Below are positions 1 to 64,000 of a stretch of 64,000 nt of DNA, one piece after another. The stretch is from an uncultured Acidimicrobiia bacterium. GTDB lineage: Bacteria; Actinomycetota; Acidimicrobiia; Spongiisociales; ZC4RG35. Both the position numbers and the translations under genes were made by a program. The stretch is taken from assembly GCA_963744905.1 (NCBI GenBank), contig CAVUUV010000003.1, forward strand, positions 513,503 through 577,502, given 5' to 3'. The notes beneath the pieces are model-generated. The model did not search any database and was not told the origin of the DNA. It saw only the letters and a list, made by a program, of their open reading frames with translations. Position 1 is the first letter of the stretch, and every line of letters starts with the position of its first letter.

Positions 1-60
1 GGACCCCTCACCTCGGTCCGAAAACGATCGATTGCGATCGCCTCGGCTCGTCGGCGTGGC

Positions 61-699
61 TCATACCCGGGCCCGGTAGCCCCATCGGCAACGTGTCATG
101 GGGTGTGGAGGGGTGGGTGCTCGAGAACTCGTCGGTCGGTACTCGACCAGTTGGAGCCCGCCATTGAAGGCGCGACTGTCGATCATCTCGAGCGCGACAT
201 CGGGGTAGCCGTCGTAGATGCGCTCCGTACCCGTGGCCCCCGTGATGACGGGGAACATCACGACCCGGAACCGGTCGACGAGACCGGCCGCCATCAGGGA
301 CCGACACAGGCTGAGACTGCCGATCGTGCTCAACAGGCCCGAGCCGTCTTCCTTCATCGCCCGCACCGCATCCACGACGTCGCCACGCACCAGCGTGGTG
401 TCGGGCCACGACAGCGGTTCGTCGAGCGTGGACGAGAACACGACTTTCGAAGCTCGAGTTAGTCCGTCGATCGCCGCCTGCTCGTCGTGGGAGAGCTCGT
501 CAGTGCCGTCGGGGTTATGACCCTCAGCCATCCTCGACATCAGACGGTAGGTGGTGGCGCCCATCAAAAGCGTGGCTTCGGGCTGCTCGCCAAGCCACCC
601 GAGGTACTCGGGGGACTCGAGACCCCACCATCCGGGCCAGCCCTCCCCCGACGCGTAGCCGTCGAGCGACGTGATGAAATCGACCATCAATTCACTCAT
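61..699 (-). CDS. Dihydrofolate reductase family protein (RibD C-terminal domain), paralog 1
   Basis: Translation starts MSELMVDFITSLDGY, the typical RibD_C N-terminus, and carries a conserved C-terminal VEYRP motif. Length and composition fit the family. Confidence 0.6.
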   Translation of the reverse strand: MSELMVDFITSLDGYASGEGWPGWWGLESPEYLGWLGEQPEATLLMGATTYRLMSRMAEGHNPDGTDELSHDEQAAIDGLTRASKVVFSSTLDEPLSWPDTTLVRGDVVDAVRAMKEDGSGLLSTIGSLSLCRSLMAAGLVDRFRVVMFPVITGATGTERIYDGYPDVALEMIDSRAFNGGLQLVEYRPTSSRAPTPPHPMTRCRWGYRARV

Positions 700-929
700 C
701 GCACTCGTCCTCCCGTGACCGGCGCTTTCGTGCCGGCGAGCAGGCCGTCGAGATGCTGCTGACCGTGATCATCGTGTCGCCTCGGCCGTCTCGCTCGTGG
801 GTGAAGCCTCATGCTGTCTCCTTCCGGTCGTTGCCGATGTGTCGACTCGAAGGCGAGGCGTGGTCGTTGACATCTTCGAGCGGGCCGACGAGTCGGTTGT
901 TGGGTTCTCGTCGAGTGATCATGTCCAGG

Positions 930-1475
930 TCAGTGGGCTGAGATGGGGTGGTAGGTGTGAACCACGGCACCGGTGGCAAAGACTTTCGTGTCCAGGAGCT
1001 CGAGAGTACCGGCGCTGGCGGGGCGAAACAGGGGCTCGCCTCCCCCCTTTATGACCGGGGACGTGCAGATCCGATACTCGTCCAGCAGACCGGCCCCGGC
1101 GAGGGCATCGGTCAGCCGTCCGGTACCCCAGGTGAAGATGTCGCCGCCTTCGACCCGCTTCAGGCGGCTGACTTCGTCGAGCAGGTCGGAGCCGGCGATG
1201 ACCACGCTCGGCTCCCATGCCGTGACATCGACCGGTTGAGAGGCGACGACATACTTGGTGATCGAGTTGACGTGGTCGGAGAATGGGTCACCGCTTCTGG
1301 AGGGCCAGGCCTGTGCCATCCCTTCATAGGTGATTCGGCCGAGCAGCAGCCCGTCGGCGTCAAGGTGCATCTCGAGCACGTAGTCCTGCAGGTCCTCATT
1401 GGAATGCTCCCACTCATGAGGCCTGTCGATGTAACCGTCGAGGGTGGCGTGGGTGAAGTTGATGATCTTGCGCAT
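930..1475 (-). CDS. Dihydrofolate reductase family protein (RibD C-terminal domain), paralog 2
   Basis: 181 aa starting MRKIINFTHATLDGYID and ending ...TYHPIS, with the same architecture as the neighbouring paralog. Confidence 0.65.
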   Translation of the reverse strand: MRKIINFTHATLDGYIDRPHEWEHSNEDLQDYVLEMHLDADGLLLGRITYEGMAQAWPSRSGDPFSDHVNSITKYVVASQPVDVTAWEPSVVIAGSDLLDEVSRLKRVEGGDIFTWGTGRLTDALAGAGLLDEYRICTSPVIKGGGEPLFRPASAGTLELLDTKVFATGAVVHTYHPISAH

Positions 1476-1706
1476 GGCTGACTTCTCCTGGTCGGTGTCG
1501 GTTGGGTTTCGGGAAAACTGGTTGCAGGCCGACGGTCACCGCCCTCTCTGGCTGCTGGCCTGTCTTGCGACGAAGCCGATGCCGCAATGTCGAGCGCAAA
1601 CGAGACCTGCCTTTCGTCCTCGAGTGCTGGGCGGGGAGAGGAACTGCGACTGATTGACCAGTCGGAGCACGGGCACGGTTGTGTCGCGAATCGACGGACA
1701 TCATCG

Positions 1707-2585
1707 CTAGTTCCTTGCCTGCAGATCGCCGACCGCCTCGATCGCACCACCGACTGTGGCTACCCGGGTGCTGTCCCACGGTCCGGGGGTGATCAACACG
1801 ACATGATCGATACCCCAATCGCAGAACAGCCGGCACCGGTCGACGAGGCTGGAGACGGGCTCGGAGGGTTCGAGGCGGGCGCTGACCGTGGCTTCGATCT
1901 CTGCGGGATCGCGGCCGACTTCATGACAGGCCCCAGCCAAGACGGCGAGCTTGTGCTGGATCGTCCTGCCTTCGTCGGGGATGTCGAACAGGTTGCAGGC
2001 GTCGGCGTGACGGGCCACGAGCGGCAGGGTCCGCTTCTCCCCCATCCCTCCGATCAATATCCGGGGCAGCGTGATCGGTTGTGGATGCGAGATCGGTCGC
2101 TGAACGTGGATCTGTCGACCGCAGAACTCGGATTCGTCTCCCGACCACATTTGCTTGGCCAGCTCGATGGTTTCTTCAACGACTTCGAACCGTTCCCGGG
2201 GTGACCCAAAAGGAAGACCCATCATCTTGGCCTCATCGCCCCGATAACCAGCTCCCAGCCCCAGCCAGGTGCGGCCCCCCGACAAGGCGTCGAGGGTGGT
2301 GACCGCCTTCACCAGCAATGCCGCCGGGCGAATTCCCGCCCAGGTGACCATCGTTCCCAAATTCAGTCTCGAAGTTCGGGCCGCGAGATAGCCCAGGGTC
2401 GTGTATGCCTCGAGCATCGGCTCATCCAGGCTGGCACTCGGGTCCGCCTGAACCAGATGATCCGCCACCCACAGGGTGTCGACACCCGCACCCTCGGCAG
2501 CAGTGGCGATGGTGTCGAGGTGTGAGGCCAGGCTCGCCCCGCCGACGGCCCACGAGTAATTGGTGACGCTGATGGAGATCTTCAT
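1707..2585 (-). CDS. LLM-class (luciferase-like) F420-dependent oxidoreductase
   Basis: 292 aa with a TIM-barrel LLM signature: GLGAGY, RILIGGMG, and N-terminal ...LWVADHL.... Confidence 0.7.
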   Translation of the reverse strand: MKISISVTNYSWAVGGASLASHLDTIATAAEGAGVDTLWVADHLVQADPSASLDEPMLEAYTTLGYLAARTSRLNLGTMVTWAGIRPAALLVKAVTTLDALSGGRTWLGLGAGYRGDEAKMMGLPFGSPRERFEVVEETIELAKQMWSGDESEFCGRQIHVQRPISHPQPITLPRILIGGMGEKRTLPLVARHADACNLFDIPDEGRTIQHKLAVLAGACHEVGRDPAEIEATVSARLEPSEPVSSLVDRCRLFCDWGIDHVVLITPGPWDSTRVATVGGAIEAVGDLQARN

Positions 2586-2952
2586 GTCTGCCTACTCCAA
2601 GTCTTCGGAGCCCCTTCGGCGTCGTGTCGGATCTGCTGCAATGGCGACAGGTTGCCTTCCACGTCGGTGAACTTGGCGAACCCCATGCAGCTGCTTCTTC
2701 CCCGGTTCACCCTCCGCCAACGACCGTCCATCATGTGAACGATCTGGCCGAGCTCGACGCCCAATCCGCCGAGCTCGTTTCAAGCCGCGGGGACGTCGTG
2801 ACCGCCAGATGCAGCCCTGGCCTGAAAGCCATGCGGGCCGTCACCCACAAGTCATAGGTCATCAGCCAGGCAGTCATCTCGCTGTCACCATTGCGCTCCG
2901 CCCGAAGCCACATGTCGAGAGATTCATCGAATCGGTTCATCGTGCACCTCAA
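2582..2952 (-). pseudogene. Small ORF apparently interrupted by a single frameshift; its stop overlaps the LLM start (ATGA)
   Basis: Two protein-like minus-strand ORFs in different frames overlap at 2731-2764: MNRFDESLDMWLRAERNGDSEMTAWLMTYDLW... and ...ELGGLGVELGQIVHMMDGRW...FAKFTDVEGNLSPLQQIRHDAEGAP. The stop codon of the 3' segment overlaps the LLM ATG. Confidence 0.3.
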
Positions 2953-3103
2953 ATCGTTGATTGCCTCCGGCAGTCATCCCCCCGGCCTGAGTGATCTAAC
3001 TCCGCCACGACGGGGCGAGCGTTCTTACATCGGCCGCGGATTGGCGCCGAAGGGCGCGATGTGAGCGATCGACGACGCTCGCCGGACGGACGGTCGGATG
3101 AAG

Positions 3104-3697
3104 TCATCGCTCGACCCGATAGTGCAGGTGGGTCACATCAGGCGCCGCTACCACGTCGACGATGCTGAGTCGCACGTGGTCGGCAAGGTCGTGGAAGAGT
3201 CGTCGACCGGCGCCGAGGAGGACCGGAACCTGGTGGACGACGATCTCATCGACAAAGCCGGCGGCCAGGGCTTCGGTGAGCACCCCGCCGCCCATCAGAT
3301 TGACGTCGAGGCCGGCGGCCGCGTTTCGAGCGGCCGCGAACGCCTCCTCGAGTGAGGAAGCAAAAGTCTGCGCCGGTGTCGCCTGGGGAGGAGCAGGCCG
3401 ATGGCTGACGACAAACAGCGGGGCCGTCGGATGCGGGCTGCGGCCAGCCCAGCCGTCGGCGTCGTCGTAGCTGTTGCGACCCGCCACCACCGCACCAGTG
3501 CGGGCGGCGAAGCTGTCGATGAAGCGACGGCTCGCCTCGGACATATGGAGGATGGGGACGACCGTACTCGGCGTATCACCATCGAAGTACCACTCGTGGA
3601 GAACGCTCCCGTCACCAAGCCCGCGTCCTGGGCCAGGATCCCGACCGGTGATGAAACCGTCGACGGAGGCGGCCATATTGCAGATGACCTTGGTCAT
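3104..3697 (-). CDS. Dihydrofolate reductase family protein (RibD C-terminal domain), paralog 3
   Basis: MTKVICNMAASVDGFITG... start and RibD_C-like length. An alternative upstream ATG lies at 3718. Confidence 0.6.
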   Translation of the reverse strand: MTKVICNMAASVDGFITGRDPGPGRGLGDGSVLHEWYFDGDTPSTVVPILHMSEASRRFIDSFAARTGAVVAGRNSYDDADGWAGRSPHPTAPLFVVSHRPAPPQATPAQTFASSLEEAFAAARNAAAGLDVNLMGGGVLTEALAAGFVDEIVVHQVPVLLGAGRRLFHDLADHVRLSIVDVVAAPDVTHLHYRVER

Positions 3698-3772
3698 TGT
3701 GTTTCGATCCCTTCTCATCGCAGCCCTACGACCAAAGAGGTCCCGTCCCGCTTCCTAGTGTCACGACCGCGA

Positions 3773-3788
3773 CTTGGGTCATCCCAAG
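3773..3788. promoter_or_regulatory. 16-bp perfect palindrome CTTGGGTCATCCCAAG in the divergent intergenic region between the DHFR-like paralog 3 and MocR genes
   Basis: Read directly from the sequence. More CTTGG/CCAAG-like repeats follow within 60 bp. Candidate MocR operator. Confidence 0.3.
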
Positions 3789-3882
3789 CTGTCCTCTTGC
3801 GACGCACGCTATCGATCACTTGGTCGGTGCAACAAGAGCCAAAACAGAGTATTATCACCAGTCCAAACCCTCGGTTCTCGAA

Positions 3883-5295
3883 ATGGATGTGATCCTCACA
3901 TCGGACGATCCTCGGAGCATGGTCGCCCAGATCTACGAGCAACTCCGCGACGCCATCGCCGACGGACTGCTGCCATCCGGGTATCGGCTCACACCCACCC
4001 GTGTCCTCGCCACCGAACTCGGCATCTCCCGCGCCACTGTCGCGGACGCCTACGGGCGCCTTGTCGCCGAGGGATACGCCCACGGACGCCGGGGCGGTGG
4101 CACCGTCATCGACACAGCACCGACCACACCCACCGCCCTCGACAGCGACGTCACCGCGGTGCGCTCAACGCCAGAGGCGACCAGATGGCGCCGATATGGC
4201 AGCGGTGTCACTACAGACGTCCGCTACGACATGACCCCAGGACGCGTGGATGCGAGCCTGTTCCCACTCCCAGCCTGGCGACGCTGCGTCCGAGCGTCCC
4301 TTGTAGACAGGAAGGGACTGGCCGCGTACGGCGATCTCGCCGGAAGCAGCCAACTCCGCATAGAGCTTGCTCGCTGGATCACCCAATCACGCGGCATTGT
4401 GGCCTCACCCGACCAGATCATTGCCACCCAGGGCGCCACCCAAGCCCTCGACCTGCTCACCCGTAGCCTGCTTCGCCCCGGCGACATCGCTGCAGTCGAG
4501 GAACCCGGCTATCCGCCGGCGGCGACCAACCTCGAAAGCCACGGCATCACCGTCGCCGGAGTACCGGTCGACCGGGACGGTCTCATCGTCGACCAAATCC
4601 CCACCGGAGCCAAACTCGTCTACGTCACCCCCTCGCACCAGTATCCGCTCGGTTACGTGCTCGCCCGCAGACGACGTCTCGCCCTGCTCGAATGGGCGGC
4701 TGCCAACGACGCCGTCATCGTCGAAGACGACTACGACAGCGAGTTCCGTCACGGACAAAGACCCCTCGAACCACTCCACCGCGTCGACCAGACTGGCCGC
4801 GTCATCTACATCGGCACCTTCAGCAAGGTCCTCAGCCCCACGCTGCGTCTCGGCTTCATGGTCGTACCCCGCCCACTCGTGCCGACACTGCTCACCCTCC
4901 GACAAGCAACGGACTTCGGGCCACCCCACCTCACCGACGCCGCCATGACCACCTTCATCGCCGAAGCCCACCTCCACCATCACCTACGCCGAGCGCGACG
5001 CGTCTACACCGAACGCCACACACGCCTCCGAGACGAACTAGACCGCCAGGCTCCCAAATCGGTCACGGTCCTACCAGGACACGCCGGCCTCCATCTCACC
5101 CTGCTCGCACCCAACGCCCCCACCGACAACGAAATCGTCTCGCGCGCAGGCGAACGCGACGTGTCCGTCTCGACGCTACGCCGAACCTATCGAACCACCG
5201 AACCACAGCCAGGACTCATCCTTGGCTTCGGAGCCCTCGCAACCGCCGACATCCCAAACGCCGTCCGGCTACTCATTGAATGCCTCGAACCCTGA
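3883..5295 (+). CDS. MocR/GabR-type transcriptional regulator (GntR wHTH fused to a fold-type I aminotransferase domain)
   Basis: N-terminal GntR HTH (IYEQLRDAIADGLL...LPSGYRLTPTRVLATELGISRATVADAY) followed by a long aminotransferase-like domain. The ORF track starts at 3697, but the first internal ATG at 3883 matches the family N-terminus. Confidence 0.7.
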   Translation: MDVILTSDDPRSMVAQIYEQLRDAIADGLLPSGYRLTPTRVLATELGISRATVADAYGRLVAEGYAHGRRGGGTVIDTAPTTPTALDSDVTAVRSTPEATRWRRYGSGVTTDVRYDMTPGRVDASLFPLPAWRRCVRASLVDRKGLAAYGDLAGSSQLRIELARWITQSRGIVASPDQIIATQGATQALDLLTRSLLRPGDIAAVEEPGYPPAATNLESHGITVAGVPVDRDGLIVDQIPTGAKLVYVTPSHQYPLGYVLARRRRLALLEWAAANDAVIVEDDYDSEFRHGQRPLEPLHRVDQTGRVIYIGTFSKVLSPTLRLGFMVVPRPLVPTLLTLRQATDFGPPHLTDAAMTTFIAEAHLHHHLRRARRVYTERHTRLRDELDRQAPKSVTVLPGHAGLHLTLLAPNAPTDNEIVSRAGERDVSVSTLRRTYRTTEPQPGLILGFGALATADIPNAVRLLIECLEP

Positions 5296-5507
5296 ACACC
5301 ACCGTGTCGTGGGATCGAGACCGATAATCGGAGAATCGCCCGGCGAACTCGTCGGTCCCACGCGATGGAGGTCCTATACACGCGAGTCGAGGTCCCATCG
5401 AGAATTAGAAGCCGGGCACCGCCGGATCAAAGACGAGGCTCTGGGACCCTCGATGGCTTGCGAGGCCGGAGGCAGGAAGCATGACACAACTCCTGTTTAT
5501 GGCGCGG

Positions 5508-6341
5508 TCATCGGGCGAGACGGAGGAGGCGACCGCCCGCCAGTGCGGCGAACACCACCCACGGCACCAACGAACCCAGGGCGAAGACCATCCCGATGGT
5601 CCCCGCCGTGGAAGGGACCATCATGAACGCTGCCGCGATCAAGCCCCAAACACCCGTGGCTCGGCTGAACCGCTCCGAGGCGAAGACTGCCCCGGCGAAT
5701 AGGAACAGGGTGATCCCGCCGAGGATGTAGTAGATGTCGAAAGCGGTCCCTTTGAACACAGCAAGCATCGCCTCCCCGGCGCCCATGAGGGCGACCTGCC
5801 CGGTGGCATCGGCGGCGGCAGAGGCGTTGGCCAGCGAGAGCATCTCGAATGCTGTGTTCGAAGCCATGTAGGCGGCCATCCCCATGGCCCCAAACAGCAG
5901 GCCAATGGTCACCGTGGACGGGTACCGGCGGCGGAGAACCAAGTACAGACCCAGATAGACGAGAAGTACCAGCAGGTTGTTCACGATGTAGAGAAGATCC
6001 AGGGAGAGCAGCCCCAGCAATGGGTTGTGGGCAAACCGCGCAAAAGAGCCCTCCACCGTTTCCGGGGGCGGCCACTGGGCCAATATCCATACCTGGACAA
6101 ACGTCAGAGCCACAGATGCCAATGCGGCCCACCCCGCCACGGTGAGCGCACCACGCCATCGACCCAGGTCGCCATCAACGTCAAGTCGATCGTTGGCTCG
6201 ACGCTGACTGCCTTCAGTTGTGGCGTCGGTATCTGGCAAAGAGATAATCACACACTCCTTTCGGCCTTGTCCGTCTGATACCCCGGCCAAAGGCTCAGGT
6301 CGTAGGGGCTTTCGCCCCTTTCCCCAGGCCACTATCGACAC
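5508..6341 (-). CDS. DUF4386-like multi-pass membrane protein (paralog of 9647-10402)
   Basis: Hydrophobic 277-aa protein. The RWRGALTVAGWAALASVALTF segment aligns with RWRRFYTIGGICAALYVLVAIF of the paralog. The roughly 60-aa hydrophilic N-terminus makes the start uncertain. Confidence 0.45.
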   Translation of the reverse strand: MSIVAWGKGRKPLRPEPLAGVSDGQGRKECVIISLPDTDATTEGSQRRANDRLDVDGDLGRWRGALTVAGWAALASVALTFVQVWILAQWPPPETVEGSFARFAHNPLLGLLSLDLLYIVNNLLVLLVYLGLYLVLRRRYPSTVTIGLLFGAMGMAAYMASNTAFEMLSLANASAAADATGQVALMGAGEAMLAVFKGTAFDIYYILGGITLFLFAGAVFASERFSRATGVWGLIAAAFMMVPSTAGTIGMVFALGSLVPWVVFAALAGGRLLRLAR

Positions 6342-7088
6342 CTACCCAGCACGGTGCTCCCCGGCATGCAGGCAGAAGCCGCCTTCACCTTCGAGACCAG
6401 AGACATGCGAAAGGCCTGTTCAGACGGTATTCCTGTTTCGCGTCACGTTGCGTTCTTCACCGTTTCATCGCACCCTCTGGCGCGATAAACGCGCCACGGA
6501 AAGTGACTGCTGCCCCATTTGGGCGATCCAGGGCCACACAGCCTCCCGGCGATCCATGCACAGTGATTCCCAGCGTGTACACCCATTTCGGATCAGGCAC
6601 CAACTCGTGGCCTGGAAGTCGATCACTTGCCTCTGTTCCTACCGTGCCCCACCGCAGCCGCCTCCGACCGATGAATGGGGTAGCGACCAGGTGCCATAGG
6701 ACCAGGGCGGCACCCTCAAGAGCGGCGACACAGCGGCACCGCTGGACCGGGCGCATGGACGTCGATCCCGTCTGATGTGCAAGCCCTTTGCCATGTGACC
6801 CTCGGTGGTGGTCTCTCATGGATCTTGCTGCACCGTGGGAGCTTCATCCAGGATCGAAGGTGCCGTGCTCTTCACCGTTGACCCGGAGAGTGGCTTGGTT
6901 GGCCGCCAAGATGTTCCGAACCCAGTCCGATTCAGGGCCGTACCTGCAAACGAGCACGTAACCGGTTTTGGTCGGGTAGGCGCCGAGGGGTGTCTGGTAG
7001 GTCTTCCCCTACGCCCTCCCTAATGAGATACAACAGGGTATTGCCCCTTTGTGATACTTCTTGGGTTGAACAGCCACCTGTTCGGTTG

Positions 7089-7376
7089 TCAATGACTGAC
7101 CAGGTCTCTGGTCCGCTCCTTCTCGTATCGGGCCTCGATCTTGTGCTCACCAAAGAGCGCGTAGATCCCATGACCTACGAGGCCGATGCCCCAGAAGAGG
7201 ATCAACCAGTAGGCCCAATCCAGACCGAGTACGGCATGGTCACCGACTCCGGCGCGGACATCCAAGATGACCAGCAGCCCGTTGACGAACATGAACACCA
7301 TCAAGTGGTACATGAAATCCCGGATGGCTTTGAGATGCTTCTTGGCGCTCTCCAGGGCAGGATCCATCTGCTCCAT
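7089..7376 (-). CDS. 2TM domain-containing small membrane protein
   Basis: 95 aa with two hydrophobic helices flanked by charged segments (KHLKAIRDFMYHLMVFMFVNGLLVILD...WAYWLILFWGIGLVGHGIYALFGEHKIE). Confidence 0.55.
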   Translation of the reverse strand: MEQMDPALESAKKHLKAIRDFMYHLMVFMFVNGLLVILDVRAGVGDHAVLGLDWAYWLILFWGIGLVGHGIYALFGEHKIEARYEKERTRDLVSH

Positions 7377-7593
7377 CGCTCCCTCCTTCGGGTCGGCTAT
7401 TCGATGGTGTCGGTGGATCTCTTGGGAGCGCCAGGGCCATAAGGCCTTTCGCCGCTCGCGTACCCCTGCGCGAAGCCGGGCGAGCTCACGAGCTGCTCGA
7501 ATCCGGGAGTCATGGCGGCAAGTTAGTGCTGATCACAAGACCGGATAGACAGCACCGATGGTTTGCCGTCGAGGGGCGACGAACGCCTATCCC

Positions 7594-8985
7594 TCACCCG
7601 TCATCGCCCCCTCCTGGAGAAAGGGCACCAGCCAGTTCGTCGAGGGAACGTCGTATCCCGTTTACGAAGACGCCGACGTCAGGGCATGCGTCATGGTCAG
7701 CAACGATCGTCAGGTTGAATTGACCCGCGTACGAAACGGCCCCTACCCCGATGGTTACGTTGCCGACCAGCGGAACCAACGGGAACAGTTCGTGAATTTG
7801 GGCCGGGCCGAGGAAGAAACGCATTGGAGGCCCCGGGAGATTGGCGACATAGAGGTTGGATACACGCTGCCGACCAGCCAACCAGGCTGACACTCGTTCC
7901 AGCGTGGGCGAACTGAGGATGCCGGCCTGGTCATATGACAACGGGTCGCTCTTTCTCAGGGCCGTCTCGCTCGCGATCCTCTGCAGCCTGCGGAAAGGAT
8001 CGGTCTCTCCGATGGGTAGGGGCACGATCATCCCGCTCACCGTGTTGTTGCCGGATTCAGTGTCCAAGCCTCCGGCCATCGGGACCACCGCCCGGGGCAG
8101 GAGTTCGTCGATGGGCTCACCCCGACTTATCAGGAGGTCGGCCACGCCACCTGCTACAACGTGGAGCAGCACATCGTTCACGGTGCCGCCAGCAGAGTGG
8201 GCTATCTGCCTGAATACGCCCAGCTCGCTGCGCACCAACCGGAATCTTCGTCGGTCGCCTATAAGACGGTTGAGACTTGTCCGTGGGGCTCTGGCTTCCC
8301 GGAGTATTCGCCTGATAGCCGTCACCGCGAGTCGGAGACTGTTGAATACCTCCGAGGGGTGACGAAGACTCTCGAGGCCGTGTCGGAGTCGGTTCCATCG
8401 ACGTCGCAGGTTGTCCGTTATGAGATCGACGCGGGTTGGCGCAGGGCTCGGGGTCCAATGGGAGGCAACAGGTGCGGTCGGATTGGGGGTTGGATCGAAG
8501 AAGGCGCTGAGTGCGGCCATGCCCGCCGCACCGTCTGCCAGTGTGTGGTGCACTCTCATATACATTCCGACTCGCCCGTCAGACAGCCCGATGAGGAACC
8601 AAAACTCCCACAGGGGATGAGACATGTCGAAAGGTCGTTGCCGGAGCATCTCGCAAGCTTCGAGAAGCTGGGCCTCGTTGCCCGGTGCGGACAATTGATG
8701 GAAACGTACGTGACGAGCGATGTCAAACGACGGGTCATCCGCCCAATACGGCCAACCCAGCCCGAAACCGGGCCTATGTAGACACCGCCTGAAGCGCGGA
8801 ACTAGATGTAGGCGACTGGCTATCCGCTCCTGCAAATCCCTGCGGGCGAAGTCAGCCGTCGGGTCGGACAAAGCCTCTCCATCCAGGATGGCGAGAGCGC
8901 CGAAATCTTGCGGCCAGCCCAGGTCATCAGGCCACAGCATGGCCAGATCAGCGCCCGTGAGCCGCTCCATCTTCACACCAGTCAT
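7594..8985 (-). CDS. Wax ester synthase/diacylglycerol acyltransferase (WS/DGAT) family protein
   Basis: MERLTGADLAMLW N-terminus and the catalytic HHxxxDG motif (VHHTLADGAA). The ATG at 8985 overlaps the stop of the upstream membrane-protein gene (ATGA). Confidence 0.7.
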   Translation of the reverse strand: MTGVKMERLTGADLAMLWPDDLGWPQDFGALAILDGEALSDPTADFARRDLQERIASRLHLVPRFRRCLHRPGFGLGWPYWADDPSFDIARHVRFHQLSAPGNEAQLLEACEMLRQRPFDMSHPLWEFWFLIGLSDGRVGMYMRVHHTLADGAAGMAALSAFFDPTPNPTAPVASHWTPSPAPTRVDLITDNLRRRWNRLRHGLESLRHPSEVFNSLRLAVTAIRRILREARAPRTSLNRLIGDRRRFRLVRSELGVFRQIAHSAGGTVNDVLLHVVAGGVADLLISRGEPIDELLPRAVVPMAGGLDTESGNNTVSGMIVPLPIGETDPFRRLQRIASETALRKSDPLSYDQAGILSSPTLERVSAWLAGRQRVSNLYVANLPGPPMRFFLGPAQIHELFPLVPLVGNVTIGVGAVSYAGQFNLTIVADHDACPDVGVFVNGIRRSLDELAGALSPGGGDDG

Positions 8986-9359
8986 CCTCCGATCCCGCCG
9001 GCCCACTCCGGGCGGATCACGGCGATGGCGATCAACGCCACGTCGATGAGCACTCCGAAGACCAGCGACCAGCTCCAGAACGCAGTGAGCAGAACCAGCG
9101 ATAGAACCGAAGCGACGATGGCGATCCCAGGCCAGACGTCAACCAGACCAGGAACACCCCAGACCGCCAACCCCAACAGCGCGAAACCCGCCACCGTGGT
9201 CCACATCAACACCATCGCCACCGGTCGGCTCGCCGAAGCAGGTATCAGCCAGGAGCCCTCCAGAGAGAACTCAGGAACATCGTCGGTCAAATAGAGGAGA
9301 TGCACCAGACCATGGGCGATCAACAACACACCGATCACGATGCGGAGCAGCGTGGTCAT
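8982..9359 (-). CDS. Small hydrophobic membrane protein, translationally coupled to the WS/DGAT gene
   Basis: Three or four predicted TM helices (MTTLLRIVIGVLLIAHGLVHLLYL...). An alternative start lies at 9425. Confidence 0.4.
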   Translation of the reverse strand: MTTLLRIVIGVLLIAHGLVHLLYLTDDVPEFSLEGSWLIPASASRPVAMVLMWTTVAGFALLGLAVWGVPGLVDVWPGIAIVASVLSLVLLTAFWSWSLVFGVLIDVALIAIAVIRPEWAGGIGG

Positions 9360-9646
9360 ATGACAGGAACTCCTGGTCGCCTGTTTCGACCATTCCCATC
9401 CCACGCCCCGATTGGCAAGGGTCAAACGTCACAAGATCGGTTTCTGTCGGATTCGTCGACAGCAGCGGACCGGCCCACGTTCGCTCCCGTCCTCGAGGTG
9501 TCACCCGGAAGGGACCATCGGCCGTAGATCCGGAGTTGTCACGATCCATACGGTTGGCACATGGCTCGAAGCCGGAGCGGCAGGCTCGTTCCGAGTCCAC
9601 GTGCGCGTAGTCCCGGGCCTGTCAGCCATGAGGAAAGGATTGCCCC

Positions 9647-10402
9647 ATGACCGCGATCGACACCGCCAGACCAGGACCGGCAACTGAGTCGGCTGAACCG
9701 GATCCAAGGTGGCGAAGGTTCTACACCATCGGAGGAATCTGCGCGGCTCTATACGTACTCGTCGCCATCTTCATTCCGGGTGTTATGGCCGCCGCCGTCA
9801 GCGACTTCTGGGACATCCTCGTCGACCCGCCTGCGCTGCTCGCCTTCATCGGCGACAACAAGCTGTACTGGCACATCGTCCAGGGAGGAGTCCTCGAAGC
9901 CAGCATCCTCCTGATCATCACCTTCGCCGCGCTCTATCTGACCTTGAAGCAAGTCGACCGGGTCTTTGCGGCCATCGGGGCGATCATCTCGATCACGACA
10001 CAACTCCTGTTCATGGCCTACTACCCGGTCCTGTTGGGTCTGGTCTACCTCAGCGACCAGTATGCAACGGCAGATGCAGCCCGCCAGGCCAGCCTGGAAT
10101 CGTCCGCCGAGGCGCTGATCGCGCAGAACAGCGCCTTCAACCCGACCTACGAGGCCTTGATGGGACTCGGGATCCTGTTCCTCTCCCTGGCCATGCTCAA
10201 AGGCGTCTTCCCCAGATTCGTCGCCTACCTCGGCATAGCGACCTGCGCCGCCGCCTTCGTCGGCCTATCCCTCTACCCGATCGTGGGACTCGGCTACTTC
10301 TTGTGGTGGGCCTTCGCCATCGCCTGGCTCCTCGCCGTCGGATGGCAGCTGTACAAGCTGGGGAGAACGCGTGAGACGGCCGGCCGCTCCGCCTCAGGCT
10401 GA
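9647..10402 (+). CDS. DUF4386-like multi-pass membrane protein
   Basis: 251-aa hydrophobic protein with the same topology and N-terminal motif as the ORF at 5508-6341. Confidence 0.5.
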   Translation: MTAIDTARPGPATESAEPDPRWRRFYTIGGICAALYVLVAIFIPGVMAAAVSDFWDILVDPPALLAFIGDNKLYWHIVQGGVLEASILLIITFAALYLTLKQVDRVFAAIGAIISITTQLLFMAYYPVLLGLVYLSDQYATADAARQASLESSAEALIAQNSAFNPTYEALMGLGILFLSLAMLKGVFPRFVAYLGIATCAAAFVGLSLYPIVGLGYFLWWAFAIAWLLAVGWQLYKLGRTRETAGRSASG

Positions 10403-10490
10403 GGCGCAGACGCCGGTAGAGGCGGGGTAGACGAACCGCATAACACGGCAGAATCCCCGGTCCACAATTCGCTGACCAGGGCTTTCAGTA

Positions 10491-10545
10491 GCGGGGACGC
10501 GACTTGAACCCTGACCTTCGGGCTATGAGCCCGAGTCCAGGGCAT
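10491..10545 (-). other. Degenerate copy of the 3' half of initiator tRNA-Met (about 45 of 51 nt identical to the anticodon-to-acceptor region of the tRNA at 13086-13162)
   Basis: Reverse complement reads ...TCGGGCTCATAGCCCGAAGGTCAGGGTTCAAGTCGCGTCCCCGCT. The T-stem no longer pairs and no 5' half is present. Confidence 0.35.
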
Positions 10546-10724
10546 CAGATGAGCAGGCGAAACTCGCGAAACGTCTGCTCAGATAGCGTTCTTGGTTCGC
10601 GTCAGTTCGCGTTCTTGACTGTCCCATCGCTGACATCACGATCGAGTTGAGGCGATCACAGCGCGTCTGCCGACCGGGTCGACTTCGGAGTCCCCGGATG
10701 GGCATTCATGAGACGGGAGGCGCA

Positions 10725-11210
10725 TTGAACCTCGACGAAGTCATGGCGACGCTCAAGGGCTCAGCAACGAGAAGACGCGCTCGCAGAACGCGAAGCGTGG
10801 CTTCGACGGCGCCCCGTTCGAAGTCAAGAGCGGGAACATCCGCAAGCTCGCGAACAAGGTCAAGCCGGATCACGAGCCAGCGCTGCAGCTTTTGGAGACG
10901 GCAACATCGACGTGCAGCTCCTTGCAATCCTGCCGATGAAGCCGAGGAAGCTCTCCGCCGAGGATGTGGACCGATGGTCAGGTCAACCGACGTCACTCAG
11001 TTATCGGAAGGTCTCTCGTCGTACTGGGAGATGGTCGGCGACTGCCCTCACTCGATGTCGCCCTGGATGCTGGGTGCGCATGTCATGGCTGAGATCGATC
11101 GCCACCACCCGACATCCGTGAGCTTCGAGCAACCGGCCTATCGAGCCGGTTCCTGCGGCGACATCGAGGACGAGGCTGTCAGATGCCAGCTTGTATCCCA
11201 CCAACCATGA
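10725..11210 (+). pseudogene. DNA alkylation repair enzyme (pfam08713-like HEAT-repeat glycosylase) pseudogene with at least two frameshifts
   Basis: Family-like peptide runs across three reading frames: LNLDEVMATLKG | LSNEKTRSQNAKRGFDGAPFEVKSGNIRKLANKVKPDHEPALQLLET | GNIDVQLLAILPMKPRKLSAEDVDRWSGQ. The annotated ORFs 10647.. and 10912.. are pieces of it. Confidence 0.5.
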
Positions 11211-11429
11211 GGCGCCGCCAACGCCCATCCTGGCCGAAGCTCAAGACCCGGGCCCAACGCTGATAGTCCCCGGCTATGTCCCGAAACAGCCGCGCCGCGG
11301 TCGCTTCGGGCTCCTCTTTGGAACGAACAGGTTCGATGAGCACATTCTGGTCGGGATACGAGCGAACTCACGGTGGTTCGAAACCAACCGAACCTGAGCG
11401 GATGGGAGCTGTCGAGCCTCTTCAGATGG

Positions 11430-12023
11430 CTAATACTCGGGAAGTGGCTCGGGCTCGACGAGCTCGGAGGGTCCTCGGGTTAGATACTCCTCGTACCGTC
11501 CCTCGTAGCCGAGGAGCCGCCCTATGGGTGTGATCAGGGCCGCCAGGGCACGCTGCACGAACAGCGGCGGTCCGGCGATCGCCATGACATCAGGGAACTC
11601 GTGGGCCATCACCATGATCTGCAAGAAACCGGGTCCCCTGGATCCCGCTTTGCCGTCCTGAAATAGCCCCATGAATTGTCGCCACATCTCCTCGAATCTG
11701 GCCCCGGGGCGAACTTCGACCAGCATGCGGACCTCTTCGCCGCCCACCGGGTGCCAGCCATGACCGGAGTTGGGCGGGACGTGCATGGTCTCGCCGGGTC
11801 CAAGAATCCTTTCTCCCCCGTCGGAAGACCAGGCGCTGACCTTGCCGCGAATGACCGTGAGCGTCTCTGCCATATTGGGGTGGATGTGGCGTGGAGTTCC
11901 CGGCGCGTCTGCCGGCACGTAAAGGTCGGCCACAAGTTCAGCGCCGTCCGTTTCGGCTGTCCCGACTCGTACTACGAGACGTTCGAAAGGATGCTCGTAT
12001 ACCTCACCGCTCCGCATTGCCAC
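11430..12023 (-). CDS. Cupin domain-containing protein
   Basis: 197 aa with cupin motifs (PRHIHPNMAETLTVIRGK...GETMHVPPNSGHGWH). Confidence 0.6.
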   Translation of the reverse strand: MAMRSGEVYEHPFERLVVRVGTAETDGAELVADLYVPADAPGTPRHIHPNMAETLTVIRGKVSAWSSDGGERILGPGETMHVPPNSGHGWHPVGGEEVRMLVEVRPGARFEEMWRQFMGLFQDGKAGSRGPGFLQIMVMAHEFPDVMAIAGPPLFVQRALAALITPIGRLLGYEGRYEEYLTRGPSELVEPEPLPEY

Positions 12024-12078
12024 CGCCGCCCTCCTCTTCTATTCATTCTGCAGGATCTTGAACATAGGTCGAGTCTTT

Positions 12079-12558
12079 CTAGGTCGTGGGCGACGGTCGG
12101 GTGAGGAGCTGTCTGCTGAATGGGGTCAGAGCTGCGGTGAGTAGACCGGCGATCAGCGAGGGGACGCCAATCGTGGTATCTCCGGTTGGTAGGAGGACGA
12201 GACCCCAGCCGGTCAACACGGCGGGGAGGATCCAGATGAGCGTCTTGGCCATCGGGCGTGCACGTTGGACCGCGCCGTAGGCGAGAACCGCCGCATAGAT
12301 TCCGAGGCCGGTCATGGTGACCGCAGCCACACGATCTGGGCCGCCACCATCGAGCTGGGCTGCCGCTTCTGGGTTGGCTGCCGCGAATGAATCCCATCCG
12401 ATACCGGCTGATTCAGCGAAGTTGTCTCGGTCGAATCCCATCAACAGAAGGAACCCGCCCTGGGCGATGATCAGTAGAGCGATGGCGAATGCCGTCCAGG
12501 CGGCGACCGCCTGTGTTTCGGTGCCACGCCGGGCAGGTTTGACTTCTTCATCTGTCAT
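12079..12558 (-). CDS. Hypothetical membrane protein
   Basis: 159 aa with four hydrophobic segments and no recognisable family. Confidence 0.4.
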   Translation of the reverse strand: MTDEEVKPARRGTETQAVAAWTAFAIALLIIAQGGFLLLMGFDRDNFAESAGIGWDSFAAANPEAAAQLDGGGPDRVAAVTMTGLGIYAAVLAYGAVQRARPMAKTLIWILPAVLTGWGLVLLPTGDTTIGVPSLIAGLLTAALTPFSRQLLTRPSPTT

Positions 12559-13056
12559 TTGATCATTTCCGCTCCGCCGCTGACTGGGGTGCCTTCTGTC
12601 TGATGACTGCGAGTCCGAGAACCACCCATGACAGGAAGTAGCCGCCCCGGAACAGGAAGTCGGCGGTCAGTCGGGCTCCCCCACTGCGTTGACCAGCGCG
12701 GTGTGACCGAAGACGAAAGTGAGGGGATATAACACCACGACCAGGGTGGACCGGGACGCAGCCCGCGACCACTCCGACGTCTCTCTCATTCCGATGCCGA
12801 CCAGACCTACGCCTGCCATGATGCGAAACGCCGATGCCTCGGCCCGAGCCTTCGAGATGGCGTCGGTAGGACGTCGAATACGCGGCAGGGGGGTTCGATC
12901 ACAGGGAAGATCCACGCTGTGAGACACGCGAGAACGCGCTGCGCATTCGCGATAGCGGACGATCATGGCGGTCACGGTACTAGAGGCGTCTGACGGAAAC
13001 GGGTGCACATACTGCACGGGCAAATTGTCATCAGTTCGCGCCCTCTCAGAATGCAG

Positions 13057-13082
13057 AAAACCCAGGCGCTGCCTGGGTTTTC
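13057..13082 (-). terminator. Hairpin plus U-tract terminator immediately 3' of the tRNA-fMet
   Basis: AAAACCCAGGC-GCT-GCCTGGGTTTT. On the minus strand the hairpin is followed by TTTTC. Confidence 0.5.
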
Positions 13083-13085
13083 CGA

Positions 13086-13162
<77 letters not shown>

Positions 13163-13220
13163 TCGTTGTGGAACAATCATTGTATCGGCTCTACCGAAGC
13201 TTCAGCAAGGTGGACCCGTC

Positions 13221-13484
13221 TCAGGCCCTCAGCTCTACCCATCGAAGGCCAGCCCAATTCACCCTCAGACCGCTCGGCGTACTGACCGCTACCAATAACA
13301 CGGACTCACATTTGGAGCAGCGCACCACATCTCCAGGGGCGTCACGGAACACCATCGCCGTGGCCAGGGCTGCCACGTTCCCGCAGTTGTCGCAGCATCC
13401 TCGCTGATCGGTCATCTCTCTCCCGAACATGTCATACCAGAGTGCACCGAGACAATTGCCGTCGAGATGGGTGTCGGTCGTCAC
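13221..13484 (-). CDS. DUF6510 family small cysteine-containing protein
   Basis: 87 aa, MFGREMT...CCDNCG...RCSKCESVLLV. Sits directly upstream of the ferredoxin reductase and sulfite-oxidase-like genes, a common partnership. Confidence 0.55.
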   Translation of the reverse strand: MTTDTHLDGNCLGALWYDMFGREMTDQRGCCDNCGNVAALATAMVFRDAPGDVVRCSKCESVLLVAVSTPSGLRVNWAGLRWVELRA

Positions 13485-13488
13485 TGCT

Positions 13489-14238
13489 TCAACCTCCTGA
13501 GGGCCCGAACCGCTCGGTCTTCACCCGACCAGGGTCATGGCCGAGACCGATCAGATGTGTTGCGACGGCTTCGACGAACCCGGTCGGCCCGCACACGAAC
13601 ACGTGCGGTTGCTCGGTCGGCGGCCAGGCCAGCTCCTCCAGCATGGCCCGGTCGACCCGTCCGGCGTAGCCTTCCCAACCGTCGGGCCGGGAGCGGGTCA
13701 GCGTCTCAAAGATCTCCACGGCGTCCCTCTCCACGGCCAGGCGATCCAGCTCGTCCCGATATAGGAGGTCGTCGACCGAGCGAGCCGAAACCAGCAGCCG
13801 GGTCGGTACCTCGGCGCCGGGCTTCTGGGCCCGAACCATCGCCATGAGCGGGACCAGCCCGCTGCCCCCGGCGATCAGTTGGAGTGGGCCACCGACCGAA
13901 GGTTCCCACACGAAGTATCCGCCGATCGGGCCCCGCAGCTCGAAGCGGTCCCGCACCCGGAGCTCCTCGACCAGGAAGGGCGAAACCTCCCCATCGGGCA
14001 CCAGCTCTACTGTGATGGTGATCCGCTCGCCGTCGGCCGGTGTGGCGATCGAATAGCTGCGCTGAGCCTGATAGCCGTCCTCGGCGGTGAGACGGAGGTC
14101 GACGTGTTGGCCGGGCCGGTGTTCGGCCCATCCAGGAACCTGTAGGAGGATGCTGCGGGCGCGGGCCGTCTCCGGTCGGGTCTCCTCGACCTCGGCCACC
14201 AACCAGTTCAGTCGCCCGAGTAACGCTGTTCCCGCCAC
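13489..14238 (-). CDS. Ferredoxin reductase-like FAD/NAD(P)-binding oxidoreductase
   Basis: LGRLNWLVAEVEETRPETARARSILLQVPGW...RSYSIATP...GGSGLVPLMAM.... The likely GTG start at 14238 overlaps the upstream gene by 31 nt (both are minus-strand; the upstream sulfite-oxidase-like gene ends at 14208). The annotated ORF continues to 14679, but that N-terminal 150 aa is not protein-like. Confidence 0.65.
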   Translation of the reverse strand: MAGTALLGRLNWLVAEVEETRPETARARSILLQVPGWAEHRPGQHVDLRLTAEDGYQAQRSYSIATPADGERITITVELVPDGEVSPFLVEELRVRDRFELRGPIGGYFVWEPSVGGPLQLIAGGSGLVPLMAMVRAQKPGAEVPTRLLVSARSVDDLLYRDELDRLAVERDAVEIFETLTRSRPDGWEGYAGRVDRAMLEELAWPPTEQPHVFVCGPTGFVEAVATHLIGLGHDPGRVKTERFGPSGG

Positions 14239-14816
14239 GGATCCCCGTAGTTGTGATAGCCCAGGCTCTCCCAGAACCCGGGTCGGTCCTGGATACGCAG
14301 ATCGAGGCCACGCACCCATTTGGCACTCTTCCAAAAGTACAGATGGGGCACCAGAAGGCGGGCCGGACCACCGTGCTCTGGGGCCAGCGGATGGCCCTCG
14401 TACCGATGGGCCACCCAGGCTCTGCCCCCGGTCAGGTCCGCCAATGGCAGATTCGTCGTGTAGCCACCGTAGGCGTCCACCAGGACGTGGTTTGTACCGG
14501 TCACATCGATGCCGTCCAGAAGGGAGTCGACCGACACCCCCTCCCACGAAGTGTCGAGTTTGGACCACTTGGTGACGCAGTGGATGTCGACGTTCACCTC
14601 TTCGGTCGGCAACATGGTGAACTCCTCCCAGGTCCAATCCGCCGCCTCGGCTCCCGCCGACGTGATCGTGAACCGCCACTCGTCCAGGCTGATCCTCGGT
14701 GTGGGGCCAGCCGAGAGGACCGGGAAGTCCCCGGTTACGTACTGGCCCGGCGGCACACGTTCGGGGGAGGCCTCGGCCCGGCGTCGCCCCCTGAAACCTC
14801 GCGTGACGAAGCTCAT
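14208..14816 (-). CDS. Sulfite oxidase-like molybdopterin oxidoreductase (YedY/MsrP-type Mo-binding domain)
   Basis: 202 aa: ...FTITSAGAEAADWTWEEFTMLPTEEVNVDIHCVTKWSKLDTSWEGVSV... Confidence 0.7.
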   Translation of the reverse strand: MSFVTRGFRGRRRAEASPERVPPGQYVTGDFPVLSAGPTPRISLDEWRFTITSAGAEAADWTWEEFTMLPTEEVNVDIHCVTKWSKLDTSWEGVSVDSLLDGIDVTGTNHVLVDAYGGYTTNLPLADLTGGRAWVAHRYEGHPLAPEHGGPARLLVPHLYFWKSAKWVRGLDLRIQDRPGFWESLGYHNYGDPWREQRYSGD

Positions 14817-14863
14817 CGTCTGGTAGATGCTACGGGGATCGAAGGCTACGTGAGACGAAAAGC

Positions 14864-14894
14864 CGGAGACCCGTCCAGGGGGGACGGGTCTCCG
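14864..14894 (-). terminator. Intrinsic terminator downstream of amt
   Basis: 13-bp perfect stem CGGAGACCCGTCC/GGACGGGTCTCCG with loop AGGGG. On the minus strand a CTTTTCG tract follows. Confidence 0.5.
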
Positions 14895-14933
14895 CTCCCC
14901 TTTGAATACGCCTGAGTCAGAGGAGTGCGAACC

Positions 14934-16343
14934 TCAGGCGTTCTCCCCGACATAACCCATCTGAGCGAACTCGGTCGCATCCAGGCCCAGCTCTTCGTCG
15001 GAATCCGACACCCTCAGCCCGATGGCCGAACGGATGAATCCGAAGATGACGAACGAGGTGAGAGCGGTCCAGGCCACCACCACGACCATGCTGATCAGCT
15101 GGGCGACGATCTGGCCCCCATCGCCTGAGATGAGGCCGCCCACCTCGCCATAGACACCGTTGGCGAAGATGCCCACCGAGAGCAGGCCCCACAGACCGCC
15201 CACCCCGTGGCAGGCAACGGCCCACACCGGGTCGTCCACCTTGAAGCGTCTCTCCAGGACTCCGGCCGCCCAGATAACCAGCCAGCCGGCCACGCCACCG
15301 ATCAAGACCGCCGCCCACGAGTCGACGAAGGCACAGGGGGCGGTGATGGCCACCAGGCCGGCGATGAGCCCCGAGCAGGTCACGGCGATGTCGGCCTTTC
15401 CGGTCCGCACCAGTGAGATGTAGTAAGCCACCACCGCCCCGGCCACGCCGGCCAGGAAGGTGTTGACCGCTATGACCGAGATACGCAGGTCGGTGGCCGC
15501 CAGGGTGCTGCCGGGGTTGAAACCGAACCAGCCGAACATGAGGATCATCGCCCCGATCACCACATAGCCCATGTTGTGGCCCGGGATTGAGTTCGGGGTC
15601 CCATCGGGCTCGAATTTGCCCTTGCGAGGACCAACCATCAGGGCACCGACCAGGGCCGCCACACCTCCCACGGCATGAACCACGCCCGAGCCGGCGAAGT
15701 CGACTGCTCCGGCCCCGAAGGGGAGGGTGGAGAGCCAGCCGCCACCCCACACCCAGTGCCCATAGATGGGATAGATGATGGCGCTGATCAGGAAGCTGTA
15801 GGCCATATAGGCATCGAGGCGGGCCCGCTCGGCCACCGCCCCTGACACGATCGTGGCTGCGGTGGCGGCGAACACCATCTGGAACAGCCACAGCTCGTTG
15901 GTGCCCACGTCGTTGGCGGCTCCACTCAGGAACCAGCCCGACAGGCCGACCAGGGGATTGCCCCGATCTAGACCCGAGGCGGCGTCGGAGCCCCCGAACA
16001 TGAGGGCGAACCCGAAAGCCCAGAAGGCCAGGCCGCACATGCAGAAGTCCATCAGGTTCTTCATGAACACCGAGCCGGCGTTGCGGGACCGGGTGGACCC
16101 GGCCTCGAGCAGGGCGAAACCTGCCTGCATCAGGAACACCAGGAAGGCTGCCACCAGGGTCCAGGTGAAGTTCACCGCGGTGGCGGCGGCGTTGCCGGGA
16201 TCGGTGGCCAGGTCGATGGTGGAGGCGCCGGTCGGGTCCGCCGCCATCGCCAGACCGGCCGGGATCATGCCGATCAACAGCAGGACGAGCGAAGCCCACA
16301 GTCGCTTCGATCTGAGCCAGGATCTGAGGATCGCCTTGTTCAT
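14934..16343 (-). CDS. amt: Ammonium transporter (Amt family)
   Basis: Signal-peptide-like N-terminus MNKAILRSWL...LAMAADP, then Amt signature helices (...LLEAGSTRSRNAGSVFMKNLMDF...), about 11 TM segments. No glnK/PII gene is adjacent. Confidence 0.85.
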   Translation of the reverse strand: MNKAILRSWLRSKRLWASLVLLLIGMIPAGLAMAADPTGASTIDLATDPGNAAATAVNFTWTLVAAFLVFLMQAGFALLEAGSTRSRNAGSVFMKNLMDFCMCGLAFWAFGFALMFGGSDAASGLDRGNPLVGLSGWFLSGAANDVGTNELWLFQMVFAATAATIVSGAVAERARLDAYMAYSFLISAIIYPIYGHWVWGGGWLSTLPFGAGAVDFAGSGVVHAVGGVAALVGALMVGPRKGKFEPDGTPNSIPGHNMGYVVIGAMILMFGWFGFNPGSTLAATDLRISVIAVNTFLAGVAGAVVAYYISLVRTGKADIAVTCSGLIAGLVAITAPCAFVDSWAAVLIGGVAGWLVIWAAGVLERRFKVDDPVWAVACHGVGGLWGLLSVGIFANGVYGEVGGLISGDGGQIVAQLISMVVVVAWTALTSFVIFGFIRSAIGLRVSDSDEELGLDATEFAQMGYVGENA

Positions 16344-16421
16344 GCCAGCTGCCTCCTTCGCGGGGTATGTCACCACGGGAGGTTGGAGCCGATGTGTTTC
16401 GGGAGGATTGCGGACCGGTTA

Positions 16422-16446
16422 CACCTGCGGCAAATGCCGGCAGGTG
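16422..16446. promoter_or_regulatory. 25-bp near-perfect palindrome CACCTGCGGCAAATGCCGGCAGGTG about 80 nt upstream of the amt start
   Basis: Read from the sequence. Candidate operator for a nitrogen-responsive regulator, or a terminator for the small upstream ORF. Confidence 0.3.
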
Positions 16447-16638
16447 TCAGGCGACTCGGGGCAGGTCTGCCTCGACCGACTCATCGCTTTCCAGGAGATC
16501 GTCCCATAGGAGCGACAACAGCGAGAACAGGCCCGCCGCCAATAGCACGATCCCCGCCAGTACCCCGGCGGCGGCCATCACGACGGTCATGAATGTGTCC
16601 ATGTCGACAAGATGCCTGAGGGGTGTGACAGGTTCCAT
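16447..16638 (-). CDS. Possible small single-TM protein with an acidic tail
   Basis: 63-aa ORF, MDTFMTVVMAAAGVLAGIVLLAAGLFSLLSLLWDDLLESDESVEADL, lying between UPF0182 and amt. No family recognised. Confidence 0.25.
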   Translation of the reverse strand: MEPVTPLRHLVDMDTFMTVVMAAAGVLAGIVLLAAGLFSLLSLLWDDLLESDESVEADLPRVA

Positions 16639-16674
16639 CGGGATCTTCCCGGGGAATGCCCGGGGCCGCCCAAC

Positions 16675-19596
16675 TCAGGGCAGCGAGGCGGACTGGCCCG
16701 CTTCCTGGCGGGCCTGGTCGATGAGTTGGGCGGCCTGGTCGACCAGCTCCTGGTACTTGCCCAGGTCGCCGGCCCGCAGGGCGGCATCGGCCTGGTTGAG
16801 GAGGTCGGCGGCCTGGTTCAACAAGTCCTGGACCGATCCGGGCACCGATCCCCCGTTCTGGCCGCCACCGCCATTGGTTCCTCCCCCACCGTTGGTTCCG
16901 CCCCCACCGCTGATGTTGAACACTTCGTCCATGGCCTCGTTGAGCGACGAAGCCCACTCGATCTGGTCGCCGTAGACCACCACCACCCGCCGGAACTCGG
17001 GGAAGCCTCCGCTCTGGGAGGACTGGAGGTAGATCGGCTCGATGTAGAGGATCGAATCCCCGATCGGCACCACCAGCAGGTCACCCTGGATCACGTTGGA
17101 GCCTTGCTGGCCCCACAGGGTGAACTGGGCGGAGATCTCGTCGTCCTGTTGGATACGGTCGCCGATCTGACCGGTCCCGCCCACCAGGATCCCCTGGGGC
17201 ATGCGGAAGTCGATCAGCCTCGATGGCTTACCCGGCTCGGGCGCGTCGGCCACCATGAACGAAGACATGTTGGGCTTGTCGCGGGGGTTGAACGGCTGCA
17301 ACAGGACATAGGAGAGGGCGTCCTCGCCCGGTAGTCGGGTCAACAGGTAGTAGGGAAGGATCTCCGGGAGGTACTGCACTCCCGATGTGCTCAGCCCATC
17401 CCCGTTCAGCAGCTCACTACCGGCCACCTCGCCCCGGCGGATGGTGGCCGGGTCGGGCGGGATGGACCAGGCGTCGTTGCGGCTGAAGAACTCGGAGGGC
17501 TGGTCAACGTGGTAATTGAGCCAGATCTCGCCCTGGACCCGGAACAGGTCCTGGGGGTAGCGGAGATGATCGACCAGCTCGGGGGACATGGCCGTGCCGG
17601 GTTCGAACAGGCCCGGATAGACCGCCTGCCAGGCCCGGATGACGGGGTCGGTGTTGTCCGTCACATAGAAATGGACACTGCCGTCGTAGGCATCGACCGT
17701 GGCCTTGACCGAGTTGGCGAGATAGTCCATGCCGTTGCGGACGTCGGTCGACCGGGCCAGCCGGGAGCGAATCTGGGGATTGACCGGCTGGGAGTAGGGG
17801 TAGTGATCGCTGGAGGTGTACAGGTCGACGACCCAGACAACCCGCCCGTCCATTACCACCGGGTAGGGGTCGGTGTCCACCGCCAGGAAGGGGGCCAGGT
17901 TCTTGACGATGCTGCGGACGTTTCGTTCCACCAGCACCCGGCTGTCCGGGCGGACCTGACCGGAGATCAACAGGTTGAGGTCGCGGTAGCGGAAGGCGAA
18001 GGCGATACGCCGCCACAGCGAGCCCAGGCCGACCCCGGCCGAGCCCTGGTACTCGTTGTTGGTTATTCCCTCGCCGCCACCCAACGGCATGTCCACTTCC
18101 TGGGGGCCGGTGCCGGTCTTGACGATCACCGGTCGGCCCGGGTCGTAGGACTCCCCGAAGTAGATGCGCGGCTCGCTCAGATCCAGGGTCGGGTCGTTGG
18201 TCACGGGAGGCAGATCGGAGAGGAGGAATACGGGCTGACCCTCGTCGGAGACGGCGTTTGCCTGGCTGACCACCGCCCCGATGCCATGGGTATAGATGAG
18301 GTGGGTGTTCATCCAGTCGTTACGCTCCAGGTTGGCCTCGTCCAGTTCGCGCACCGCCACCATGGTCTGGGTGGGTTTTCCATCCAGCACGTAACGGTCG
18401 GTGTCGACCCGATCCAGGGCGTAGTAGGGCCTGATCGACTGGAGGCTCTGGTAGGTGCGGGGAAGGACGCTGCTGTCCCAGAGACGCACGTTGTCGACGG
18501 TGAGGCGGTTGGCCTCGATGTCGGAGGCACTCAGGTCGTTGGCGGCCTTGAAGTCCCGCACCTCTACCTTGTCCAGTCCGTAGGCGGCCCGGGTGAACTC
18601 GATGTTGTGGGCAATGTACTCCGACTCCCGGGCCAGGGGCTGGGGCTGGACCTGGAGACGTTCCACGATGGCCGGGTAGATGAGAAGGGCGGCAATCGAA
18701 ACCAGGATCCAGGCCGCCACCGACACCAGCACCAGGATCCAGCCCCGGCGCCAGATGTTGACCACGAACACCACCGCCGTTACCACCGCCACCGCCATCA
18801 AAAGGCGCAACGCCGGCAGGCGAGCGGTGATGTCGGTGTAGCCGGGGCCGTAGAAGGAGTCCGCCTGGCTACCGGAGAAGAGCAGCGCCAGGGCATCCAT
18901 GCGGTACATCGCCGCCCGCACCAATGCCAGGAGGGCCAGGATCACCGAGAGATGGACCTTGGCCCTGCGAGTGATGCTGGGTGCCGAGCCCCGTCGGATG
19001 CGGATGCCGCCGTTGAGGTAATGGGCCAGCGTGACGATGACGGTCAGAGCGGCTCCCAGGTTGAACAGCCAGCTCAGGGCGGACTGGATGATGGGGTACT
19101 GGAAGACGTAGAACCCGGCATCGACGTTGAAGATCGGGTCGGCCACGCTGAACGTCTGGCGACCCAGGAACAGGAACAGGTCGTCACGCCAGGCCGCCAC
19201 CCCCAGACCGAGCAGGAGAGCAATGAGGATCGAGACCCAGAGCCGCAGCAGGTGCCCACGCCCCCGGGACCACTCGTGAAACCGCACCACCAGCTCCTCC
19301 TCCTCGCTCATGTCGGCGGGGAGATAGCGCGGTCCGAGCCGGTCGGCCAGGAACAGGTTGAGCCACACGAGCAGGAAGACGATGGCCAGACCCAGTGCCC
19401 CCAGGGCTATACCGACCAGCCAGCGCCTTTGCCAGACGGAGGCGAAGCCCAGCGAATCGAACCAGAGATAGTCGGTCCAAAGGGTCCCGAGGGCGGTGAG
19501 GACGAGATAGGCCAGGACGATGGCGGCGAATATCAGTGTCAGGCCCCGCCGGCGATCTCCTGAGGACCGGGCCGGCGGCGGCGTCCTGGTGAACAT
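16675..19596 (-). CDS. UPF0182 family membrane protein
   Basis: 973 aa with an N-terminal multi-TM region, the conserved UPF0182 core (...WLNYHVDQPSEFFSRNDAWSIPPD...), and a C-terminal Gly/Thr/Asn repeat plus coiled coil. Confidence 0.75.
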   Translation of the reverse strand: MFTRTPPPARSSGDRRRGLTLIFAAIVLAYLVLTALGTLWTDYLWFDSLGFASVWQRRWLVGIALGALGLAIVFLLVWLNLFLADRLGPRYLPADMSEEEELVVRFHEWSRGRGHLLRLWVSILIALLLGLGVAAWRDDLFLFLGRQTFSVADPIFNVDAGFYVFQYPIIQSALSWLFNLGAALTVIVTLAHYLNGGIRIRRGSAPSITRRAKVHLSVILALLALVRAAMYRMDALALLFSGSQADSFYGPGYTDITARLPALRLLMAVAVVTAVVFVVNIWRRGWILVLVSVAAWILVSIAALLIYPAIVERLQVQPQPLARESEYIAHNIEFTRAAYGLDKVEVRDFKAANDLSASDIEANRLTVDNVRLWDSSVLPRTYQSLQSIRPYYALDRVDTDRYVLDGKPTQTMVAVRELDEANLERNDWMNTHLIYTHGIGAVVSQANAVSDEGQPVFLLSDLPPVTNDPTLDLSEPRIYFGESYDPGRPVIVKTGTGPQEVDMPLGGGEGITNNEYQGSAGVGLGSLWRRIAFAFRYRDLNLLISGQVRPDSRVLVERNVRSIVKNLAPFLAVDTDPYPVVMDGRVVWVVDLYTSSDHYPYSQPVNPQIRSRLARSTDVRNGMDYLANSVKATVDAYDGSVHFYVTDNTDPVIRAWQAVYPGLFEPGTAMSPELVDHLRYPQDLFRVQGEIWLNYHVDQPSEFFSRNDAWSIPPDPATIRRGEVAGSELLNGDGLSTSGVQYLPEILPYYLLTRLPGEDALSYVLLQPFNPRDKPNMSSFMVADAPEPGKPSRLIDFRMPQGILVGGTGQIGDRIQQDDEISAQFTLWGQQGSNVIQGDLLVVPIGDSILYIEPIYLQSSQSGGFPEFRRVVVVYGDQIEWASSLNEAMDEVFNISGGGGTNGGGGTNGGGGQNGGSVPGSVQDLLNQAADLLNQADAALRAGDLGKYQELVDQAAQLIDQARQEAGQSASLP

Positions 19597-19657
19597 GGCG
19601 GCGATTGTACGGGGCCGGACCGCCTAGCCCTCAAACCGCCTGTTCAGAAGCCCGTGC

Positions 19658-21541
19658 TCAGACGGGGCTGATGGTGCAGCTGCAGTCCCGATGGGCGGGC
19701 GGAACCTCGTCGCCGGCTTCCGCCGCCGCCCGACAGGTCGGGCACAGTCGCCCCGAAGGTACCCAGTCCCAGCCACGGCGGTTGCGTTCCAGAGCAGACC
19801 GCAGCGCACCGTGATAGGAGGCCAGGGCCATGGAACGGATCCTTCGCTCCGCTTCGTCGGTGCGCCACCCCCGAAAGATGCGGGAGGCAGCGGCAGAGCG
19901 CTCCCGTGACCCGGCGCCCGACGCCTGCAGTGAGGCCTGCAGCGCCTGAGCCAGGTCGGCCCCCATCTCTTCCACGTCGGGCACCTCCTCCCCGGGACCG
20001 GTTCCAACGTTGCTCAGGCCCATCTCGGTGGCGGCTTCCCGTCCCGCTTCGGCCGATTCGGCCACCAGTGCCTCGAGATCGGAGCGGAACCCCGACTCCA
20101 GCTCTCCGGCATCGGGAACCCACTCTCCCTCGGTGAGCCGGATCTGTTCCAGGGCCTGATTCTGGGCGTCGGTCAAGGCCCGCTTGACCGTCCGCAACGC
20201 CTGATTGGTCAAAGGCAACAGGAGACGCTCCCGGATCTCGAAGACGTCGACGTTGCCGTTGCCGTCGACCGGCTCGATTGCTGGTTCGGACTGAGGCTCC
20301 TCCTCGCCCTCCCCGTCGGGGAGTGGAGCGGCGCTGTCCGGCTGTGGCTCGCCTCTGGGCGGGCGACGCAACCGGCGAAACAGTTCGGCCACGTGGTCGG
20401 GTTCCTGGCCCGACTCCGGCTCTGGCCCGGCCCGTGTCTCGGGTTCTTCCCGGGCAGGCCCGGACCCTGTCCTGTCCTCGGGCGGTGCCACGGGTTCGGG
20501 TTCGGGAGCCGACAGGAGCTCTTGGGCGTCAGGCCGGGGCGCCGCCTTACCCTCGGGCGGTGCCACGGGTTCGGGTTCGGAGGCTCTCGCTGTGGCCTCG
20601 TCAGCGCGGAGACGTGCTACCTCCTCGGCCAGGGCGTCGGCGTCGGCCTCCTCCTCCATCACCTGAGGCTCTCCAGGCTCCGCCCGGTTGGGCCTGATCA
20701 CTCGAACGGTGTGGCCGTCCTCCCAATCTTCTGAGTGTGGAATTCCGAATTCGTCGGCCACAACGGCCCGGCGGGGCAGGTCGGGAGGCTCGGTCAGGCC
20801 CAGACCGGACCGGCGCTCTTCTAGCTCGCCTTCGAACGCCGACAGGGCGGTGCGAACCGACTCCAGCTCGTCCATCAGCTCCTGGCGCCGCTGCTCGAGT
20901 GCTCTGGTCCGTTCCTGGGCCGCGTCCGCCTGGCGATGCGCCGAAGCGATGATGTCGTCGTGCTCGGCTCTGGCATCGGTCACCCACTTCTCCGACTCCA
21001 TCTTGGCGTTCCTTACGGTGTCCTCGGCCTCGCGACGGGCGCTGGAGGTGAGGCGGTGCGCTTCCCGCTCGGCCTCTCCCAGCACGGCCAGCGATTCGCG
21101 TTCGGCGGTCCTGGCCATCTCCTCGGTCTGGGCCCGGACCTGGTCCAGCATCTGGGAGCTGGTCGTCCAGGCATCGCTCCTCATCGCCTCGGCATCCTGG
21201 CGGGCCGCCTTGATCACAGCTTCGGCCTCGGCCGTGGCCTCGGTGCGCCAACGGGAGGCGTCGGCGGTAGCCCGGTCACGAATCGACTCGGCGGCGGTAC
21301 GGGCCGCCTCCAGGACCGAGGCGACTTCCCGGCCCACGTTCTCGAACTCGGACTTGAGGTCCTTGTCGGCGAATTCGCCCAGACGCGAGGACAGCCGGTC
21401 GCGTTGTTGAACCAGTTCTTCGACGGCAGCGGCCACCCGCTCCAGGAATTCGGCTACCTCCTCCGAGTCGTAACCTCGGAAGGCGGTCCGAAAGCTGGCG
21501 CGCCGTATCTCTTCTGGCGTCGGCTGGGTGGTCATGGGCAT
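19658..21541 (-). CDS. DivIVA-domain protein with a long Ala/Glu/Arg-rich coiled coil, a 25-aa internal duplication and a C-terminal Cys-rich tail
   Basis: N-terminal DivIVA motif (TPEEIRRASFRTAFRGYDSEEVAEFLERVA). A 30-bp repeat at 20476-20505 and 20551-20580 encodes EPEPVAPPE twice. C-terminus reads ...CPTC...CSC. Confidence 0.65.
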   Translation of the reverse strand: MPMTTQPTPEEIRRASFRTAFRGYDSEEVAEFLERVAAAVEELVQQRDRLSSRLGEFADKDLKSEFENVGREVASVLEAARTAAESIRDRATADASRWRTEATAEAEAVIKAARQDAEAMRSDAWTTSSQMLDQVRAQTEEMARTAERESLAVLGEAEREAHRLTSSARREAEDTVRNAKMESEKWVTDARAEHDDIIASAHRQADAAQERTRALEQRRQELMDELESVRTALSAFEGELEERRSGLGLTEPPDLPRRAVVADEFGIPHSEDWEDGHTVRVIRPNRAEPGEPQVMEEEADADALAEEVARLRADEATARASEPEPVAPPEGKAAPRPDAQELLSAPEPEPVAPPEDRTGSGPAREEPETRAGPEPESGQEPDHVAELFRRLRRPPRGEPQPDSAAPLPDGEGEEEPQSEPAIEPVDGNGNVDVFEIRERLLLPLTNQALRTVKRALTDAQNQALEQIRLTEGEWVPDAGELESGFRSDLEALVAESAEAGREAATEMGLSNVGTGPGEEVPDVEEMGADLAQALQASLQASGAGSRERSAAASRIFRGWRTDEAERRIRSMALASYHGALRSALERNRRGWDWVPSGRLCPTCRAAAEAGDEVPPAHRDCSCTISPV

Positions 21542-21619
21542 TTTCCAAGATACAGGCCAGGACCCGACAAACCCGACGTTTGCCCCCACGAGGGACGAGG
21601 CGGGCGGACCAGCCCCGGC

Positions 21620-21727
21620 TTCTTTGGACGCTGAGGAACGCCCCTCCCCTTCTTTGGACCGTCGCCGTCGCTATGCGTTCCTGGCGGTCCAAAGAAGCCG
21701 TAAACCGTTCCCCGGGGTCCAAAGAAC
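21620..21727. repeat. Palindromic repeat element, copy A: TTCTTTGGAC-N20-TTCTTTGGACCG-loop23-CGGTCCAAAGAA-N18-GGTCCAAAGAA
   Basis: Four 10-mers as two direct plus two inverted copies. The loop contains TCGCTATGCGTTC, which is also the core of copy B at 51174-51280. Lies between the 3' end of the Lon-PDZ gene and the 5' end of the DivIVA-like gene. Confidence 0.6.
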
Positions 21728-21753
21728 CATGTCGCTCGTCGCTCTCGGTCGGG

Positions 21754-22779
21754 CTAGGCCTCCGGCAGTGAGGCCAGGAAATCGAGGGCATCGTCGATGG
21801 TGGAGACCGGTTTCAGCTCCATCGAATGGCGGGGAGCGGTCATAGCGGCGTCATAGTTGGCCTGCGGCACCAACATGTACTCGGCCCCGGCGGCCTCCGC
21901 CGCCACCACCTTCTGGCGCACCCCGCCGATGGCGCCCACCTTCCCGTCGGGGGAGATGGTCCCGGTGCCTGCCACCACGTGGCCATGGGCCAGGTCCCCG
22001 TTGGAGAGGGTCTCGATGATGGCCAGCGTGTACATCATCCCCGCCGAGGGGCCCCCGACGATTCCCGGATTGACGTCGATCCAGAAGGGAAGCTGGCGGA
22101 TGAAGATCCCGATGAACGCCTGGCCCGGGGTATCGGGATTCTCGGCCAGTTCGATGTCGTAGGTGTGCTCCTCGCCACTCCGAAGCACGGTCAGCCGGAT
22201 CGTGTCCCCGGGCTTCTTGCCGGCCAGCGCCGGGGCCAGATCGTCCACACCGGTCACCTTCTTCCCTTCGATGGCGGTGATCTGATCGCCGATCCTCAGC
22301 ACCTTGCCGGCCGGCGTGGCAGCCGCGTACCCGGTGATGAACACCTTGTCGGCCTGGGCCTCCAGGTTCAACTTGGACAGGGCCACCGTGATTGCAGTGG
22401 CGGTCGACTGATCCATCATCTGCAGGTTGAGGCGCTGGTACTGCTCATCGGACACGCCAGGCTTTCTGACCCGGTTCCGGGCCAGGACATCGACGGTTGG
22501 ATCGATCCCGGCCACCACCGCCTCGAAGGCGTTGAGGGGTTGGCTCTCCACCGTCAGCATCAGCAGCTCGCCGTGGGGCTGTTGAACCGGATGGCCCTCG
22601 ACGATGACCGCTGCCGAGGCGTCGCCCACCGGCCCGGGAGACCATGCGACGAGCGGCAGAGGGATGTTCCAGGCCAGGACCACCAGGCCCAGTACGAAGA
22701 AGACGATGGCCGCGGCAGTGAGTGAACGCTGGGGCTTGGGTGGTGACTGGTCGCTCACCGGCCGGATCGTATCGCCCAC
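21754..22779 (-). CDS. PDZ domain-containing Lon-like (S16) protease, YlbL/SepM-like, membrane anchored
   Basis: N-terminal TM (LTAAAIVFFVLGLVVLAW), a PDZ region, and a C-terminal Lon protease domain with ...GPSAGMMYTLAIIETL.... Confidence 0.7.
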   Translation of the reverse strand: MGDTIRPVSDQSPPKPQRSLTAAAIVFFVLGLVVLAWNIPLPLVAWSPGPVGDASAAVIVEGHPVQQPHGELLMLTVESQPLNAFEAVVAGIDPTVDVLARNRVRKPGVSDEQYQRLNLQMMDQSTATAITVALSKLNLEAQADKVFITGYAAATPAGKVLRIGDQITAIEGKKVTGVDDLAPALAGKKPGDTIRLTVLRSGEEHTYDIELAENPDTPGQAFIGIFIRQLPFWIDVNPGIVGGPSAGMMYTLAIIETLSNGDLAHGHVVAGTGTISPDGKVGAIGGVRQKVVAAEAAGAEYMLVPQANYDAAMTAPRHSMELKPVSTIDDALDFLASLPEA

Positions 22780-22836
22780 GGGGCCATACCGGCCCTTCTA
22801 GACTCCGACGATCGCCCAGTCGGAAGGTGAAATCGA

Positions 22837-23406
22837 GTGACCTACGCCCCTTCAGTGATCGCGTCCCGAGTGGTGAGCCGGTCCCGGGCAACGACCCTGG
22901 TTCTGGTCGTGGCCACCGCCGCGCTAACCGCACTCGCCGCCCAGTGGCGGATTCCACTGTGGCCGGTACCCATCACGGGCCAGACCTTTGCCGTGCTGCT
23001 GGGCGGGGCGGCACTGGGCTGGCGGGCCGGAGGCGCCGCCCAGTTGCTCTATCTGGCCGTGGGGGCGATCGGGGTGCCTGTCTTCACCGAGGCGTCGGGG
23101 GGCCTGCACGTCTTCGCCGGACCCACCGTCGGCTACCTGATCGCCTTCCCAATCGCCGCCGCCCTGGTGGGGTGGATGGCCGAACGTCGTCACGATCGGC
23201 GGTTTTGGTCGATGGTCCTCGCCTTCGCCGCCGGCAGCGCCGTCATCTACCTGGGCGGGATGATCGGCCTGATGGCCACCCTGGGTTTCTCACCGGCCAC
23301 CGCCTTCACCGAAGGCGTAGCCCCCTTCCTGGTTGGCGACGCGGTCAAGGCCGCCGCCGCCGGCATCCTCCTCCCCGGCGCCTGGAAGCTAACCGGCGAG
23401 GGCTAG
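22837..23406 (+). CDS. bioY: Biotin transporter BioY (ECF transporter S component)
   Basis: 189-aa hydrophobic protein with ...GQTFAVLLGGAALGWRAGGAAQLLYLAVGAIGVPVF... and ...GPTVGYLIAFPIAA.... Confidence 0.75.
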   Translation: MTYAPSVIASRVVSRSRATTLVLVVATAALTALAAQWRIPLWPVPITGQTFAVLLGGAALGWRAGGAAQLLYLAVGAIGVPVFTEASGGLHVFAGPTVGYLIAFPIAAALVGWMAERRHDRRFWSMVLAFAAGSAVIYLGGMIGLMATLGFSPATAFTEGVAPFLVGDAVKAAAAGILLPGAWKLTGEG

Positions 23407-23416
23407 ACCCCTTTTC

Positions 23417-23452
23417 GCGCAACTGGTCGCGCCATGGCGCGACCAGTTGCGC
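23417..23452. terminator. Perfect 36-bp palindrome between the convergent bioY and livG genes; likely bidirectional terminator
   Basis: GCGCAACTGGTCGCGCCATGGCGCGACCAGTTGCGC, followed at 23458-23481 by a second G/C hairpin (GGGAGGGGGGTACCCCCTTCCCC). Confidence 0.45.
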
Positions 23453-23487
23453 CAGATGGGAGGGGGGTACCCCCTTCCCCCACACTC

Positions 23488-24279
23488 CTAGGCCGTTTGG
23501 GCGGATTCTTCGCCCAGGTAGGCCTTGATGACGTCGGGGTTGCGCTGGACCTCGGCGGGTAGGCCCTGGGCGATTTTGCGGCCGAAGTCGACCACCATGA
23601 CCCGGTCGGCGATGTCCATGACCAGGCCCATGTCGTGCTCGACCAGGATCATGGACACGCCCAGCTCGTCCTGGATATCGAGGATGAAGCGGGCCATGTC
23701 CTCTGTCTCCTCCAGGTTCATGCCTGCCACCGGCTCGTCCAGCAGCAACAGCTCCGGCTCCATGGCCAGAGCCCGGCCCAGCTCGACCCGCTTCTGGATC
23801 CCGTAGGGGAGGAGGCCCACCGGGTACTTGCGCCACTGCTCGATTTCGAGGAAGTCGACGATGTCTTCGACCTTGAACCGATTCTCCACCTCGGCCCGCT
23901 TGGCCCTGCCCCACCACACGGCTCCCGCCAGCCAACTCGTGTCCATGCGGATGTGACGCCCGGTGAGGATGTTCTCGATCACCGTCATGTGCGGGTACAG
24001 GGCGATGTTCTGGAAAGTGCGGGCGATGCCCAGGTCGGCGGTCTGGTTGGGTTTGAGGCCCATGATCGACTCTCCCTTCCAGCGGATGTCCCCGCTCTGG
24101 GGGTGATAGACCTGGTTGAGCGAGTTGAAGATCGAGGTCTTCCCCGCCCCGTTGGGACCGATGATGGCGAACAGCTCGCCATCGTGCACGGTGAAGGACA
24201 CCCCGTCGATGGCCTTGACCCCCTTGAACGAGAGCTCGATGTCATCCACCTCGAGAAGGGGCTCGCTCACGACAACCAC
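23488..24279 (-). CDS. livG: Branched-chain amino acid ABC transporter ATP-binding protein (LivG-like)
   Basis: Walker A GPNGAGKTS, LLLDEP Walker B, and a LivG-type insertion. Confidence 0.85.
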   Translation of the reverse strand: MVVVSEPLLEVDDIELSFKGVKAIDGVSFTVHDGELFAIIGPNGAGKTSIFNSLNQVYHPQSGDIRWKGESIMGLKPNQTADLGIARTFQNIALYPHMTVIENILTGRHIRMDTSWLAGAVWWGRAKRAEVENRFKVEDIVDFLEIEQWRKYPVGLLPYGIQKRVELGRALAMEPELLLLDEPVAGMNLEETEDMARFILDIQDELGVSMILVEHDMGLVMDIADRVMVVDFGRKIAQGLPAEVQRNPDVIKAYLGEESAQTA

Positions 24280-25061
24280 CTCTTGCGCCGCTTGTAGTGC
24301 TTGACGTCCCGGAACGACTTGCGCTCCCCACCCTCACCGTGCAGACCCAGGTAGAACTCCTGGACGTCCTCGTCCTGGAGGAGTTTCTCGGGCGAGCCGT
24401 CCATGACCATCTTCCCCGTCTCCATGATGTAACCGTGGTGGGCGATCGACAGCGCCATGTTGGCATTCTGCTCGATGAGCAGGACCGACGTCCCCTGACC
24501 GTTGATCTCGGTCACGACCTCCTTGACCTGTTGAACCAGCAGCGGCGCCAGGCCCAACGAAGGCTCGTCGAGGATCAACAGCCGGGGATGTTGCATCAGG
24601 GCCCGGGCAATGGCCAGCATCTGCTGTTCACCGCCCGAGAGGTATCCGGCCGTGGAGCGACGGCGATCCTTGAGCAGCGGGAACAGGGTCATGACCCGCT
24701 CGTAGGCGGAGGCGACGTCCTTCGGGTCCCGGTTGATGTAGGCGCCGGCCTTGAGGTTCTCGTCCACGGATAGCTCGGCGAACACCCGCCGCCCCTCCAT
24801 CACCTGGGAGATCCCTGCCCGTACCCGGTGGGCCGGGTCGGTGTGGGTGATGTCGTTGCCCTCGAAGTGGATCGACCCCTTGGTGATGTCTCCTTCGTGG
24901 ACGTCGAGAAGGCCGGTTATCGCTCGCAGGGTGGTCGTCTTGCCGGCCCCGTTGGCTCCGAGAAGGGCGACTATCTGGCCATCCGGGACCTCCAGTGAGA
25001 TCCCGCGCAGCACCAGCACGACGTCGTTGTAGACGACCTCGAGGTTCTCGACGGTCAGCAT
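24267..25061 (-). CDS. livF: Branched-chain amino acid ABC transporter ATP-binding protein (LivF-like)
   Basis: MLTVENLEVVY..., GANGAGKTT, LSGGEQQMLAIARAL, LILDEPSLGLAP. Confidence 0.85.
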   Translation of the reverse strand: MLTVENLEVVYNDVVLVLRGISLEVPDGQIVALLGANGAGKTTTLRAITGLLDVHEGDITKGSIHFEGNDITHTDPAHRVRAGISQVMEGRRVFAELSVDENLKAGAYINRDPKDVASAYERVMTLFPLLKDRRRSTAGYLSGGEQQMLAIARALMQHPRLLILDEPSLGLAPLLVQQVKEVVTEINGQGTSVLLIEQNANMALSIAHHGYIMETGKMVMDGSPEKLLQDEDVQEFYLGLHGEGGERKSFRDVKHYKRRKRWLS

Positions 25062-25127
25062 CGTCTGTCCCGTGTCACGGGTCCTGGACTCGGTCGGCCG
25101 AGCCCACGACTCGCGCCACACGACGGA

Positions 25128-25154
25128 GGTGGGCGGGGGGGCGCCCCGCCCACC
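25128..25154 (-). other. Intra-operon GC-rich stem-loop between the substrate-binding-protein gene and livF
   Basis: GGTGGGCGGGG-GGGCG-CCCCGCCCACC, an 11-bp perfect stem. Candidate mRNA stabiliser or partial terminator that could tune expression of the binding protein relative to the ATPase. Confidence 0.35.
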
Positions 25155-25166
25155 TCGTCTGTCAGC

Positions 25167-26534
25167 TCACTGCTCGAGCTTGTAGCAAGCTCCGTCGAAC
25201 TGATAGTCGGCGGTTATCTGGGCCGTGTAGTCGAACTCCGTGATCGAAGAACCGGTCGGCGAGTTCGGATCGGGCCGGGCCATGTTGGTCTTGCGCTGGA
25301 CCTGCTCGTTGGGGGCGCCAACGTAGGTCTCGGGCGCTGCCAGTCCCTTGAAGTCGACGCTCTCCAGCGACTTACCCGCCGCCAGCACGCCGGCTCGAGT
25401 CATATCACCGTTGTCGTAGGCCTTCAAGAGGGCCTGATGCAGGATCGTGGCCTCGACGTAGCCCTCGTTGTAGTAGTCGAGAGGCGGGGCGTCGGGCTTG
25501 AGCTCCTTCATCAGCGCGGTCATGTCCTGGCTGCCCTCGGAGTCTCCGTCCCAGGTGTCCACGTAGGTGCTGATGTACACGTCGCGGGTCACTGCATCGG
25601 CGATCTCCGACTGCATGAAAGCCGGGCTCCAGGACGGTGACGTCCCGGTCCACTTGCCCTCATATCCCTGGGCCACGGCCTGGCCGAAGACGGACGAGAA
25701 CGCGGCCGGGGTGGCCGAGAAGAACACCAGGTCCGGGGACGCCGCAGCGATCCCGTTGGCGATCTCGGTCAGGCTGGCGTCATCACCGGGAATCGCCTTG
25801 CCGGTGGCGTCGTACACCACTTCCAGGCCCAGCGCCTCGGCCGCCTTGGCGGCACCGGTGGCACCGTCGAGACCGTAGTCACCAGGGATCGAAGCGATGG
25901 CGATGGTGGAGGCTCCGCCGATGTCGTTCGACATGTAGTCGATGGAGTTCATGGCCTCCAGGCAGTAGGGCGACCCGTGATGCAACAGGTTGGCGTTGAG
26001 GGCCGGGTCGGTCCAGCCCGAGTACCAGGTCAGGGGGATGGCCAGCATGTCGTCCTCGGCCAGGTTGGGCAGGATCGCCACCGTGTGAGGAGACCCCGTC
26101 GAGTGACCGATGGCCACCACGTCGTTGTGGATCTTCTCGTACTTCTGGATCTGAGTCGGCACGTCGTAGGCGTTGTCCTCGATAACGAGGTTGACCTTGA
26201 GGCCGTTGATCCCGCCATTGTTGTTGACGTTCTCCCAGTAGACCTCGTGACCCGACACGATGGCCGAGACCAGCGGTGCGAAAGGCCCGCTCAGGTCGGA
26301 CAGAAGCCCGACGTTGATCGTGCCCGCCTCGATATCGACCCCGTGGTCGGTCTTGATCTCGCCGCCCGGGGCCATGGTCGTAGCCGTGCTCCCTCCGGTG
26401 GTCGTCTCGCTCATGGCAGTGGTCGACGACGAAGCCGGCGCGGCCGTCGTCTCCGTGGTGCCGTTGCCGCCGCAGGCGGCCAGCACCATGGCCAGTACCG
26501 CCGCGAGCGCAAGCGCTCTGCTCCAATGTCTCAT
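25167..26534 (-). CDS. ABC transporter substrate-binding lipoprotein (Leu/Ile/Val-binding family)
   Basis: Signal peptide with lipobox MRHWSRALALAAVLAMVLAACGG, a Ser/Thr-rich linker, then a periplasmic binding domain. The 916-aa ORF in the track merges this gene with out-of-frame sequence. Confidence 0.8.
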   Translation of the reverse strand: MRHWSRALALAAVLAMVLAACGGNGTTETTAAPASSSTTAMSETTTGGSTATTMAPGGEIKTDHGVDIEAGTINVGLLSDLSGPFAPLVSAIVSGHEVYWENVNNNGGINGLKVNLVIEDNAYDVPTQIQKYEKIHNDVVAIGHSTGSPHTVAILPNLAEDDMLAIPLTWYSGWTDPALNANLLHHGSPYCLEAMNSIDYMSNDIGGASTIAIASIPGDYGLDGATGAAKAAEALGLEVVYDATGKAIPGDDASLTEIANGIAAASPDLVFFSATPAAFSSVFGQAVAQGYEGKWTGTSPSWSPAFMQSEIADAVTRDVYISTYVDTWDGDSEGSQDMTALMKELKPDAPPLDYYNEGYVEATILHQALLKAYDNGDMTRAGVLAAGKSLESVDFKGLAAPETYVGAPNEQVQRKTNMARPDPNSPTGSSITEFDYTAQITADYQFDGACYKLEQ

Positions 26535-26620
26535 TCGTTCTCCTCCTGTATCCGTATCCCGGTCCCGTCCTGGGGACGGAACCCCGCCGGACCCTGATGG
26601 GCCCGGACGCTCGTGTGAAC

Positions 26621-27883
26621 TCAATATGTGAATGGCCAGCCCTTCCAGTAATTGCGGATCCGGAGCCATATACCGTACAGGCCCAGCGGCTCGAAGATCA
26701 GAAAAACGACGATCAAAAGGCCATAGATAACAAGGTTGAGCTGCTGGGTACTGAGTCCCGGTGCCACCCCGGCCGAGGTGTTGACCAGGCCGAAGTCGCC
26801 CGAGCCGGTCGAGATCAGCGGATCGAGGATCGTGGCCCAGAACCCCCCGCCGGCGACCGCTCTCTGTAACAGGGCGGTGAAGTCGTCGACCAGACGGGGC
26901 AGGAGGATCACGAAGGCGGCGCCCAGCGTGGCCCCGGAGATGGTCCCGATCCCACCGATGAGAATTATGGCGATGAATTCCACCGACAAGAGCAGGTCCC
27001 ACTGCTCGGGAATGGTGCGACCGATGAACACCGCCAGCAAGGCACCGGCGATCCCCGCATAGAACGAGGAGATGGCGAACGCCATGGTCTTGGTCTTGAA
27101 CTCGTTGACGCCCATGATCTCGGCGGCAACGTCCCGGTCCCGGATCGACATGAAGGCCCGGCCGATACGGGTGCGCTGGAGGTTCTTGGCCACCACCGTG
27201 AGCAGGACCGCCAGCAGGGCAACGAAGAGGTAGGTCTTGGCGGTGGAGCTGAGATGGAGAAATCCGAACCAGGGATTGTCGTTGTCCAGGCTGAAGAAGG
27301 GTGTCTCTTCCTTCCAGAAACGAAAATCGAAGGCGGGGAAAGTTCGCCCGGACTGCGACCCGCCGGTGATGAAGTCCAGGTTGATCCACAAGTACTGGCC
27401 GATGAACACCAGACCCAGGGTCACGATGGCCAGGTACAGACCGCGCACCCGTACCGCCGTGGGTGCGATCACCACCCCCAGCAAGGCGGGCACGATCCCG
27501 GCCAGGGGCAGCCACACCCAGATGGGCAGGCCCAGGCCCCATAGGGCCCCCTGAGCGGAGCCGAAGATGGCGGCGGTGTAGGCGCCCACGGCCATGAAGA
27601 AGGCATGACCCAGCGACACCTGGCCGGCCAGACCGGTGAGGAGGTTGAGCCCCTGGGCACCGATCACGAAGATCCCCAGGGTGACCAGCAGACGAAGCCA
27701 GTCGTCGGACGCCAGGAAATCGGGGCCGGGCAACGAGCCGCTCTCCCCGAGAGTGCCGGGCCGGAACAGCGGAATCGCCACCAGAAGCACCAGGAAGATC
27801 GTCATCATCACTCGCTGGGTAACGGTGGGGAACAGAGCTTGATCGGCCTCGTACGAGGTCCGTAGCAAGGGACGGCCCCTCAT
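26621..27883 (-). CDS. livM: Branched-chain amino acid ABC transporter permease (LivM-like)
   Basis: 420-aa polytopic permease with the motif ...QVSLGHAFFMAVGAYTAAI.... Confidence 0.8.
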   Translation of the reverse strand: MRGRPLLRTSYEADQALFPTVTQRVMMTIFLVLLVAIPLFRPGTLGESGSLPGPDFLASDDWLRLLVTLGIFVIGAQGLNLLTGLAGQVSLGHAFFMAVGAYTAAIFGSAQGALWGLGLPIWVWLPLAGIVPALLGVVIAPTAVRVRGLYLAIVTLGLVFIGQYLWINLDFITGGSQSGRTFPAFDFRFWKEETPFFSLDNDNPWFGFLHLSSTAKTYLFVALLAVLLTVVAKNLQRTRIGRAFMSIRDRDVAAEIMGVNEFKTKTMAFAISSFYAGIAGALLAVFIGRTIPEQWDLLLSVEFIAIILIGGIGTISGATLGAAFVILLPRLVDDFTALLQRAVAGGGFWATILDPLISTGSGDFGLVNTSAGVAPGLSTQQLNLVIYGLLIVVFLIFEPLGLYGIWLRIRNYWKGWPFTY

Positions 27884-28836
27884 ACCCGTCGTATCTCCTC
27901 GGAGCCGAAGAAGCCATAGGGCTTGACCAGCAGCACGATCAGCATCACCAGATAGGGCACCACCCCGCCGAATCCGGTCCCCAGGAAGCCGACCCCGCTC
28001 AGGTAGGCGGTAGCCAGCGCCTGGGCCAATCCGATGACGAAGCCACCGACGACCGCTCCCACTACCGAATCCAGACCGCCGAGAATGATGGCGGGGAAGG
28101 CGGCGAAGGCGAAGAAGGCGGTCGAGTTGTCCACCCCGGAGGCGTGGCGGGGGAAGACGGCCAGGAAGATGCCCGCCACCGCGGCCAGTCCCGCACCGAT
28201 GCCCCAGGCGATGGCGAACACCCGGCCCACGTCGATGCCCTGGGCCCGGGCCGCCTCCTGGTCGAAGGCGGTGGCCTGCATGGCGATCCCCATCCGGCTG
28301 CGGAAGAACAGGGCCACCAACACCACGAGGACGCCGGTCACTGCCACCTGGGCGATCACCGAGTAGGGAATATTCACGAAGGAGGTGTTGATCAACTGAC
28401 TCCCGAAGGGATCCCCCAGGGGGCGGGCCTGGTTGCCGATGAAATCGTTGGTGAAGGTCCGGATGACCACATCGAGGCCCAGCGTGACGATGGCCACGGC
28501 GAAGAGCTCTTCGCCCACCATGGGACGTATGAAGACTCTCTCCAGGAGCATCCCGATCGCCACCGCCACCGCCAGGGCGAGAAGCACCGAAAGGGTCCAG
28601 GTGAGCCAGCGGGGAGCATCTCCCATCCAGCGTCCCGGGATGTCGACCAGGGTGGCGAAGGACGCCACCAGGAAAGCACCCAGGGCGGCCAGGGCGCCGT
28701 GGGCGAAATTGAGCACCTGGGTGGCCTTGAAGATGATCACGAAGCCCATCGCCAACAGGGCATAGATCGAGCCCAGCGAGGCGGCGTCGACCAGCATCCT
28801 CCCGAAGGTGGTTCCGCTCGCCTGGGCGAAGATCAC
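27880..28836 (-). CDS. livH: Branched-chain amino acid ABC transporter permease (LivH-like)
   Basis: 318-aa polytopic permease with a 4-nt overlap with the livM-like gene. Confidence 0.8.
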   Translation of the reverse strand: MIFAQASGTTFGRMLVDAASLGSIYALLAMGFVIIFKATQVLNFAHGALAALGAFLVASFATLVDIPGRWMGDAPRWLTWTLSVLLALAVAVAIGMLLERVFIRPMVGEELFAVAIVTLGLDVVIRTFTNDFIGNQARPLGDPFGSQLINTSFVNIPYSVIAQVAVTGVLVVLVALFFRSRMGIAMQATAFDQEAARAQGIDVGRVFAIAWGIGAGLAAVAGIFLAVFPRHASGVDNSTAFFAFAAFPAIILGGLDSVVGAVVGGFVIGLAQALATAYLSGVGFLGTGFGGVVPYLVMLIVLLVKPYGFFGSEEIRRV

Positions 28837-28849
28837 CGTATAGACCGTC

Positions 28850-30727
28850 TCACGCGCCGTACATGTCGGCGATCAGATCGCCGAACTGGCCTTCCATGGC
28901 GTTGCGCTTGACCTTTTGGGTGGCGGTCAGCTCGCCGTCCTCGTGGTCGAGTTCCTTGGGGAGGAGGCGGAACTTGCGGATGTTCTCCACCCGGGCGAAC
29001 TTCTCGTTGGTCTCGTCGACGATCCTCTGGACCAGGTCGATCACCTCCGGCTTCTCCGACAGATCCCGGTAGGTGGTGTAGGGAATGCCCTGGTGGGTGG
29101 CCCAGTCGCCCACGTTGTCGAACTCGATCCCGATCAAGGCGGTCAGGTACTTGCGACCGTCCCCGATCACCATCGCCTCCTTGATGTAGGGCGAGGTCTT
29201 GAGGCTGTTCTCGATCTCGGAAGGAGAAACGTTCTTGCCGCCCGAGGTGATGATGATGTGCTTGATCCGGTCGACGATCTTGACGTGGGTACCGTCCACC
29301 CACTCGCCCACGTCCCCGGTCTTGAGCCAACCATCCTCGGTGAAGGTGGCCTCCGTCGCCTCCGGCTTGTTCCAGTATCCCTTGAAGACGCCGGGATGCT
29401 TGGTCTGCACCTCCCCGGTCTCTGGGTCGATGCGAAGGCCGATGTTGGGGTAGGGCTCACCGACCGTCCCCACCTTGTTGCGGCCCCAGAAGTTGATCGT
29501 GGCCACGGCCGCGTTCTCGGTCATCCCGTACAACTCGTAGACGGGGACGCCGAAGCCGATCAGGTCCCGGATCACCTCGGGAGCGATGGCTGCGGCACCG
29601 GTACCGGCCCAGCGCACCCGGCGCATGCCGATCCGCTCCTTCAGCGCCCGGAACACCAGCGGGGTGAACACCCAGTTGAGTAGTCGGGACTTCACGGTGT
29701 CGAGGCCGCCGTTGGCGACCCGTTCCCGGCCGATCACGGCCGCCGCCTTCATGCCCAACCCGAACAGCAGGCGCTTGAAGAAGGTGGCGTCCCGGCCCTT
29801 GATGAAGACGGTGGCGTGGATCTTCTCCCAGATGCGGGGAACGGCGAAGAACAGGGTGGGTTGAATCTCGCGCAGGTTCTGCTGCACCGTGTCGATCGAC
29901 TCGGCGAAGTTGAGGACGGTGCCCTGGGCGGCCAAATGCCAGGCAGAGAAGATCCGCTCCGCCACGTGACACAGAGGAAGATAGGTGAGAATCTGATCCT
30001 CGGGCCCGGGCTTGGCGTCGCCCCCCAGACGCCCATCGACGTTGATGACCTGTTCGACGCAGAACTCGAAGTTCGAATTGGTGAGCATGGCGCCCTTGGG
30101 TGGCCCCGTGGTGCCCGAGGTGTACACGAGGGTTATCACGTCCTCGGGCTGGGCCTGGGCCATGATACGCTCCACCGCCCCCGGGTGCTCCTCGGCGTGG
30201 CGACGTCCCAGATCGAGGAAGTCATCCCAAAAGATGAAGCGTTCGTCGTCCCGGTACTCGCGGAACCCGCGCGGCTCGACGTGAATGATCGTCTCGATGT
30301 TGGGCAGGCGCCCGATGACCGCCATCACCTTGTCGGCCTGCTCCTGGTCTTCGGCCAGGTGGACCTTGGCACCGGAGTCCTGGAGTAAGTACTCCACCTC
30401 AGCGGATGGGTTGGTGGGATAGAGGCCGACCGTTATCCCCCGCACTGCCACGGTGGCAAAGTCGAGGATGATCCATTCGGGGCGATCCTCGGAGTGAATC
30501 GAGACCCGGTCACCTGGCTCGACTCCGAGAGCGAGGAGGCCGTGGGCGACCAGACGAATCCTCTCCCACAGGTCTGCCCACGTGATCTCCTGCCAGATCC
30601 CGTAGTCCTTCTCCCGCATCGCCACCGCATCGGGTCTCCGCTCCGCCCAGGAGCGGACCAGGGCGGCCACTGTCGGGAACCCCGATCCAACCGGGGGCAC
30701 ATCTCGTCTGTCAGCAAGGGTGGTCAT
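28850..30727 (-). CDS. Long-chain fatty acid-CoA ligase (AMP-dependent synthetase/ligase)
   Basis: AMP-binding motif TSGTTGPPKGAML and ...YGMTE.... First gene of the operon with the Liv transporter. Confidence 0.8.
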   Translation of the reverse strand: MTTLADRRDVPPVGSGFPTVAALVRSWAERRPDAVAMREKDYGIWQEITWADLWERIRLVAHGLLALGVEPGDRVSIHSEDRPEWIILDFATVAVRGITVGLYPTNPSAEVEYLLQDSGAKVHLAEDQEQADKVMAVIGRLPNIETIIHVEPRGFREYRDDERFIFWDDFLDLGRRHAEEHPGAVERIMAQAQPEDVITLVYTSGTTGPPKGAMLTNSNFEFCVEQVINVDGRLGGDAKPGPEDQILTYLPLCHVAERIFSAWHLAAQGTVLNFAESIDTVQQNLREIQPTLFFAVPRIWEKIHATVFIKGRDATFFKRLLFGLGMKAAAVIGRERVANGGLDTVKSRLLNWVFTPLVFRALKERIGMRRVRWAGTGAAAIAPEVIRDLIGFGVPVYELYGMTENAAVATINFWGRNKVGTVGEPYPNIGLRIDPETGEVQTKHPGVFKGYWNKPEATEATFTEDGWLKTGDVGEWVDGTHVKIVDRIKHIIITSGGKNVSPSEIENSLKTSPYIKEAMVIGDGRKYLTALIGIEFDNVGDWATHQGIPYTTYRDLSEKPEVIDLVQRIVDETNEKFARVENIRKFRLLPKELDHEDGELTATQKVKRNAMEGQFGDLIADMYGA

Positions 30728-30865
30728 GTTTTCGTCTCCTCAGGTCCGCCGGACCGGTGGTGCGCGCACAATAGAGGATCGTCGCCTTCCCTGCCCTCTG
30801 ATCCCGGCAAAGTTGCTCGAAACTTGCCCGGCCAGATCCGGGCAATCCGGGCCGCTCGGGCGCGG

Positions 30866-31300
30866 TCAGGCTCCCTCGACCCATTCGGCTCCCCCGCTCC
30901 AGTGCTCCTTCTTCCACAGGGGGGCCCGGGCCTTCAACTCGTCGATCAGATATCGGGCCGCCGCGAAAGCGTCGGCCCGATGGGCCGACGACACGGCCAC
31001 TACCACCGACGGCTCCCCCACCTCCACCCGACCCACCCGGTGCTCCACCACACCGGCGAGGATCGGCCAGCGTTCCAGCGCCTCGGTCACGATGGCCCCG
31101 ATCGAGCTGGCGACCCGCTCCTCGAACGCCTCGTACTCGAGGTGGGTGACTCCGGGCCGGTCCGCAGAGTGATCGCGCACCGTGCCCACGAAGAGCGCCA
31201 CCGCCCCGGCGTCGGCGCGTCCCACCTCATCGAGGGCGTCGGACGGGACCAGCGGACGGTCCACTACGGCGATCCGGACCGGTTGGTGGTCATGCTCCAT
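30866..31300 (-). CDS. moaE: Molybdopterin synthase catalytic subunit MoaE
   Basis: ...ALFVGTVRDHSADRPGVTHLEYEAFEE...PLWKKEH.... The ATG at 31300 (MEHDHQP) is preferred over the ORF-track start. Confidence 0.7.
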   Translation of the reverse strand: MEHDHQPVRIAVVDRPLVPSDALDEVGRADAGAVALFVGTVRDHSADRPGVTHLEYEAFEERVASSIGAIVTEALERWPILAGVVEHRVGRVEVGEPSVVVAVSSAHRADAFAAARYLIDELKARAPLWKKEHWSGGAEWVEGA

Positions 31301-31314
31301 ACAATCACCAGTGT

Positions 31315-32535
31315 ATGGAACAGTCCCCGACCTCACCCCGGCACCGAGGCTCACACGAGGTGCCAGACCCGGTGTGGCCCGTAATCGATTGGCCGGCGGG
31401 GCCGATTCAACGCCCCAGCGGCCCGCTGACCGAGCCCAGACCTCGTCGCCGCCGGGACCGCTGGACCATGGTCCTCACCATCCTGGGCGGAGTCCTGTTG
31501 GGAACCGGTCTGACCCTGGGGGCTCTCGGTGTCCTCGGCCTACTGGCCCCGGCCGACGTGACCAGCGCCGCCGACACCGTCGACACCACCACTACCTCCA
31601 CCACAGCTGCGGTGCAGGCAGCATCCGCCCCGGCTTCGGTCAGTCAGGTGGCAGCGGCGGCCATCCCCTCCATAGCCGCCGTCGACACGACCGACAGCAC
31701 CGGACTGCTCGTGTCGGGCTCGGCGGTCGTTTACGGCGACGGGGGCTATCTGATCACCAACAATCACGTGGTCCAGGACGCCGTCAGCATCTTCGTCACC
31801 TTCGCCGACGGGGTGGGTTACAGGGGGGAGCTGGTCGGGACCGACCCCCTGACCGACATCGCCGTCATCTCCACCCATCGCCCCGACCTGACCCCGATCG
31901 AGCTGGGATCGGAGGACAAACTGCAGATCGGCCAGCCCGCCGTTGCGGTCGGTAACCCGCTCGGCCTGCTGGGGGGGCCCTCGGTGACGACCGGGATCAT
32001 CTCCGCCCTGGGCCGCTCTCTGACCGTCGAGGGCGAGACACGCCTGTATGGGCTGCTGCAGACCGACGCTCCCATTACGCGCGGTTCAAGCGGAGGGGCT
32101 CTGCTCGACGAGCGGGCCCATCTGATCGGGATCACCACCGCCATCGGCGTATCCGACGTCGGCGCCGAAGGCCTCGGGTTCGCGGTACCGGTCGATCTCG
32201 CAACAGGCGTGGCCGACGACCTGATCCACGACGGCACGGTCCACCACGCTCAGCTGGGCATCTCGGGCAACTCGTTCACCGACACCCGGGACGAGGCCGA
32301 AGTGCCGGTCGGGGTAGGAGTGGTCAACCTGACCCAGGACTCGGCTTACGGGGCGGCCGGCGGGCAGGTCCAGGACGTGATCGTCAGCCTCGACGGCCAG
32401 CCGGTCACCACCATCGACCAGCTCATCGCCCGCCTGCGCAAACGGCGGGCAGGTGATGAGATCTCGGTCCAGGCCGTGCGAGGCAGCCAGCATGTCGACC
32501 TGGCCGTGACCCTGGGAGAGTGGACCAGTGGCTGA
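31315..32535 (+). CDS. htrA: HtrA/DegP-family serine protease (trypsin-like domain plus PDZ)
   Basis: Catalytic triad context (YLITNNHVV, DIAVI, GSSGGAL) and a C-terminal PDZ domain. Pro/Arg-rich N-terminus then a TM segment. The start could instead be the internal Met at 31468. Confidence 0.75.
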   Translation: MEQSPTSPRHRGSHEVPDPVWPVIDWPAGPIQRPSGPLTEPRPRRRRDRWTMVLTILGGVLLGTGLTLGALGVLGLLAPADVTSAADTVDTTTTSTTAAVQAASAPASVSQVAAAAIPSIAAVDTTDSTGLLVSGSAVVYGDGGYLITNNHVVQDAVSIFVTFADGVGYRGELVGTDPLTDIAVISTHRPDLTPIELGSEDKLQIGQPAVAVGNPLGLLGGPSVTTGIISALGRSLTVEGETRLYGLLQTDAPITRGSSGGALLDERAHLIGITTAIGVSDVGAEGLGFAVPVDLATGVADDLIHDGTVHHAQLGISGNSFTDTRDEAEVPVGVGVVNLTQDSAYGAAGGQVQDVIVSLDGQPVTTIDQLIARLRKRRAGDEISVQAVRGSQHVDLAVTLGEWTSG

Positions 32536-33580
32536 CGACGATCTCTTCGCCCGGCTCTTCGAGCTCTTCAACCAGCCCGGACCGATCAACTGGAAGCTAG
32601 CCGCCGAGGTCTCCCATCATTTGACAGGCGAACGCACACCCGTCGAGCCCTGGACGGCTGAGGAATACCGGGAGCTGACCCGTCTGGCCGAGTACCGGGT
32701 GGAGCAAACCACGGGTCTGGCGGTGGTTCCCGCCTCCGACGTGCTACCGGTGGACTCCCGGGAGTGGGCGGACCGCCATCTGGAGGCCTACGGATATTTG
32801 GCCGAACCCTTCTCCGATATGGGAGGCGCCGTCGGTGGCCCCATGGCCCAGCTGGCCCCTGCCATGTTGGGGATGCAGGTCGGCTCCCTGGTCGGCGGCC
32901 TGGCCACCTGGGTCATGGCCACCTTCGACGCCGGCCTCCCCACCGACCGCCCCCTGCCCATGGCCATAGTCGTGCCCCAGATCGAGCGTTTCACCACCGA
33001 GCACGGCTTCGAGCCCAGCTCAGTCCGGCTGTGGGTCGTGTCCGAGGAGGTGGCGTACCGGACGGTCTCGGCGGTGCCCTTCACCAGCGATCACCTGCGT
33101 CAACTGCTGGAGGCGGAGGCCGCCACGGTGGACTTCGACCCGGCCTCCCTGACCGGCCTGGTGGGACTCTCCGACCCCGCCGAGATCCAGAACGCGGTGG
33201 CCGATCAGCTGGGCGGCATGTTCGACAAGGAGGAAACGGCCCGGGCCCGATCGGAGACGGAGGCTTTCCTCGGGCTCCTGGGCGGCTACGCCCGGCTGCT
33301 GGCGGAGCGGTCGGTGGCCGAATTGCTCCCCGATCGTGACCGCATCCTCATCGCCCGGGACCGAGAGCGACCCGCACCCGAGTTGCAGATCCCATTTGGC
33401 CCCGCCCCTCCCTCCACCGAGGCCATCGTACGAGGGCACGACTTCTGTCTGGAGATCGAGCGTCGCTACGGACCCGAGGAGCTGTCACGTCTGTGGACCT
33501 CGCCCGGACGCATCCCCACCGCCGCGGAGATGGAAGACCCGGTCGCCTGGGCGGCCAGGGTGCTGCTGGAGGACTTCTGA
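32528..33580 (+). CDS. Zinc-dependent metalloprotease-like protein (DUF2342 family)
   Basis: 350 aa; the GTG start overlaps the htrA stop. The family assignment comes from overall similarity to actinobacterial DUF2342 proteins and is tentative. Confidence 0.5.
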   Translation: MADDDLFARLFELFNQPGPINWKLAAEVSHHLTGERTPVEPWTAEEYRELTRLAEYRVEQTTGLAVVPASDVLPVDSREWADRHLEAYGYLAEPFSDMGGAVGGPMAQLAPAMLGMQVGSLVGGLATWVMATFDAGLPTDRPLPMAIVVPQIERFTTEHGFEPSSVRLWVVSEEVAYRTVSAVPFTSDHLRQLLEAEAATVDFDPASLTGLVGLSDPAEIQNAVADQLGGMFDKEETARARSETEAFLGLLGGYARLLAERSVAELLPDRDRILIARDRERPAPELQIPFGPAPPSTEAIVRGHDFCLEIERRYGPEELSRLWTSPGRIPTAAEMEDPVAWAARVLLEDF

Positions 33581-33582
33581 CC

Positions 33583-34038
33583 ATGCCCAAACCGGGCCAG
33601 CCTGCCCCACCCTTCTCGCTCCGCAACCAGCATTCCGAGGAAATGAGCCTGGACCACCTGAAGGGTGAGCCGGGGCTGATCGTATTCATGCCCCTGGCCT
33701 TCACCAGGGTGTGCAGTGGCGAGATGGGCGAATTCCGCGACAACCTGGCCACACTCGGCAAAGCGGGCCTGGTCGTCATCACCTGCGACAACGTCCCCGC
33801 CAACCGGGCCTGGGCCGAGTCATCGGGCTTCGAATTCCCCATTCTCTCCGACTTCTGGCCCCACGGCGAGGTGACCCGTGCCTACGGCTGTTTCGACGAG
33901 CGAATCGGAGTGGCGCGCCGTTCCACGTTCGTGATCGACGACAGGGCCATCATCACAGACGTGATATCCACCGACCACCTCCGTGAGCCCCGACCTTTCG
34001 ACGCTTATGTCGAGGCGCTCTCGGCCCTGGGCTGTTAG
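33583..34038 (+). CDS. Peroxiredoxin (AhpC/TSA-Bcp-like redoxin)
   Basis: PAPPFSLRNQHSEEMSLDHLKGEPGLIVFMPLAFTRVCSGEM, with the peroxidatic Cys in an FTxVC context. Confidence 0.65.
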   Translation: MPKPGQPAPPFSLRNQHSEEMSLDHLKGEPGLIVFMPLAFTRVCSGEMGEFRDNLATLGKAGLVVITCDNVPANRAWAESSGFEFPILSDFWPHGEVTRAYGCFDERIGVARRSTFVIDDRAIITDVISTDHLREPRPFDAYVEALSALGC

Positions 34039-34961
34039 CCGAACAGACGGCTCCAGATCCTCCCTAAGAAGCCGTGCCGGACGGGGGTGGGGAGGGACTT
34101 CAGCACGGAATCGAGCAGGTCCGGCGGCATGTCGCCGATCACCGTGAGATAGACCCCCCCGGCCTCCCAGGTCACGGTCACCCGGCCGGCCTCGAAGCTC
34201 CGCTGGTATGTTCCCGTGCCGGCCGCCACGTCCACGACCTCGGCGTCGTCGGCAAAGCCGACCGGCCCATCGGTCACGGCCACCCCCAGGGAGAAGAAGC
34301 CGTCCGAGTAATAGGAGAGGGTTCCCTCCTGGAGGGGGTAGGTGTCGAGGAGGCGGAATCCCTCCATCGCTGCCGGCAGTTGTGAGGGCGCCCGGTCGAG
34401 AGGAGGGGTCTTTTCCACATCCAGCGTCGGAGCCGAGGCGGGGAGGGGTGACGGCCCGGGCTGAAAGGCCACCATGCGACGGTCGCAGTACACGGAGCCG
34501 TCTTCGGTGAGAGTTGTGACCCTCACCAGGGCCCGAGTTTCGGTATCGACGGTCAGCCTGGCCCGCTCGACATCCTTCCTGGAGACAGACACCTGGACGG
34601 CAGGGCGGCCCAGGTAGGTGAGATCAGACCGATCCCCCACCTCGTATAGAGGGGAACCATCCTGACTCGTGGTTCCTTCCACCGCCGCAGCTTCGATCTT
34701 GTCGCCCGAGATGGTGGCGGCCATGCCGGGGGCGGCCGTCGCCAGGGGACGGCCGGGGTCGCTCGACCAGGCCACCACCGAGCCATGGTCCTGGGCCATC
34801 TCGAAGATCGAGTCACGGGGACCGTCCGGGGTCTCGCATGTGACCAGCTGCTCCCCAGAGAACTGGGCATCGGCGGAGCGCTCCAGATAGTTGCCCAGAT
34901 CACCGGTGAGAGCGGAGGGGACCACCAGGCTGGCGATGGTCAGGATGACCGCCAGAGTCAC
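34035..34961 (-). CDS. MucB/RseB-like periplasmic protein, translationally coupled to rseA
   Basis: The GTG start at 34961 overlaps the rseA stop (GTGA). N-terminal TM. The C-terminal region (LPAAMEGFRLLDTYPLQEGTLSYYSDGFFSLGVAV...GGVYLTVIGDMPPDLLDSVLKSL) resembles the RseB C-terminal domain. Confidence 0.5.
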   Translation of the reverse strand: MTLAVILTIASLVVPSALTGDLGNYLERSADAQFSGEQLVTCETPDGPRDSIFEMAQDHGSVVAWSSDPGRPLATAAPGMAATISGDKIEAAAVEGTTSQDGSPLYEVGDRSDLTYLGRPAVQVSVSRKDVERARLTVDTETRALVRVTTLTEDGSVYCDRRMVAFQPGPSPLPASAPTLDVEKTPPLDRAPSQLPAAMEGFRLLDTYPLQEGTLSYYSDGFFSLGVAVTDGPVGFADDAEVVDVAAGTGTYQRSFEAGRVTVTWEAGGVYLTVIGDMPPDLLDSVLKSLPTPVRHGFLGRIWSRLFG

Positions 34962-35359
34962 GGCAGCTCCACCTCCCTGGGCACCACCAGTTTCATCGAT
35001 GCCGACCCCGCATCCAGGGAAGCCCTGGCCCCGAACTGCCGGCTGATATCGGACACCGCGATGGGTCGGGGAGTGGCAACCAGCGTGGCGACCGCAATTA
35101 CTGCTGCCGCTACCGCGGCCACGGCGCCCAGCCATAGCGAGCGCCGGCTTCGATGGCCTTCGTCCACGCGGGCGGGAATCAGCCCGGCAGGCATTTCGAG
35201 CATGGGCAGAGACCGCACCGCGGCCCGCATCTCGTTGATCTGATAGAGCTGTCGGCGGCAATAGGCACAGTCGGCCATGTGAGACCGGAGCCTTCGGGAC
35301 TCGGCCGGGGTGGTCTCGCCGTCGAGGTAGGCGGACAGGAGCCCTTCGGGATGGTTCAT
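34958..35359 (-). CDS. rseA: Anti-sigma factor, ZAS-type (HxxxCxxC) with a C-terminal transmembrane segment (RseA/RsrA-like)
   Basis: HMADCAYCRR zinc-binding motif and the hydrophobic segment LWLGAVAAVAAAVIAVATLV. 4-nt overlap with sigE. Confidence 0.65.
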   Translation of the reverse strand: MNHPEGLLSAYLDGETTPAESRRLRSHMADCAYCRRQLYQINEMRAAVRSLPMLEMPAGLIPARVDEGHRSRRSLWLGAVAAVAAAVIAVATLVATPRPIAVSDISRQFGARASLDAGSASMKLVVPREVELP

Positions 35360-35874
35360 CCGGCCCGCTCCTGGGCCAGCGAGAGACGAAGCAGCTTTCG
35401 TCCGCGGTGGATACGACTGCGGATCGTGCCGACGGGAACCGCCACCGCGGTGGCGATCTCCTCGTAACTCAAGCCCACCACGTCACACATCACGACTGCC
35501 TCCCGGAACTCGTAGGGAAGCTCGAGAAGGGCCGCCTGGATGTCCTCACCGAGGCGCACGGCAGCGAGCTCCTCGTCGGCGGCCGGAGAAGACTCGGTGT
35601 CCCAGCGATCGATCTCTTCGGGTAGGGAGGCGGTGGGACGACGCTGACGACGTCGCACCTCATCGATGAAGGCGTTGCGGGTGATGCGCCACAGCCATCC
35701 GTCGAAGGATCCGGGGCGGTAAGAGGCCAGGCCCCGCCTGACACGGAGGAGCACCTCCTGGGCCAGATCGGAGGCGTCGTCGGGGTTGCCGCACAGGCGG
35801 TAGGCGAAGTTGTAGATCTTGCGCCCATGGACTCGCGCCACTTCTTCCCACGACATCGGGACGGTGTCACTCAC
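35356..35874 (-). CDS. sigE: ECF RNA polymerase sigma factor (SigE-like, sigma-70 regions 2 and 4)
   Basis: Region 2 (IYNFAYRLCGNPDDASDLAQEVLLRVRRGL...FDGWLWRITRNAFIDEVRR) and region 4 (YEEIATAVAVPVGTIRSRIHRGRKLL). Confidence 0.85.
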   Translation of the reverse strand: MSDTVPMSWEEVARVHGRKIYNFAYRLCGNPDDASDLAQEVLLRVRRGLASYRPGSFDGWLWRITRNAFIDEVRRRQRRPTASLPEEIDRWDTESSPAADEELAAVRLGEDIQAALLELPYEFREAVVMCDVVGLSYEEIATAVAVPVGTIRSRIHRGRKLLRLSLAQERAG

Positions 35875-35943
35875 GGAGCATCCTTGTGTGCGACAACGAC
35901 GATGGGCAACAACTAGTTCCCGGTGCGCCCGGGAACCCCCTGA

Positions 35944-36159
35944 TCAGGACTTGGGTTCGCCCGTCTCGGACTTGGCTTCGCCCGTTTCGGACTTGGCGTC
36001 ATCTGGTGAGTCTGAGCTGCCCTCGGAGAGGCCCTTGCGGAACTCCTTGGCCGAGGCGCCGATGGAACGGGCCAGCTCGGGCAGCTTCTTGGCACCAAAC
36101 AGCAGGGCGACGATCACCAGAATGATCAGCCACTCACTGCCTCTCAGGCCACTAAACAT
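35944..36159 (-). CDS. tatA: Twin-arginine translocase subunit TatA/E, copy 1, with an acidic repetitive tail
   Basis: MFSGLRGSEWLIILVIVALLFGAKKLPELARSIGASAKEFRKG.... The tail carries KSETGEAKSETGEPKS, encoded by a 24-bp tandem repeat. Confidence 0.8.
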   Translation of the reverse strand: MFSGLRGSEWLIILVIVALLFGAKKLPELARSIGASAKEFRKGLSEGSSDSPDDAKSETGEAKSETGEPKS

Positions 36160-36244
36160 GATGGAGACCTCCTTACCCGACCGATGATAACCCCTACCTG
36201 GGGAGAACCGCCATTGACCGGAGGCCTCTCAGTGCGGCTCTGGG

Positions 36245-36412
36245 TCAGGACTCGGTTTCGTCCGGCTCGCTGCCCTCGGAGAGGCCCTTGCGGAACTCCT
36301 TGGCCGAGGCGCCGACGGAACGGGCCAGCTCGGGCAGCTTCTTGGCACCAAACAGCAGGGCGACGATCACCAGAATGACCAGCCACTCACTGCCTCTCAA
36401 GCCATCCAGCAT
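36245..36412 (-). CDS. tatA: Twin-arginine translocase subunit TatA/E, copy 2 (55 aa; below the ORF-track length cut-off)
   Basis: MLDGLRGSEWLVILVIVALLFGAKKLPELARSVGASAKEFRKGLSEGSEPDETES. The N-terminal roughly 40 aa are near-identical to copy 1 (about 87% nt identity) and the tails diverge. Confidence 0.7.
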   Translation of the reverse strand: MLDGLRGSEWLVILVIVALLFGAKKLPELARSVGASAKEFRKGLSEGSEPDETES

Positions 36413-36512
36413 GTGGAAAACCTCCTTCTGAGGAGATCATACGACCGAATTGAAATTACGGGTCCTCATGGGGAGGAGCTTGCCCCCTGAGGCAACGGGG
36501 CCATCGAGACTC

Positions 36513-37463
36513 CTAGGCGAGGGACATGGAGTCGACGAACTTCTGCAGCCGCTCCCGGGTGACGAAACGGATCCGGGGATCGCGACGTTCACGGTCGTAG
36601 ATGGAGAACGGGGCGAACTTCTCCGACACCAGCATCCCTCGATCCTGGCCCGACTGCTCGAAGGAAAGCACGAACGACCTGATAGTGCGGTCCTCCACCT
36701 GGGGGTAGTCGCCCGGTTCGTAGGGATCGACCATGACGAAGGTGGACTGCCCGGCCCGGGTGGCGGTGTAGATCCCTGGAGCCACGCCGGGCGTGACCGT
36801 GTACCCGAACAAAGCGAGGATGCCGGTCACCATTTCCCCTGCCGTCATATCCTCCGGATCCACTCCCTGAGCACGCAGCCCGGTGTCGACCGCCTTGGGC
36901 AGACGTATCTGGTCGGACAGGGGAGCGAGCTCATCCGATGTGCTCGGCTCAACGGTCTCGGGGATGACGGGAGGGCCGGTCTCGAATTCCGCCGCCAGAG
37001 GGTCGGCACCGATCGAGTGCAGTTGGAGCATCTCGGTCATGCGGCTGGGTGGAGGCAGGATTCCCGGAGTCTCGAGGGACTTGCGACCGACCTCTCGTTT
37101 CTCGCCCTTTCCCGCCAGGGCCACGACCTGGGTCACGTCGTCGATAGGGAGACTGTGACGCTTCTCCCTGACCACCTCGATCGCCTCACCCACCAGGAGG
37201 TCTGCCAGCACCTCGTCGCCGTCCGCCGGAAAGGGGACGTTGAACGCCACCCGCGCCTCGTTCTCGTGAACGTGGAAACTCTCGACTTCGGGACGGGGAT
37301 GAACGAAGTCCGGCATTGGTGGAGGAGCCTGGCCCCGGCGGCCGCGAGCCTGGCGCTGCGGCTTCTCGATGCCGATCTGCTTGCGACGCCGCTCGATGTA
37401 CCAGTTGGCTGCAAGCAAGAGTACGGCCAGCAAGATGAGGAGGATCCCCAGATTCTTCAACAA
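36513..37463 (-). CDS. Hypothetical N-terminally membrane-anchored protein
   Basis: 316 aa with TM MLKNLGILLILLAVLLLAANWY and a Pro-rich linker. The C-terminal globular domain matches no confident family. Its start overlaps the ClC gene by 7 nt. Confidence 0.45.
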   Translation of the reverse strand: MLKNLGILLILLAVLLLAANWYIERRRKQIGIEKPQRQARGRRGQAPPPMPDFVHPRPEVESFHVHENEARVAFNVPFPADGDEVLADLLVGEAIEVVREKRHSLPIDDVTQVVALAGKGEKREVGRKSLETPGILPPPSRMTEMLQLHSIGADPLAAEFETGPPVIPETVEPSTSDELAPLSDQIRLPKAVDTGLRAQGVDPEDMTAGEMVTGILALFGYTVTPGVAPGIYTATRAGQSTFVMVDPYEPGDYPQVEDRTIRSFVLSFEQSGQDRGMLVSEKFAPFSIYDRERRDPRIRFVTRERLQKFVDSMSLA

Positions 37464-39622
37464 CTCTCTTCTCCCGAATCGGTGGCTTCTCCGATACTAG
37501 AAGGACCACCGCCGGCTCCGGCTTCAACCACCATCGTCTCGATCTCCGCGGTGGGCTCGTCGGCACCCGCATTGAGGCGTTCGATCATGGCCTTCCGAGA
37601 CGACTCGCTCCCGAATGCGGTGACCAGGTCGCCGGCGACCAGCACCGTGTCACCCACCGGAACGAGGACCTCGGTACCCCGTCGCACCGAGACCAGCGTG
37701 GAGCCTTCCGGCCATCGCACCTCACGCACTGCCCTGCCGTCGGCGATGGAGCCGGAAGGAACCCGGAAGTCGAAGTAGCTGGCGCCCGGGTCGGTGCGCT
37801 GGTCGAGACGGGCCCGCTGCAGGTTGTGGTCGGTACGGGAGCCCAGGGCGAGGTGATAGGCGCGTACCGCATCCTCGCGCCGGAACATGCCGACCAGCTT
37901 GGTCGGGTCGTCATTGGAGACGACCGGGAGACGCCCGATCCCCAGGGCGGCCATCCGCTCCATGGCATGGGAAACGGGGGTACTCGGCGTCACCGTCACC
38001 GGACGCCTGGTCATGACCGACTTGACCGCGTCGATAGACGGGTCAGCACTGGTGGTGGCGTCGGTGATGCTGACGATCCCCACCAGCTCGCCCGCGTCGT
38101 CCACCACCGGAGCGCCGTGCGCCCGGAAGCTGTCCAGGCGATCGATGAGCTCTTCGAGCGGTGTGTCGGGGTTGACGACCAGGCGGGGAGGAGCCATGAC
38201 GTTGGAGACGCTGATGGTGTCCATGATGTCGACCTCGCCATGCTTGGTGGGAGAGATGCCCCGCAAGGCGAGGGGCATGGTGTAGACGCTCTCCTTGGAG
38301 AAACGCTCGGTGAGGAAGGTGGCCAGGATCGCAGTCAGCATGAGGGGAACGATCAGTCCGTACTCCTTGGTCCCTGTGACCTCGAACACGAGGAGGATGG
38401 CGGTCAGCGGGGCCCTGGCCATGGCGGCGAACATGGCCGCCATCCCCACCACCGCGTAGGGTCCCGTCTGCAGGGCGGTCAGATGCCAGAAGGGCCCGAT
38501 CAGCTTGGCGAAGGCCGTTCCGACCATGGCCCCGATGAACAGCGAGGGCATGAAGGCGCCCCCAGACCCACCCGACCCGAGGGTGAAAGAGGTGGCCAGG
38601 ATCTTGCCCAGGGCCAGGAGGCCCAGCACCCACCACAACTGCGAGAGACCACCGACGGGGGTAGTGGCACCGGTGGCAGTGGCCAGGAGGCCATTGGTGA
38701 CGGCCTGACCCGTCCCTGCCAAACGCGCCTGTCCCGTTCCGAGGATGGCCGGCTCGAGGAACAGAAGCCCGGCGGTCAGGAGCCCCATCGACACCGGCCG
38801 GGCCCACGAGCGAGCCCGGTTGCCCTCGTGGAAGTATTCCTCCACCCGCCGAAGGATCTTCAGGAAAAGCACGGCCGTGACCACGATCACCAGGGCCAGT
38901 GCCACGTACAGGATCAGCTCTCGGTAGTCCGGCTGATCGAACTTATCCGGACTCAGCGTGAAGTTCTCGTGGATGAGCGAACGAGTGGTGATGGCCGCCG
39001 CGACCGAAGCCACCACGATGGCCGACATGTGCCGCACGGCGAAACTGGACAGGATCACCTCCAGAGCGAAAAGCATGCCGGCGATCGGAGCATTGAATGT
39101 GGCACCGATACCAGCTCCGGCACCCGCTGCCACCAGTGATATGACCTGGTCCTCACCCAGATGGAACGTACGGGCGAGTTTCGATCCCAGCGAGGCGCCT
39201 ACCAGCACGATCGGCCCCTCACGACCGGCAGATCCACCCAGTCCCACGGTGAAGGCCGTGGCCAACACTTTGAAAGGCGCCACGCGGCCTCGGATCAAAC
39301 CTCCGCGCACGGTGAGCGAGGCGATGGCCTCGGGCACGCCGTCACCGGCCACCTCCGGCGCTATGTACCTGGCGGTCGCCCAGGCAATGAAGAATCCGAT
39401 CGGGACGAGCACGAAGACCCAAAAGCTGCCTTTGCCCGCAGCCTCACCCAGAACCGAGGTTTCGAACAGACGCAAGACCTCGATCAGAGCGGCGGTACCC
39501 AGGCCGACCGCCACTCCGGTGGCGGCGGAGAGAAGCAAGAACCGGCCACCGACGCGATCGGTGGCACTCACCGCAGAAGGAAGCCTTTTCCAGGCCCGGG
39601 CAATCGAAGTCACCAGGCCCAC
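37457..39622 (-). CDS. ClC-family voltage-gated chloride channel/transporter with C-terminal CBS pair and TrkA-C-like domain
   Basis: GSGIP-like GREGP motif, GxFxP (GAFMPSL), and about 10 TM helices followed by CBS domains. Confidence 0.8.
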   Translation of the reverse strand: MGLVTSIARAWKRLPSAVSATDRVGGRFLLLSAATGVAVGLGTAALIEVLRLFETSVLGEAAGKGSFWVFVLVPIGFFIAWATARYIAPEVAGDGVPEAIASLTVRGGLIRGRVAPFKVLATAFTVGLGGSAGREGPIVLVGASLGSKLARTFHLGEDQVISLVAAGAGAGIGATFNAPIAGMLFALEVILSSFAVRHMSAIVVASVAAAITTRSLIHENFTLSPDKFDQPDYRELILYVALALVIVVTAVLFLKILRRVEEYFHEGNRARSWARPVSMGLLTAGLLFLEPAILGTGQARLAGTGQAVTNGLLATATGATTPVGGLSQLWWVLGLLALGKILATSFTLGSGGSGGAFMPSLFIGAMVGTAFAKLIGPFWHLTALQTGPYAVVGMAAMFAAMARAPLTAILLVFEVTGTKEYGLIVPLMLTAILATFLTERFSKESVYTMPLALRGISPTKHGEVDIMDTISVSNVMAPPRLVVNPDTPLEELIDRLDSFRAHGAPVVDDAGELVGIVSITDATTSADPSIDAVKSVMTRRPVTVTPSTPVSHAMERMAALGIGRLPVVSNDDPTKLVGMFRREDAVRAYHLALGSRTDHNLQRARLDQRTDPGASYFDFRVPSGSIADGRAVREVRWPEGSTLVSVRRGTEVLVPVGDTVLVAGDLVTAFGSESSRKAMIERLNAGADEPTAEIETMVVEAGAGGGPSSIGEATDSGEESC

Positions 39623-39660
39623 AGTATCGTCGCATTCAGGACATCCCTAGCCTGGCCTTC

Positions 39661-40110
39661 ATGGTGCCGATCATGCGTGTCCTGGAAGGCGAATGGGAGG
39701 GTCGTGGGCATGGGAGCTACCCCACCATCGAGGATTTCGATTACCTCGAAACCGTGGTCCTGGCCCGGCTGCCCGACAAGCCCATCCTGGCCTACACCCA
39801 GCGCACCCGCTCACCTTCCGGCGCACCCCTCCATGCCGAGTCGGGCTTCTATCGCTTCGACGGAGACGGGGGCGTCGAACTGGTCATCGCCCAGCCCACC
39901 GGGATCGCCGAGACCCATAGGGGCGAGATCACGGACACGGGGCTGAAGCTGGTCATGACCGGGCTGGTCACCACGCCCACCGCGGTCGAGGTGCGTGAGG
40001 TGCGAAGGCGACTGTCGGTTGTGGGCGACAGTTTGACCTATCGGTTGGACATGGCGGCCGTCGGCCAGGACCTGACCCTGCATTTGGAGGGTGAGCTGGG
40101 CCGGGTGTGA
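39661..40110 (+). CDS. Nitrobindin/peroxynitrite-isomerase-like FABP-fold protein (DUF1794/THAP4-like heme-binding beta-barrel)
   Basis: LEGEWEGRGHGSYPTIEDFDYLETVVL...PILAYTQRTRSPSGAPLHAESGFYRF...VELVIAQPTGIAETHRG matches the nitrobindin pattern. Confidence 0.6.
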   Translation: MVPIMRVLEGEWEGRGHGSYPTIEDFDYLETVVLARLPDKPILAYTQRTRSPSGAPLHAESGFYRFDGDGGVELVIAQPTGIAETHRGEITDTGLKLVMTGLVTTPTAVEVREVRRRLSVVGDSLTYRLDMAAVGQDLTLHLEGELGRV

Positions 40111-40949
40111 CCACCCGGTTAGCGTCGAGCGCCGTGAAGCCAGTCAGTCACGTCGGCAGGAGGATCGACCTCTCCTACCCATCCAACCGCTGGGCGGTGG
40201 GCCTTACCCTTGTCGCGGGCCTGGCGGGTCTCATCCATCCCGAGGGCCGCAACTCCTTCTGGGCCGCCTTCCAGAGCGGGGGAACGGTCATTCTCACCTG
40301 GGCACTGACTCGGGAGCTCGACCCGGACCGGCCCGCCACCTCGGTGGTGGCGGCCGTCGCCGCCGGCGTGGTGGCGGTGTGGACCGGCGACGCCAGCCTC
40401 ATCGCCCTGGGTGGGCTGGTGGCGGCGGCCCGGATCCTGACCAGATCGACCGGTTCGTGGCCCCTCCTCACCGACATCGTGGTGATCGGAGCCGGAGTGG
40501 GCATCTTCGCCCGCAGCCCGCTGACCTGGGCATCGGGATTGGCCGTGGCGGCGGCGGTGGCCCTCGACACGGCCATGATCCATCCCGCCCCGCGCTATCA
40601 CGTCTGGCTGGCGGGAGCGATAGGAGTGGCGGTCACCCTGTCCGCCGTCATCTCCGACGCCCTCCCCCGGGACTGGTCCCCACCCAGCATCGCCACCATC
40701 GTCATCGCCATCCTCGGAACTCTGGCCGGCCTCCTCACCCCGGTCCTCCCCCTCAACTCCTTCAGCGACTTCCGCAACACCCGCCTCGACCCCAGCCGCC
40801 TCCGGGTGGCTCGCCGCCTCGTCGTCGCCACCCTCGCCCTCGGCGTCGTGGCCGGTGGCGCCGCCACCGGCGCCACCTCCTGGCCCGCCTGGCTGACCCT
40901 CATCCTGGCAGCACTGTTCCGCGTTTTTATCAGCGAAACGGGCCCCTGA
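40107..40949 (+). CDS. Hypothetical polytopic membrane protein (GTG start overlapping the nitrobindin stop, GTGA)
   Basis: 280-aa Ala/Gly/Val-rich protein with 7-8 hydrophobic helices. Confidence 0.45.
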   Translation: MTTRLASSAVKPVSHVGRRIDLSYPSNRWAVGLTLVAGLAGLIHPEGRNSFWAAFQSGGTVILTWALTRELDPDRPATSVVAAVAAGVVAVWTGDASLIALGGLVAAARILTRSTGSWPLLTDIVVIGAGVGIFARSPLTWASGLAVAAAVALDTAMIHPAPRYHVWLAGAIGVAVTLSAVISDALPRDWSPPSIATIVIAILGTLAGLLTPVLPLNSFSDFRNTRLDPSRLRVARRLVVATLALGVVAGGAATGATSWPAWLTLILAALFRVFISETGP

Positions 40950-41096
40950 GGGGGCCGTTTCGTAGGGGAGAACGCGCTACGAAACCGCCCTTTAGTCCCC
41001 AAGACGGGCCTGATGCGGCCATTGGAACACGCAACCAGGGATTTTCTCCCCTACGGATCGGCCCCTCACAGGGGCCGATCTGCTGATAAAAACGCG
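40920..41096. repeat. Nested inverted-repeat element: outer IR CGCGTTTTTATCAGC / GCTGATAAAAACGCG enclosing two G/C hairpins
   Basis: Outer arms at 40920-40934 and 41082-41096. Hairpin 1 is GAAACGGGCCCCTGAGGGGGCCGTTTC (40935-40961). Hairpin 2 is GATCGGCCCCTCACAGGGGCCGATC (41056-41080). The left outer arm encodes the last codons of the upstream gene. The whole lies between convergent genes. Confidence 0.45.
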
Positions 41097-41098
41097 GA

Positions 41099-41968
41099 TC
41101 AGATCCGGGTTCCTACTCCGCGTCGCTCGGCTTCTTCGAGGGCGGCGGCGGCGGCGGTGATGTCCTGGCTGGCGATTCCGACGGACTTGAAGAAGGTGAA
41201 ATCGGAGATGATGTCGGGGACGCCGTCTTCGAGCAGGTCGGTCAGGGTGGCATCCGGGCCTCGCTCGGCGGTCAGGAGATCGCCCGCCTCGGCAGCGGCG
41301 GCGTCACGGTCGTCCACCACCACGAAGGAGTGGAGCGTGACCTCGACCGGCACCTCGATCATGCCGGGACGGAAGGCGCCGATGGCGTTGATGTGGGTGC
41401 CCGCCTGAATCGCATCCGGCGAGAACAGGGCCGCGGTAGAGGGAGTGGCACAGGAGACGACGTCGGCAACACCCACGGCCTCATCGGCGGCATCGACCGC
41501 CTCGCCGCCGACCCGTTCCGCCAGGTCTTCGGCTCGGTTGCGGGTCCGCGACCAGACCAGCACCCGTTGGATGGGGCGCACCGTCCGCACCGCCTCGATT
41601 TGATCGAAGGCCATCGCTCCCGCCCCCAGCATGACGAGGACCGAAGCATCTTCTCGCGCCAGTAGCCGTGTGGCCAGGCCGGCACCGGCACCGGTGCGGA
41701 TGGCAGTCAGGGTGGGCCCGTCCACCATCCCCATCGGCGAACCGGATTCGTCCATGACCAAAACTAGCCCGACTGGATTTCCGGGCACGGTCGAGACGAT
41801 CTTGATCCCCGATCTCTCCCCCACCCTGCCCGGCATGTAGAGAGAACCAGCCAGCTCCCGTCGCAATGGCACCTGGCGATCGCTGGAAAAGGCCGCCACC
41901 TGTGACTCAACGGCCAGGTCCATCGGTAGACACTCACGGGTCTGCTGGGCGTCCAGGACCAGCATCAC
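41099..41968 (-). CDS. Ornithine cyclodeaminase/mu-crystallin family protein
   Basis: NAD-binding Rossmann signature VLGAGAMA. Family-typical ...GTHINAIGA... and an N-terminal substrate-domain motif. Confidence 0.7.
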   Translation of the reverse strand: MMLVLDAQQTRECLPMDLAVESQVAAFSSDRQVPLRRELAGSLYMPGRVGERSGIKIVSTVPGNPVGLVLVMDESGSPMGMVDGPTLTAIRTGAGAGLATRLLAREDASVLVMLGAGAMAFDQIEAVRTVRPIQRVLVWSRTRNRAEDLAERVGGEAVDAADEAVGVADVVSCATPSTAALFSPDAIQAGTHINAIGAFRPGMIEVPVEVTLHSFVVVDDRDAAAAEAGDLLTAERGPDATLTDLLEDGVPDIISDFTFFKSVGIASQDITAAAAALEEAERRGVGTRI

Positions 41969-42984
41969 GCAACCGTGACCCGGTAGTCACCCGCTTTCTG
42001 GTCGAATTCCAGGTCGATCAGGCCCCGACGGGCAGCAGCCCGGCAGAACTGAAGAAACCCGCTGTATCCGAACTTCTTCTCCGAGAAGTCGGCCTGGCGC
42101 TTTCGCACTTCATTCTTGAGCCCGGACAGGAACGGCTTGCCGTTGCGCTTCTGAACGTCGGACACGACGCTGACCAGCAGGTCGAAGGCCTGGGCCTCCT
42201 CGGCCCCTCCGGCCGCGATCTGCACCACCGGATCCCCCCGTGCCGGACCTTCGCTCAGCTCGATCACTCCCTGCGACTGCAGGTCGGCCAGCAACTCGCC
42301 GAAGCCCCGATATCCGTAGTCGGCCTCCGAAAAGGTGGAATCCTTGCGCAGAAGGGCTCGTTTGAGCGAAGAAGCAAGCACCGTATCGCCCGAGCTGCGC
42401 TGCAGTCCTGCCAGGGTGCGGGTGATAAGCGACTCGATCGTCTCCTCACCGCTTTCGGCGGGCGGGGCCTCGGCCTGGGTCTTCTTGGTCTCCTCCGAGG
42501 CCCGGCGTGGCTCCACCCCCTCCAGGTTCTCGTAGAAGAGGAACTCGTCGCAGGCCGGGGGGAGCAGCTTGGAAGTGGAGCCCTTCACGCCCACCCCGAT
42601 AACCCGCTTGTTCAGCTCGCGCAACTTGTAGACCAGGGGCGTGAAGTCCGAGTCGCCGGTGCAGATGACGAAGGTAGTGACGTAGCCTCGCTCGAAGGCC
42701 TGTTCCAGGGCATCCACCGCCATCTTGATGTCGGCGGCGTTCTTGCGCACCATGCCCAGACGCTGGGGAATCTCGATCAACTCGACATGGTGACGGGTGA
42801 GCATGCGCCGGTCCTCGTCGAACATGGACCAGTCGGCATATGCCCGCCGCGACACCACCCGCCCCCGTTCGGCCAGGGCGTCGGCAATGGGGCCAAAATC
42901 GAATTGCATCCCCCCGAGGGAGTCCCGGGCGCCAATGGCCAGGTTCTCGTAGTCCAGATAGAGGGCGATGCGTTCTTCATCCAT
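41965..42984 (-). CDS. NYN (LabA-like PIN-fold) nuclease domain protein with two C-terminal OST-HTH/LOTUS domains
   Basis: IALYLDYENLAIGA...VICTGDSDFTPLVYKLRELNKRVIGVG forms the NYN core. Two repeats end ...YGYRGFGELL... and ...FGYSGFLQF..., the OST-HTH motifs. ATGA overlap with the downstream OCD-family gene. Confidence 0.65.
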   Translation of the reverse strand: MDEERIALYLDYENLAIGARDSLGGMQFDFGPIADALAERGRVVSRRAYADWSMFDEDRRMLTRHHVELIEIPQRLGMVRKNAADIKMAVDALEQAFERGYVTTFVICTGDSDFTPLVYKLRELNKRVIGVGVKGSTSKLLPPACDEFLFYENLEGVEPRRASEETKKTQAEAPPAESGEETIESLITRTLAGLQRSSGDTVLASSLKRALLRKDSTFSEADYGYRGFGELLADLQSQGVIELSEGPARGDPVVQIAAGGAEEAQAFDLLVSVVSDVQKRNGKPFLSGLKNEVRKRQADFSEKKFGYSGFLQFCRAAARRGLIDLEFDQKAGDYRVTVA

Positions 42985-43146
42985 CCCCTGGAGGGTAGGA
43001 CGTCCCGGTAGTCTCCATGAGCATGGGCGATGACGCTTGCTGGCTCAGCCGGGTATGCCTCGAATGCGGGCGCTTCCTCGACGACGACCGTTCAGAGGAG
43101 GAGACCTGTCCACACTGCGGGGCGGAACTGGTTGCCAACGAACCCG

Positions 43147-44514
43147 CTAGCGGTACGACTCGCACGTGAGCCGGTATTCGCAGCCCCCGCACCAGGGACC
43201 GACGGAATATGGGGGCTGGAGCGGGTCTTCCCAATCCCAGCTGTGAGCCACAGACACCCGTTGGCGAAGTCGGTGATAGGCGGCGGACCGCTCCCCCGGT
43301 GAGACCATGACCACCTCACATTGGGGTGGATCCTGGCGCACGTAGTGACGGTGAATCACTATGGGCCGGTCCGGATCGATCCATCTCCCCATGCCAATGG
43401 TGTAGAGGTCGTCCTCGATCCCGGTCTCTCCGTACCCACCTGTCTTCAGCTCAACTGCTACCGGGGCCGCGGCAGCATCCCGGGCTGTTAGGTCGACGAA
43501 CCCGATCACGGTGACTCCGCGGGTCTCGGCCCGCTCCCCCTCGAGCAGTGTCGCCCCGATCGGGAACTCGGTGGCTCGCACGCTCAGGCCTTCCGACTCG
43601 AGCAGGCTCCTGTGTCGTTCCCACATTGTCTGCAGATCGGCCAACTCGGAGGGAGGAACGCCGCCCAGGAAGTCGGCGGCCGCTGCCTCGGGATCGTCGG
43701 CTTCTTCCGCCGCGGCCACCAGAGCGTGGAACAGTCTTCCCTGAGACAGAGGAGCAGCAGCCTCGACTTCGTCACCATCGTCCCGCGGGACCCCGTGCAC
43801 CCGGCGCCACGCCACTCGCCGCTGGCACCTCTCCACATCCTCGATGTCGGTCTTGGTAAGGCTGAGGGTACGGGCGTTGGTGGGCACCACGCGGTCGGCA
43901 GGGAAGGCCCCGCACAGTGCGCTTCGCTCGCACCACACGCAGGTCGGACCGGGTCGAACCCCGGAACGGTGGAGCACCGGAGCTTCCTCGACCAGGCAGT
44001 GGAGCCTTTGCTCCAGATCGGATGGTGGCGTGATCGGCTCCACTTCGCCCGGCCACGCCATCAGATCCGAGAAGCTCTCACCGTCGTCGGCCGATCGCCA
44101 CAGGACCGCGGCTTCATCGGATGTGGTCGAAGACCTCCCGGTCTTGAGGCGGATGTGCTCCATGGCGCCGTCGGGGTGCTCGAGGGACAAGGTGAGATAC
44201 ACACCGGTACTCACGCCCGCCTCCTCCGCATCGAAGGTGACGGTGCGCCCCTCCAGATCGGCCCGGACGTCGGGAGGAATGGGGAGGACCCGGAGTGCAT
44301 TGAGGAACATCCGTCGGATCAGGTCGCGTTCGAGGGGGCTGAGCGCCTCTAGATGGCGCCGACCGACTTCGTCGCGGTCCTGGTCGGGGTTGGACCAGGC
44401 GTCCACCAGCAAGTCGCGCAGGATCTTCCACCGATCCAGTGCCGCCCGGGGACGTTTGGTTCGCGAACGCCCCCCCGCCTCGGGACAGGGATGCCCCAGC
44501 TGAGAAAGCGACAT
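43147..44514 (-). CDS. PD-(D/E)XK nuclease superfamily protein with C-terminal Cas4/AddB-like Fe-S cysteine cluster
   Basis: Motifs GFVDLTARD...VELKTG (D...ELK) and C-terminal C...WCGGCEYRLTC (C-x2-C-x5-C), plus an upstream Cys. The ORF track extends it to 45126, but that part overlaps the GH15 gene; the ATG at 44514 is chosen. Confidence 0.55.
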   Translation of the reverse strand: MSLSQLGHPCPEAGGRSRTKRPRAALDRWKILRDLLVDAWSNPDQDRDEVGRRHLEALSPLERDLIRRMFLNALRVLPIPPDVRADLEGRTVTFDAEEAGVSTGVYLTLSLEHPDGAMEHIRLKTGRSSTTSDEAAVLWRSADDGESFSDLMAWPGEVEPITPPSDLEQRLHCLVEEAPVLHRSGVRPGPTCVWCERSALCGAFPADRVVPTNARTLSLTKTDIEDVERCQRRVAWRRVHGVPRDDGDEVEAAAPLSQGRLFHALVAAAEEADDPEAAAADFLGGVPPSELADLQTMWERHRSLLESEGLSVRATEFPIGATLLEGERAETRGVTVIGFVDLTARDAAAAPVAVELKTGGYGETGIEDDLYTIGMGRWIDPDRPIVIHRHYVRQDPPQCEVVMVSPGERSAAYHRLRQRVSVAHSWDWEDPLQPPYSVGPWCGGCEYRLTCESYR

Positions 44515-44667
44515 CTTGCGGAGATTGGCCGTCGGGCGAAACGTCACTGCGGCCCAAGGTAGCCGGGAAGACATCGACGATGGTGACATCGCACGACCAT
44601 CGCCCCCTCTAGCCTTGGGGGCTGCCACCCGAGGAAAGGGGCGCCAATAATCCGCCCAGATCGTTAT

Positions 44668-46458
44668 CTGCCCATCGAGGACTACGCCTTCCTGTCCGAC
44701 TGCCACTCGACCGCTCTGGTCAGCAAGGAGGGTTCCATCGATTGGGCATGCTCCCGCCGATTCGACCACGGCAGCGTTTTCGGGCGTCTTCTCGACTTCG
44801 ATCGAGGCGGCTACTTTTCCATCCGCCCCTCCGGCAACATAGAAGAAGTCTCCCGACGCTATCTCCCCTCGACCCTGGTTCTGGAAACCACCATGAAGAC
44901 CAGGACGGGAACCATCCGCCTGATCGACGCCTTCGCCATGCGCAGTGGAGGAGCCGCCAACCCGAGAGCACAACTGATGCGCCGGATCGAAGGGGTGCAG
45001 GGAGAAGTCGAGGTGACGGTGGACATCGAACCCCGATTCGAATACGGATCGGTGCAGCCCTGGCTTCGTGACCATGGGAACGGGACGTTCAGCGCCGTGG
45101 GTGGTGAGGATGCGCTCGTCATCCACACCGACATCGACCTGGCGTTGGACCGAGAGAGTTTCTCGTTGAGCGCCACCACAACGGTAGGAGAGGGGGAATC
45201 CAGGACGGTGACGGCGGTGTCACAACCCGCCCACCTGATCGACATCTCCCAGGCCGACGCGAGCGCAGTGGCCGAATACCTGCAAGAAACCGTCGAGTGG
45301 TGGGAACAGTGGTCAGAGGCCACCGACGTCTCGGGGCCTTTCTCGGACCTGCTGTCGAGATCGGCGGTAGTTCTGAAGGGACTGTGCTGTGCCCCCACCG
45401 GAGCCGTGATCGCTGCCCCCACCACCTCGCTCCCGGAGGTGGTGGGCGGATCCTGGAACTGGGATTATCGCTACTGCTGGATTCGGGATGCCACCCTCAC
45501 CCTCGAGGCCCTGAGCGAGGTGGGTCATCTCGAGGTGGCCCAGGGGTTTCGCGACTTCGTGATGAGGTCGTCGGCCGGGCACGGCCGGGAGCTGCAGGTG
45601 CTGTTCGGGCCCTATGGCGAGAGACGCCTGACCGAGGTCGAGCTCGACCTGGAAGGTTGGCGGGAATCGCGTCCGGTTCGCATCGGCAACCGGGCCGCCG
45701 GCCAGACCCAGCTCGACGTGTACGGGCACCTACTGGACGCGGCTCATCTCTGGCAGCGCCGCGATACCGCAATCGACCCGGACGAATGGCGCTTTCTGGC
45801 CACGGTCGTGGGTGAGGCGGTGAGACGCCGGGAGGAGCCGGATCAGGGTGTCTGGGAGCTTCGGGGAGCCCCCCGCCAGTACGTCCATTCCAAGGTGATG
45901 GTGTGGGTGGCAATCGATCGGGGCATCCGCATCGTGGAGGAGAACGACCTCGAAGATCCCGGAGTCGATCTTGGCTCGTGGCGCCGGGCTCGGGACGAGG
46001 TTCGTCACGCGGTGGAGACCCGCGGTATCGATCCGGACCGCGGCAACTTCGTCCAGCATTTCGGGGCGACGGAAGTGGACGCCAGCCTGCTCAAGCTACC
46101 CCTGGTGGGCTTCGTCGACGCCAACGACGAACGCATGATCACCACCGTCGACGCCATAAGGAAGGAACTCGCCGTGGAGCCGACCGGATTCCTGCGTCGC
46201 TACCGCAGCGACGACGAGGAAGGCGTGTTCCTGCTGTGCTCGTTCTGGCTGGTCGAGATCCTCGCCTTGCAGGGGAAGGTCGATGAGGCCCGAGAGCTGT
46301 TCGAGAGACTGACCTCGGTCGGAAACGACCTCGGCCTGTTCGCCGAAGAGTACGACGTGCCCCGGAGTGAACTGGTGGGCAACTTCCCCCAGGCCTACAC
46401 CCATCTTGGACTGATAGCAGCCGAGAAACGACTCCGAAAGGCGACGGCCAACGGATAG
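44668..46458 (+). CDS. Glycoside hydrolase family 15 (glucoamylase/trehalase-like) protein
   Basis: The conserved GH15 N-terminus (P)IEDYAFLSDCHSTALVSKEGSIDWACSRRFDHGSVFGRLLD lies in frame upstream of the first ATG at 44893. No ATG/GTG/TTG occurs between the upstream stop (44584) and this motif, so the start is assigned provisionally to CTG 44668. Confidence 0.6.
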   Translation: MPIEDYAFLSDCHSTALVSKEGSIDWACSRRFDHGSVFGRLLDFDRGGYFSIRPSGNIEEVSRRYLPSTLVLETTMKTRTGTIRLIDAFAMRSGGAANPRAQLMRRIEGVQGEVEVTVDIEPRFEYGSVQPWLRDHGNGTFSAVGGEDALVIHTDIDLALDRESFSLSATTTVGEGESRTVTAVSQPAHLIDISQADASAVAEYLQETVEWWEQWSEATDVSGPFSDLLSRSAVVLKGLCCAPTGAVIAAPTTSLPEVVGGSWNWDYRYCWIRDATLTLEALSEVGHLEVAQGFRDFVMRSSAGHGRELQVLFGPYGERRLTEVELDLEGWRESRPVRIGNRAAGQTQLDVYGHLLDAAHLWQRRDTAIDPDEWRFLATVVGEAVRRREEPDQGVWELRGAPRQYVHSKVMVWVAIDRGIRIVEENDLEDPGVDLGSWRRARDEVRHAVETRGIDPDRGNFVQHFGATEVDASLLKLPLVGFVDANDERMITTVDAIRKELAVEPTGFLRRYRSDDEEGVFLLCSFWLVEILALQGKVDEARELFERLTSVGNDLGLFAEEYDVPRSELVGNFPQAYTHLGLIAAEKRLRKATANG

Positions 46459-46570
46459 CCGTCCGTCACATAGGCCAAGCGACCCATGCGGTTACCGGCT
46501 TACCAACACGGGAATGATTAGTTTCGTACTCAGGGGGTAGATAAGTTAGCGACTGGCCCGAGGACAAGAC

Positions 46571-46915
46571 GTGCCGAGCGAGGAATTCATCGCCAAACCG
46601 GAATCGGTGGTTGCCGTGCGCACATTTGTCAGAGACTTCCTCGGTGAGGCACCATACGTCGACGACGTGACCTTGGTCGCATCGGAACTGGCCACGAATG
46701 TCGTCAACCACGCCCACACCGACTTCACGGTCGAGATCGCACAAAACACCCACGTCACGCTTACGGTTTCCGATGGCTCCTCCATCATCCCCGCCGTAGA
46801 GGACCTGACCTCCGACCAGCGTGGTCTCAAGATCGTGGAGCGGATCAGCTCGGAATGGGGTATCGAGACCACTCCGACCGGCAAGGCCATCTGGGCCAAG
46901 TTCCCAACACGTTGA
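46571..46915 (+). CDS. Anti-sigma regulatory factor-like ATP-binding protein (RsbW/SpoIIAB-type HATPase_c)
   Basis: GTG start. ...VRTFVRDFLGEAPYVDDVTLVASELATNVVNHA...GLKIVERISSEWG.... No anti-anti-sigma partner is adjacent. Confidence 0.55.
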   Translation: MPSEEFIAKPESVVAVRTFVRDFLGEAPYVDDVTLVASELATNVVNHAHTDFTVEIAQNTHVTLTVSDGSSIIPAVEDLTSDQRGLKIVERISSEWGIETTPTGKAIWAKFPTR

Positions 46916-46960
46916 GGCGCCACGGTCCGTCTCAAGGTTTTATTGGACGACAACCGTCAC

Positions 46961-47497
46961 TCAGCCCGGAGCCTCGGCCTTATCCACGGATTCCAGCCAC
47001 TCGAGGTGTTCGGTCTTCAGTGCCCGAATCGCCTCCAGCATGTCGGGAGCCTGCTTGGAGGCTGAGGCGGGATCGAAACGCCGCGCCACCTTCCCATGGC
47101 GATCTACGACGAACGTGACCCTGTGCACTGCACCGTCTGGATCGGCCACCCCGAACCGGCGAGCCATATCGCCCCCGGCGTCCGCCAGCAGGGGTAACGA
47201 CAGGTCCATCTCGTCCGAGAGATCGCGCGCCTGTCGGGCCGTGATCCTGGCAACTCCCATTACCTGGGAGGTTTCCTGGCCGAAGTCTTTCAGAAGCCGG
47301 TCGTACCCGGCAAGCAGCGACCTGTCGGTCTCGGACTCCGGGTCGGGCAGGAAGAAGATGACCATGGGCATCTTGCCCAGGTATGCGTCTCGATCGAGAG
47401 TCTGCCCGGTGCTGGCGGGCAGACTGAAGGGCGGGATCATTTCTCCGGTTTCAACACTCATCTCACCGGGTTCCCTACCCGGTCTCAGAATCGGCAA
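46961..47497 (-). CDS. Redoxin-fold (thioredoxin-like, AhpC/TSA-related) protein lacking the usual peroxidatic cysteine
   Basis: ...IPPFSLPASTGQTLDRDAYLGKMPMVIFFLPD... with no Cys in the active-site position. Confidence 0.5.
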   Translation of the reverse strand: MPILRPGREPGEMSVETGEMIPPFSLPASTGQTLDRDAYLGKMPMVIFFLPDPESETDRSLLAGYDRLLKDFGQETSQVMGVARITARQARDLSDEMDLSLPLLADAGGDMARRFGVADPDGAVHRVTFVVDRHGKVARRFDPASASKQAPDMLEAIRALKTEHLEWLESVDKAEAPG

Positions 47498-47540
47498 ACC
47501 GGACGGGTCGGCGCCGGGTCCTACGATCGGGTGAAGGACG

Positions 47541-48401
47541 ATGAGTCGGATCAGGATCGGGCTGTCGGGCTGGAGTTACGACGAATGGCGAGGAGACTTC
47601 TATCCAGAGGGATTGGCCAAGAGCAAGGAACTGGGCTTTGCGGCCGGTCGCTTCGACACCCTCGAGATCAACGGAACCTTCTACGGGTTGACCACTCCCC
47701 GCGCCTCTCGTAGCTGGTACGAGGCAGCTCCGTCCGACTTCCAGTACGCGGTCAAGGCCAGCCGCTACATCACCCACAACAAGAAGCTGGTCGATTGCGA
47801 TTCGGCAGTTGCCAACTTCTTCGCTTCGGGGATCCTCGAGCTGGATGACAAGCTGGGGCCGATCCTGTGGCAGCTACCCCCAACCCTGCACTTTCATCCG
47901 GCGAACGTGGACGAATTCCTCCAGCTGTTGCCGAAGGACACCTATGGGGCGGCCGGCCGGGCCCGCCACCATGATGATCGAGTCAAGTCGACCTCATTTG
48001 GCCCCGGCACCAACCATCGCCTTCGACACGTGCTCGAACTGCGGCACGAGAGCTTCTTCGTCCCCGAGATGGTGACCCTGGCCCACCGCCACGGCGTGGC
48101 CCTGGCCTTTTCCCATGCCTCCGATTTCCCCTTCACCGAACAGGTCACGGCCGGATTCGTCTACATCCGTCTTCACGGCCCGGGACAGGCCTACGCCAGC
48201 CCCTACGACGATGCCCAGATACGCCGTTGGGCAGACCGGGCCCGGACCTGGCATAAAGGGGAAGAGCCGTCCGACGCCGTCCGGATCAGCGACCGCCGCC
48301 CCCCGGCGCGGAAAGGGAGGGATGTCTACGTCTACTTCGACAACGACGTCGGTGGCCACGCCCCCCGCCAAGCGCGCCGGCTGCGTGAGCTGATCGAATA
48401 A
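47541..48401 (+). CDS. DUF72 (UPF0759) family protein
   Basis: MSRIRIGLSGWSYDEWRGDFYP...FDTLEINGTFYG...ILWQLPP... matches DUF72 motifs. Confidence 0.7.
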   Translation: MSRIRIGLSGWSYDEWRGDFYPEGLAKSKELGFAAGRFDTLEINGTFYGLTTPRASRSWYEAAPSDFQYAVKASRYITHNKKLVDCDSAVANFFASGILELDDKLGPILWQLPPTLHFHPANVDEFLQLLPKDTYGAAGRARHHDDRVKSTSFGPGTNHRLRHVLELRHESFFVPEMVTLAHRHGVALAFSHASDFPFTEQVTAGFVYIRLHGPGQAYASPYDDAQIRRWADRARTWHKGEEPSDAVRISDRRPPARKGRDVYVYFDNDVGGHAPRQARRLRELIE

Positions 48402-48464
48402 CCCGGGATCCGCCGGCTTCTTGGTGGGTGGTGCGATTCGTCCGAAGCGCCCGAATGGGCGAAT

Positions 48465-48740
48465 CTAGGAACGTGAGCCGCTGCGCAGAGCCTTGATCAG
48501 CTCCCGCTTGGACATCTTCGAGCGTCCTTCGATCCCGACGTCTTTGGCCTTGTCGTACAGCTCCTGCTTGGTCCACTCCTCGTACGAGCCCCCACGTTCC
48601 CGTCGTCGGGCTGCCTGCTTGGGGGGGGTATTGGCGATACGAGCCGCCTTCTCCTTGCTCATCCCCTCGCGACGAAGGGCTTCGTAGCGATCGGGATCCT
48701 TGACACTGGGGCCGGGCCCAGACTTCTTGGGCATTGACAA
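48465..48740 (-). CDS. Small basic protein with C-terminal Rho-N/SAP-like motif
   Basis: 91-aa Lys/Arg/Glu-rich protein. The C-terminal EGRSKMSKRELIKALR resembles the Rho termination factor N-terminal helix-turn-helix. Confidence 0.45.
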   Translation of the reverse strand: MSMPKKSGPGPSVKDPDRYEALRREGMSKEKAARIANTPPKQAARRRERGGSYEEWTKQELYDKAKDVGIEGRSKMSKRELIKALRSGSRS

Positions 48741-48892
48741 CCTCCTTCTTGAGTCGGCGGGATCTACCCGTCCTGTGTCAACTCAATCCAACCTTCGGAG
48801 TTGATCGGGCCTCGATGGGACTCGACTCCAGTAATCCTGTTTGACATTCTGGTGACAGGGGTAGAGCAGCGTCACGAGAAAAGGAGACTGTC

Positions 48893-49042
48893 ATCAACGC
48901 TGCCCTTATTATCCTGCTAATCGCTCTGCTCCTCGGCGGAGTCGGCTTGTTCGTCGAGGCTCTGCGCTGGGTCCTCATTATCGCACTGGTTCTGCTCGTT
49001 ATATCAGCCTTTACCGGTTATCGGAGCCGGCGCGTCGTCTGA
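48893..49042 (+). CDS. Possible about 50-aa two-TM peptide (UPF0391/DUF1328-like) with no canonical start codon
   Basis: VINAALIILLIALLLGGVGLFVEALRWVLIIALVLLVISAFTGYRSRRVV lies in an AT-richer island. An AAAGGAG Shine-Dalgarno sits 5-8 nt upstream of GTC/ATC codons, and no ATG/GTG/TTG is in frame. Confidence 0.3.
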   Translation: MNAALIILLIALLLGGVGLFVEALRWVLIIALVLLVISAFTGYRSRRVV

Positions 49043-49153
49043 CCCAACACAGCACAACCTGCCAAATACACCAACAAGCCCGGATCCGGCCGAAGATCTT
49101 CGACCGCTTTCCGGGCTTGTTGGCGCCCCACGAAGGACAACCGACGAACGCCT

Positions 49154-49621
49154 ATGTCTGAGAACGCCCACCACGACAGCTCCGAGGATCGACAACGCTA
49201 TGAGGAGCTGCTCTCCGAAATCCGGGTGATGTTGCCCGGGGTGGAGGTGCTGTTCGCCTTCCTCCTCACCTCGGTATTCTCGAGTCGCTTCGAGTTGGTG
49301 GATGACGTCGGACAGATCCTCTACCTGGTGGCATTGATCGCCGCAGCTCTGACCATTCTCCTTCTCACCGTTCCGGCATTTCTCCACAGGCTGTCGGCCG
49401 TCTCGAGGGAGACGAGAGTCAGCCTGGCTACCAACTTCCAGCTGATCGGCTCGATCTCGCTCGGGGTCAGCGTCTGTGCGGGTCTCTTCGTGGTCGTCAG
49501 ATTCGTCTTCAGCCAACCCTTCGCCATCTGGGTAACAGCATTCGTAGGCCTGGCCTGGGTCATTCTCTGGTACGTGATCCCTTTCGCGATGGGTCGTTCG
49601 CCAAACGGCACCAGGGCGTGA
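49154..49621 (+). CDS. DUF6328 family membrane protein
   Basis: ...RYEELLSEIRVMLPGVEVLFAFLLTSVFSSRF..., a family typical of actinobacteria, with three TM helices. Confidence 0.5.
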   Translation: MSENAHHDSSEDRQRYEELLSEIRVMLPGVEVLFAFLLTSVFSSRFELVDDVGQILYLVALIAAALTILLLTVPAFLHRLSAVSRETRVSLATNFQLIGSISLGVSVCAGLFVVVRFVFSQPFAIWVTAFVGLAWVILWYVIPFAMGRSPNGTRA

Positions 49622-49719
49622 CGGGGTTCTCTCTGCCGACGTTTGAAACGGGCGGGCAGCGGGTATCGGTGGGTCTATCACCAACCAATTCGGGTACCTG
49701 TGCCCAGGAAAGGAGCAAA

Positions 49720-49779
49720 ATGTACATCGGTATAGGCACGCTGATACTGATCATCCTCGTCGCTCTCCTTCTCTTCTGA
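49720..49779 (+). CDS. Candidate 19-aa hydrophobic micropeptide MYIGIGTLILIILVALLLF
   Basis: Strong Shine-Dalgarno GGAAAGGAG 6 nt upstream of the ATG. Entirely hydrophobic and located in an AT-richer island. Below ORF-track cut-offs. Confidence 0.3.
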   Translation: MYIGIGTLILIILVALLLF

Positions 49780-49831
49780 GCGGCGATCAGAGAATCGAGA
49801 AAGAGGATTATTGAAGGAATTTTGATTTGAT

Positions 49832-50461
49832 ATGACCAACAAGACCTACATCCATGGGGCCGAGGTAAGCACGGCTTCCGTCCGGGAGAGGTTCGGCGGG
49901 GTAGACACCCCGTCCGCCATCCTCGGCATGCTCACCGCATTGGGGGTCCTGGTGTTCCTCGGTGCATTGATAACGGCAGGGGCAGGAAACATGCCCTACC
50001 AGCTCAATGCCTACGACATCCAGGGCAACCTGCAGGCGCTGACCATCGGCGGAGTCGCCGTAGCGATCGTCGTGGTCTTCGTATCCTTCTTCGTCGGCGG
50101 TTGGTCCGCCGGCCGAATGGCCCGATACGACGGAGGAATCAACGGCATAGGCGTGGCGCTATGGGCCCTGCTCCTGGTGGCGATATTCGCTGCCCTCGGA
50201 GCCTGGGCGGGGAGCGAATACAACGCCTTCCAGCAGGTCGGCCTGCCCGACTGGTTCTCCCAGATCCGGGGAGACGACATCACCCTCATCGCAGTCATCT
50301 CGGCGGCGGTGGCGGTCGTCGTCATGTTCGTGGGCGCCTACCTAGGGGGGCGAATGGGCGAGCTGTATCACCGCAAGGCGGATGCCGCCCTGGCCGACCA
50401 GGTCATGGCGTCGGCCGTCACGAACCGGGGCCGGGCTCCTGTCAGCGAGGTGCAGTCATGA
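49832..50461 (+). CDS. Hypothetical membrane protein with an internally duplicated TM pair
   Basis: 209 aa. Two similar halves each contain GGWSAGRMA / GAYLGGRMG after paired TM helices. Confidence 0.5.
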   Translation: MTNKTYIHGAEVSTASVRERFGGVDTPSAILGMLTALGVLVFLGALITAGAGNMPYQLNAYDIQGNLQALTIGGVAVAIVVVFVSFFVGGWSAGRMARYDGGINGIGVALWALLLVAIFAALGAWAGSEYNAFQQVGLPDWFSQIRGDDITLIAVISAAVAVVVMFVGAYLGGRMGELYHRKADAALADQVMASAVTNRGRAPVSEVQS

Positions 50462-50823
50462 CACCCGCCGTGTTATCCAGCTCGACCCTGAAAGGTGACG
50501 ACATCGTCAACACCGCCGGGCACAAGCTCGGCACGCTCGAGGAGATCATGATCGACCTCACCAGCGGCGGGGTGGCGTACGCAGTCCTGGCCCGTGGCGG
50601 AATCGCGGGCATGGGACGCAAGCTCTTCGCCGTTCCCTGGCAGCTGATCAGCGTGGACGGCGACAACAAGCGCCTCGTCCTCGATGTCGAGGAGCGAGAG
50701 ATAGACGATGCCCCGGGATTCGATCCAGACAACTGGCCCACACTTGACGACGACTGGCATGGTGCCGTGCACCGCCACTACGGAGTCAGTCCGGGCTGGG
50801 ATCCGGCTCCGCCACTGACCTGA
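50458..50823 (+). CDS. PRC-barrel domain protein
   Basis: MTPAVLSSSTLKGDDIVNTAGHKLGTLEEIMIDLTSGGVAYAVLARGG...KLFAVPWQLI. ATGA overlap with the upstream membrane protein gene. Confidence 0.6.
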   Translation: MTPAVLSSSTLKGDDIVNTAGHKLGTLEEIMIDLTSGGVAYAVLARGGIAGMGRKLFAVPWQLISVDGDNKRLVLDVEEREIDDAPGFDPDNWPTLDDDWHGAVHRHYGVSPGWDPAPPLT

Positions 50824-50897
50824 GACGTCCCGGATCCACATATAGAGAGGGCCGGCCCATCTGGGCCGGCCCTCTCGTTCGATCGAAGCCTTCAGGC

Positions 50898-51089
50898 TCA
50901 CACGTCGAGACGATCCTTGATCTTCTCGGCACTCTCGCCGGTTCGCTCCTTGATCCGTCCCACGAGCTCGTCGTAGTTGCCCTCGGCAACGTCGAGGTCG
51001 TCGTCGGTCAGGTTGCCCCAGGCCTGCTTGGCACGGCCTTTGAGCTGGTCCCAGCGACCTTCCCACTTGGTCTGTTTGGCGTCGGTCAT
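50898..51089 (-). CDS. CsbD-family general stress protein
   Basis: MTDAKQTKWEGRWDQLKGRAKQAWGNLTDDDLDVAEGNYDELVGRIKERTGESAEKIKDRL. Confidence 0.6.
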   Translation of the reverse strand: MTDAKQTKWEGRWDQLKGRAKQAWGNLTDDDLDVAEGNYDELVGRIKERTGESAEKIKDRLDV

Positions 51090-51173
51090 GACACTCCTTC
51101 TGTGTCGCGTTCGACCCTGAACTACCCCGCTAGGTCCCGGTTCAAACCGCTCACAACCCCGGCCGGGCGTCGT

Positions 51174-51280
51174 TTCTTTGGACACTCACGAACGCTTCCC
51201 AGCTTCTTTGGACCGTGACTATCGCTATGCGTTCGCCACGGTCCAAAGAAGGGGAGGGGCGTTCCCCACGGTCCAAAGAA
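51174..51280. repeat. Palindromic repeat element, copy B (same architecture as 21620-21727)
   Basis: TTCTTTGGAC at 51174 and 51204; GTCCAAAGAA at 51241 and 51271; loop contains TCGCTATGCGTTC. Lies between the 3' end of qcrB and the CsbD gene. Confidence 0.6.
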
Positions 51281-51333
51281 AGGGGTGCAAGTAGCCCTCC
51301 CCCGACGTCCGGCGCGGGGAACGCCCCTCGGGG

Positions 51334-52686
51334 TCAGGTCTGGCGGCGGAACCAGCGCAGCACTGCTCCGGCCGGCATCTCGGAGAGGCGTTCGGCATCG
51401 GAGCCGGCCAGGCTCTTGAGAAGGACGTAGGTGATCACCCCCACCACCACCGGCAGGATCACCACCAGCCACCGGAATGTGAGGGTGATGTCGTGAACGT
51501 CGGCCCGGAACCATCTGGCGATCAGGTCGTTGGAGCCCGCGAAGAAGAGCACCGCGTAGAAGACGAGGGTGGTGAGACCGAGCGAGGTCCGCACCGGCCG
51601 ATCCCGGGGCCGGTCCAACAAGTTGTGCATGGCGCGGTCGCCGGTCAGGCGCGCCTCCAGGAACGGCCACGCATACAACAGCAGGAAGGTGATCCCGGGA
51701 AGGAGGACACCGGGAAAGAAGGGGTTGGGTATCTCGTGCCCGAACATGGTGATGTCCCAAGAGGGAAAGATCCGCAGCGCCCCCTCCAGCCAGCCCAGGT
51801 ACCAGTCGGGCTGGGCGGGTGACGTGACCTGGGCCGGGTTGTAGGGCCCGTACAGCCACACCGGGTTGATCTGGACCAGACCGCCCAGGGTCATCACCAC
51901 GGCCGCCACCATGAAGAACAGGCCCACCGACTTGACGGCGTAGGAGGGCCACAACCGGGAGCCCACCACGTTGTCCTCGGTCCGGCCCTCCTCCGGAAAC
52001 TGGGTGTGCTTCTGGTGCCAGACCAGGGCCAGATGGATGGAGAGGAGGATGCCGATGGCGATCGGCACCAGCATGATGTGGATCGAGTAGAGGCGGGGAA
52101 TGATTCCCTCGGCCGGGTACTCACCCCCGAAAACGAGGTAGGCGACCCAGGGTCCCACAACCGGAATGGACAGGGCGATCGAGTAGAAGACTCGTAATCC
52201 TGTGCCCGACAGGATGTCATCAGGGAGCGAATAGCCGGTGAAGCCGTTGAAGATGGCGGCCAGCAACAGGGTCACGCCCACCAGCCAGTTGATATCGCGT
52301 GGACGGCGGAACGCCCCCGTGAAGAAGATCCGGGTCAGGTGGACGACGATGGCAGCCACGAAAACGAGCGCCGCCCAATGGTGGGCCTGGCGCATCACCA
52401 ATCCGGCCCGGGTCTTGAAGCTGATGTCCAGCACCGACCGATAGGCCTGTGAAACCTCCACCCCGTGCAGCGGGGCGTAAGAGCCCCGGTAGACGACTTC
52501 GGTCTGGCTGGGATCGAAGAAGAAGGTCAGGAACACACCGGTGAGGACCAGCACGATGAATGCATAGAGGGCCACCTCGCCCAGCATGAACGACCAGTGG
52601 TCGGGAAACACCTTGTCCAGGGTGCGACGGGCGAAGGATGAGGCGTCGAGGCGGTCGTCGATCCCCTCCATCCAACGCTCAATCAT
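51334..52686 (-). CDS. qcrB: Cytochrome bc1 complex cytochrome b subunit
   Basis: 450 aa with the cytochrome b helices and conserved His ligands (...RQAHHWAALVFV..., ...YSIHIMLVPIAIGILLSIHLALV...). Confidence 0.85.
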   Translation of the reverse strand: MIERWMEGIDDRLDASSFARRTLDKVFPDHWSFMLGEVALYAFIVLVLTGVFLTFFFDPSQTEVVYRGSYAPLHGVEVSQAYRSVLDISFKTRAGLVMRQAHHWAALVFVAAIVVHLTRIFFTGAFRRPRDINWLVGVTLLLAAIFNGFTGYSLPDDILSGTGLRVFYSIALSIPVVGPWVAYLVFGGEYPAEGIIPRLYSIHIMLVPIAIGILLSIHLALVWHQKHTQFPEEGRTEDNVVGSRLWPSYAVKSVGLFFMVAAVVMTLGGLVQINPVWLYGPYNPAQVTSPAQPDWYLGWLEGALRIFPSWDITMFGHEIPNPFFPGVLLPGITFLLLYAWPFLEARLTGDRAMHNLLDRPRDRPVRTSLGLTTLVFYAVLFFAGSNDLIARWFRADVHDITLTFRWLVVILPVVVGVITYVLLKSLAGSDAERLSEMPAGAVLRWFRRQT

Positions 52687-53527
52687 GACCCGGCCTCCAC
52701 CAGAAGCCAGGGCCCGGAGCCTCTGAGAATTCGCCCTCGGCGATCAGATAGCCCTCGCCGTCGGTGCCGAGCGGGAGCTGGGGCAAAGCCCGGGTGGCCG
52801 GCCCGCCGGTCGGGCGGGCCCCGTCGGGGACGTCGAACACGGACTGATGGCAGGGACAGAAGAGCCGCATCGCCGTCGGCTCATAAAGGCCGACCGGGCA
52901 GCCGACATGGGTACACAGTTTGGAATAGGCGACCAGCCCACGCTCCGACCAGCTCTCCCGGCCGGGGAGGGGGTGATTGGCGTTGGGAGGTAGCCCGATC
53001 AGCAGGGTGACCGCATCGGCCTCACCCAGATAGCCCTCGGGGTAGACCGTTATCACCTGGCCCGTGGCAACCTGATCGGCCGCCACGGCTCTGCCGTCCG
53101 AGTCGACCAGGCGAACACCCTTCTTCCACGGTGTTTCGACCAGCTCCCGGCCGGGACGTCCGCCGAGCGACCGAATCGGGAACAGAAAAGCGACGCCCAG
53201 AGAGCCCAGGGCTGCTGCCGCCATCTTGACCAGGAAGCTGCGGCGACCGATCTCCTCGGCGCCCTCCTCGAGCGCCTCCTCGGCCGACTCCCGCTCGGCC
53301 GGCGTCGGCTGGAGCGACTCCCGCTGCTGCACGGCACCTCCGATGGGTAGGAACGCCTTGGCCCAGACGATGAGAGCCACGCCGAGCGACCCCAACGCCA
53401 CCCCCAGCAGAGCCCCCTCGATCTGCGTCTGGCCCCCCAGGGCATACACCACGGCCAGGGAGAGAGAACACACCACCGTCAGGGCCAGGGCGCCGGCCAC
53501 CACGTGAGCAGAACGGTCTCCGTTCAT
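52679..53527 (-). CDS. qcrA: Cytochrome bc1 complex Rieske iron-sulfur subunit
   Basis: Rieske boxes CTHVGCPV and CPCHQSVF, with N-terminal TM helices. Confidence 0.8.
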   Translation of the reverse strand: MNGDRSAHVVAGALALTVVCSLSLAVVYALGGQTQIEGALLGVALGSLGVALIVWAKAFLPIGGAVQQRESLQPTPAERESAEEALEEGAEEIGRRSFLVKMAAAALGSLGVAFLFPIRSLGGRPGRELVETPWKKGVRLVDSDGRAVAADQVATGQVITVYPEGYLGEADAVTLLIGLPPNANHPLPGRESWSERGLVAYSKLCTHVGCPVGLYEPTAMRLFCPCHQSVFDVPDGARPTGGPATRALPQLPLGTDGEGYLIAEGEFSEAPGPGFWWRPGHD

Positions 53528-54315
53528 TTCTCCTCCCCGACTCGGGTTCCGATCCAGCGGCCCACGACCAGCATCGCTCCCAGGCCGATCAACCAGGCCA
53601 CCGCCCCTTCGGTGACCGGCCCCACCCGTGCGATCGCCCAGCCGCCCTTGTCGCCTTGCCCGGTCTGGAGGAAGGAGACGAATGCGGTGATGTCATCGAC
53701 CTCCTGTTGGGTGAAGTCGAACCGTGGCATTGCCCCCGACCCCCGGCCGCAGTCGGGGTCGTCGTTGGAGCAACCGGGTCCGACCGCCATGGCCTCGGCG
53801 ATCTGGGTCGGGGTGATGTCGGGATTGGTCAGGGGAGGAGCCGCCCTCCCCGAGGTCAGTGCCCCGCCGACGCCGGTCGACGAGTGGCAGGCAGAGCAGT
53901 TGGTGAGATAGAGCTCCAGGCCGCGGGAGCGGTCTCCGGCGGCAGGGTCCGGCTCGAGCACGGGTGGGCCTGTGCCGCCGAACCCCTCGACATAGGCCAC
54001 GATCTGGTTGATCTGACTTTCTGTGAAGGGGGACGGCTTGCGCACCGCGTTGGTGGTGGGTGAGGCGAGCGGCATCCGGCCGCTGCTGAGCATGAAGTGG
54101 GTGTATGCGCCGCCGTCGAGCTCCCCGTCGAGATTCGGGCCTCTCACCGTGCCGCGCCCGTCCGCACCGTGGCACCAGGCGCAGTCCCTCGCAAAGAGCA
54201 CTGCGCCGTTATCAGAGGGCACCTGCTCGACCGGGGGTCGATAGGGCATCGGAGCGGCCGAATAGGCACAGGCACCCAACGCCAGGCCCAGGACGATGAG
54301 CACGAGCCTACGCAT
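53524..54315 (-). CDS. qcrC: Cytochrome bc1 complex diheme cytochrome c subunit
   Basis: Two CxxCH motifs (CAWCHG, CSACHS), a signal peptide and a C-terminal TM anchor. Confidence 0.8.
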   Translation of the reverse strand: MRRLVLIVLGLALGACAYSAAPMPYRPPVEQVPSDNGAVLFARDCAWCHGADGRGTVRGPNLDGELDGGAYTHFMLSSGRMPLASPTTNAVRKPSPFTESQINQIVAYVEGFGGTGPPVLEPDPAAGDRSRGLELYLTNCSACHSSTGVGGALTSGRAAPPLTNPDITPTQIAEAMAVGPGCSNDDPDCGRGSGAMPRFDFTQQEVDDITAFVSFLQTGQGDKGGWAIARVGPVTEGAVAWLIGLGAMLVVGRWIGTRVGEEK

Positions 54316-55114
54316 CGAGGGCCTGCCTCACCTCCGACTGGCCCAGGCCCCGCAACATGAGTCCGGCCAGCGTGCCCATGAACACGGCTCCCATCGGGAT
54401 CCACATGATCAGCCCGGCCAACTCCTGATCGGTCAGCGGCGTGATGGAAAGCAGGGTTTGATGGAGATGAACGCTGTAGAGGGGAGCGGGAGCAAACACG
54501 AGGATGGCTCCGAGCAAGCCTGTGTGGAAGGCGGTGGCGAACACGAGCATGCTCCGGCGCAGGAACCCCCGCCGCCGGTCCAGGACGTTTCCCCAGAACA
54601 GCAGGGCCACAGACAGGAACATGGCGTGCTCGGTCAGGTGGACGAAGTCATTTCGGACTGCGACGTCGTAGAGGGCGGGCACATGCCAGGCCCACAGCAC
54701 CGCCGCAAACGTCACCGTCACCACCGGCATCCGGTTCAGCAACGACATGGCCCTGCCTCCCAAGCGTCGGGGTGGAATCGACACCCGCCGCCATGACCGG
54801 GGAAGCCCCATCATCATGCAGCGACCGGTGTGGCCGTAGAGGAAGAGAAGTGGCACCACCACCAGCAGGGCCAGATGCTGGACCATGTGAGCGGAAAAGA
54901 GGGCGTCGGCGGCTCGTTCCGCCGGCGGGGAGAAGATCGTGATGAGGACGATGACGCCGCCGGCGAAGGCGGCGGTGCGGCGGCCGCGATTGCTGGCGCC
55001 GGGCAGGCGGGCCGAGCCCCGGGCATACAACCAGGCGACGGCGATCGCAGCCAACCATCCCAGGCTGGAGAAGGTGAGTTCTCCCCAGGGAAACGGGCCG
55101 ATGTGGGCGATCAT
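54308..55114 (-). CDS. ctaG: Cytochrome c oxidase assembly factor CtaG (caa3-type)
   Basis: Polytopic membrane protein with HMVQHLALLVVVPLLF and WHVPALYD. The ATG at 55114 overlaps the stop of the upstream small membrane gene. Confidence 0.6.
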   Translation of the reverse strand: MIAHIGPFPWGELTFSSLGWLAAIAVAWLYARGSARLPGASNRGRRTAAFAGGVIVLITIFSPPAERAADALFSAHMVQHLALLVVVPLLFLYGHTGRCMMMGLPRSWRRVSIPPRRLGGRAMSLLNRMPVVTVTFAAVLWAWHVPALYDVAVRNDFVHLTEHAMFLSVALLFWGNVLDRRRGFLRRSMLVFATAFHTGLLGAILVFAPAPLYSVHLHQTLLSITPLTDQELAGLIMWIPMGAVFMGTLAGLMLRGLGQSEVRQALDA

Positions 55115-55518
55115 GGCGAGCACCCACTGGACGTGAACGGGATGGCGACATAGCTGGCGGCGATGACGACCGCAAAGGTGATGCTGATCAGTATCCCGCT
55201 CAGGGCCATCCACTCCGCACGCTGACCCGGCGTATCGTCAACGCCTCCCCGGATCGACACCAGGCACCCTCTCGCCACCCAGCCCGAAGCGATCGTCGCC
55301 AGGAGCAGAACACCATTGAGGACCCCGGTCACCAAGTGGAGAGAGGCACCCCCGACGGTGCCGTATACGGAAGAGCCCGGGGAACAGGCGACAACCTCAG
55401 CCAGGTACCAGTCCGCCCCCAGCTGGACCGCCCAGGCGATCGGCCCGACCAGTATCCCCATCCACAGACGCGCCGACCCGCCGGTCTCTTGCTGGGTGAT
55501 GGCCTCGGGCGTGCTCAT
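55111..55518 (-). CDS. ctaF: Small 3-4 TM membrane protein, probable cytochrome c oxidase subunit IV (CtaF-like) by position
   Basis: 135 aa, MSTPEAITQQETGGSARLWMGILVGPIAWAVQLGADWYLAEVVA.... It is the C-terminal part of the 55111-56058 ORF. ATGA overlaps with ctaE upstream and ctaG downstream. Confidence 0.45.
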   Translation of the reverse strand: MSTPEAITQQETGGSARLWMGILVGPIAWAVQLGADWYLAEVVACSPGSSVYGTVGGASLHLVTGVLNGVLLLATIASGWVARGCLVSIRGGVDDTPGQRAEWMALSGILISITFAVVIAASYVAIPFTSSGCSP

Positions 55519-56120
55519 AGTCGGGGAGAGATGTAGACGGTCAGGAGTACGAACAGCCACACCACGTCCACGAAGTGCCAGTACATGGCGAAGACCTGGA
55601 CGGTGAGATGGCGACGGGAGTCGAAGGCACCCTGAGAGGCCCGGAACTGGGTCCACAGGCTGAACAGGAGCCCCACCAGCACGTGGAAGCCATGGAATCC
55701 GGTGATGACGAAGAACAGGGAGCCGTAGGCGTTGGTCTGGGGGGTGAATTCGCGCAGTATCTCGGGGTATTCGATGCCCAACTGCATACCCAGGAAGACG
55801 GCGCCGAGGACGAAACCCACCGCCAGTCCCCACCGCAACCAGACGGTCGAGCCCCGGCGGATCCCCCGATCGGCCAGATGAACGGGGAGACTGGAAGACC
55901 AGAGGATGGCGGTCATGATCAGAGGCAGGGTCAGTTCCGGGTCGGAGATCCCGTCGGGCGGCCACACCGGGTGCTGGAAGCGGATGAAGAAGTAGGAGAA
56001 GATGAGCATGGCGAAAAGCGCCGACTCGGTCATGATCAGCCACACCATGCCCCACCACCCGAAGGCGCGGGGCCCGGTGGAAACCTCCTGGAGGGCGACG
56101 GGCTCGGACTCGGCGGTCAT
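55515..56120 (-). CDS. ctaE: Cytochrome c oxidase subunit III
   Basis: 201 aa: ...GWWGMVWLIMTESALFAMLIFSYF...FVITGFHGFHVLVGLLF...WHFVDVVWLFVLLTVYI. Start ATG 56120 overlaps the ctaD stop. Confidence 0.8.
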   Translation of the reverse strand: MTAESEPVALQEVSTGPRAFGWWGMVWLIMTESALFAMLIFSYFFIRFQHPVWPPDGISDPELTLPLIMTAILWSSSLPVHLADRGIRRGSTVWLRWGLAVGFVLGAVFLGMQLGIEYPEILREFTPQTNAYGSLFFVITGFHGFHVLVGLLFSLWTQFRASQGAFDSRRHLTVQVFAMYWHFVDVVWLFVLLTVYISPRL

Positions 56121-58000
56121 GTCTCTTGCGTCTCCCCCCGCGGCCAGAACCAGCCGATCATCGCTGCGGTCATCGCCCCTGCCCCGATACCGGCCAGCAG
56201 AACACTCCCCAGCAACAGCCCGTAGGCGGTGACCGTGATGGCCACCACGAGTAACAGAGGCCAGGGGGTGGCGTGTGGCATGTGTGCCTCGGCCTGGGGG
56301 GCGGCATCGAGAGCACTGGTGGCCAGCGTGATGTGACCACCGGTGAGGGCGCGGCCTCCCATCTCCTCGGGCTGGTAGCCGTCCCGCAGCTCCGGTTGAT
56401 CCCAGACCGGCTCCCGCGATCGCACTTCGGGCACCGTTATGAAGTTGTACTCCGGCGGCGGGGAGGTGGTCGCCCACTCCAGTGTCTCGCCCCGCCAGGG
56501 GTCGTTGCCGGCCGGACGTCCGGAACGACGGGCCCAGAACCAGTTGACGACGGTGATCAGGATCCCCAGAGCGAGGATGAAGGCACCGACGGTGGCAATC
56601 AGGTTGGGGGCATCCCAGCCCAGCCCGGCGTCGTAGGTGTAGGTCCGGCGGGGCTGGCCCAACAGACCGGCGATGTGCATCGGGAAGAAGGTGATGTTGA
56701 AGCCGATGAACATCAGCCAGAAGCTGGTCTTGCCCCACTTCTCCGACATCAGCCGGCCGGTCATCTTGGGCCCCCAGTAGTACAGGCCGGCGAACATGGG
56801 GAAGACGGCTCCTCCGGCCAGCACGTAGTGGAAGTGGGCCACCACGAAGTAGGAGTCGGTTATGGCCTGATCAAAGGGCACCGCACTGAACATGGCGCCG
56901 GTCACACCTCCCACCACGAAGAGGATGATGAACCCGTAGATGAACAGCAGCGGGGTGTCGAGACGCGGTCGCCCGGCGATCGAGGTGGCGATCCAGGCGA
57001 ACACCTGCACCGCCGAGGGGATGACAACCATGAAGCTGGCCGCCGAGATGAAGGCCAGGGCTACGTCCGGAATCCCCACCGCGAACATGTGGTGGACCCA
57101 CACGCCGAAGCTGATCAGCGCCACGGCGATCTCGGCCAGGACGATGTAGGTGTACCCGATCATCCGCTGGCGGGTGAAGGTGGGGATGATGGCCGAGGCC
57201 AGGCCGAAGGCGGGAAGCACCACCAGATAGACCTCGGGATGACCGAAGATCCAGAACAGGTGTTGCCACAGGACCGGGTCGCCGCCGGCGGCAGCATCGA
57301 AGAAGTGGAATCCGAACCGGCGCTCCAGGAACAAGAACAGGTTGGCCACCGTGAGCGGGGGCAGGGCGAATATCACCGTGAGGGCGAAGGCGACCTCGCC
57401 CCAGACGAAGATGGGGATCCGATTCAGGCTCATGCCGGGCGCCCGCTGCTTGAAGGCGGTTACCAGGAAGTTGATCGCTCCAACGGTGGTCGAAACCCCC
57501 ACGAAGACGATGCCGAGGGTGTAGAAGTCGATGTTCAGGCCGGGGGTGAAGGTGGCGTCGGATAGGGGCACGTAATTGAACCAGCCGGCATCGGGTGCCT
57601 GGCCGACCAGAAAGGCGGAGTGGAGGAAGAGTCCCGCCGCCAGATAGACCCAGTAGCTGAAGGCATTGAGGCGGGGGAAGGCCATGTCCCGCGCCCCGAT
57701 CATGAGGGGGATGAAGTAGTTCCCGAATCCCGACAGCACCGGTGTGGCGGCGAGGAACATCATCGTCACACCGTGCATGGAGAAGAGCTGGTTGTAGGTC
57801 TCGGGATCAACCACCTGCAGGTTCGACCCGGCCAACTGGGTTCGAATGATCAGCGCTTCGATCCCGGCCAGGATCATGAAGGCGAAGCCGGTATACAGGT
57901 AGCGCAGCCCGATCACCTTGTGGTCTGTGCTTCCGATCGACCCGGCGATCCCACGCCGGCCTTCCCACACCTCGGACAGCCTCTCCTGCAGGGCGGTCAC
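56117..58000 (-). CDS. ctaD: Cytochrome c oxidase subunit I
   Basis: 627 aa with canonical heme-copper oxidase subunit I motifs (WFFGHPEVY-like FWIFGHPEVYLVVLPAFG, HHMF, the copper-B histidines). Confidence 0.9.
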   Translation of the reverse strand: MTALQERLSEVWEGRRGIAGSIGSTDHKVIGLRYLYTGFAFMILAGIEALIIRTQLAGSNLQVVDPETYNQLFSMHGVTMMFLAATPVLSGFGNYFIPLMIGARDMAFPRLNAFSYWVYLAAGLFLHSAFLVGQAPDAGWFNYVPLSDATFTPGLNIDFYTLGIVFVGVSTTVGAINFLVTAFKQRAPGMSLNRIPIFVWGEVAFALTVIFALPPLTVANLFLFLERRFGFHFFDAAAGGDPVLWQHLFWIFGHPEVYLVVLPAFGLASAIIPTFTRQRMIGYTYIVLAEIAVALISFGVWVHHMFAVGIPDVALAFISAASFMVVIPSAVQVFAWIATSIAGRPRLDTPLLFIYGFIILFVVGGVTGAMFSAVPFDQAITDSYFVVAHFHYVLAGGAVFPMFAGLYYWGPKMTGRLMSEKWGKTSFWLMFIGFNITFFPMHIAGLLGQPRRTYTYDAGLGWDAPNLIATVGAFILALGILITVVNWFWARRSGRPAGNDPWRGETLEWATTSPPPEYNFITVPEVRSREPVWDQPELRDGYQPEEMGGRALTGGHITLATSALDAAPQAEAHMPHATPWPLLLVVAITVTAYGLLLGSVLLAGIGAGAMTAAMIGWFWPRGETQET

Positions 58001-59082
58001 TTCAGGCTTCCCAGATAGTCCAGCAGGGCATCGAGGTCTTCGGCACTCAACGAGGTGGGAGGCATCGCCACTCCGGGCTTGACCGATTGGGGATCGGTGA
58101 TCACCGTGGCCAGGTTCTCCCGGGTATTGTCGAGCTTGGCGGCGAAGATCGTCTGTCTGGATGCCAGGTGGGTCAGATCAGGCCCCACCTTGGCATCGGC
58201 CGAGGTGCCCCTGATGGTGTGACAGCCCACACAGGTCGAATTCAAGAAGACCTCTTCGCCCCGCCCGCCGGTCGCGGCCGGCTCCTGCTCGTGCGCCAGC
58301 CACTGGTCGAAGTTGGAGTCGGCCACCACGTACAGGCCCATGTTGGCGTGCTGGAGTCCGCAGAACTCGGCGCACATGCCCCGGTATCGGCCGGCCTCGT
58401 CCGCCTGCAGGGTCATGGTGTTGACCCGTCCGGGGATCATGTCCCGCTTGGGGTGGAGCGACGGGATCCAGAGACTGTGGATCACGTCGTCGGTGGTAAG
58501 CGAGAACTCGACCTGCTTCCCGACCGGGATGTGGATCTCGTTGGCGGTCACCGCTCCCCCGTCGTATCGGGCCTCCCACCACCACATGTGTCCCACCACC
58601 CCCACCTGAGTGGCGGAGTCGTCCGTGCGGCCCAGGGCAGCCAAATCCACCAACGAGATGGCGAAGACGACTACCAGGATGACGGCGGGGATGATGAACC
58701 CCGACCACACCACGAAACGGTTTCCCCAGGCCGGCACATCAGCCGGATCGTCGTCGTCCCCCTCGGACTTCGCACGCCGGCGCAGCGAGTAGGCCATCAG
58801 GACGGCCACCACGACCACCACCACCGCCGAGATCCAGAACAGGAGCCACCACAGCCCCTTCACCCTCCGGGCGCCGGGTCCGAACGTATCGAGCATCGAG
58901 GCGGGACCGGAACATGCGGCCAGCAAGACGAGGGGCAGGAGCAGGAAAAGCGGCCGCGAACGCCGACGACCAGGTCGGCCGGCGGCCGAGTCGTCGGTGG
59001 GGCTGGCTGGGACCTTGGACAACTCCCCAACCTCTCCTTCCTCGGGCAACGGTAATGGCGGGAGACGCTTCGTGGGGACCAT
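57997..59082 (-). CDS. ctaC: Cytochrome c oxidase subunit II with fused C-terminal cytochrome c domain (caa3-type)
   Basis: CuA site (HSLWIPSL...CAEFCGLQHANM) plus a C-terminal CVGCHT heme c motif. N-terminal signal and two TM helices. Confidence 0.85.
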   Translation of the reverse strand: MVPTKRLPPLPLPEEGEVGELSKVPASPTDDSAAGRPGRRRSRPLFLLLPLVLLAACSGPASMLDTFGPGARRVKGLWWLLFWISAVVVVVVAVLMAYSLRRRAKSEGDDDDPADVPAWGNRFVVWSGFIIPAVILVVVFAISLVDLAALGRTDDSATQVGVVGHMWWWEARYDGGAVTANEIHIPVGKQVEFSLTTDDVIHSLWIPSLHPKRDMIPGRVNTMTLQADEAGRYRGMCAEFCGLQHANMGLYVVADSNFDQWLAHEQEPAATGGRGEEVFLNSTCVGCHTIRGTSADAKVGPDLTHLASRQTIFAAKLDNTRENLATVITDPQSVKPGVAMPPTSLSAEDLDALLDYLGSLK

Positions 59083-59209
59083 AGCATTGCCTGTGTAGCC
59101 AAACCGGACAGGCCGTCGACGCCCCGATCATCCAGGAAACGCTGGGCCAGACGCGGGAAGGGGCCGGCCTCGAGCCGGTCCCTCCGAGTCGCTAGGTTGT
59201 TGTCGTGGG

Positions 59210-59860
59210 TCAGCGCATAATGCTGCCGACACGGGCCATCAGCGCTCCACCGCCCAGAACCATGCCGGCCCCGACCGTCAGCAGGCCGATGGTGGTCAGT
59301 GTCATCGTGCCCAGTGCCAGGGCGAGAATGCCCAGGGTCACTCCGGCCAGACCGACCAGCACTTCACCGCCGGCTCCGGTCTGCACCACTGTGTCGGGCA
59401 CAGACGATCCGCGTCCAACCGAGGCCAAACGCGCCTCGGTGCCGGATCCGAACAGGAGCGCGCCACCAAAAGCGATGGCCGACACACCCAGCAGGATCTC
59501 CGGCAGGACGCCCAGCAACGCCAGGATGCCGAGCGTGACTCCGCCCACACCACCGATCATCTCGGCGGTGAGGCCGCCACCCATCTCGACTTCCTGGTTC
59601 AGCGTGTTCGTGTCGGTGGCGACGCGCAGACTCTGCCACTTGGCAGCAACTGTGAACGCCTCGATCAGTAGCCCACCACCGATGGCAATGGTCGCAACAG
59701 CCGTCAGGGCTGTTGGCGCCATTCCAATCAGAGCCAGGATGGTCAATACCACCGCACCTGCTCCGGCGATGGCCTCTGTTCCGGCACCACCAAACACATA
59801 CGGGGCGCTGCGGGACTCGGCCCGATAGTCGGTTCTCGTTGTTTCGGCCGTAGCCGCCAT
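59210..59860 (-). CDS. Hypothetical Gly/Ala-rich repetitive membrane protein
   Basis: 216 aa with at least three repeats of a GxxGVTLGILALxG-type TM motif. No family recognised. Confidence 0.4.
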   Translation of the reverse strand: MAATAETTRTDYRAESRSAPYVFGGAGTEAIAGAGAVVLTILALIGMAPTALTAVATIAIGGGLLIEAFTVAAKWQSLRVATDTNTLNQEVEMGGGLTAEMIGGVGGVTLGILALLGVLPEILLGVSAIAFGGALLFGSGTEARLASVGRGSSVPDTVVQTGAGGEVLVGLAGVTLGILALALGTMTLTTIGLLTVGAGMVLGGGALMARVGSIMR

Positions 59861-60020
59861 CTTGAACCTCCTTCGTTCTCGATGTCAGTCAATATCTGCC
59901 CGTCACCTAGATGAGCAAAACAGTCATTTTTCGAATTTGACCTTCGAATTCGGCCTTCGAAGATCTCGTTGCGAAACCCCCGCCAGGCAGGCCGATCGAC
60001 GGGTTGTGTAGGGTCCGGAC

Positions 60021-61055
60021 ATGGAACCACGCCTGCTCCCCGCCACCATTTCCGGCAGCCTGCCGAAGCCGCACTGGCTGGCCTCACCCGATCAGTTGTG
60101 GGCAGCCTGGAGGCAGAACGATGACGAACTCGCCGAAGCAAAGCGGGACGCAATCAGGGTGGCGGTACACCTACAGGAGTCGGCCGGACTCGACATAGTC
60201 TCCGACGGCGAGCAGACCCGACGCCACTTCGTGACCACGTTCACAGAGGGTCTGGAGGGAGTCGACGCCCACCAACGCGACACCGTGCAGATACGTCGCC
60301 GGTACGACGCCTCGGTTCCCCGGGTGGTGGGCCCGGTGTCGAGACCGAGGCCGGTCTTCGTCGAGGACGCCCGCTATTTGCGCTCTCTCACCCCCCGGGC
60401 AACCAAGTACACCCTTCCCGGCCCGATGACGGTGGTGGACACTCTCTCCGACCACCACTATGGAGATCGCCAAACCCTGGCCATGGAGATGGCCACCCTG
60501 CTCAACCAGGAGGCACGTGAGCTGGCAGAGGCGGGGATCGACGTGGTTCAGTTCGACGAGCCCGCCTTCAACGTCTTCTTCGATGAAGTGGAAGATTGGG
60601 GGATCGATGCCCTGGAGAGGGCGGCGGCCGGTGTGGACGCCATCGTGGCGGTCCACATCTGCTACGGCTACGGCATCGCCGCCAACATCGAGTGGAAGCA
60701 CGGCCTGGGTGCGGAGTGGCGCCAGTACGAGCTCACCTTCCCGTTGCTGGCCCGATCCAACATCGACCAGGTATCGATCGAGATCGCCGGCTCCCGGGTC
60801 CCACTGGAAGTCCTGGACCTGCTGGGCGACAAGGTCGTCCAGGCGGGGGTGATCGATGTGGCCACCAACGAGGTGGAAACCCCCGAGATGGTGGCCGAAA
60901 CGCTGAGCCGCGTCCTGGAGCACCTGCCCGTCGAGCGTCTGGTTGCCTCGACCAATTGCGGAATGGTGCCCCTGGCCCGCGACACAGCCGAAGCAAAGCT
61001 GGCAGCTCTCGGAGCGGGGACCGAGCTGGCTCGGCGCGCCGTTCAAGACGGTTGA
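60021..61055 (+). CDS. Cobalamin-independent methionine synthase II (MetE C-terminal-domain-like) family protein
   Basis: LPATISGSLPKPHWL N-terminus and C-terminal zinc-ligand context ...VHICYGY... and ...STNCGM.... Confidence 0.65.
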   Translation: MEPRLLPATISGSLPKPHWLASPDQLWAAWRQNDDELAEAKRDAIRVAVHLQESAGLDIVSDGEQTRRHFVTTFTEGLEGVDAHQRDTVQIRRRYDASVPRVVGPVSRPRPVFVEDARYLRSLTPRATKYTLPGPMTVVDTLSDHHYGDRQTLAMEMATLLNQEARELAEAGIDVVQFDEPAFNVFFDEVEDWGIDALERAAAGVDAIVAVHICYGYGIAANIEWKHGLGAEWRQYELTFPLLARSNIDQVSIEIAGSRVPLEVLDLLGDKVVQAGVIDVATNEVETPEMVAETLSRVLEHLPVERLVASTNCGMVPLARDTAEAKLAALGAGTELARRAVQDG

Positions 61056-61131
61056 CCACAATCGACTCGCACCCCCGTTTGAGGGCCGGGCGGGCCGGGT
61101 AAGCCTCACCACCCGAAGCGAGAGGGAGCTA

Positions 61132-61536
61132 ATGAAACGCACCATGTTCGTCACTGCCATCACTGCTGCGATGTGTCTGACGCTTGCGGCCTGTACCGGC
61201 ACCACCCAGTCGAGCCTGACAAGCCTGAGCTCTGACACCGCCAACGCCATATCCGAAATCCAGTCCTCGGTGTCTCAGCTGTCGGATCAGATCGACGCCT
61301 CGGCCCTGTCCGCCGACCTGAAATCCACCTGGAACGATCAGAAGGCAGAAATCAGCCAGGCCATCGACGACATCATGGCGGGGCGATCAATCGACACGGC
61401 CCAGCTGCAACAGTCGATGCAGGACTTCCGCTCCGCAATCGAGTCGAGTGGCGCCGAACAGAACCTGAAGGACGTCTGGACGAAACTGCAAAACGACGTC
61501 GAGTCGGTCCTGAATCAGGTCCAGAGCACAGGCTGA
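61132..61536 (+). CDS. Hypothetical lipoprotein (helical, Ser/Gln-rich)
   Basis: Lipobox MKRTMFVTAITAAMCLTLAACTG, then low-complexity helical sequence. Lower GC than its surroundings. Confidence 0.45.
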   Translation: MKRTMFVTAITAAMCLTLAACTGTTQSSLTSLSSDTANAISEIQSSVSQLSDQIDASALSADLKSTWNDQKAEISQAIDDIMAGRSIDTAQLQQSMQDFRSAIESSGAEQNLKDVWTKLQNDVESVLNQVQSTG

Positions 61537-61645
61537 CGCCGGCCACTGGATTCCAACGGGACCTCCGGCCCTTCCCGGCCCGGCCGCTGAGTCGGATCCT
61601 GGAGTCTGACCCAGCCGGGTCGCGAATCCAGGAAAGGACCGTTAT

Positions 61646-62173
61646 ATGGGAGACATCGACAAAGAGCCCACAGGAGTTCTGGTGGCGGCTGCTTCCAAGC
61701 ACGGCTCGACTGCTGAGATCGCCGAACGAATCGGCCAAGTCCTCTCAGATCGAGGCCTGAACGTGACCGTCACCGCTCCTGAGGCCGTGGGAGCTCTGGA
61801 CGGCTTCCGAGCAGTAGTGCTGGGCAGCGGCGTATACGCAGGCCACTGGCTCAAAGAGGCAAAGGAACTGGCGAACAGGATCGCCCTGTTCGAACCGGCA
61901 CCGGAGGTATGGCTGTTCTCGAGCGGACCGCTGGGCGACCCGCCCAAGCCGGAAGAGGATCCGGTCGACGTGGCCGACATCGAGGAAGCCACGTCGGCAC
62001 GAGAGCACGCCGTCTTCGCCGGCAAGATCGACAAGTCGAAGCTGGGTTTCGGGGAGAGGGCGATAATGGTCGCCGTTCGGGCACCGGAAGGCGACTTCCG
62101 GGATTGGGACGAAATCGCCGTCTGGGCCGAGGGGATCGCCACTGCCCTGACCAGCCAGGCTCGTTCCGGCTGA
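61646..62173 (+). CDS. Flavodoxin-like fold protein
   Basis: GVLVAAASKHGSTAEIAERIG...VVLGSGVYAGHW... matches the flavodoxin FMN-binding pattern. Confidence 0.55.
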   Translation: MGDIDKEPTGVLVAAASKHGSTAEIAERIGQVLSDRGLNVTVTAPEAVGALDGFRAVVLGSGVYAGHWLKEAKELANRIALFEPAPEVWLFSSGPLGDPPKPEEDPVDVADIEEATSAREHAVFAGKIDKSKLGFGERAIMVAVRAPEGDFRDWDEIAVWAEGIATALTSQARSG

Positions 62174-62218
62174 TCCCGCTCCGACAGCGACGCCGACCCG
62201 CCCGGGTGAATCGGTAGG

Positions 62219-63295
62219 GTGGCCTCCAAGGCCACACGAGAGAAGAAGGTGCGGGCGGCGGTCCTGACAGGTCACGGAGGCCCAGATCGACTCGTTCTGC
62301 GTGACGATGTTGACGTGCCCGCACCGGGGCCAGGCGAGGTGCGGGTGTCGGTGACGGCGGCGGCGGTGAACAACACCGACATCTGGACCCGGGAAGGGGC
62401 GTACGGCAAGCCCGACGACCCCGACGCGGTGGCAGGCTGGAAGGGGGTGCCGCTCGATTTCCCCCGCATCCAGGGAGCCGACATCGTCGGGAGGGTGGAC
62501 CAAGTCGGGGAAGAAATCGACCCCGGATGGATAGGCCGTAGGGTGTTGATCGATCCGGCTACCTACGACACCGCGGCGCCCGATGCCACCCCCATCGAGA
62601 TTCTCGGCTCGGAATCGGACGGCGGGTTCGCCGAGTACGTGGTGACGTCGGCCGGGCAGGCCCATGACGTGTCTGCCAGCCCGCTCCCGGACCAACAGCT
62701 CGCCGCACTTCCCATCGCCTACGGGACCGCCATGGGAATGCTCGATCGAGCCGGGCTCGCATCGGGAGAGACGGTCGTGGTCACCGGCGCCTCGGGGGGA
62801 GTGGGGACCGCTCTGGTTCAGCTGTCGGCGGCGATGGGGGCCGGGGTCATAGCCGTCTCCACCTCCGACAAGGCGGAGGCCCTCCGCTCCATCGGGGCTC
62901 GATCTGTGGTCGATCGCCATGCCTCGAATCTCCCAGATCTGGTTCGAGCCGCAGCTGCCGATGGTGTCGATGTGGTCGCCGACGTGGTGGGTGGTGAGAT
63001 GTTCTCTCTCTGGCCGGGGCTGGTGGCGCTGCACGGGCGGATGGTGGTCGCCGGGGCCATCGCCGGCCCGTTGGTCAGACTGGACCTGCGTCAGCTGTAC
63101 CTGGGCCAGCGTCGCATCATCGGTTCGACGATGCACACCCCCGCCCAGTTTCAGAGGCTGGTGCAAATGGCCGTGTCCGGAGAGATCTCCCCACTCATCG
63201 CCGGGGTGTTTCCCCTCTCCCGGATCCATGAGGCCCAACAGGCGCTGCGCGATCCCGCCACGATCGGCAAGGTCATCATCCAGATCGGACACTAG
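62219..63295 (+). CDS. Zinc-binding alcohol dehydrogenase / NADPH:quinone oxidoreductase (MDR superfamily)
   Basis: GxGxxG-like TGASGGVGTALVQLSAAMGAGVIAV, with a GroES-like N-terminal domain. Confidence 0.75.
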   Translation: MASKATREKKVRAAVLTGHGGPDRLVLRDDVDVPAPGPGEVRVSVTAAAVNNTDIWTREGAYGKPDDPDAVAGWKGVPLDFPRIQGADIVGRVDQVGEEIDPGWIGRRVLIDPATYDTAAPDATPIEILGSESDGGFAEYVVTSAGQAHDVSASPLPDQQLAALPIAYGTAMGMLDRAGLASGETVVVTGASGGVGTALVQLSAAMGAGVIAVSTSDKAEALRSIGARSVVDRHASNLPDLVRAAAADGVDVVADVVGGEMFSLWPGLVALHGRMVVAGAIAGPLVRLDLRQLYLGQRRIIGSTMHTPAQFQRLVQMAVSGEISPLIAGVFPLSRIHEAQQALRDPATIGKVIIQIGH

Positions 63296-63373
63296 AGGCG
63301 CCGGTAGCGCCACACCGATACCGGCCTCGTCCCCGATCGGCTAACCGACCGAATCCGGTACCGTCGAAACGCA

Positions 63374-63952
63374 ATGACTTTCGACCCCGAGTCATTCGAG
63401 GCCGCCCTGGCCGCATACCACTTCGAAGAGGCCGAAGAACTCCTGAGCCATGCCCCCCCGGACCGGGTCGGCGGTCTTCGGTCGGAGCTGGAGAGCAGGC
63501 GCATCCAGGCGGAGGAGAGCGGCCGCAGCAGATATCAGCGAATTCTCGACCTGGGTGCCAGCGGCTCCTATGACGAGCTCCTGGAGCTTCACCGGGACCC
63601 CGTCACCCCGCGCCTGCTGGCAACCCTGAGCGACGCCGAGCGGCAGCGGGTCGACCTCCACCTCCGGGGAGCTCAACGGTGGGAGGAGTCAAAGCGCGAA
63701 ACCAACCGTCGGCGGATGGCCGAGGCCCGGAAGGCACTGGACGGGCTCGACCTCCAGCTGGCCCGGGGACTCATCGCCCGGGTGGACGGGCGCTATCTCG
63801 ACGAGGGGGATGCGGCAGACCGGGATGACCTGCTCTTGGAGCTGTCGGCTCGCTCGATGGAGTTGGAAGAGCTGAGCCGCCTCGACGAGCAGTTCAACAA
63901 TGATCGGGCAGGGAAACGGCAGCCGTGGTGGCGCAGGAAGAAGGAGCCCTGA
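63374..63952 (+). CDS. Hypothetical charged helical protein
   Basis: 192-aa Glu/Arg/Leu-rich ORF with a basic C-terminal tail. No family recognised. Confidence 0.35.
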   Translation: MTFDPESFEAALAAYHFEEAEELLSHAPPDRVGGLRSELESRRIQAEESGRSRYQRILDLGASGSYDELLELHRDPVTPRLLATLSDAERQRVDLHLRGAQRWEESKRETNRRRMAEARKALDGLDLQLARGLIARVDGRYLDEGDAADRDDLLLELSARSMELEELSRLDEQFNNDRAGKRQPWWRRKKEP

Positions 63953-64000
63953 TCCCCAGCGGGCCTTCTCAGACTCCGGCCGGCTCCGCAATGTCGGTGG

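Follow-up and report, generated by a model that had tools for sequence, protein, structure and literature searches.

A low-copy, putatively mobile nested-palindrome repeat in intergenic regions of uncultured Acidimicrobiia

The 107-nt nested imperfect palindrome that lies between qcrB and a csbD-like gene in an uncultured Acidimicrobiia MAG raises the question of whether such an element serves the genes on either side of it, or is instead a repeat that has come to rest beside them. The window (the whole 64-kb stretch of DNA analysed here) carries the element twice, as copy B (51174..51280) and, 29.5 kb away, as copy A (21620..21726), and an earlier note had described these as two related palindromic copies, with copy B proposed to separate a respiratory supercluster from a stress-protein cluster. 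The description is borne out by the analysis presented here, whilst the proposed boundary role is not, and the element looks like a small mobile “junk” repeat, real and undescribed, of an otherwise ordinary kind.

Architecture and setting of the two copies

A search of the window for TTCTTTGGAC, with up to one mismatch allowed, returned eight sites, all of them exact, where 1.5 are expected by chance and none of 100 shuffled sequences reached eight. These sites are confined to the two 107-nt elements, with half-sites at 21620 and 21650 (+) and 21687 and 21717 (-) in copy A, and at 51174 and 51204 (+) and 51241 and 51271 (-) in copy B, the layout in both being +,+,-,- at offsets 0/30/67/97. The unit runs H1-spacer-H2-loop-H2'-spacer-H1': 20 nt separate the outer site from an inner site that is lengthened to TTCTTTGGACCG, and beyond the 23-nt centre the same order is mirrored. 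Each unit holds four TTCTTTGGAC(CG) sites, two direct in the left arm and two inverted in the right, at a spacing of 30/37/30. In copy B, the exact motif search places the outer left half-site TTCTTTGGAC at 51174..51183 (+) and the motif search places the inner left half-site TTCTTTGGACCG at 51204..51215 (+), followed by the centre TGACTATCGCTATGCGTTCGCCA with its CGC-TAT-GCG tip (51216..51238, +), the inner right half-site (51239..51250, -; CGGTCCAAAGAA on the + strand), and the outer right half-site (51271..51280, -; GTCCAAAGAA on the + strand). The corresponding half-sites of copy A occupy 21620-21629, 21650-21661, 21685-21696, and 21717-21726. The ends of the element are TTCTTTGGAC and GTCCAAAGAA, and its arms of 42-53 nt are 75-76% complementary. 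At three of the four sites a second short motif, GGAACG/CGTTCC, is found 5 nt further in, and the repeating unit looks like a 21-nt bipartite site (TTCTTTGGAC-N5-GGAACG) with a 30-nt period.

Copies A and B each fold into a nested hairpin, with free energies from -68 to -69 kcal/mol whichever strand is folded and z-scores between -4.6 and -7.0; none of 200 shuffled sequences is as stable. Homology of the genes around them does not account for the architecture of the two copies, and six-frame readings of the element give only palindrome read-through, with no real ORF and no homologous real protein. No third copy, exact or degenerate, was found in the window with relaxed motif searches and a covariance model.

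The half-site coordinates and every string quoted in the earlier note proved correct, as did its view of A and B as related copies, which align without gaps at 77% identity over the 107-nt unit. The likeness of the loops is real, with the loop of copy B (TGACTATCGCTATGCGTTCGCCA) and that of copy A (TCGCCGTCGCTATGCGTTCCTGG) having TCGCTATGCGTTC in common, and the outer spacer of copy B (GGGGAGGGGCGTTCCCCACG) is indeed approximately the reverse complement of the first spacer of copy A (GCTGAGGAACGCCCCTCCCC). From this it had been suggested that the copies are related by partial inversion, or that the two arms of the hairpin evolve together. Comparison with the related copies L149 and L152 (described below) as outgroups shows that the loop, like the 5' half of each spacer, pairs the + strand of B with the + strand of A, and that the 3' halves of the spacers (a C-rich CCCCTCCCC type versus a ...CAGC type) pair the - strand of B with the + strand of A. 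This mosaic agrees with the suggestion in its general form, whilst no single clean inversion is present in the data, and the pattern could have come about within the palindrome through flipping of the central loop or through template switching from one arm to the other.

Copy B was correctly placed between qcrB and csbD, with both flanking genes confirmed. The stop codon of qcrB (cytochrome b; 51334..52686, -), the last gene of the cta-qcr respiratory block, lies 53 nt before the element, and the csbD-like gene (50898..51092, -) is preceded by a SigB/SigF-type promoter-like site, GGTTT-N16-GGGTA (51123..51148, -), 25 nt downstream of copy B on the gene strand. As this site is conserved in a relative without the element, it is judged to lie outside the element, as part of its context. 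Copy A lies 27 nt past the stop codon of a gene for a YlbL-like PDZ/Lon_C protease (21754..22779, -) and 84 nt before the start codon of a DivIVA-domain gene (19658..21535, -).

Absence from a sister species and dispersal to unrelated loci

In the nearest relative of the source organism, whose QcrB and YlbL are 91% and 87% identical to those encoded here, gene order from qcrB to divIVA is unchanged and neither copy is present. The qcrB-csbD spacer measures 138 nt in the sister and 241 nt here, and the ylbL-divIVA spacer 108 nt and 218 nt respectively, with the absence of the element from both sister spacers seen in two independent assemblies. In both spacers the promoter-proximal part is conserved, and it is therefore specifically a segment of ~105–110 nt that is present here and absent there. 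No copy was found in 42 kb of the sister species. Within the species itself, the conspecific MAG GCA_049579045.1 has both copies, with B identical and A differing by two substitutions, one of which alters an inner half-site (TTCCTTGGAC) and is left uncompensated. Since more distant relatives have different neighbours after qcrB, these data do not polarise gain in the present lineage against loss in the sister.

The retention of both the qcrB-csbD junction and the csbD promoter in the element-less sister argues against the proposal that copy B marks a boundary between respiratory and stress genes, as do the unrelated contexts of other copies, which lie between ylbL and divIVA, after tRNA genes, and beside a PadR gene. 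Furthermore, the intervening gene order is the same in the sister lacking both copies, and A and B were accordingly rejected as the ends of a 29-kb mobile or invertible segment.

The earlier note had accepted that a lack of additional copies anywhere, together with the lack of a transcript boundary or protein footprint, would refute its reading; motif and profile searches found such copies in other Acidimicrobiia contigs, and the reading is not refuted on that count. Scans for the exact core across 185,579 GTDB species representatives and JGI metagenomes returned one genuine relative (L003) from the species genomes and none from the JGI metagenomes, with three further matches (L002, L004, and L005) lying in unrelated sequence and judged from their flanks to be chance. 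L003 is one hairpin only, TTCTTTGGACCGTT...AACGGTCCAAAGAA, whose arms are the same 13-mers, and comes from another Acidimicrobiales MAG. Directly downstream of this lone hairpin, ~3 tandem repeats of ~66 nt were observed (L003:215-385), the last of which contains the start of the downstream gene, the 5' end of that gene thus being repeated. As several reading frames run through the palindrome, protein collections were also searched with a profile of its six-frame peptides, and four spurious small ‘proteins’ (P0241, P0243, P0245, and P0247) proved to be read-throughs of related elements. The copy at L149:4284-4390, ~250 nt past a tRNA-Gly/Cys/Val cluster, has all four sites at 30/37/30 spacing and the loop TAACCATCGCTATGCGTTCCCCA, and that at L152:977-1083 (also in L151) has four sites at the same spacing, between PadR and cupin genes on Acidimicrobiia contigs. 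L150:108-183 has three sites and a perfect central stem of 21 bp, and lies 13 nt after the stop codon of a convergent gene, and P0245 represents a further variant known from its protein read-through. L149 and L152 have only ~200 nt in common (88%) and their neighbourhoods are otherwise unrelated, which demonstrates dispersal of the element directly. All known copies are intergenic, in either orientation relative to the flanking genes.

Longer forms of the shared unit, namely a 150-nt inverted repeat or the ~200-nt L149/L152 unit, were considered and rejected, with the flanks of the window copies showing no significant similarity to the outer parts of L149 (p>0.18); the shared unit is therefore the 107-nt core. 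A covariance model (R1) built from five copies and run on 207 kb of Acidimicrobiia sequence recovers all known copies, including A at 126 bits and B at 115 bits, and no others. Copies number two in the 64 kb of the window and none in another 143 kb from related contigs.

Conservation among these copies is specific to the sites. Between A and B, 44/44 half-site positions are identical, compared with 38/63 other positions (Fisher p=1.5e-7), and the 13-mer TTCTTTGGACCGT is kept in L003 and L150 as well. The central hairpin does not vary in length (46-47 nt), and the sequence of its distal stem varies between copies with complementarity held within most of them (22/23 pairs in L150, 20/23 in L003, and 19/23 in A and B). 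L149 and L152 carry uncompensated half-site changes, as expected of a selfish repeat, and pair at only 12–14/23. Taken together, the alignments indicate constraint on both site sequence and palindromy, with some copies apparently decaying.

Several other features of the window and its counterpart in the sister were observed alongside the element. The motif GGTTT-N15-17-GGGTA, which resembles SigB/SigF promoters, occurs twice in the window (51123-51148 and 47476-47500, both -) against 0.06 expected; the second occurrence falls at the annotated start of an AhpC/TSA gene, the start of which is therefore probably further downstream. Between csbD and a DUF72 gene, positions 48465-50823 hold genes for a DUF7218/Rho_N protein, a DUF6328 protein, a 209-aa membrane protein, and a PRC-barrel protein, where the sister has only a ~430-nt gap, and this block looks like a lineage-specific insertion of stress-type genes beside copy B. 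A small palindrome, CAAACGTCGGGTTTG, found upstream of the DivIVA gene in both species (21577-21591 and L020:11100-11116), is a possible regulatory site. Another MITE-like element, of ~190 nt and not related to copies A and B (40914-41102 in the window; L015:19489-19665), with 59-nt arms that are 80% complementary and begin CCGCGTTTTTATCAGC...GGGGAGAA, lies between an OCD_Mu_crystall gene and a gene for a 280-aa protein, and occupies the same syntenic position in the sister. Additionally, a 253-nt tandem duplication (35944-36159 and 36245-36412, -; 93% identity over 159 nt) comprises two tandem genes for small membrane proteins, TatA-like by inspection only, which adjoin an ECF sigma-factor gene.

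A mobile repeat or a functional site

The reading that best accommodates these observations, and to which we assign a probability of roughly 55%, is that copies A and B belong to a low-copy, non-autonomous MITE/REP-like family of nested-palindrome repeats of uncultured Acidimicrobiia, and that they either arrived in, or were kept in, spacers at gene ends in this lineage. The conserved 10–12-mers would then be putative recognition sites of a trans-acting protein, possibly a transposase or a REP-type nuclease/recombinase, whose gene lies at another place in the genome, and the element would spread, or be copied, to intergenic spots by gene ends, with hairpin or template-switch processes maintaining the palindrome and scrambling its arms. 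The absence of a visible target-site duplication, the lack of a partner transposase in the window, and what looks like a very low copy number all count against this reading. No direct repeat flanks A or B, and comparison of both copies with the empty sites of the sister reveals no clean duplicated junction. Neither Pfam scanning nor synteny with the relative identified a transposase, integrase, or Y1/RAYT gene among the 57 ORFs of the window, and searches of the window, of plasmids and phages, and of viral contigs turned up no longer element that shares these ends. Two ideas regarding the choice of insertion site were also rejected: preferred insertion at a hairpin apex, with the reconstructed empty sites folding no better than shuffled sequence, and CGTTCTC as a target motif, the 8-mer being common in these genomes.

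That the element is instead a hairpin of use to its host, kept for its usefulness and not through mobility, is an unlikely alternative, in which a REP-like element at transcript ends would terminate or insulate qcrB from csbD, or protect the 3' end of the cta-qcr mRNA. The positions of copies 53 nt past the qcrB stop, 27 nt past that of ylbL, and 13 nt past that of the gene beside L150 are consistent with this, as are the extreme stability on both strands, the maintenance of distal-stem complementarity as the sequence changes between copies, and the presence of a promoter-like site for csbD itself just downstream. On the sense strand of qcrB, the terminator scan also flags a small GGGGA..UCCCC hairpin, with UUCUUUGG after it, as terminator-like; this 5-bp sub-hairpin is, however, the only feature flagged, with 0.5 expected from shuffles, and the main hairpin ends in AAAGAA with no 3' U-tract, its T-run lying within the 5' arm. 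A clear terminator is found by contrast after csbD, where a GC stem is followed by UAUAUGU. Furthermore, the same junction in the sister works without the element, the conserved spacer of copy A runs opposite to local transcription, L149 lies ~250 nt from the nearest gene end, and it is the half-site sequence that is conserved and not pairing alone, with changes left uncompensated. If transcribed at the 3' end of qcrB, the element must nevertheless be expected to fold into a very stable hairpin, which could stop read-through or exonucleases; a terminator or stabiliser role is thus plausible as a side effect, and any terminator or insulator effect would be incidental to the candidate mobile repeat.

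A related and rather less likely possibility is that the TTCTTTGGAC(CG) sites, with their 30/37/30 spacing across genera, form a module recognised by a conserved Acidimicrobiia protein, which could be a member of a new transposase/recombinase family with two-sites-per-end synapsis, or a host insulator or architectural protein. It is doubtful, to a greater degree, that the four sites are an operator or architectural array through which a conserved DNA-binding protein of the Acidimicrobiia, either a regulator or a nucleoid protein, would control csbD and divIVA. Eight perfect 10-mers set among diverged spacers, a 30-nt phasing fixed across genera, a 13-mer kept in different lineages, and the position of both window copies upstream of a gene start all speak for such an array. 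The element is, however, missing upstream of the csbD and divIVA orthologues of the sister, where the promoter-proximal sequences are conserved, and the genes downstream of the copies at other loci are unrelated. The L150 element abuts the stop codon of a convergent gene, the sites of L149 and L152 have decayed, and the 37 bp that separate the centres of the inner pair are an uncommon distance for a dimeric regulator. Any regulatory role of the element for its neighbouring genes would be hypothetical.

Some resemblances to sequence around site B bear on how the element may have arisen there. The string GAGGGGCGTTCCCC in the right spacer of copy B (51254..51267, +) is the exact 14-nt inverted partner of GGGGAACGCCCCTC (51316..51329, +), which lies in the 3' flank of qcrB, directly past the stop codon on the - strand, and complements the element spacer. 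Pairing of these two strings, should it form, would compete with the outer stem of copy B. The sister carries GAGGGACGTTCTCC where the window has GGGGAACGCCCCTC, and the flank motif is thus ancestral. A hairpin at the 3' end of the sister qcrB (L015:11363-11409; CGTTCTCC-N31-GGAGAACG) bears an H-like arm, TTCTCCGGAC, with 2 mismatches, and its right arm GTCCGGAGAACGA resembles the end of copy B plus flank (GTCCAAAGAAACGA); this last resemblance may be a relic, target-site similarity, or chance. The 14-nt complement and the H-like arm are hints of a partly local, in-situ history of site B, and to that extent speak against the favoured reading. It is nonetheless very improbable that the element as a whole grew in place out of a qcrB terminator hairpin that was already there, through expansion of the palindrome or template switching, with a single ectopic gene conversion to the ylbL-divIVA spacer and no need of a dedicated mobility system: such growth would suit the exact complementarity to an ancestral flank, the half-site-like arms CGTTCTCC..GTCCGGAGAACGA of the sister hairpin, the ranking of that hairpin among the top non-family matches of the covariance model, and the very low copy number, but the same core and geometry occur at unrelated loci of other organisms, CGTTCTCC is a common 8-mer (8 in the window, 5 in L015), the covariance-model match is not significant (11.6 bits, E=3.8), and the reconstructed empty sites, as above, fold no better than shuffles.

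Place among known repeats and meaning for the Acidimicrobiia

Searches of named collections returned no counterpart of the mobile repeat favoured here. Rfam gave no match to the element, with a tRNA as the sole gathering-level match in the window, and at E<=10 only miRNA-precursor look-alikes of ~20 bits against a 100-bit threshold. Plasmids and phages searched with blastn contained no match, and a literature search for the motif or for Acidimicrobiia repeats found nothing relevant. Matches from a scan of viral contigs were discarded as giant-virus tandem repeats and a conserved coding stretch with TTTGGACCG...CGGTCCAAA in low-GC contigs. As other candidate types, retron msd, attC, dif, parS, arrays of attP arm sites, and known actinobacterial operator consensuses were set aside, their defining partner genes or motifs being missing.

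Bacterial MITE-type palindromes include the Correia elements of Neisseria, the enterobacterial ERIC/IRU, and the pneumococcal RUP/BOX, and the comparison drawn with them here is not based on a database match. Similarly to these, the present element falls in the range of ~100–150 nt, is non-coding, and forms an imperfect palindrome over its full length, lies between genes near gene ends, is present or absent among close relatives, and would form a long hairpin in a transcript. At 107 nt, it is a non-coding sequence of <300 bp with terminal inverted repeats, present or absent at orthologous sites and with copies at unrelated loci, as is characteristic of MITEs. In contrast to the families named, it shares sequence with none of them, its copy number is apparently very low and not in the tens to hundreds, and each of its arms contains two direct 10–12-mers at 30-nt spacing. 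Correia elements duplicate a TA target, whilst A and B, against what is typical of MITEs, show no target-site duplication.

The likeness to REP/BIME repeats is of another kind. The sequence at the hairpin base is conserved with the distal stem and loop variable, single-hairpin forms occur alongside composite ones (L003, L150, and the four-site form), and the copies are extragenic, near stop codons, and without target duplication. The base TTCTTTGGACCGT has, however, no GTAG-type 5' tetranucleotide as in REP, the hairpins are nested and not side by side, no RAYT (Y1_Tnp) gene occurs among the window ORFs, and copy number is not high in any genome examined. The ends of IR-DR transposons (Tc1/Sleeping Beauty, IS21-type) likewise have two direct motifs per arm, inverted between arms, at fixed spacing, but this is an analogy of layout only, with the whole unit here measuring 107 nt with a 23-nt interior, no known transposase, and no duplication of TA or any other target. 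The element is best filed as a ‘small intergenic palindromic repeat’, a member of no named family.

For the annotation of MAGs, the analysis provides a repeat family that is defined by a 107-nt core and a covariance model, is known from at least six loci, and otherwise yields spurious small ORFs such as those noted above. The presence or absence of the element separates closely related Acidimicrobiia lineages, and the reading of the adjoining respiratory and stress genes is unaltered by it. The four perfectly kept, phased sites imply a putative binding protein, and should the 10–12-mers indeed bind such a protein, they would lead towards a mobility or DNA-binding system that is as yet uncharacterised, in a phylum-level group without genetic tools. 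If the sites are recognised by a conserved Acidimicrobiia protein, the repeat family would itself be a handle for the discovery of that protein.
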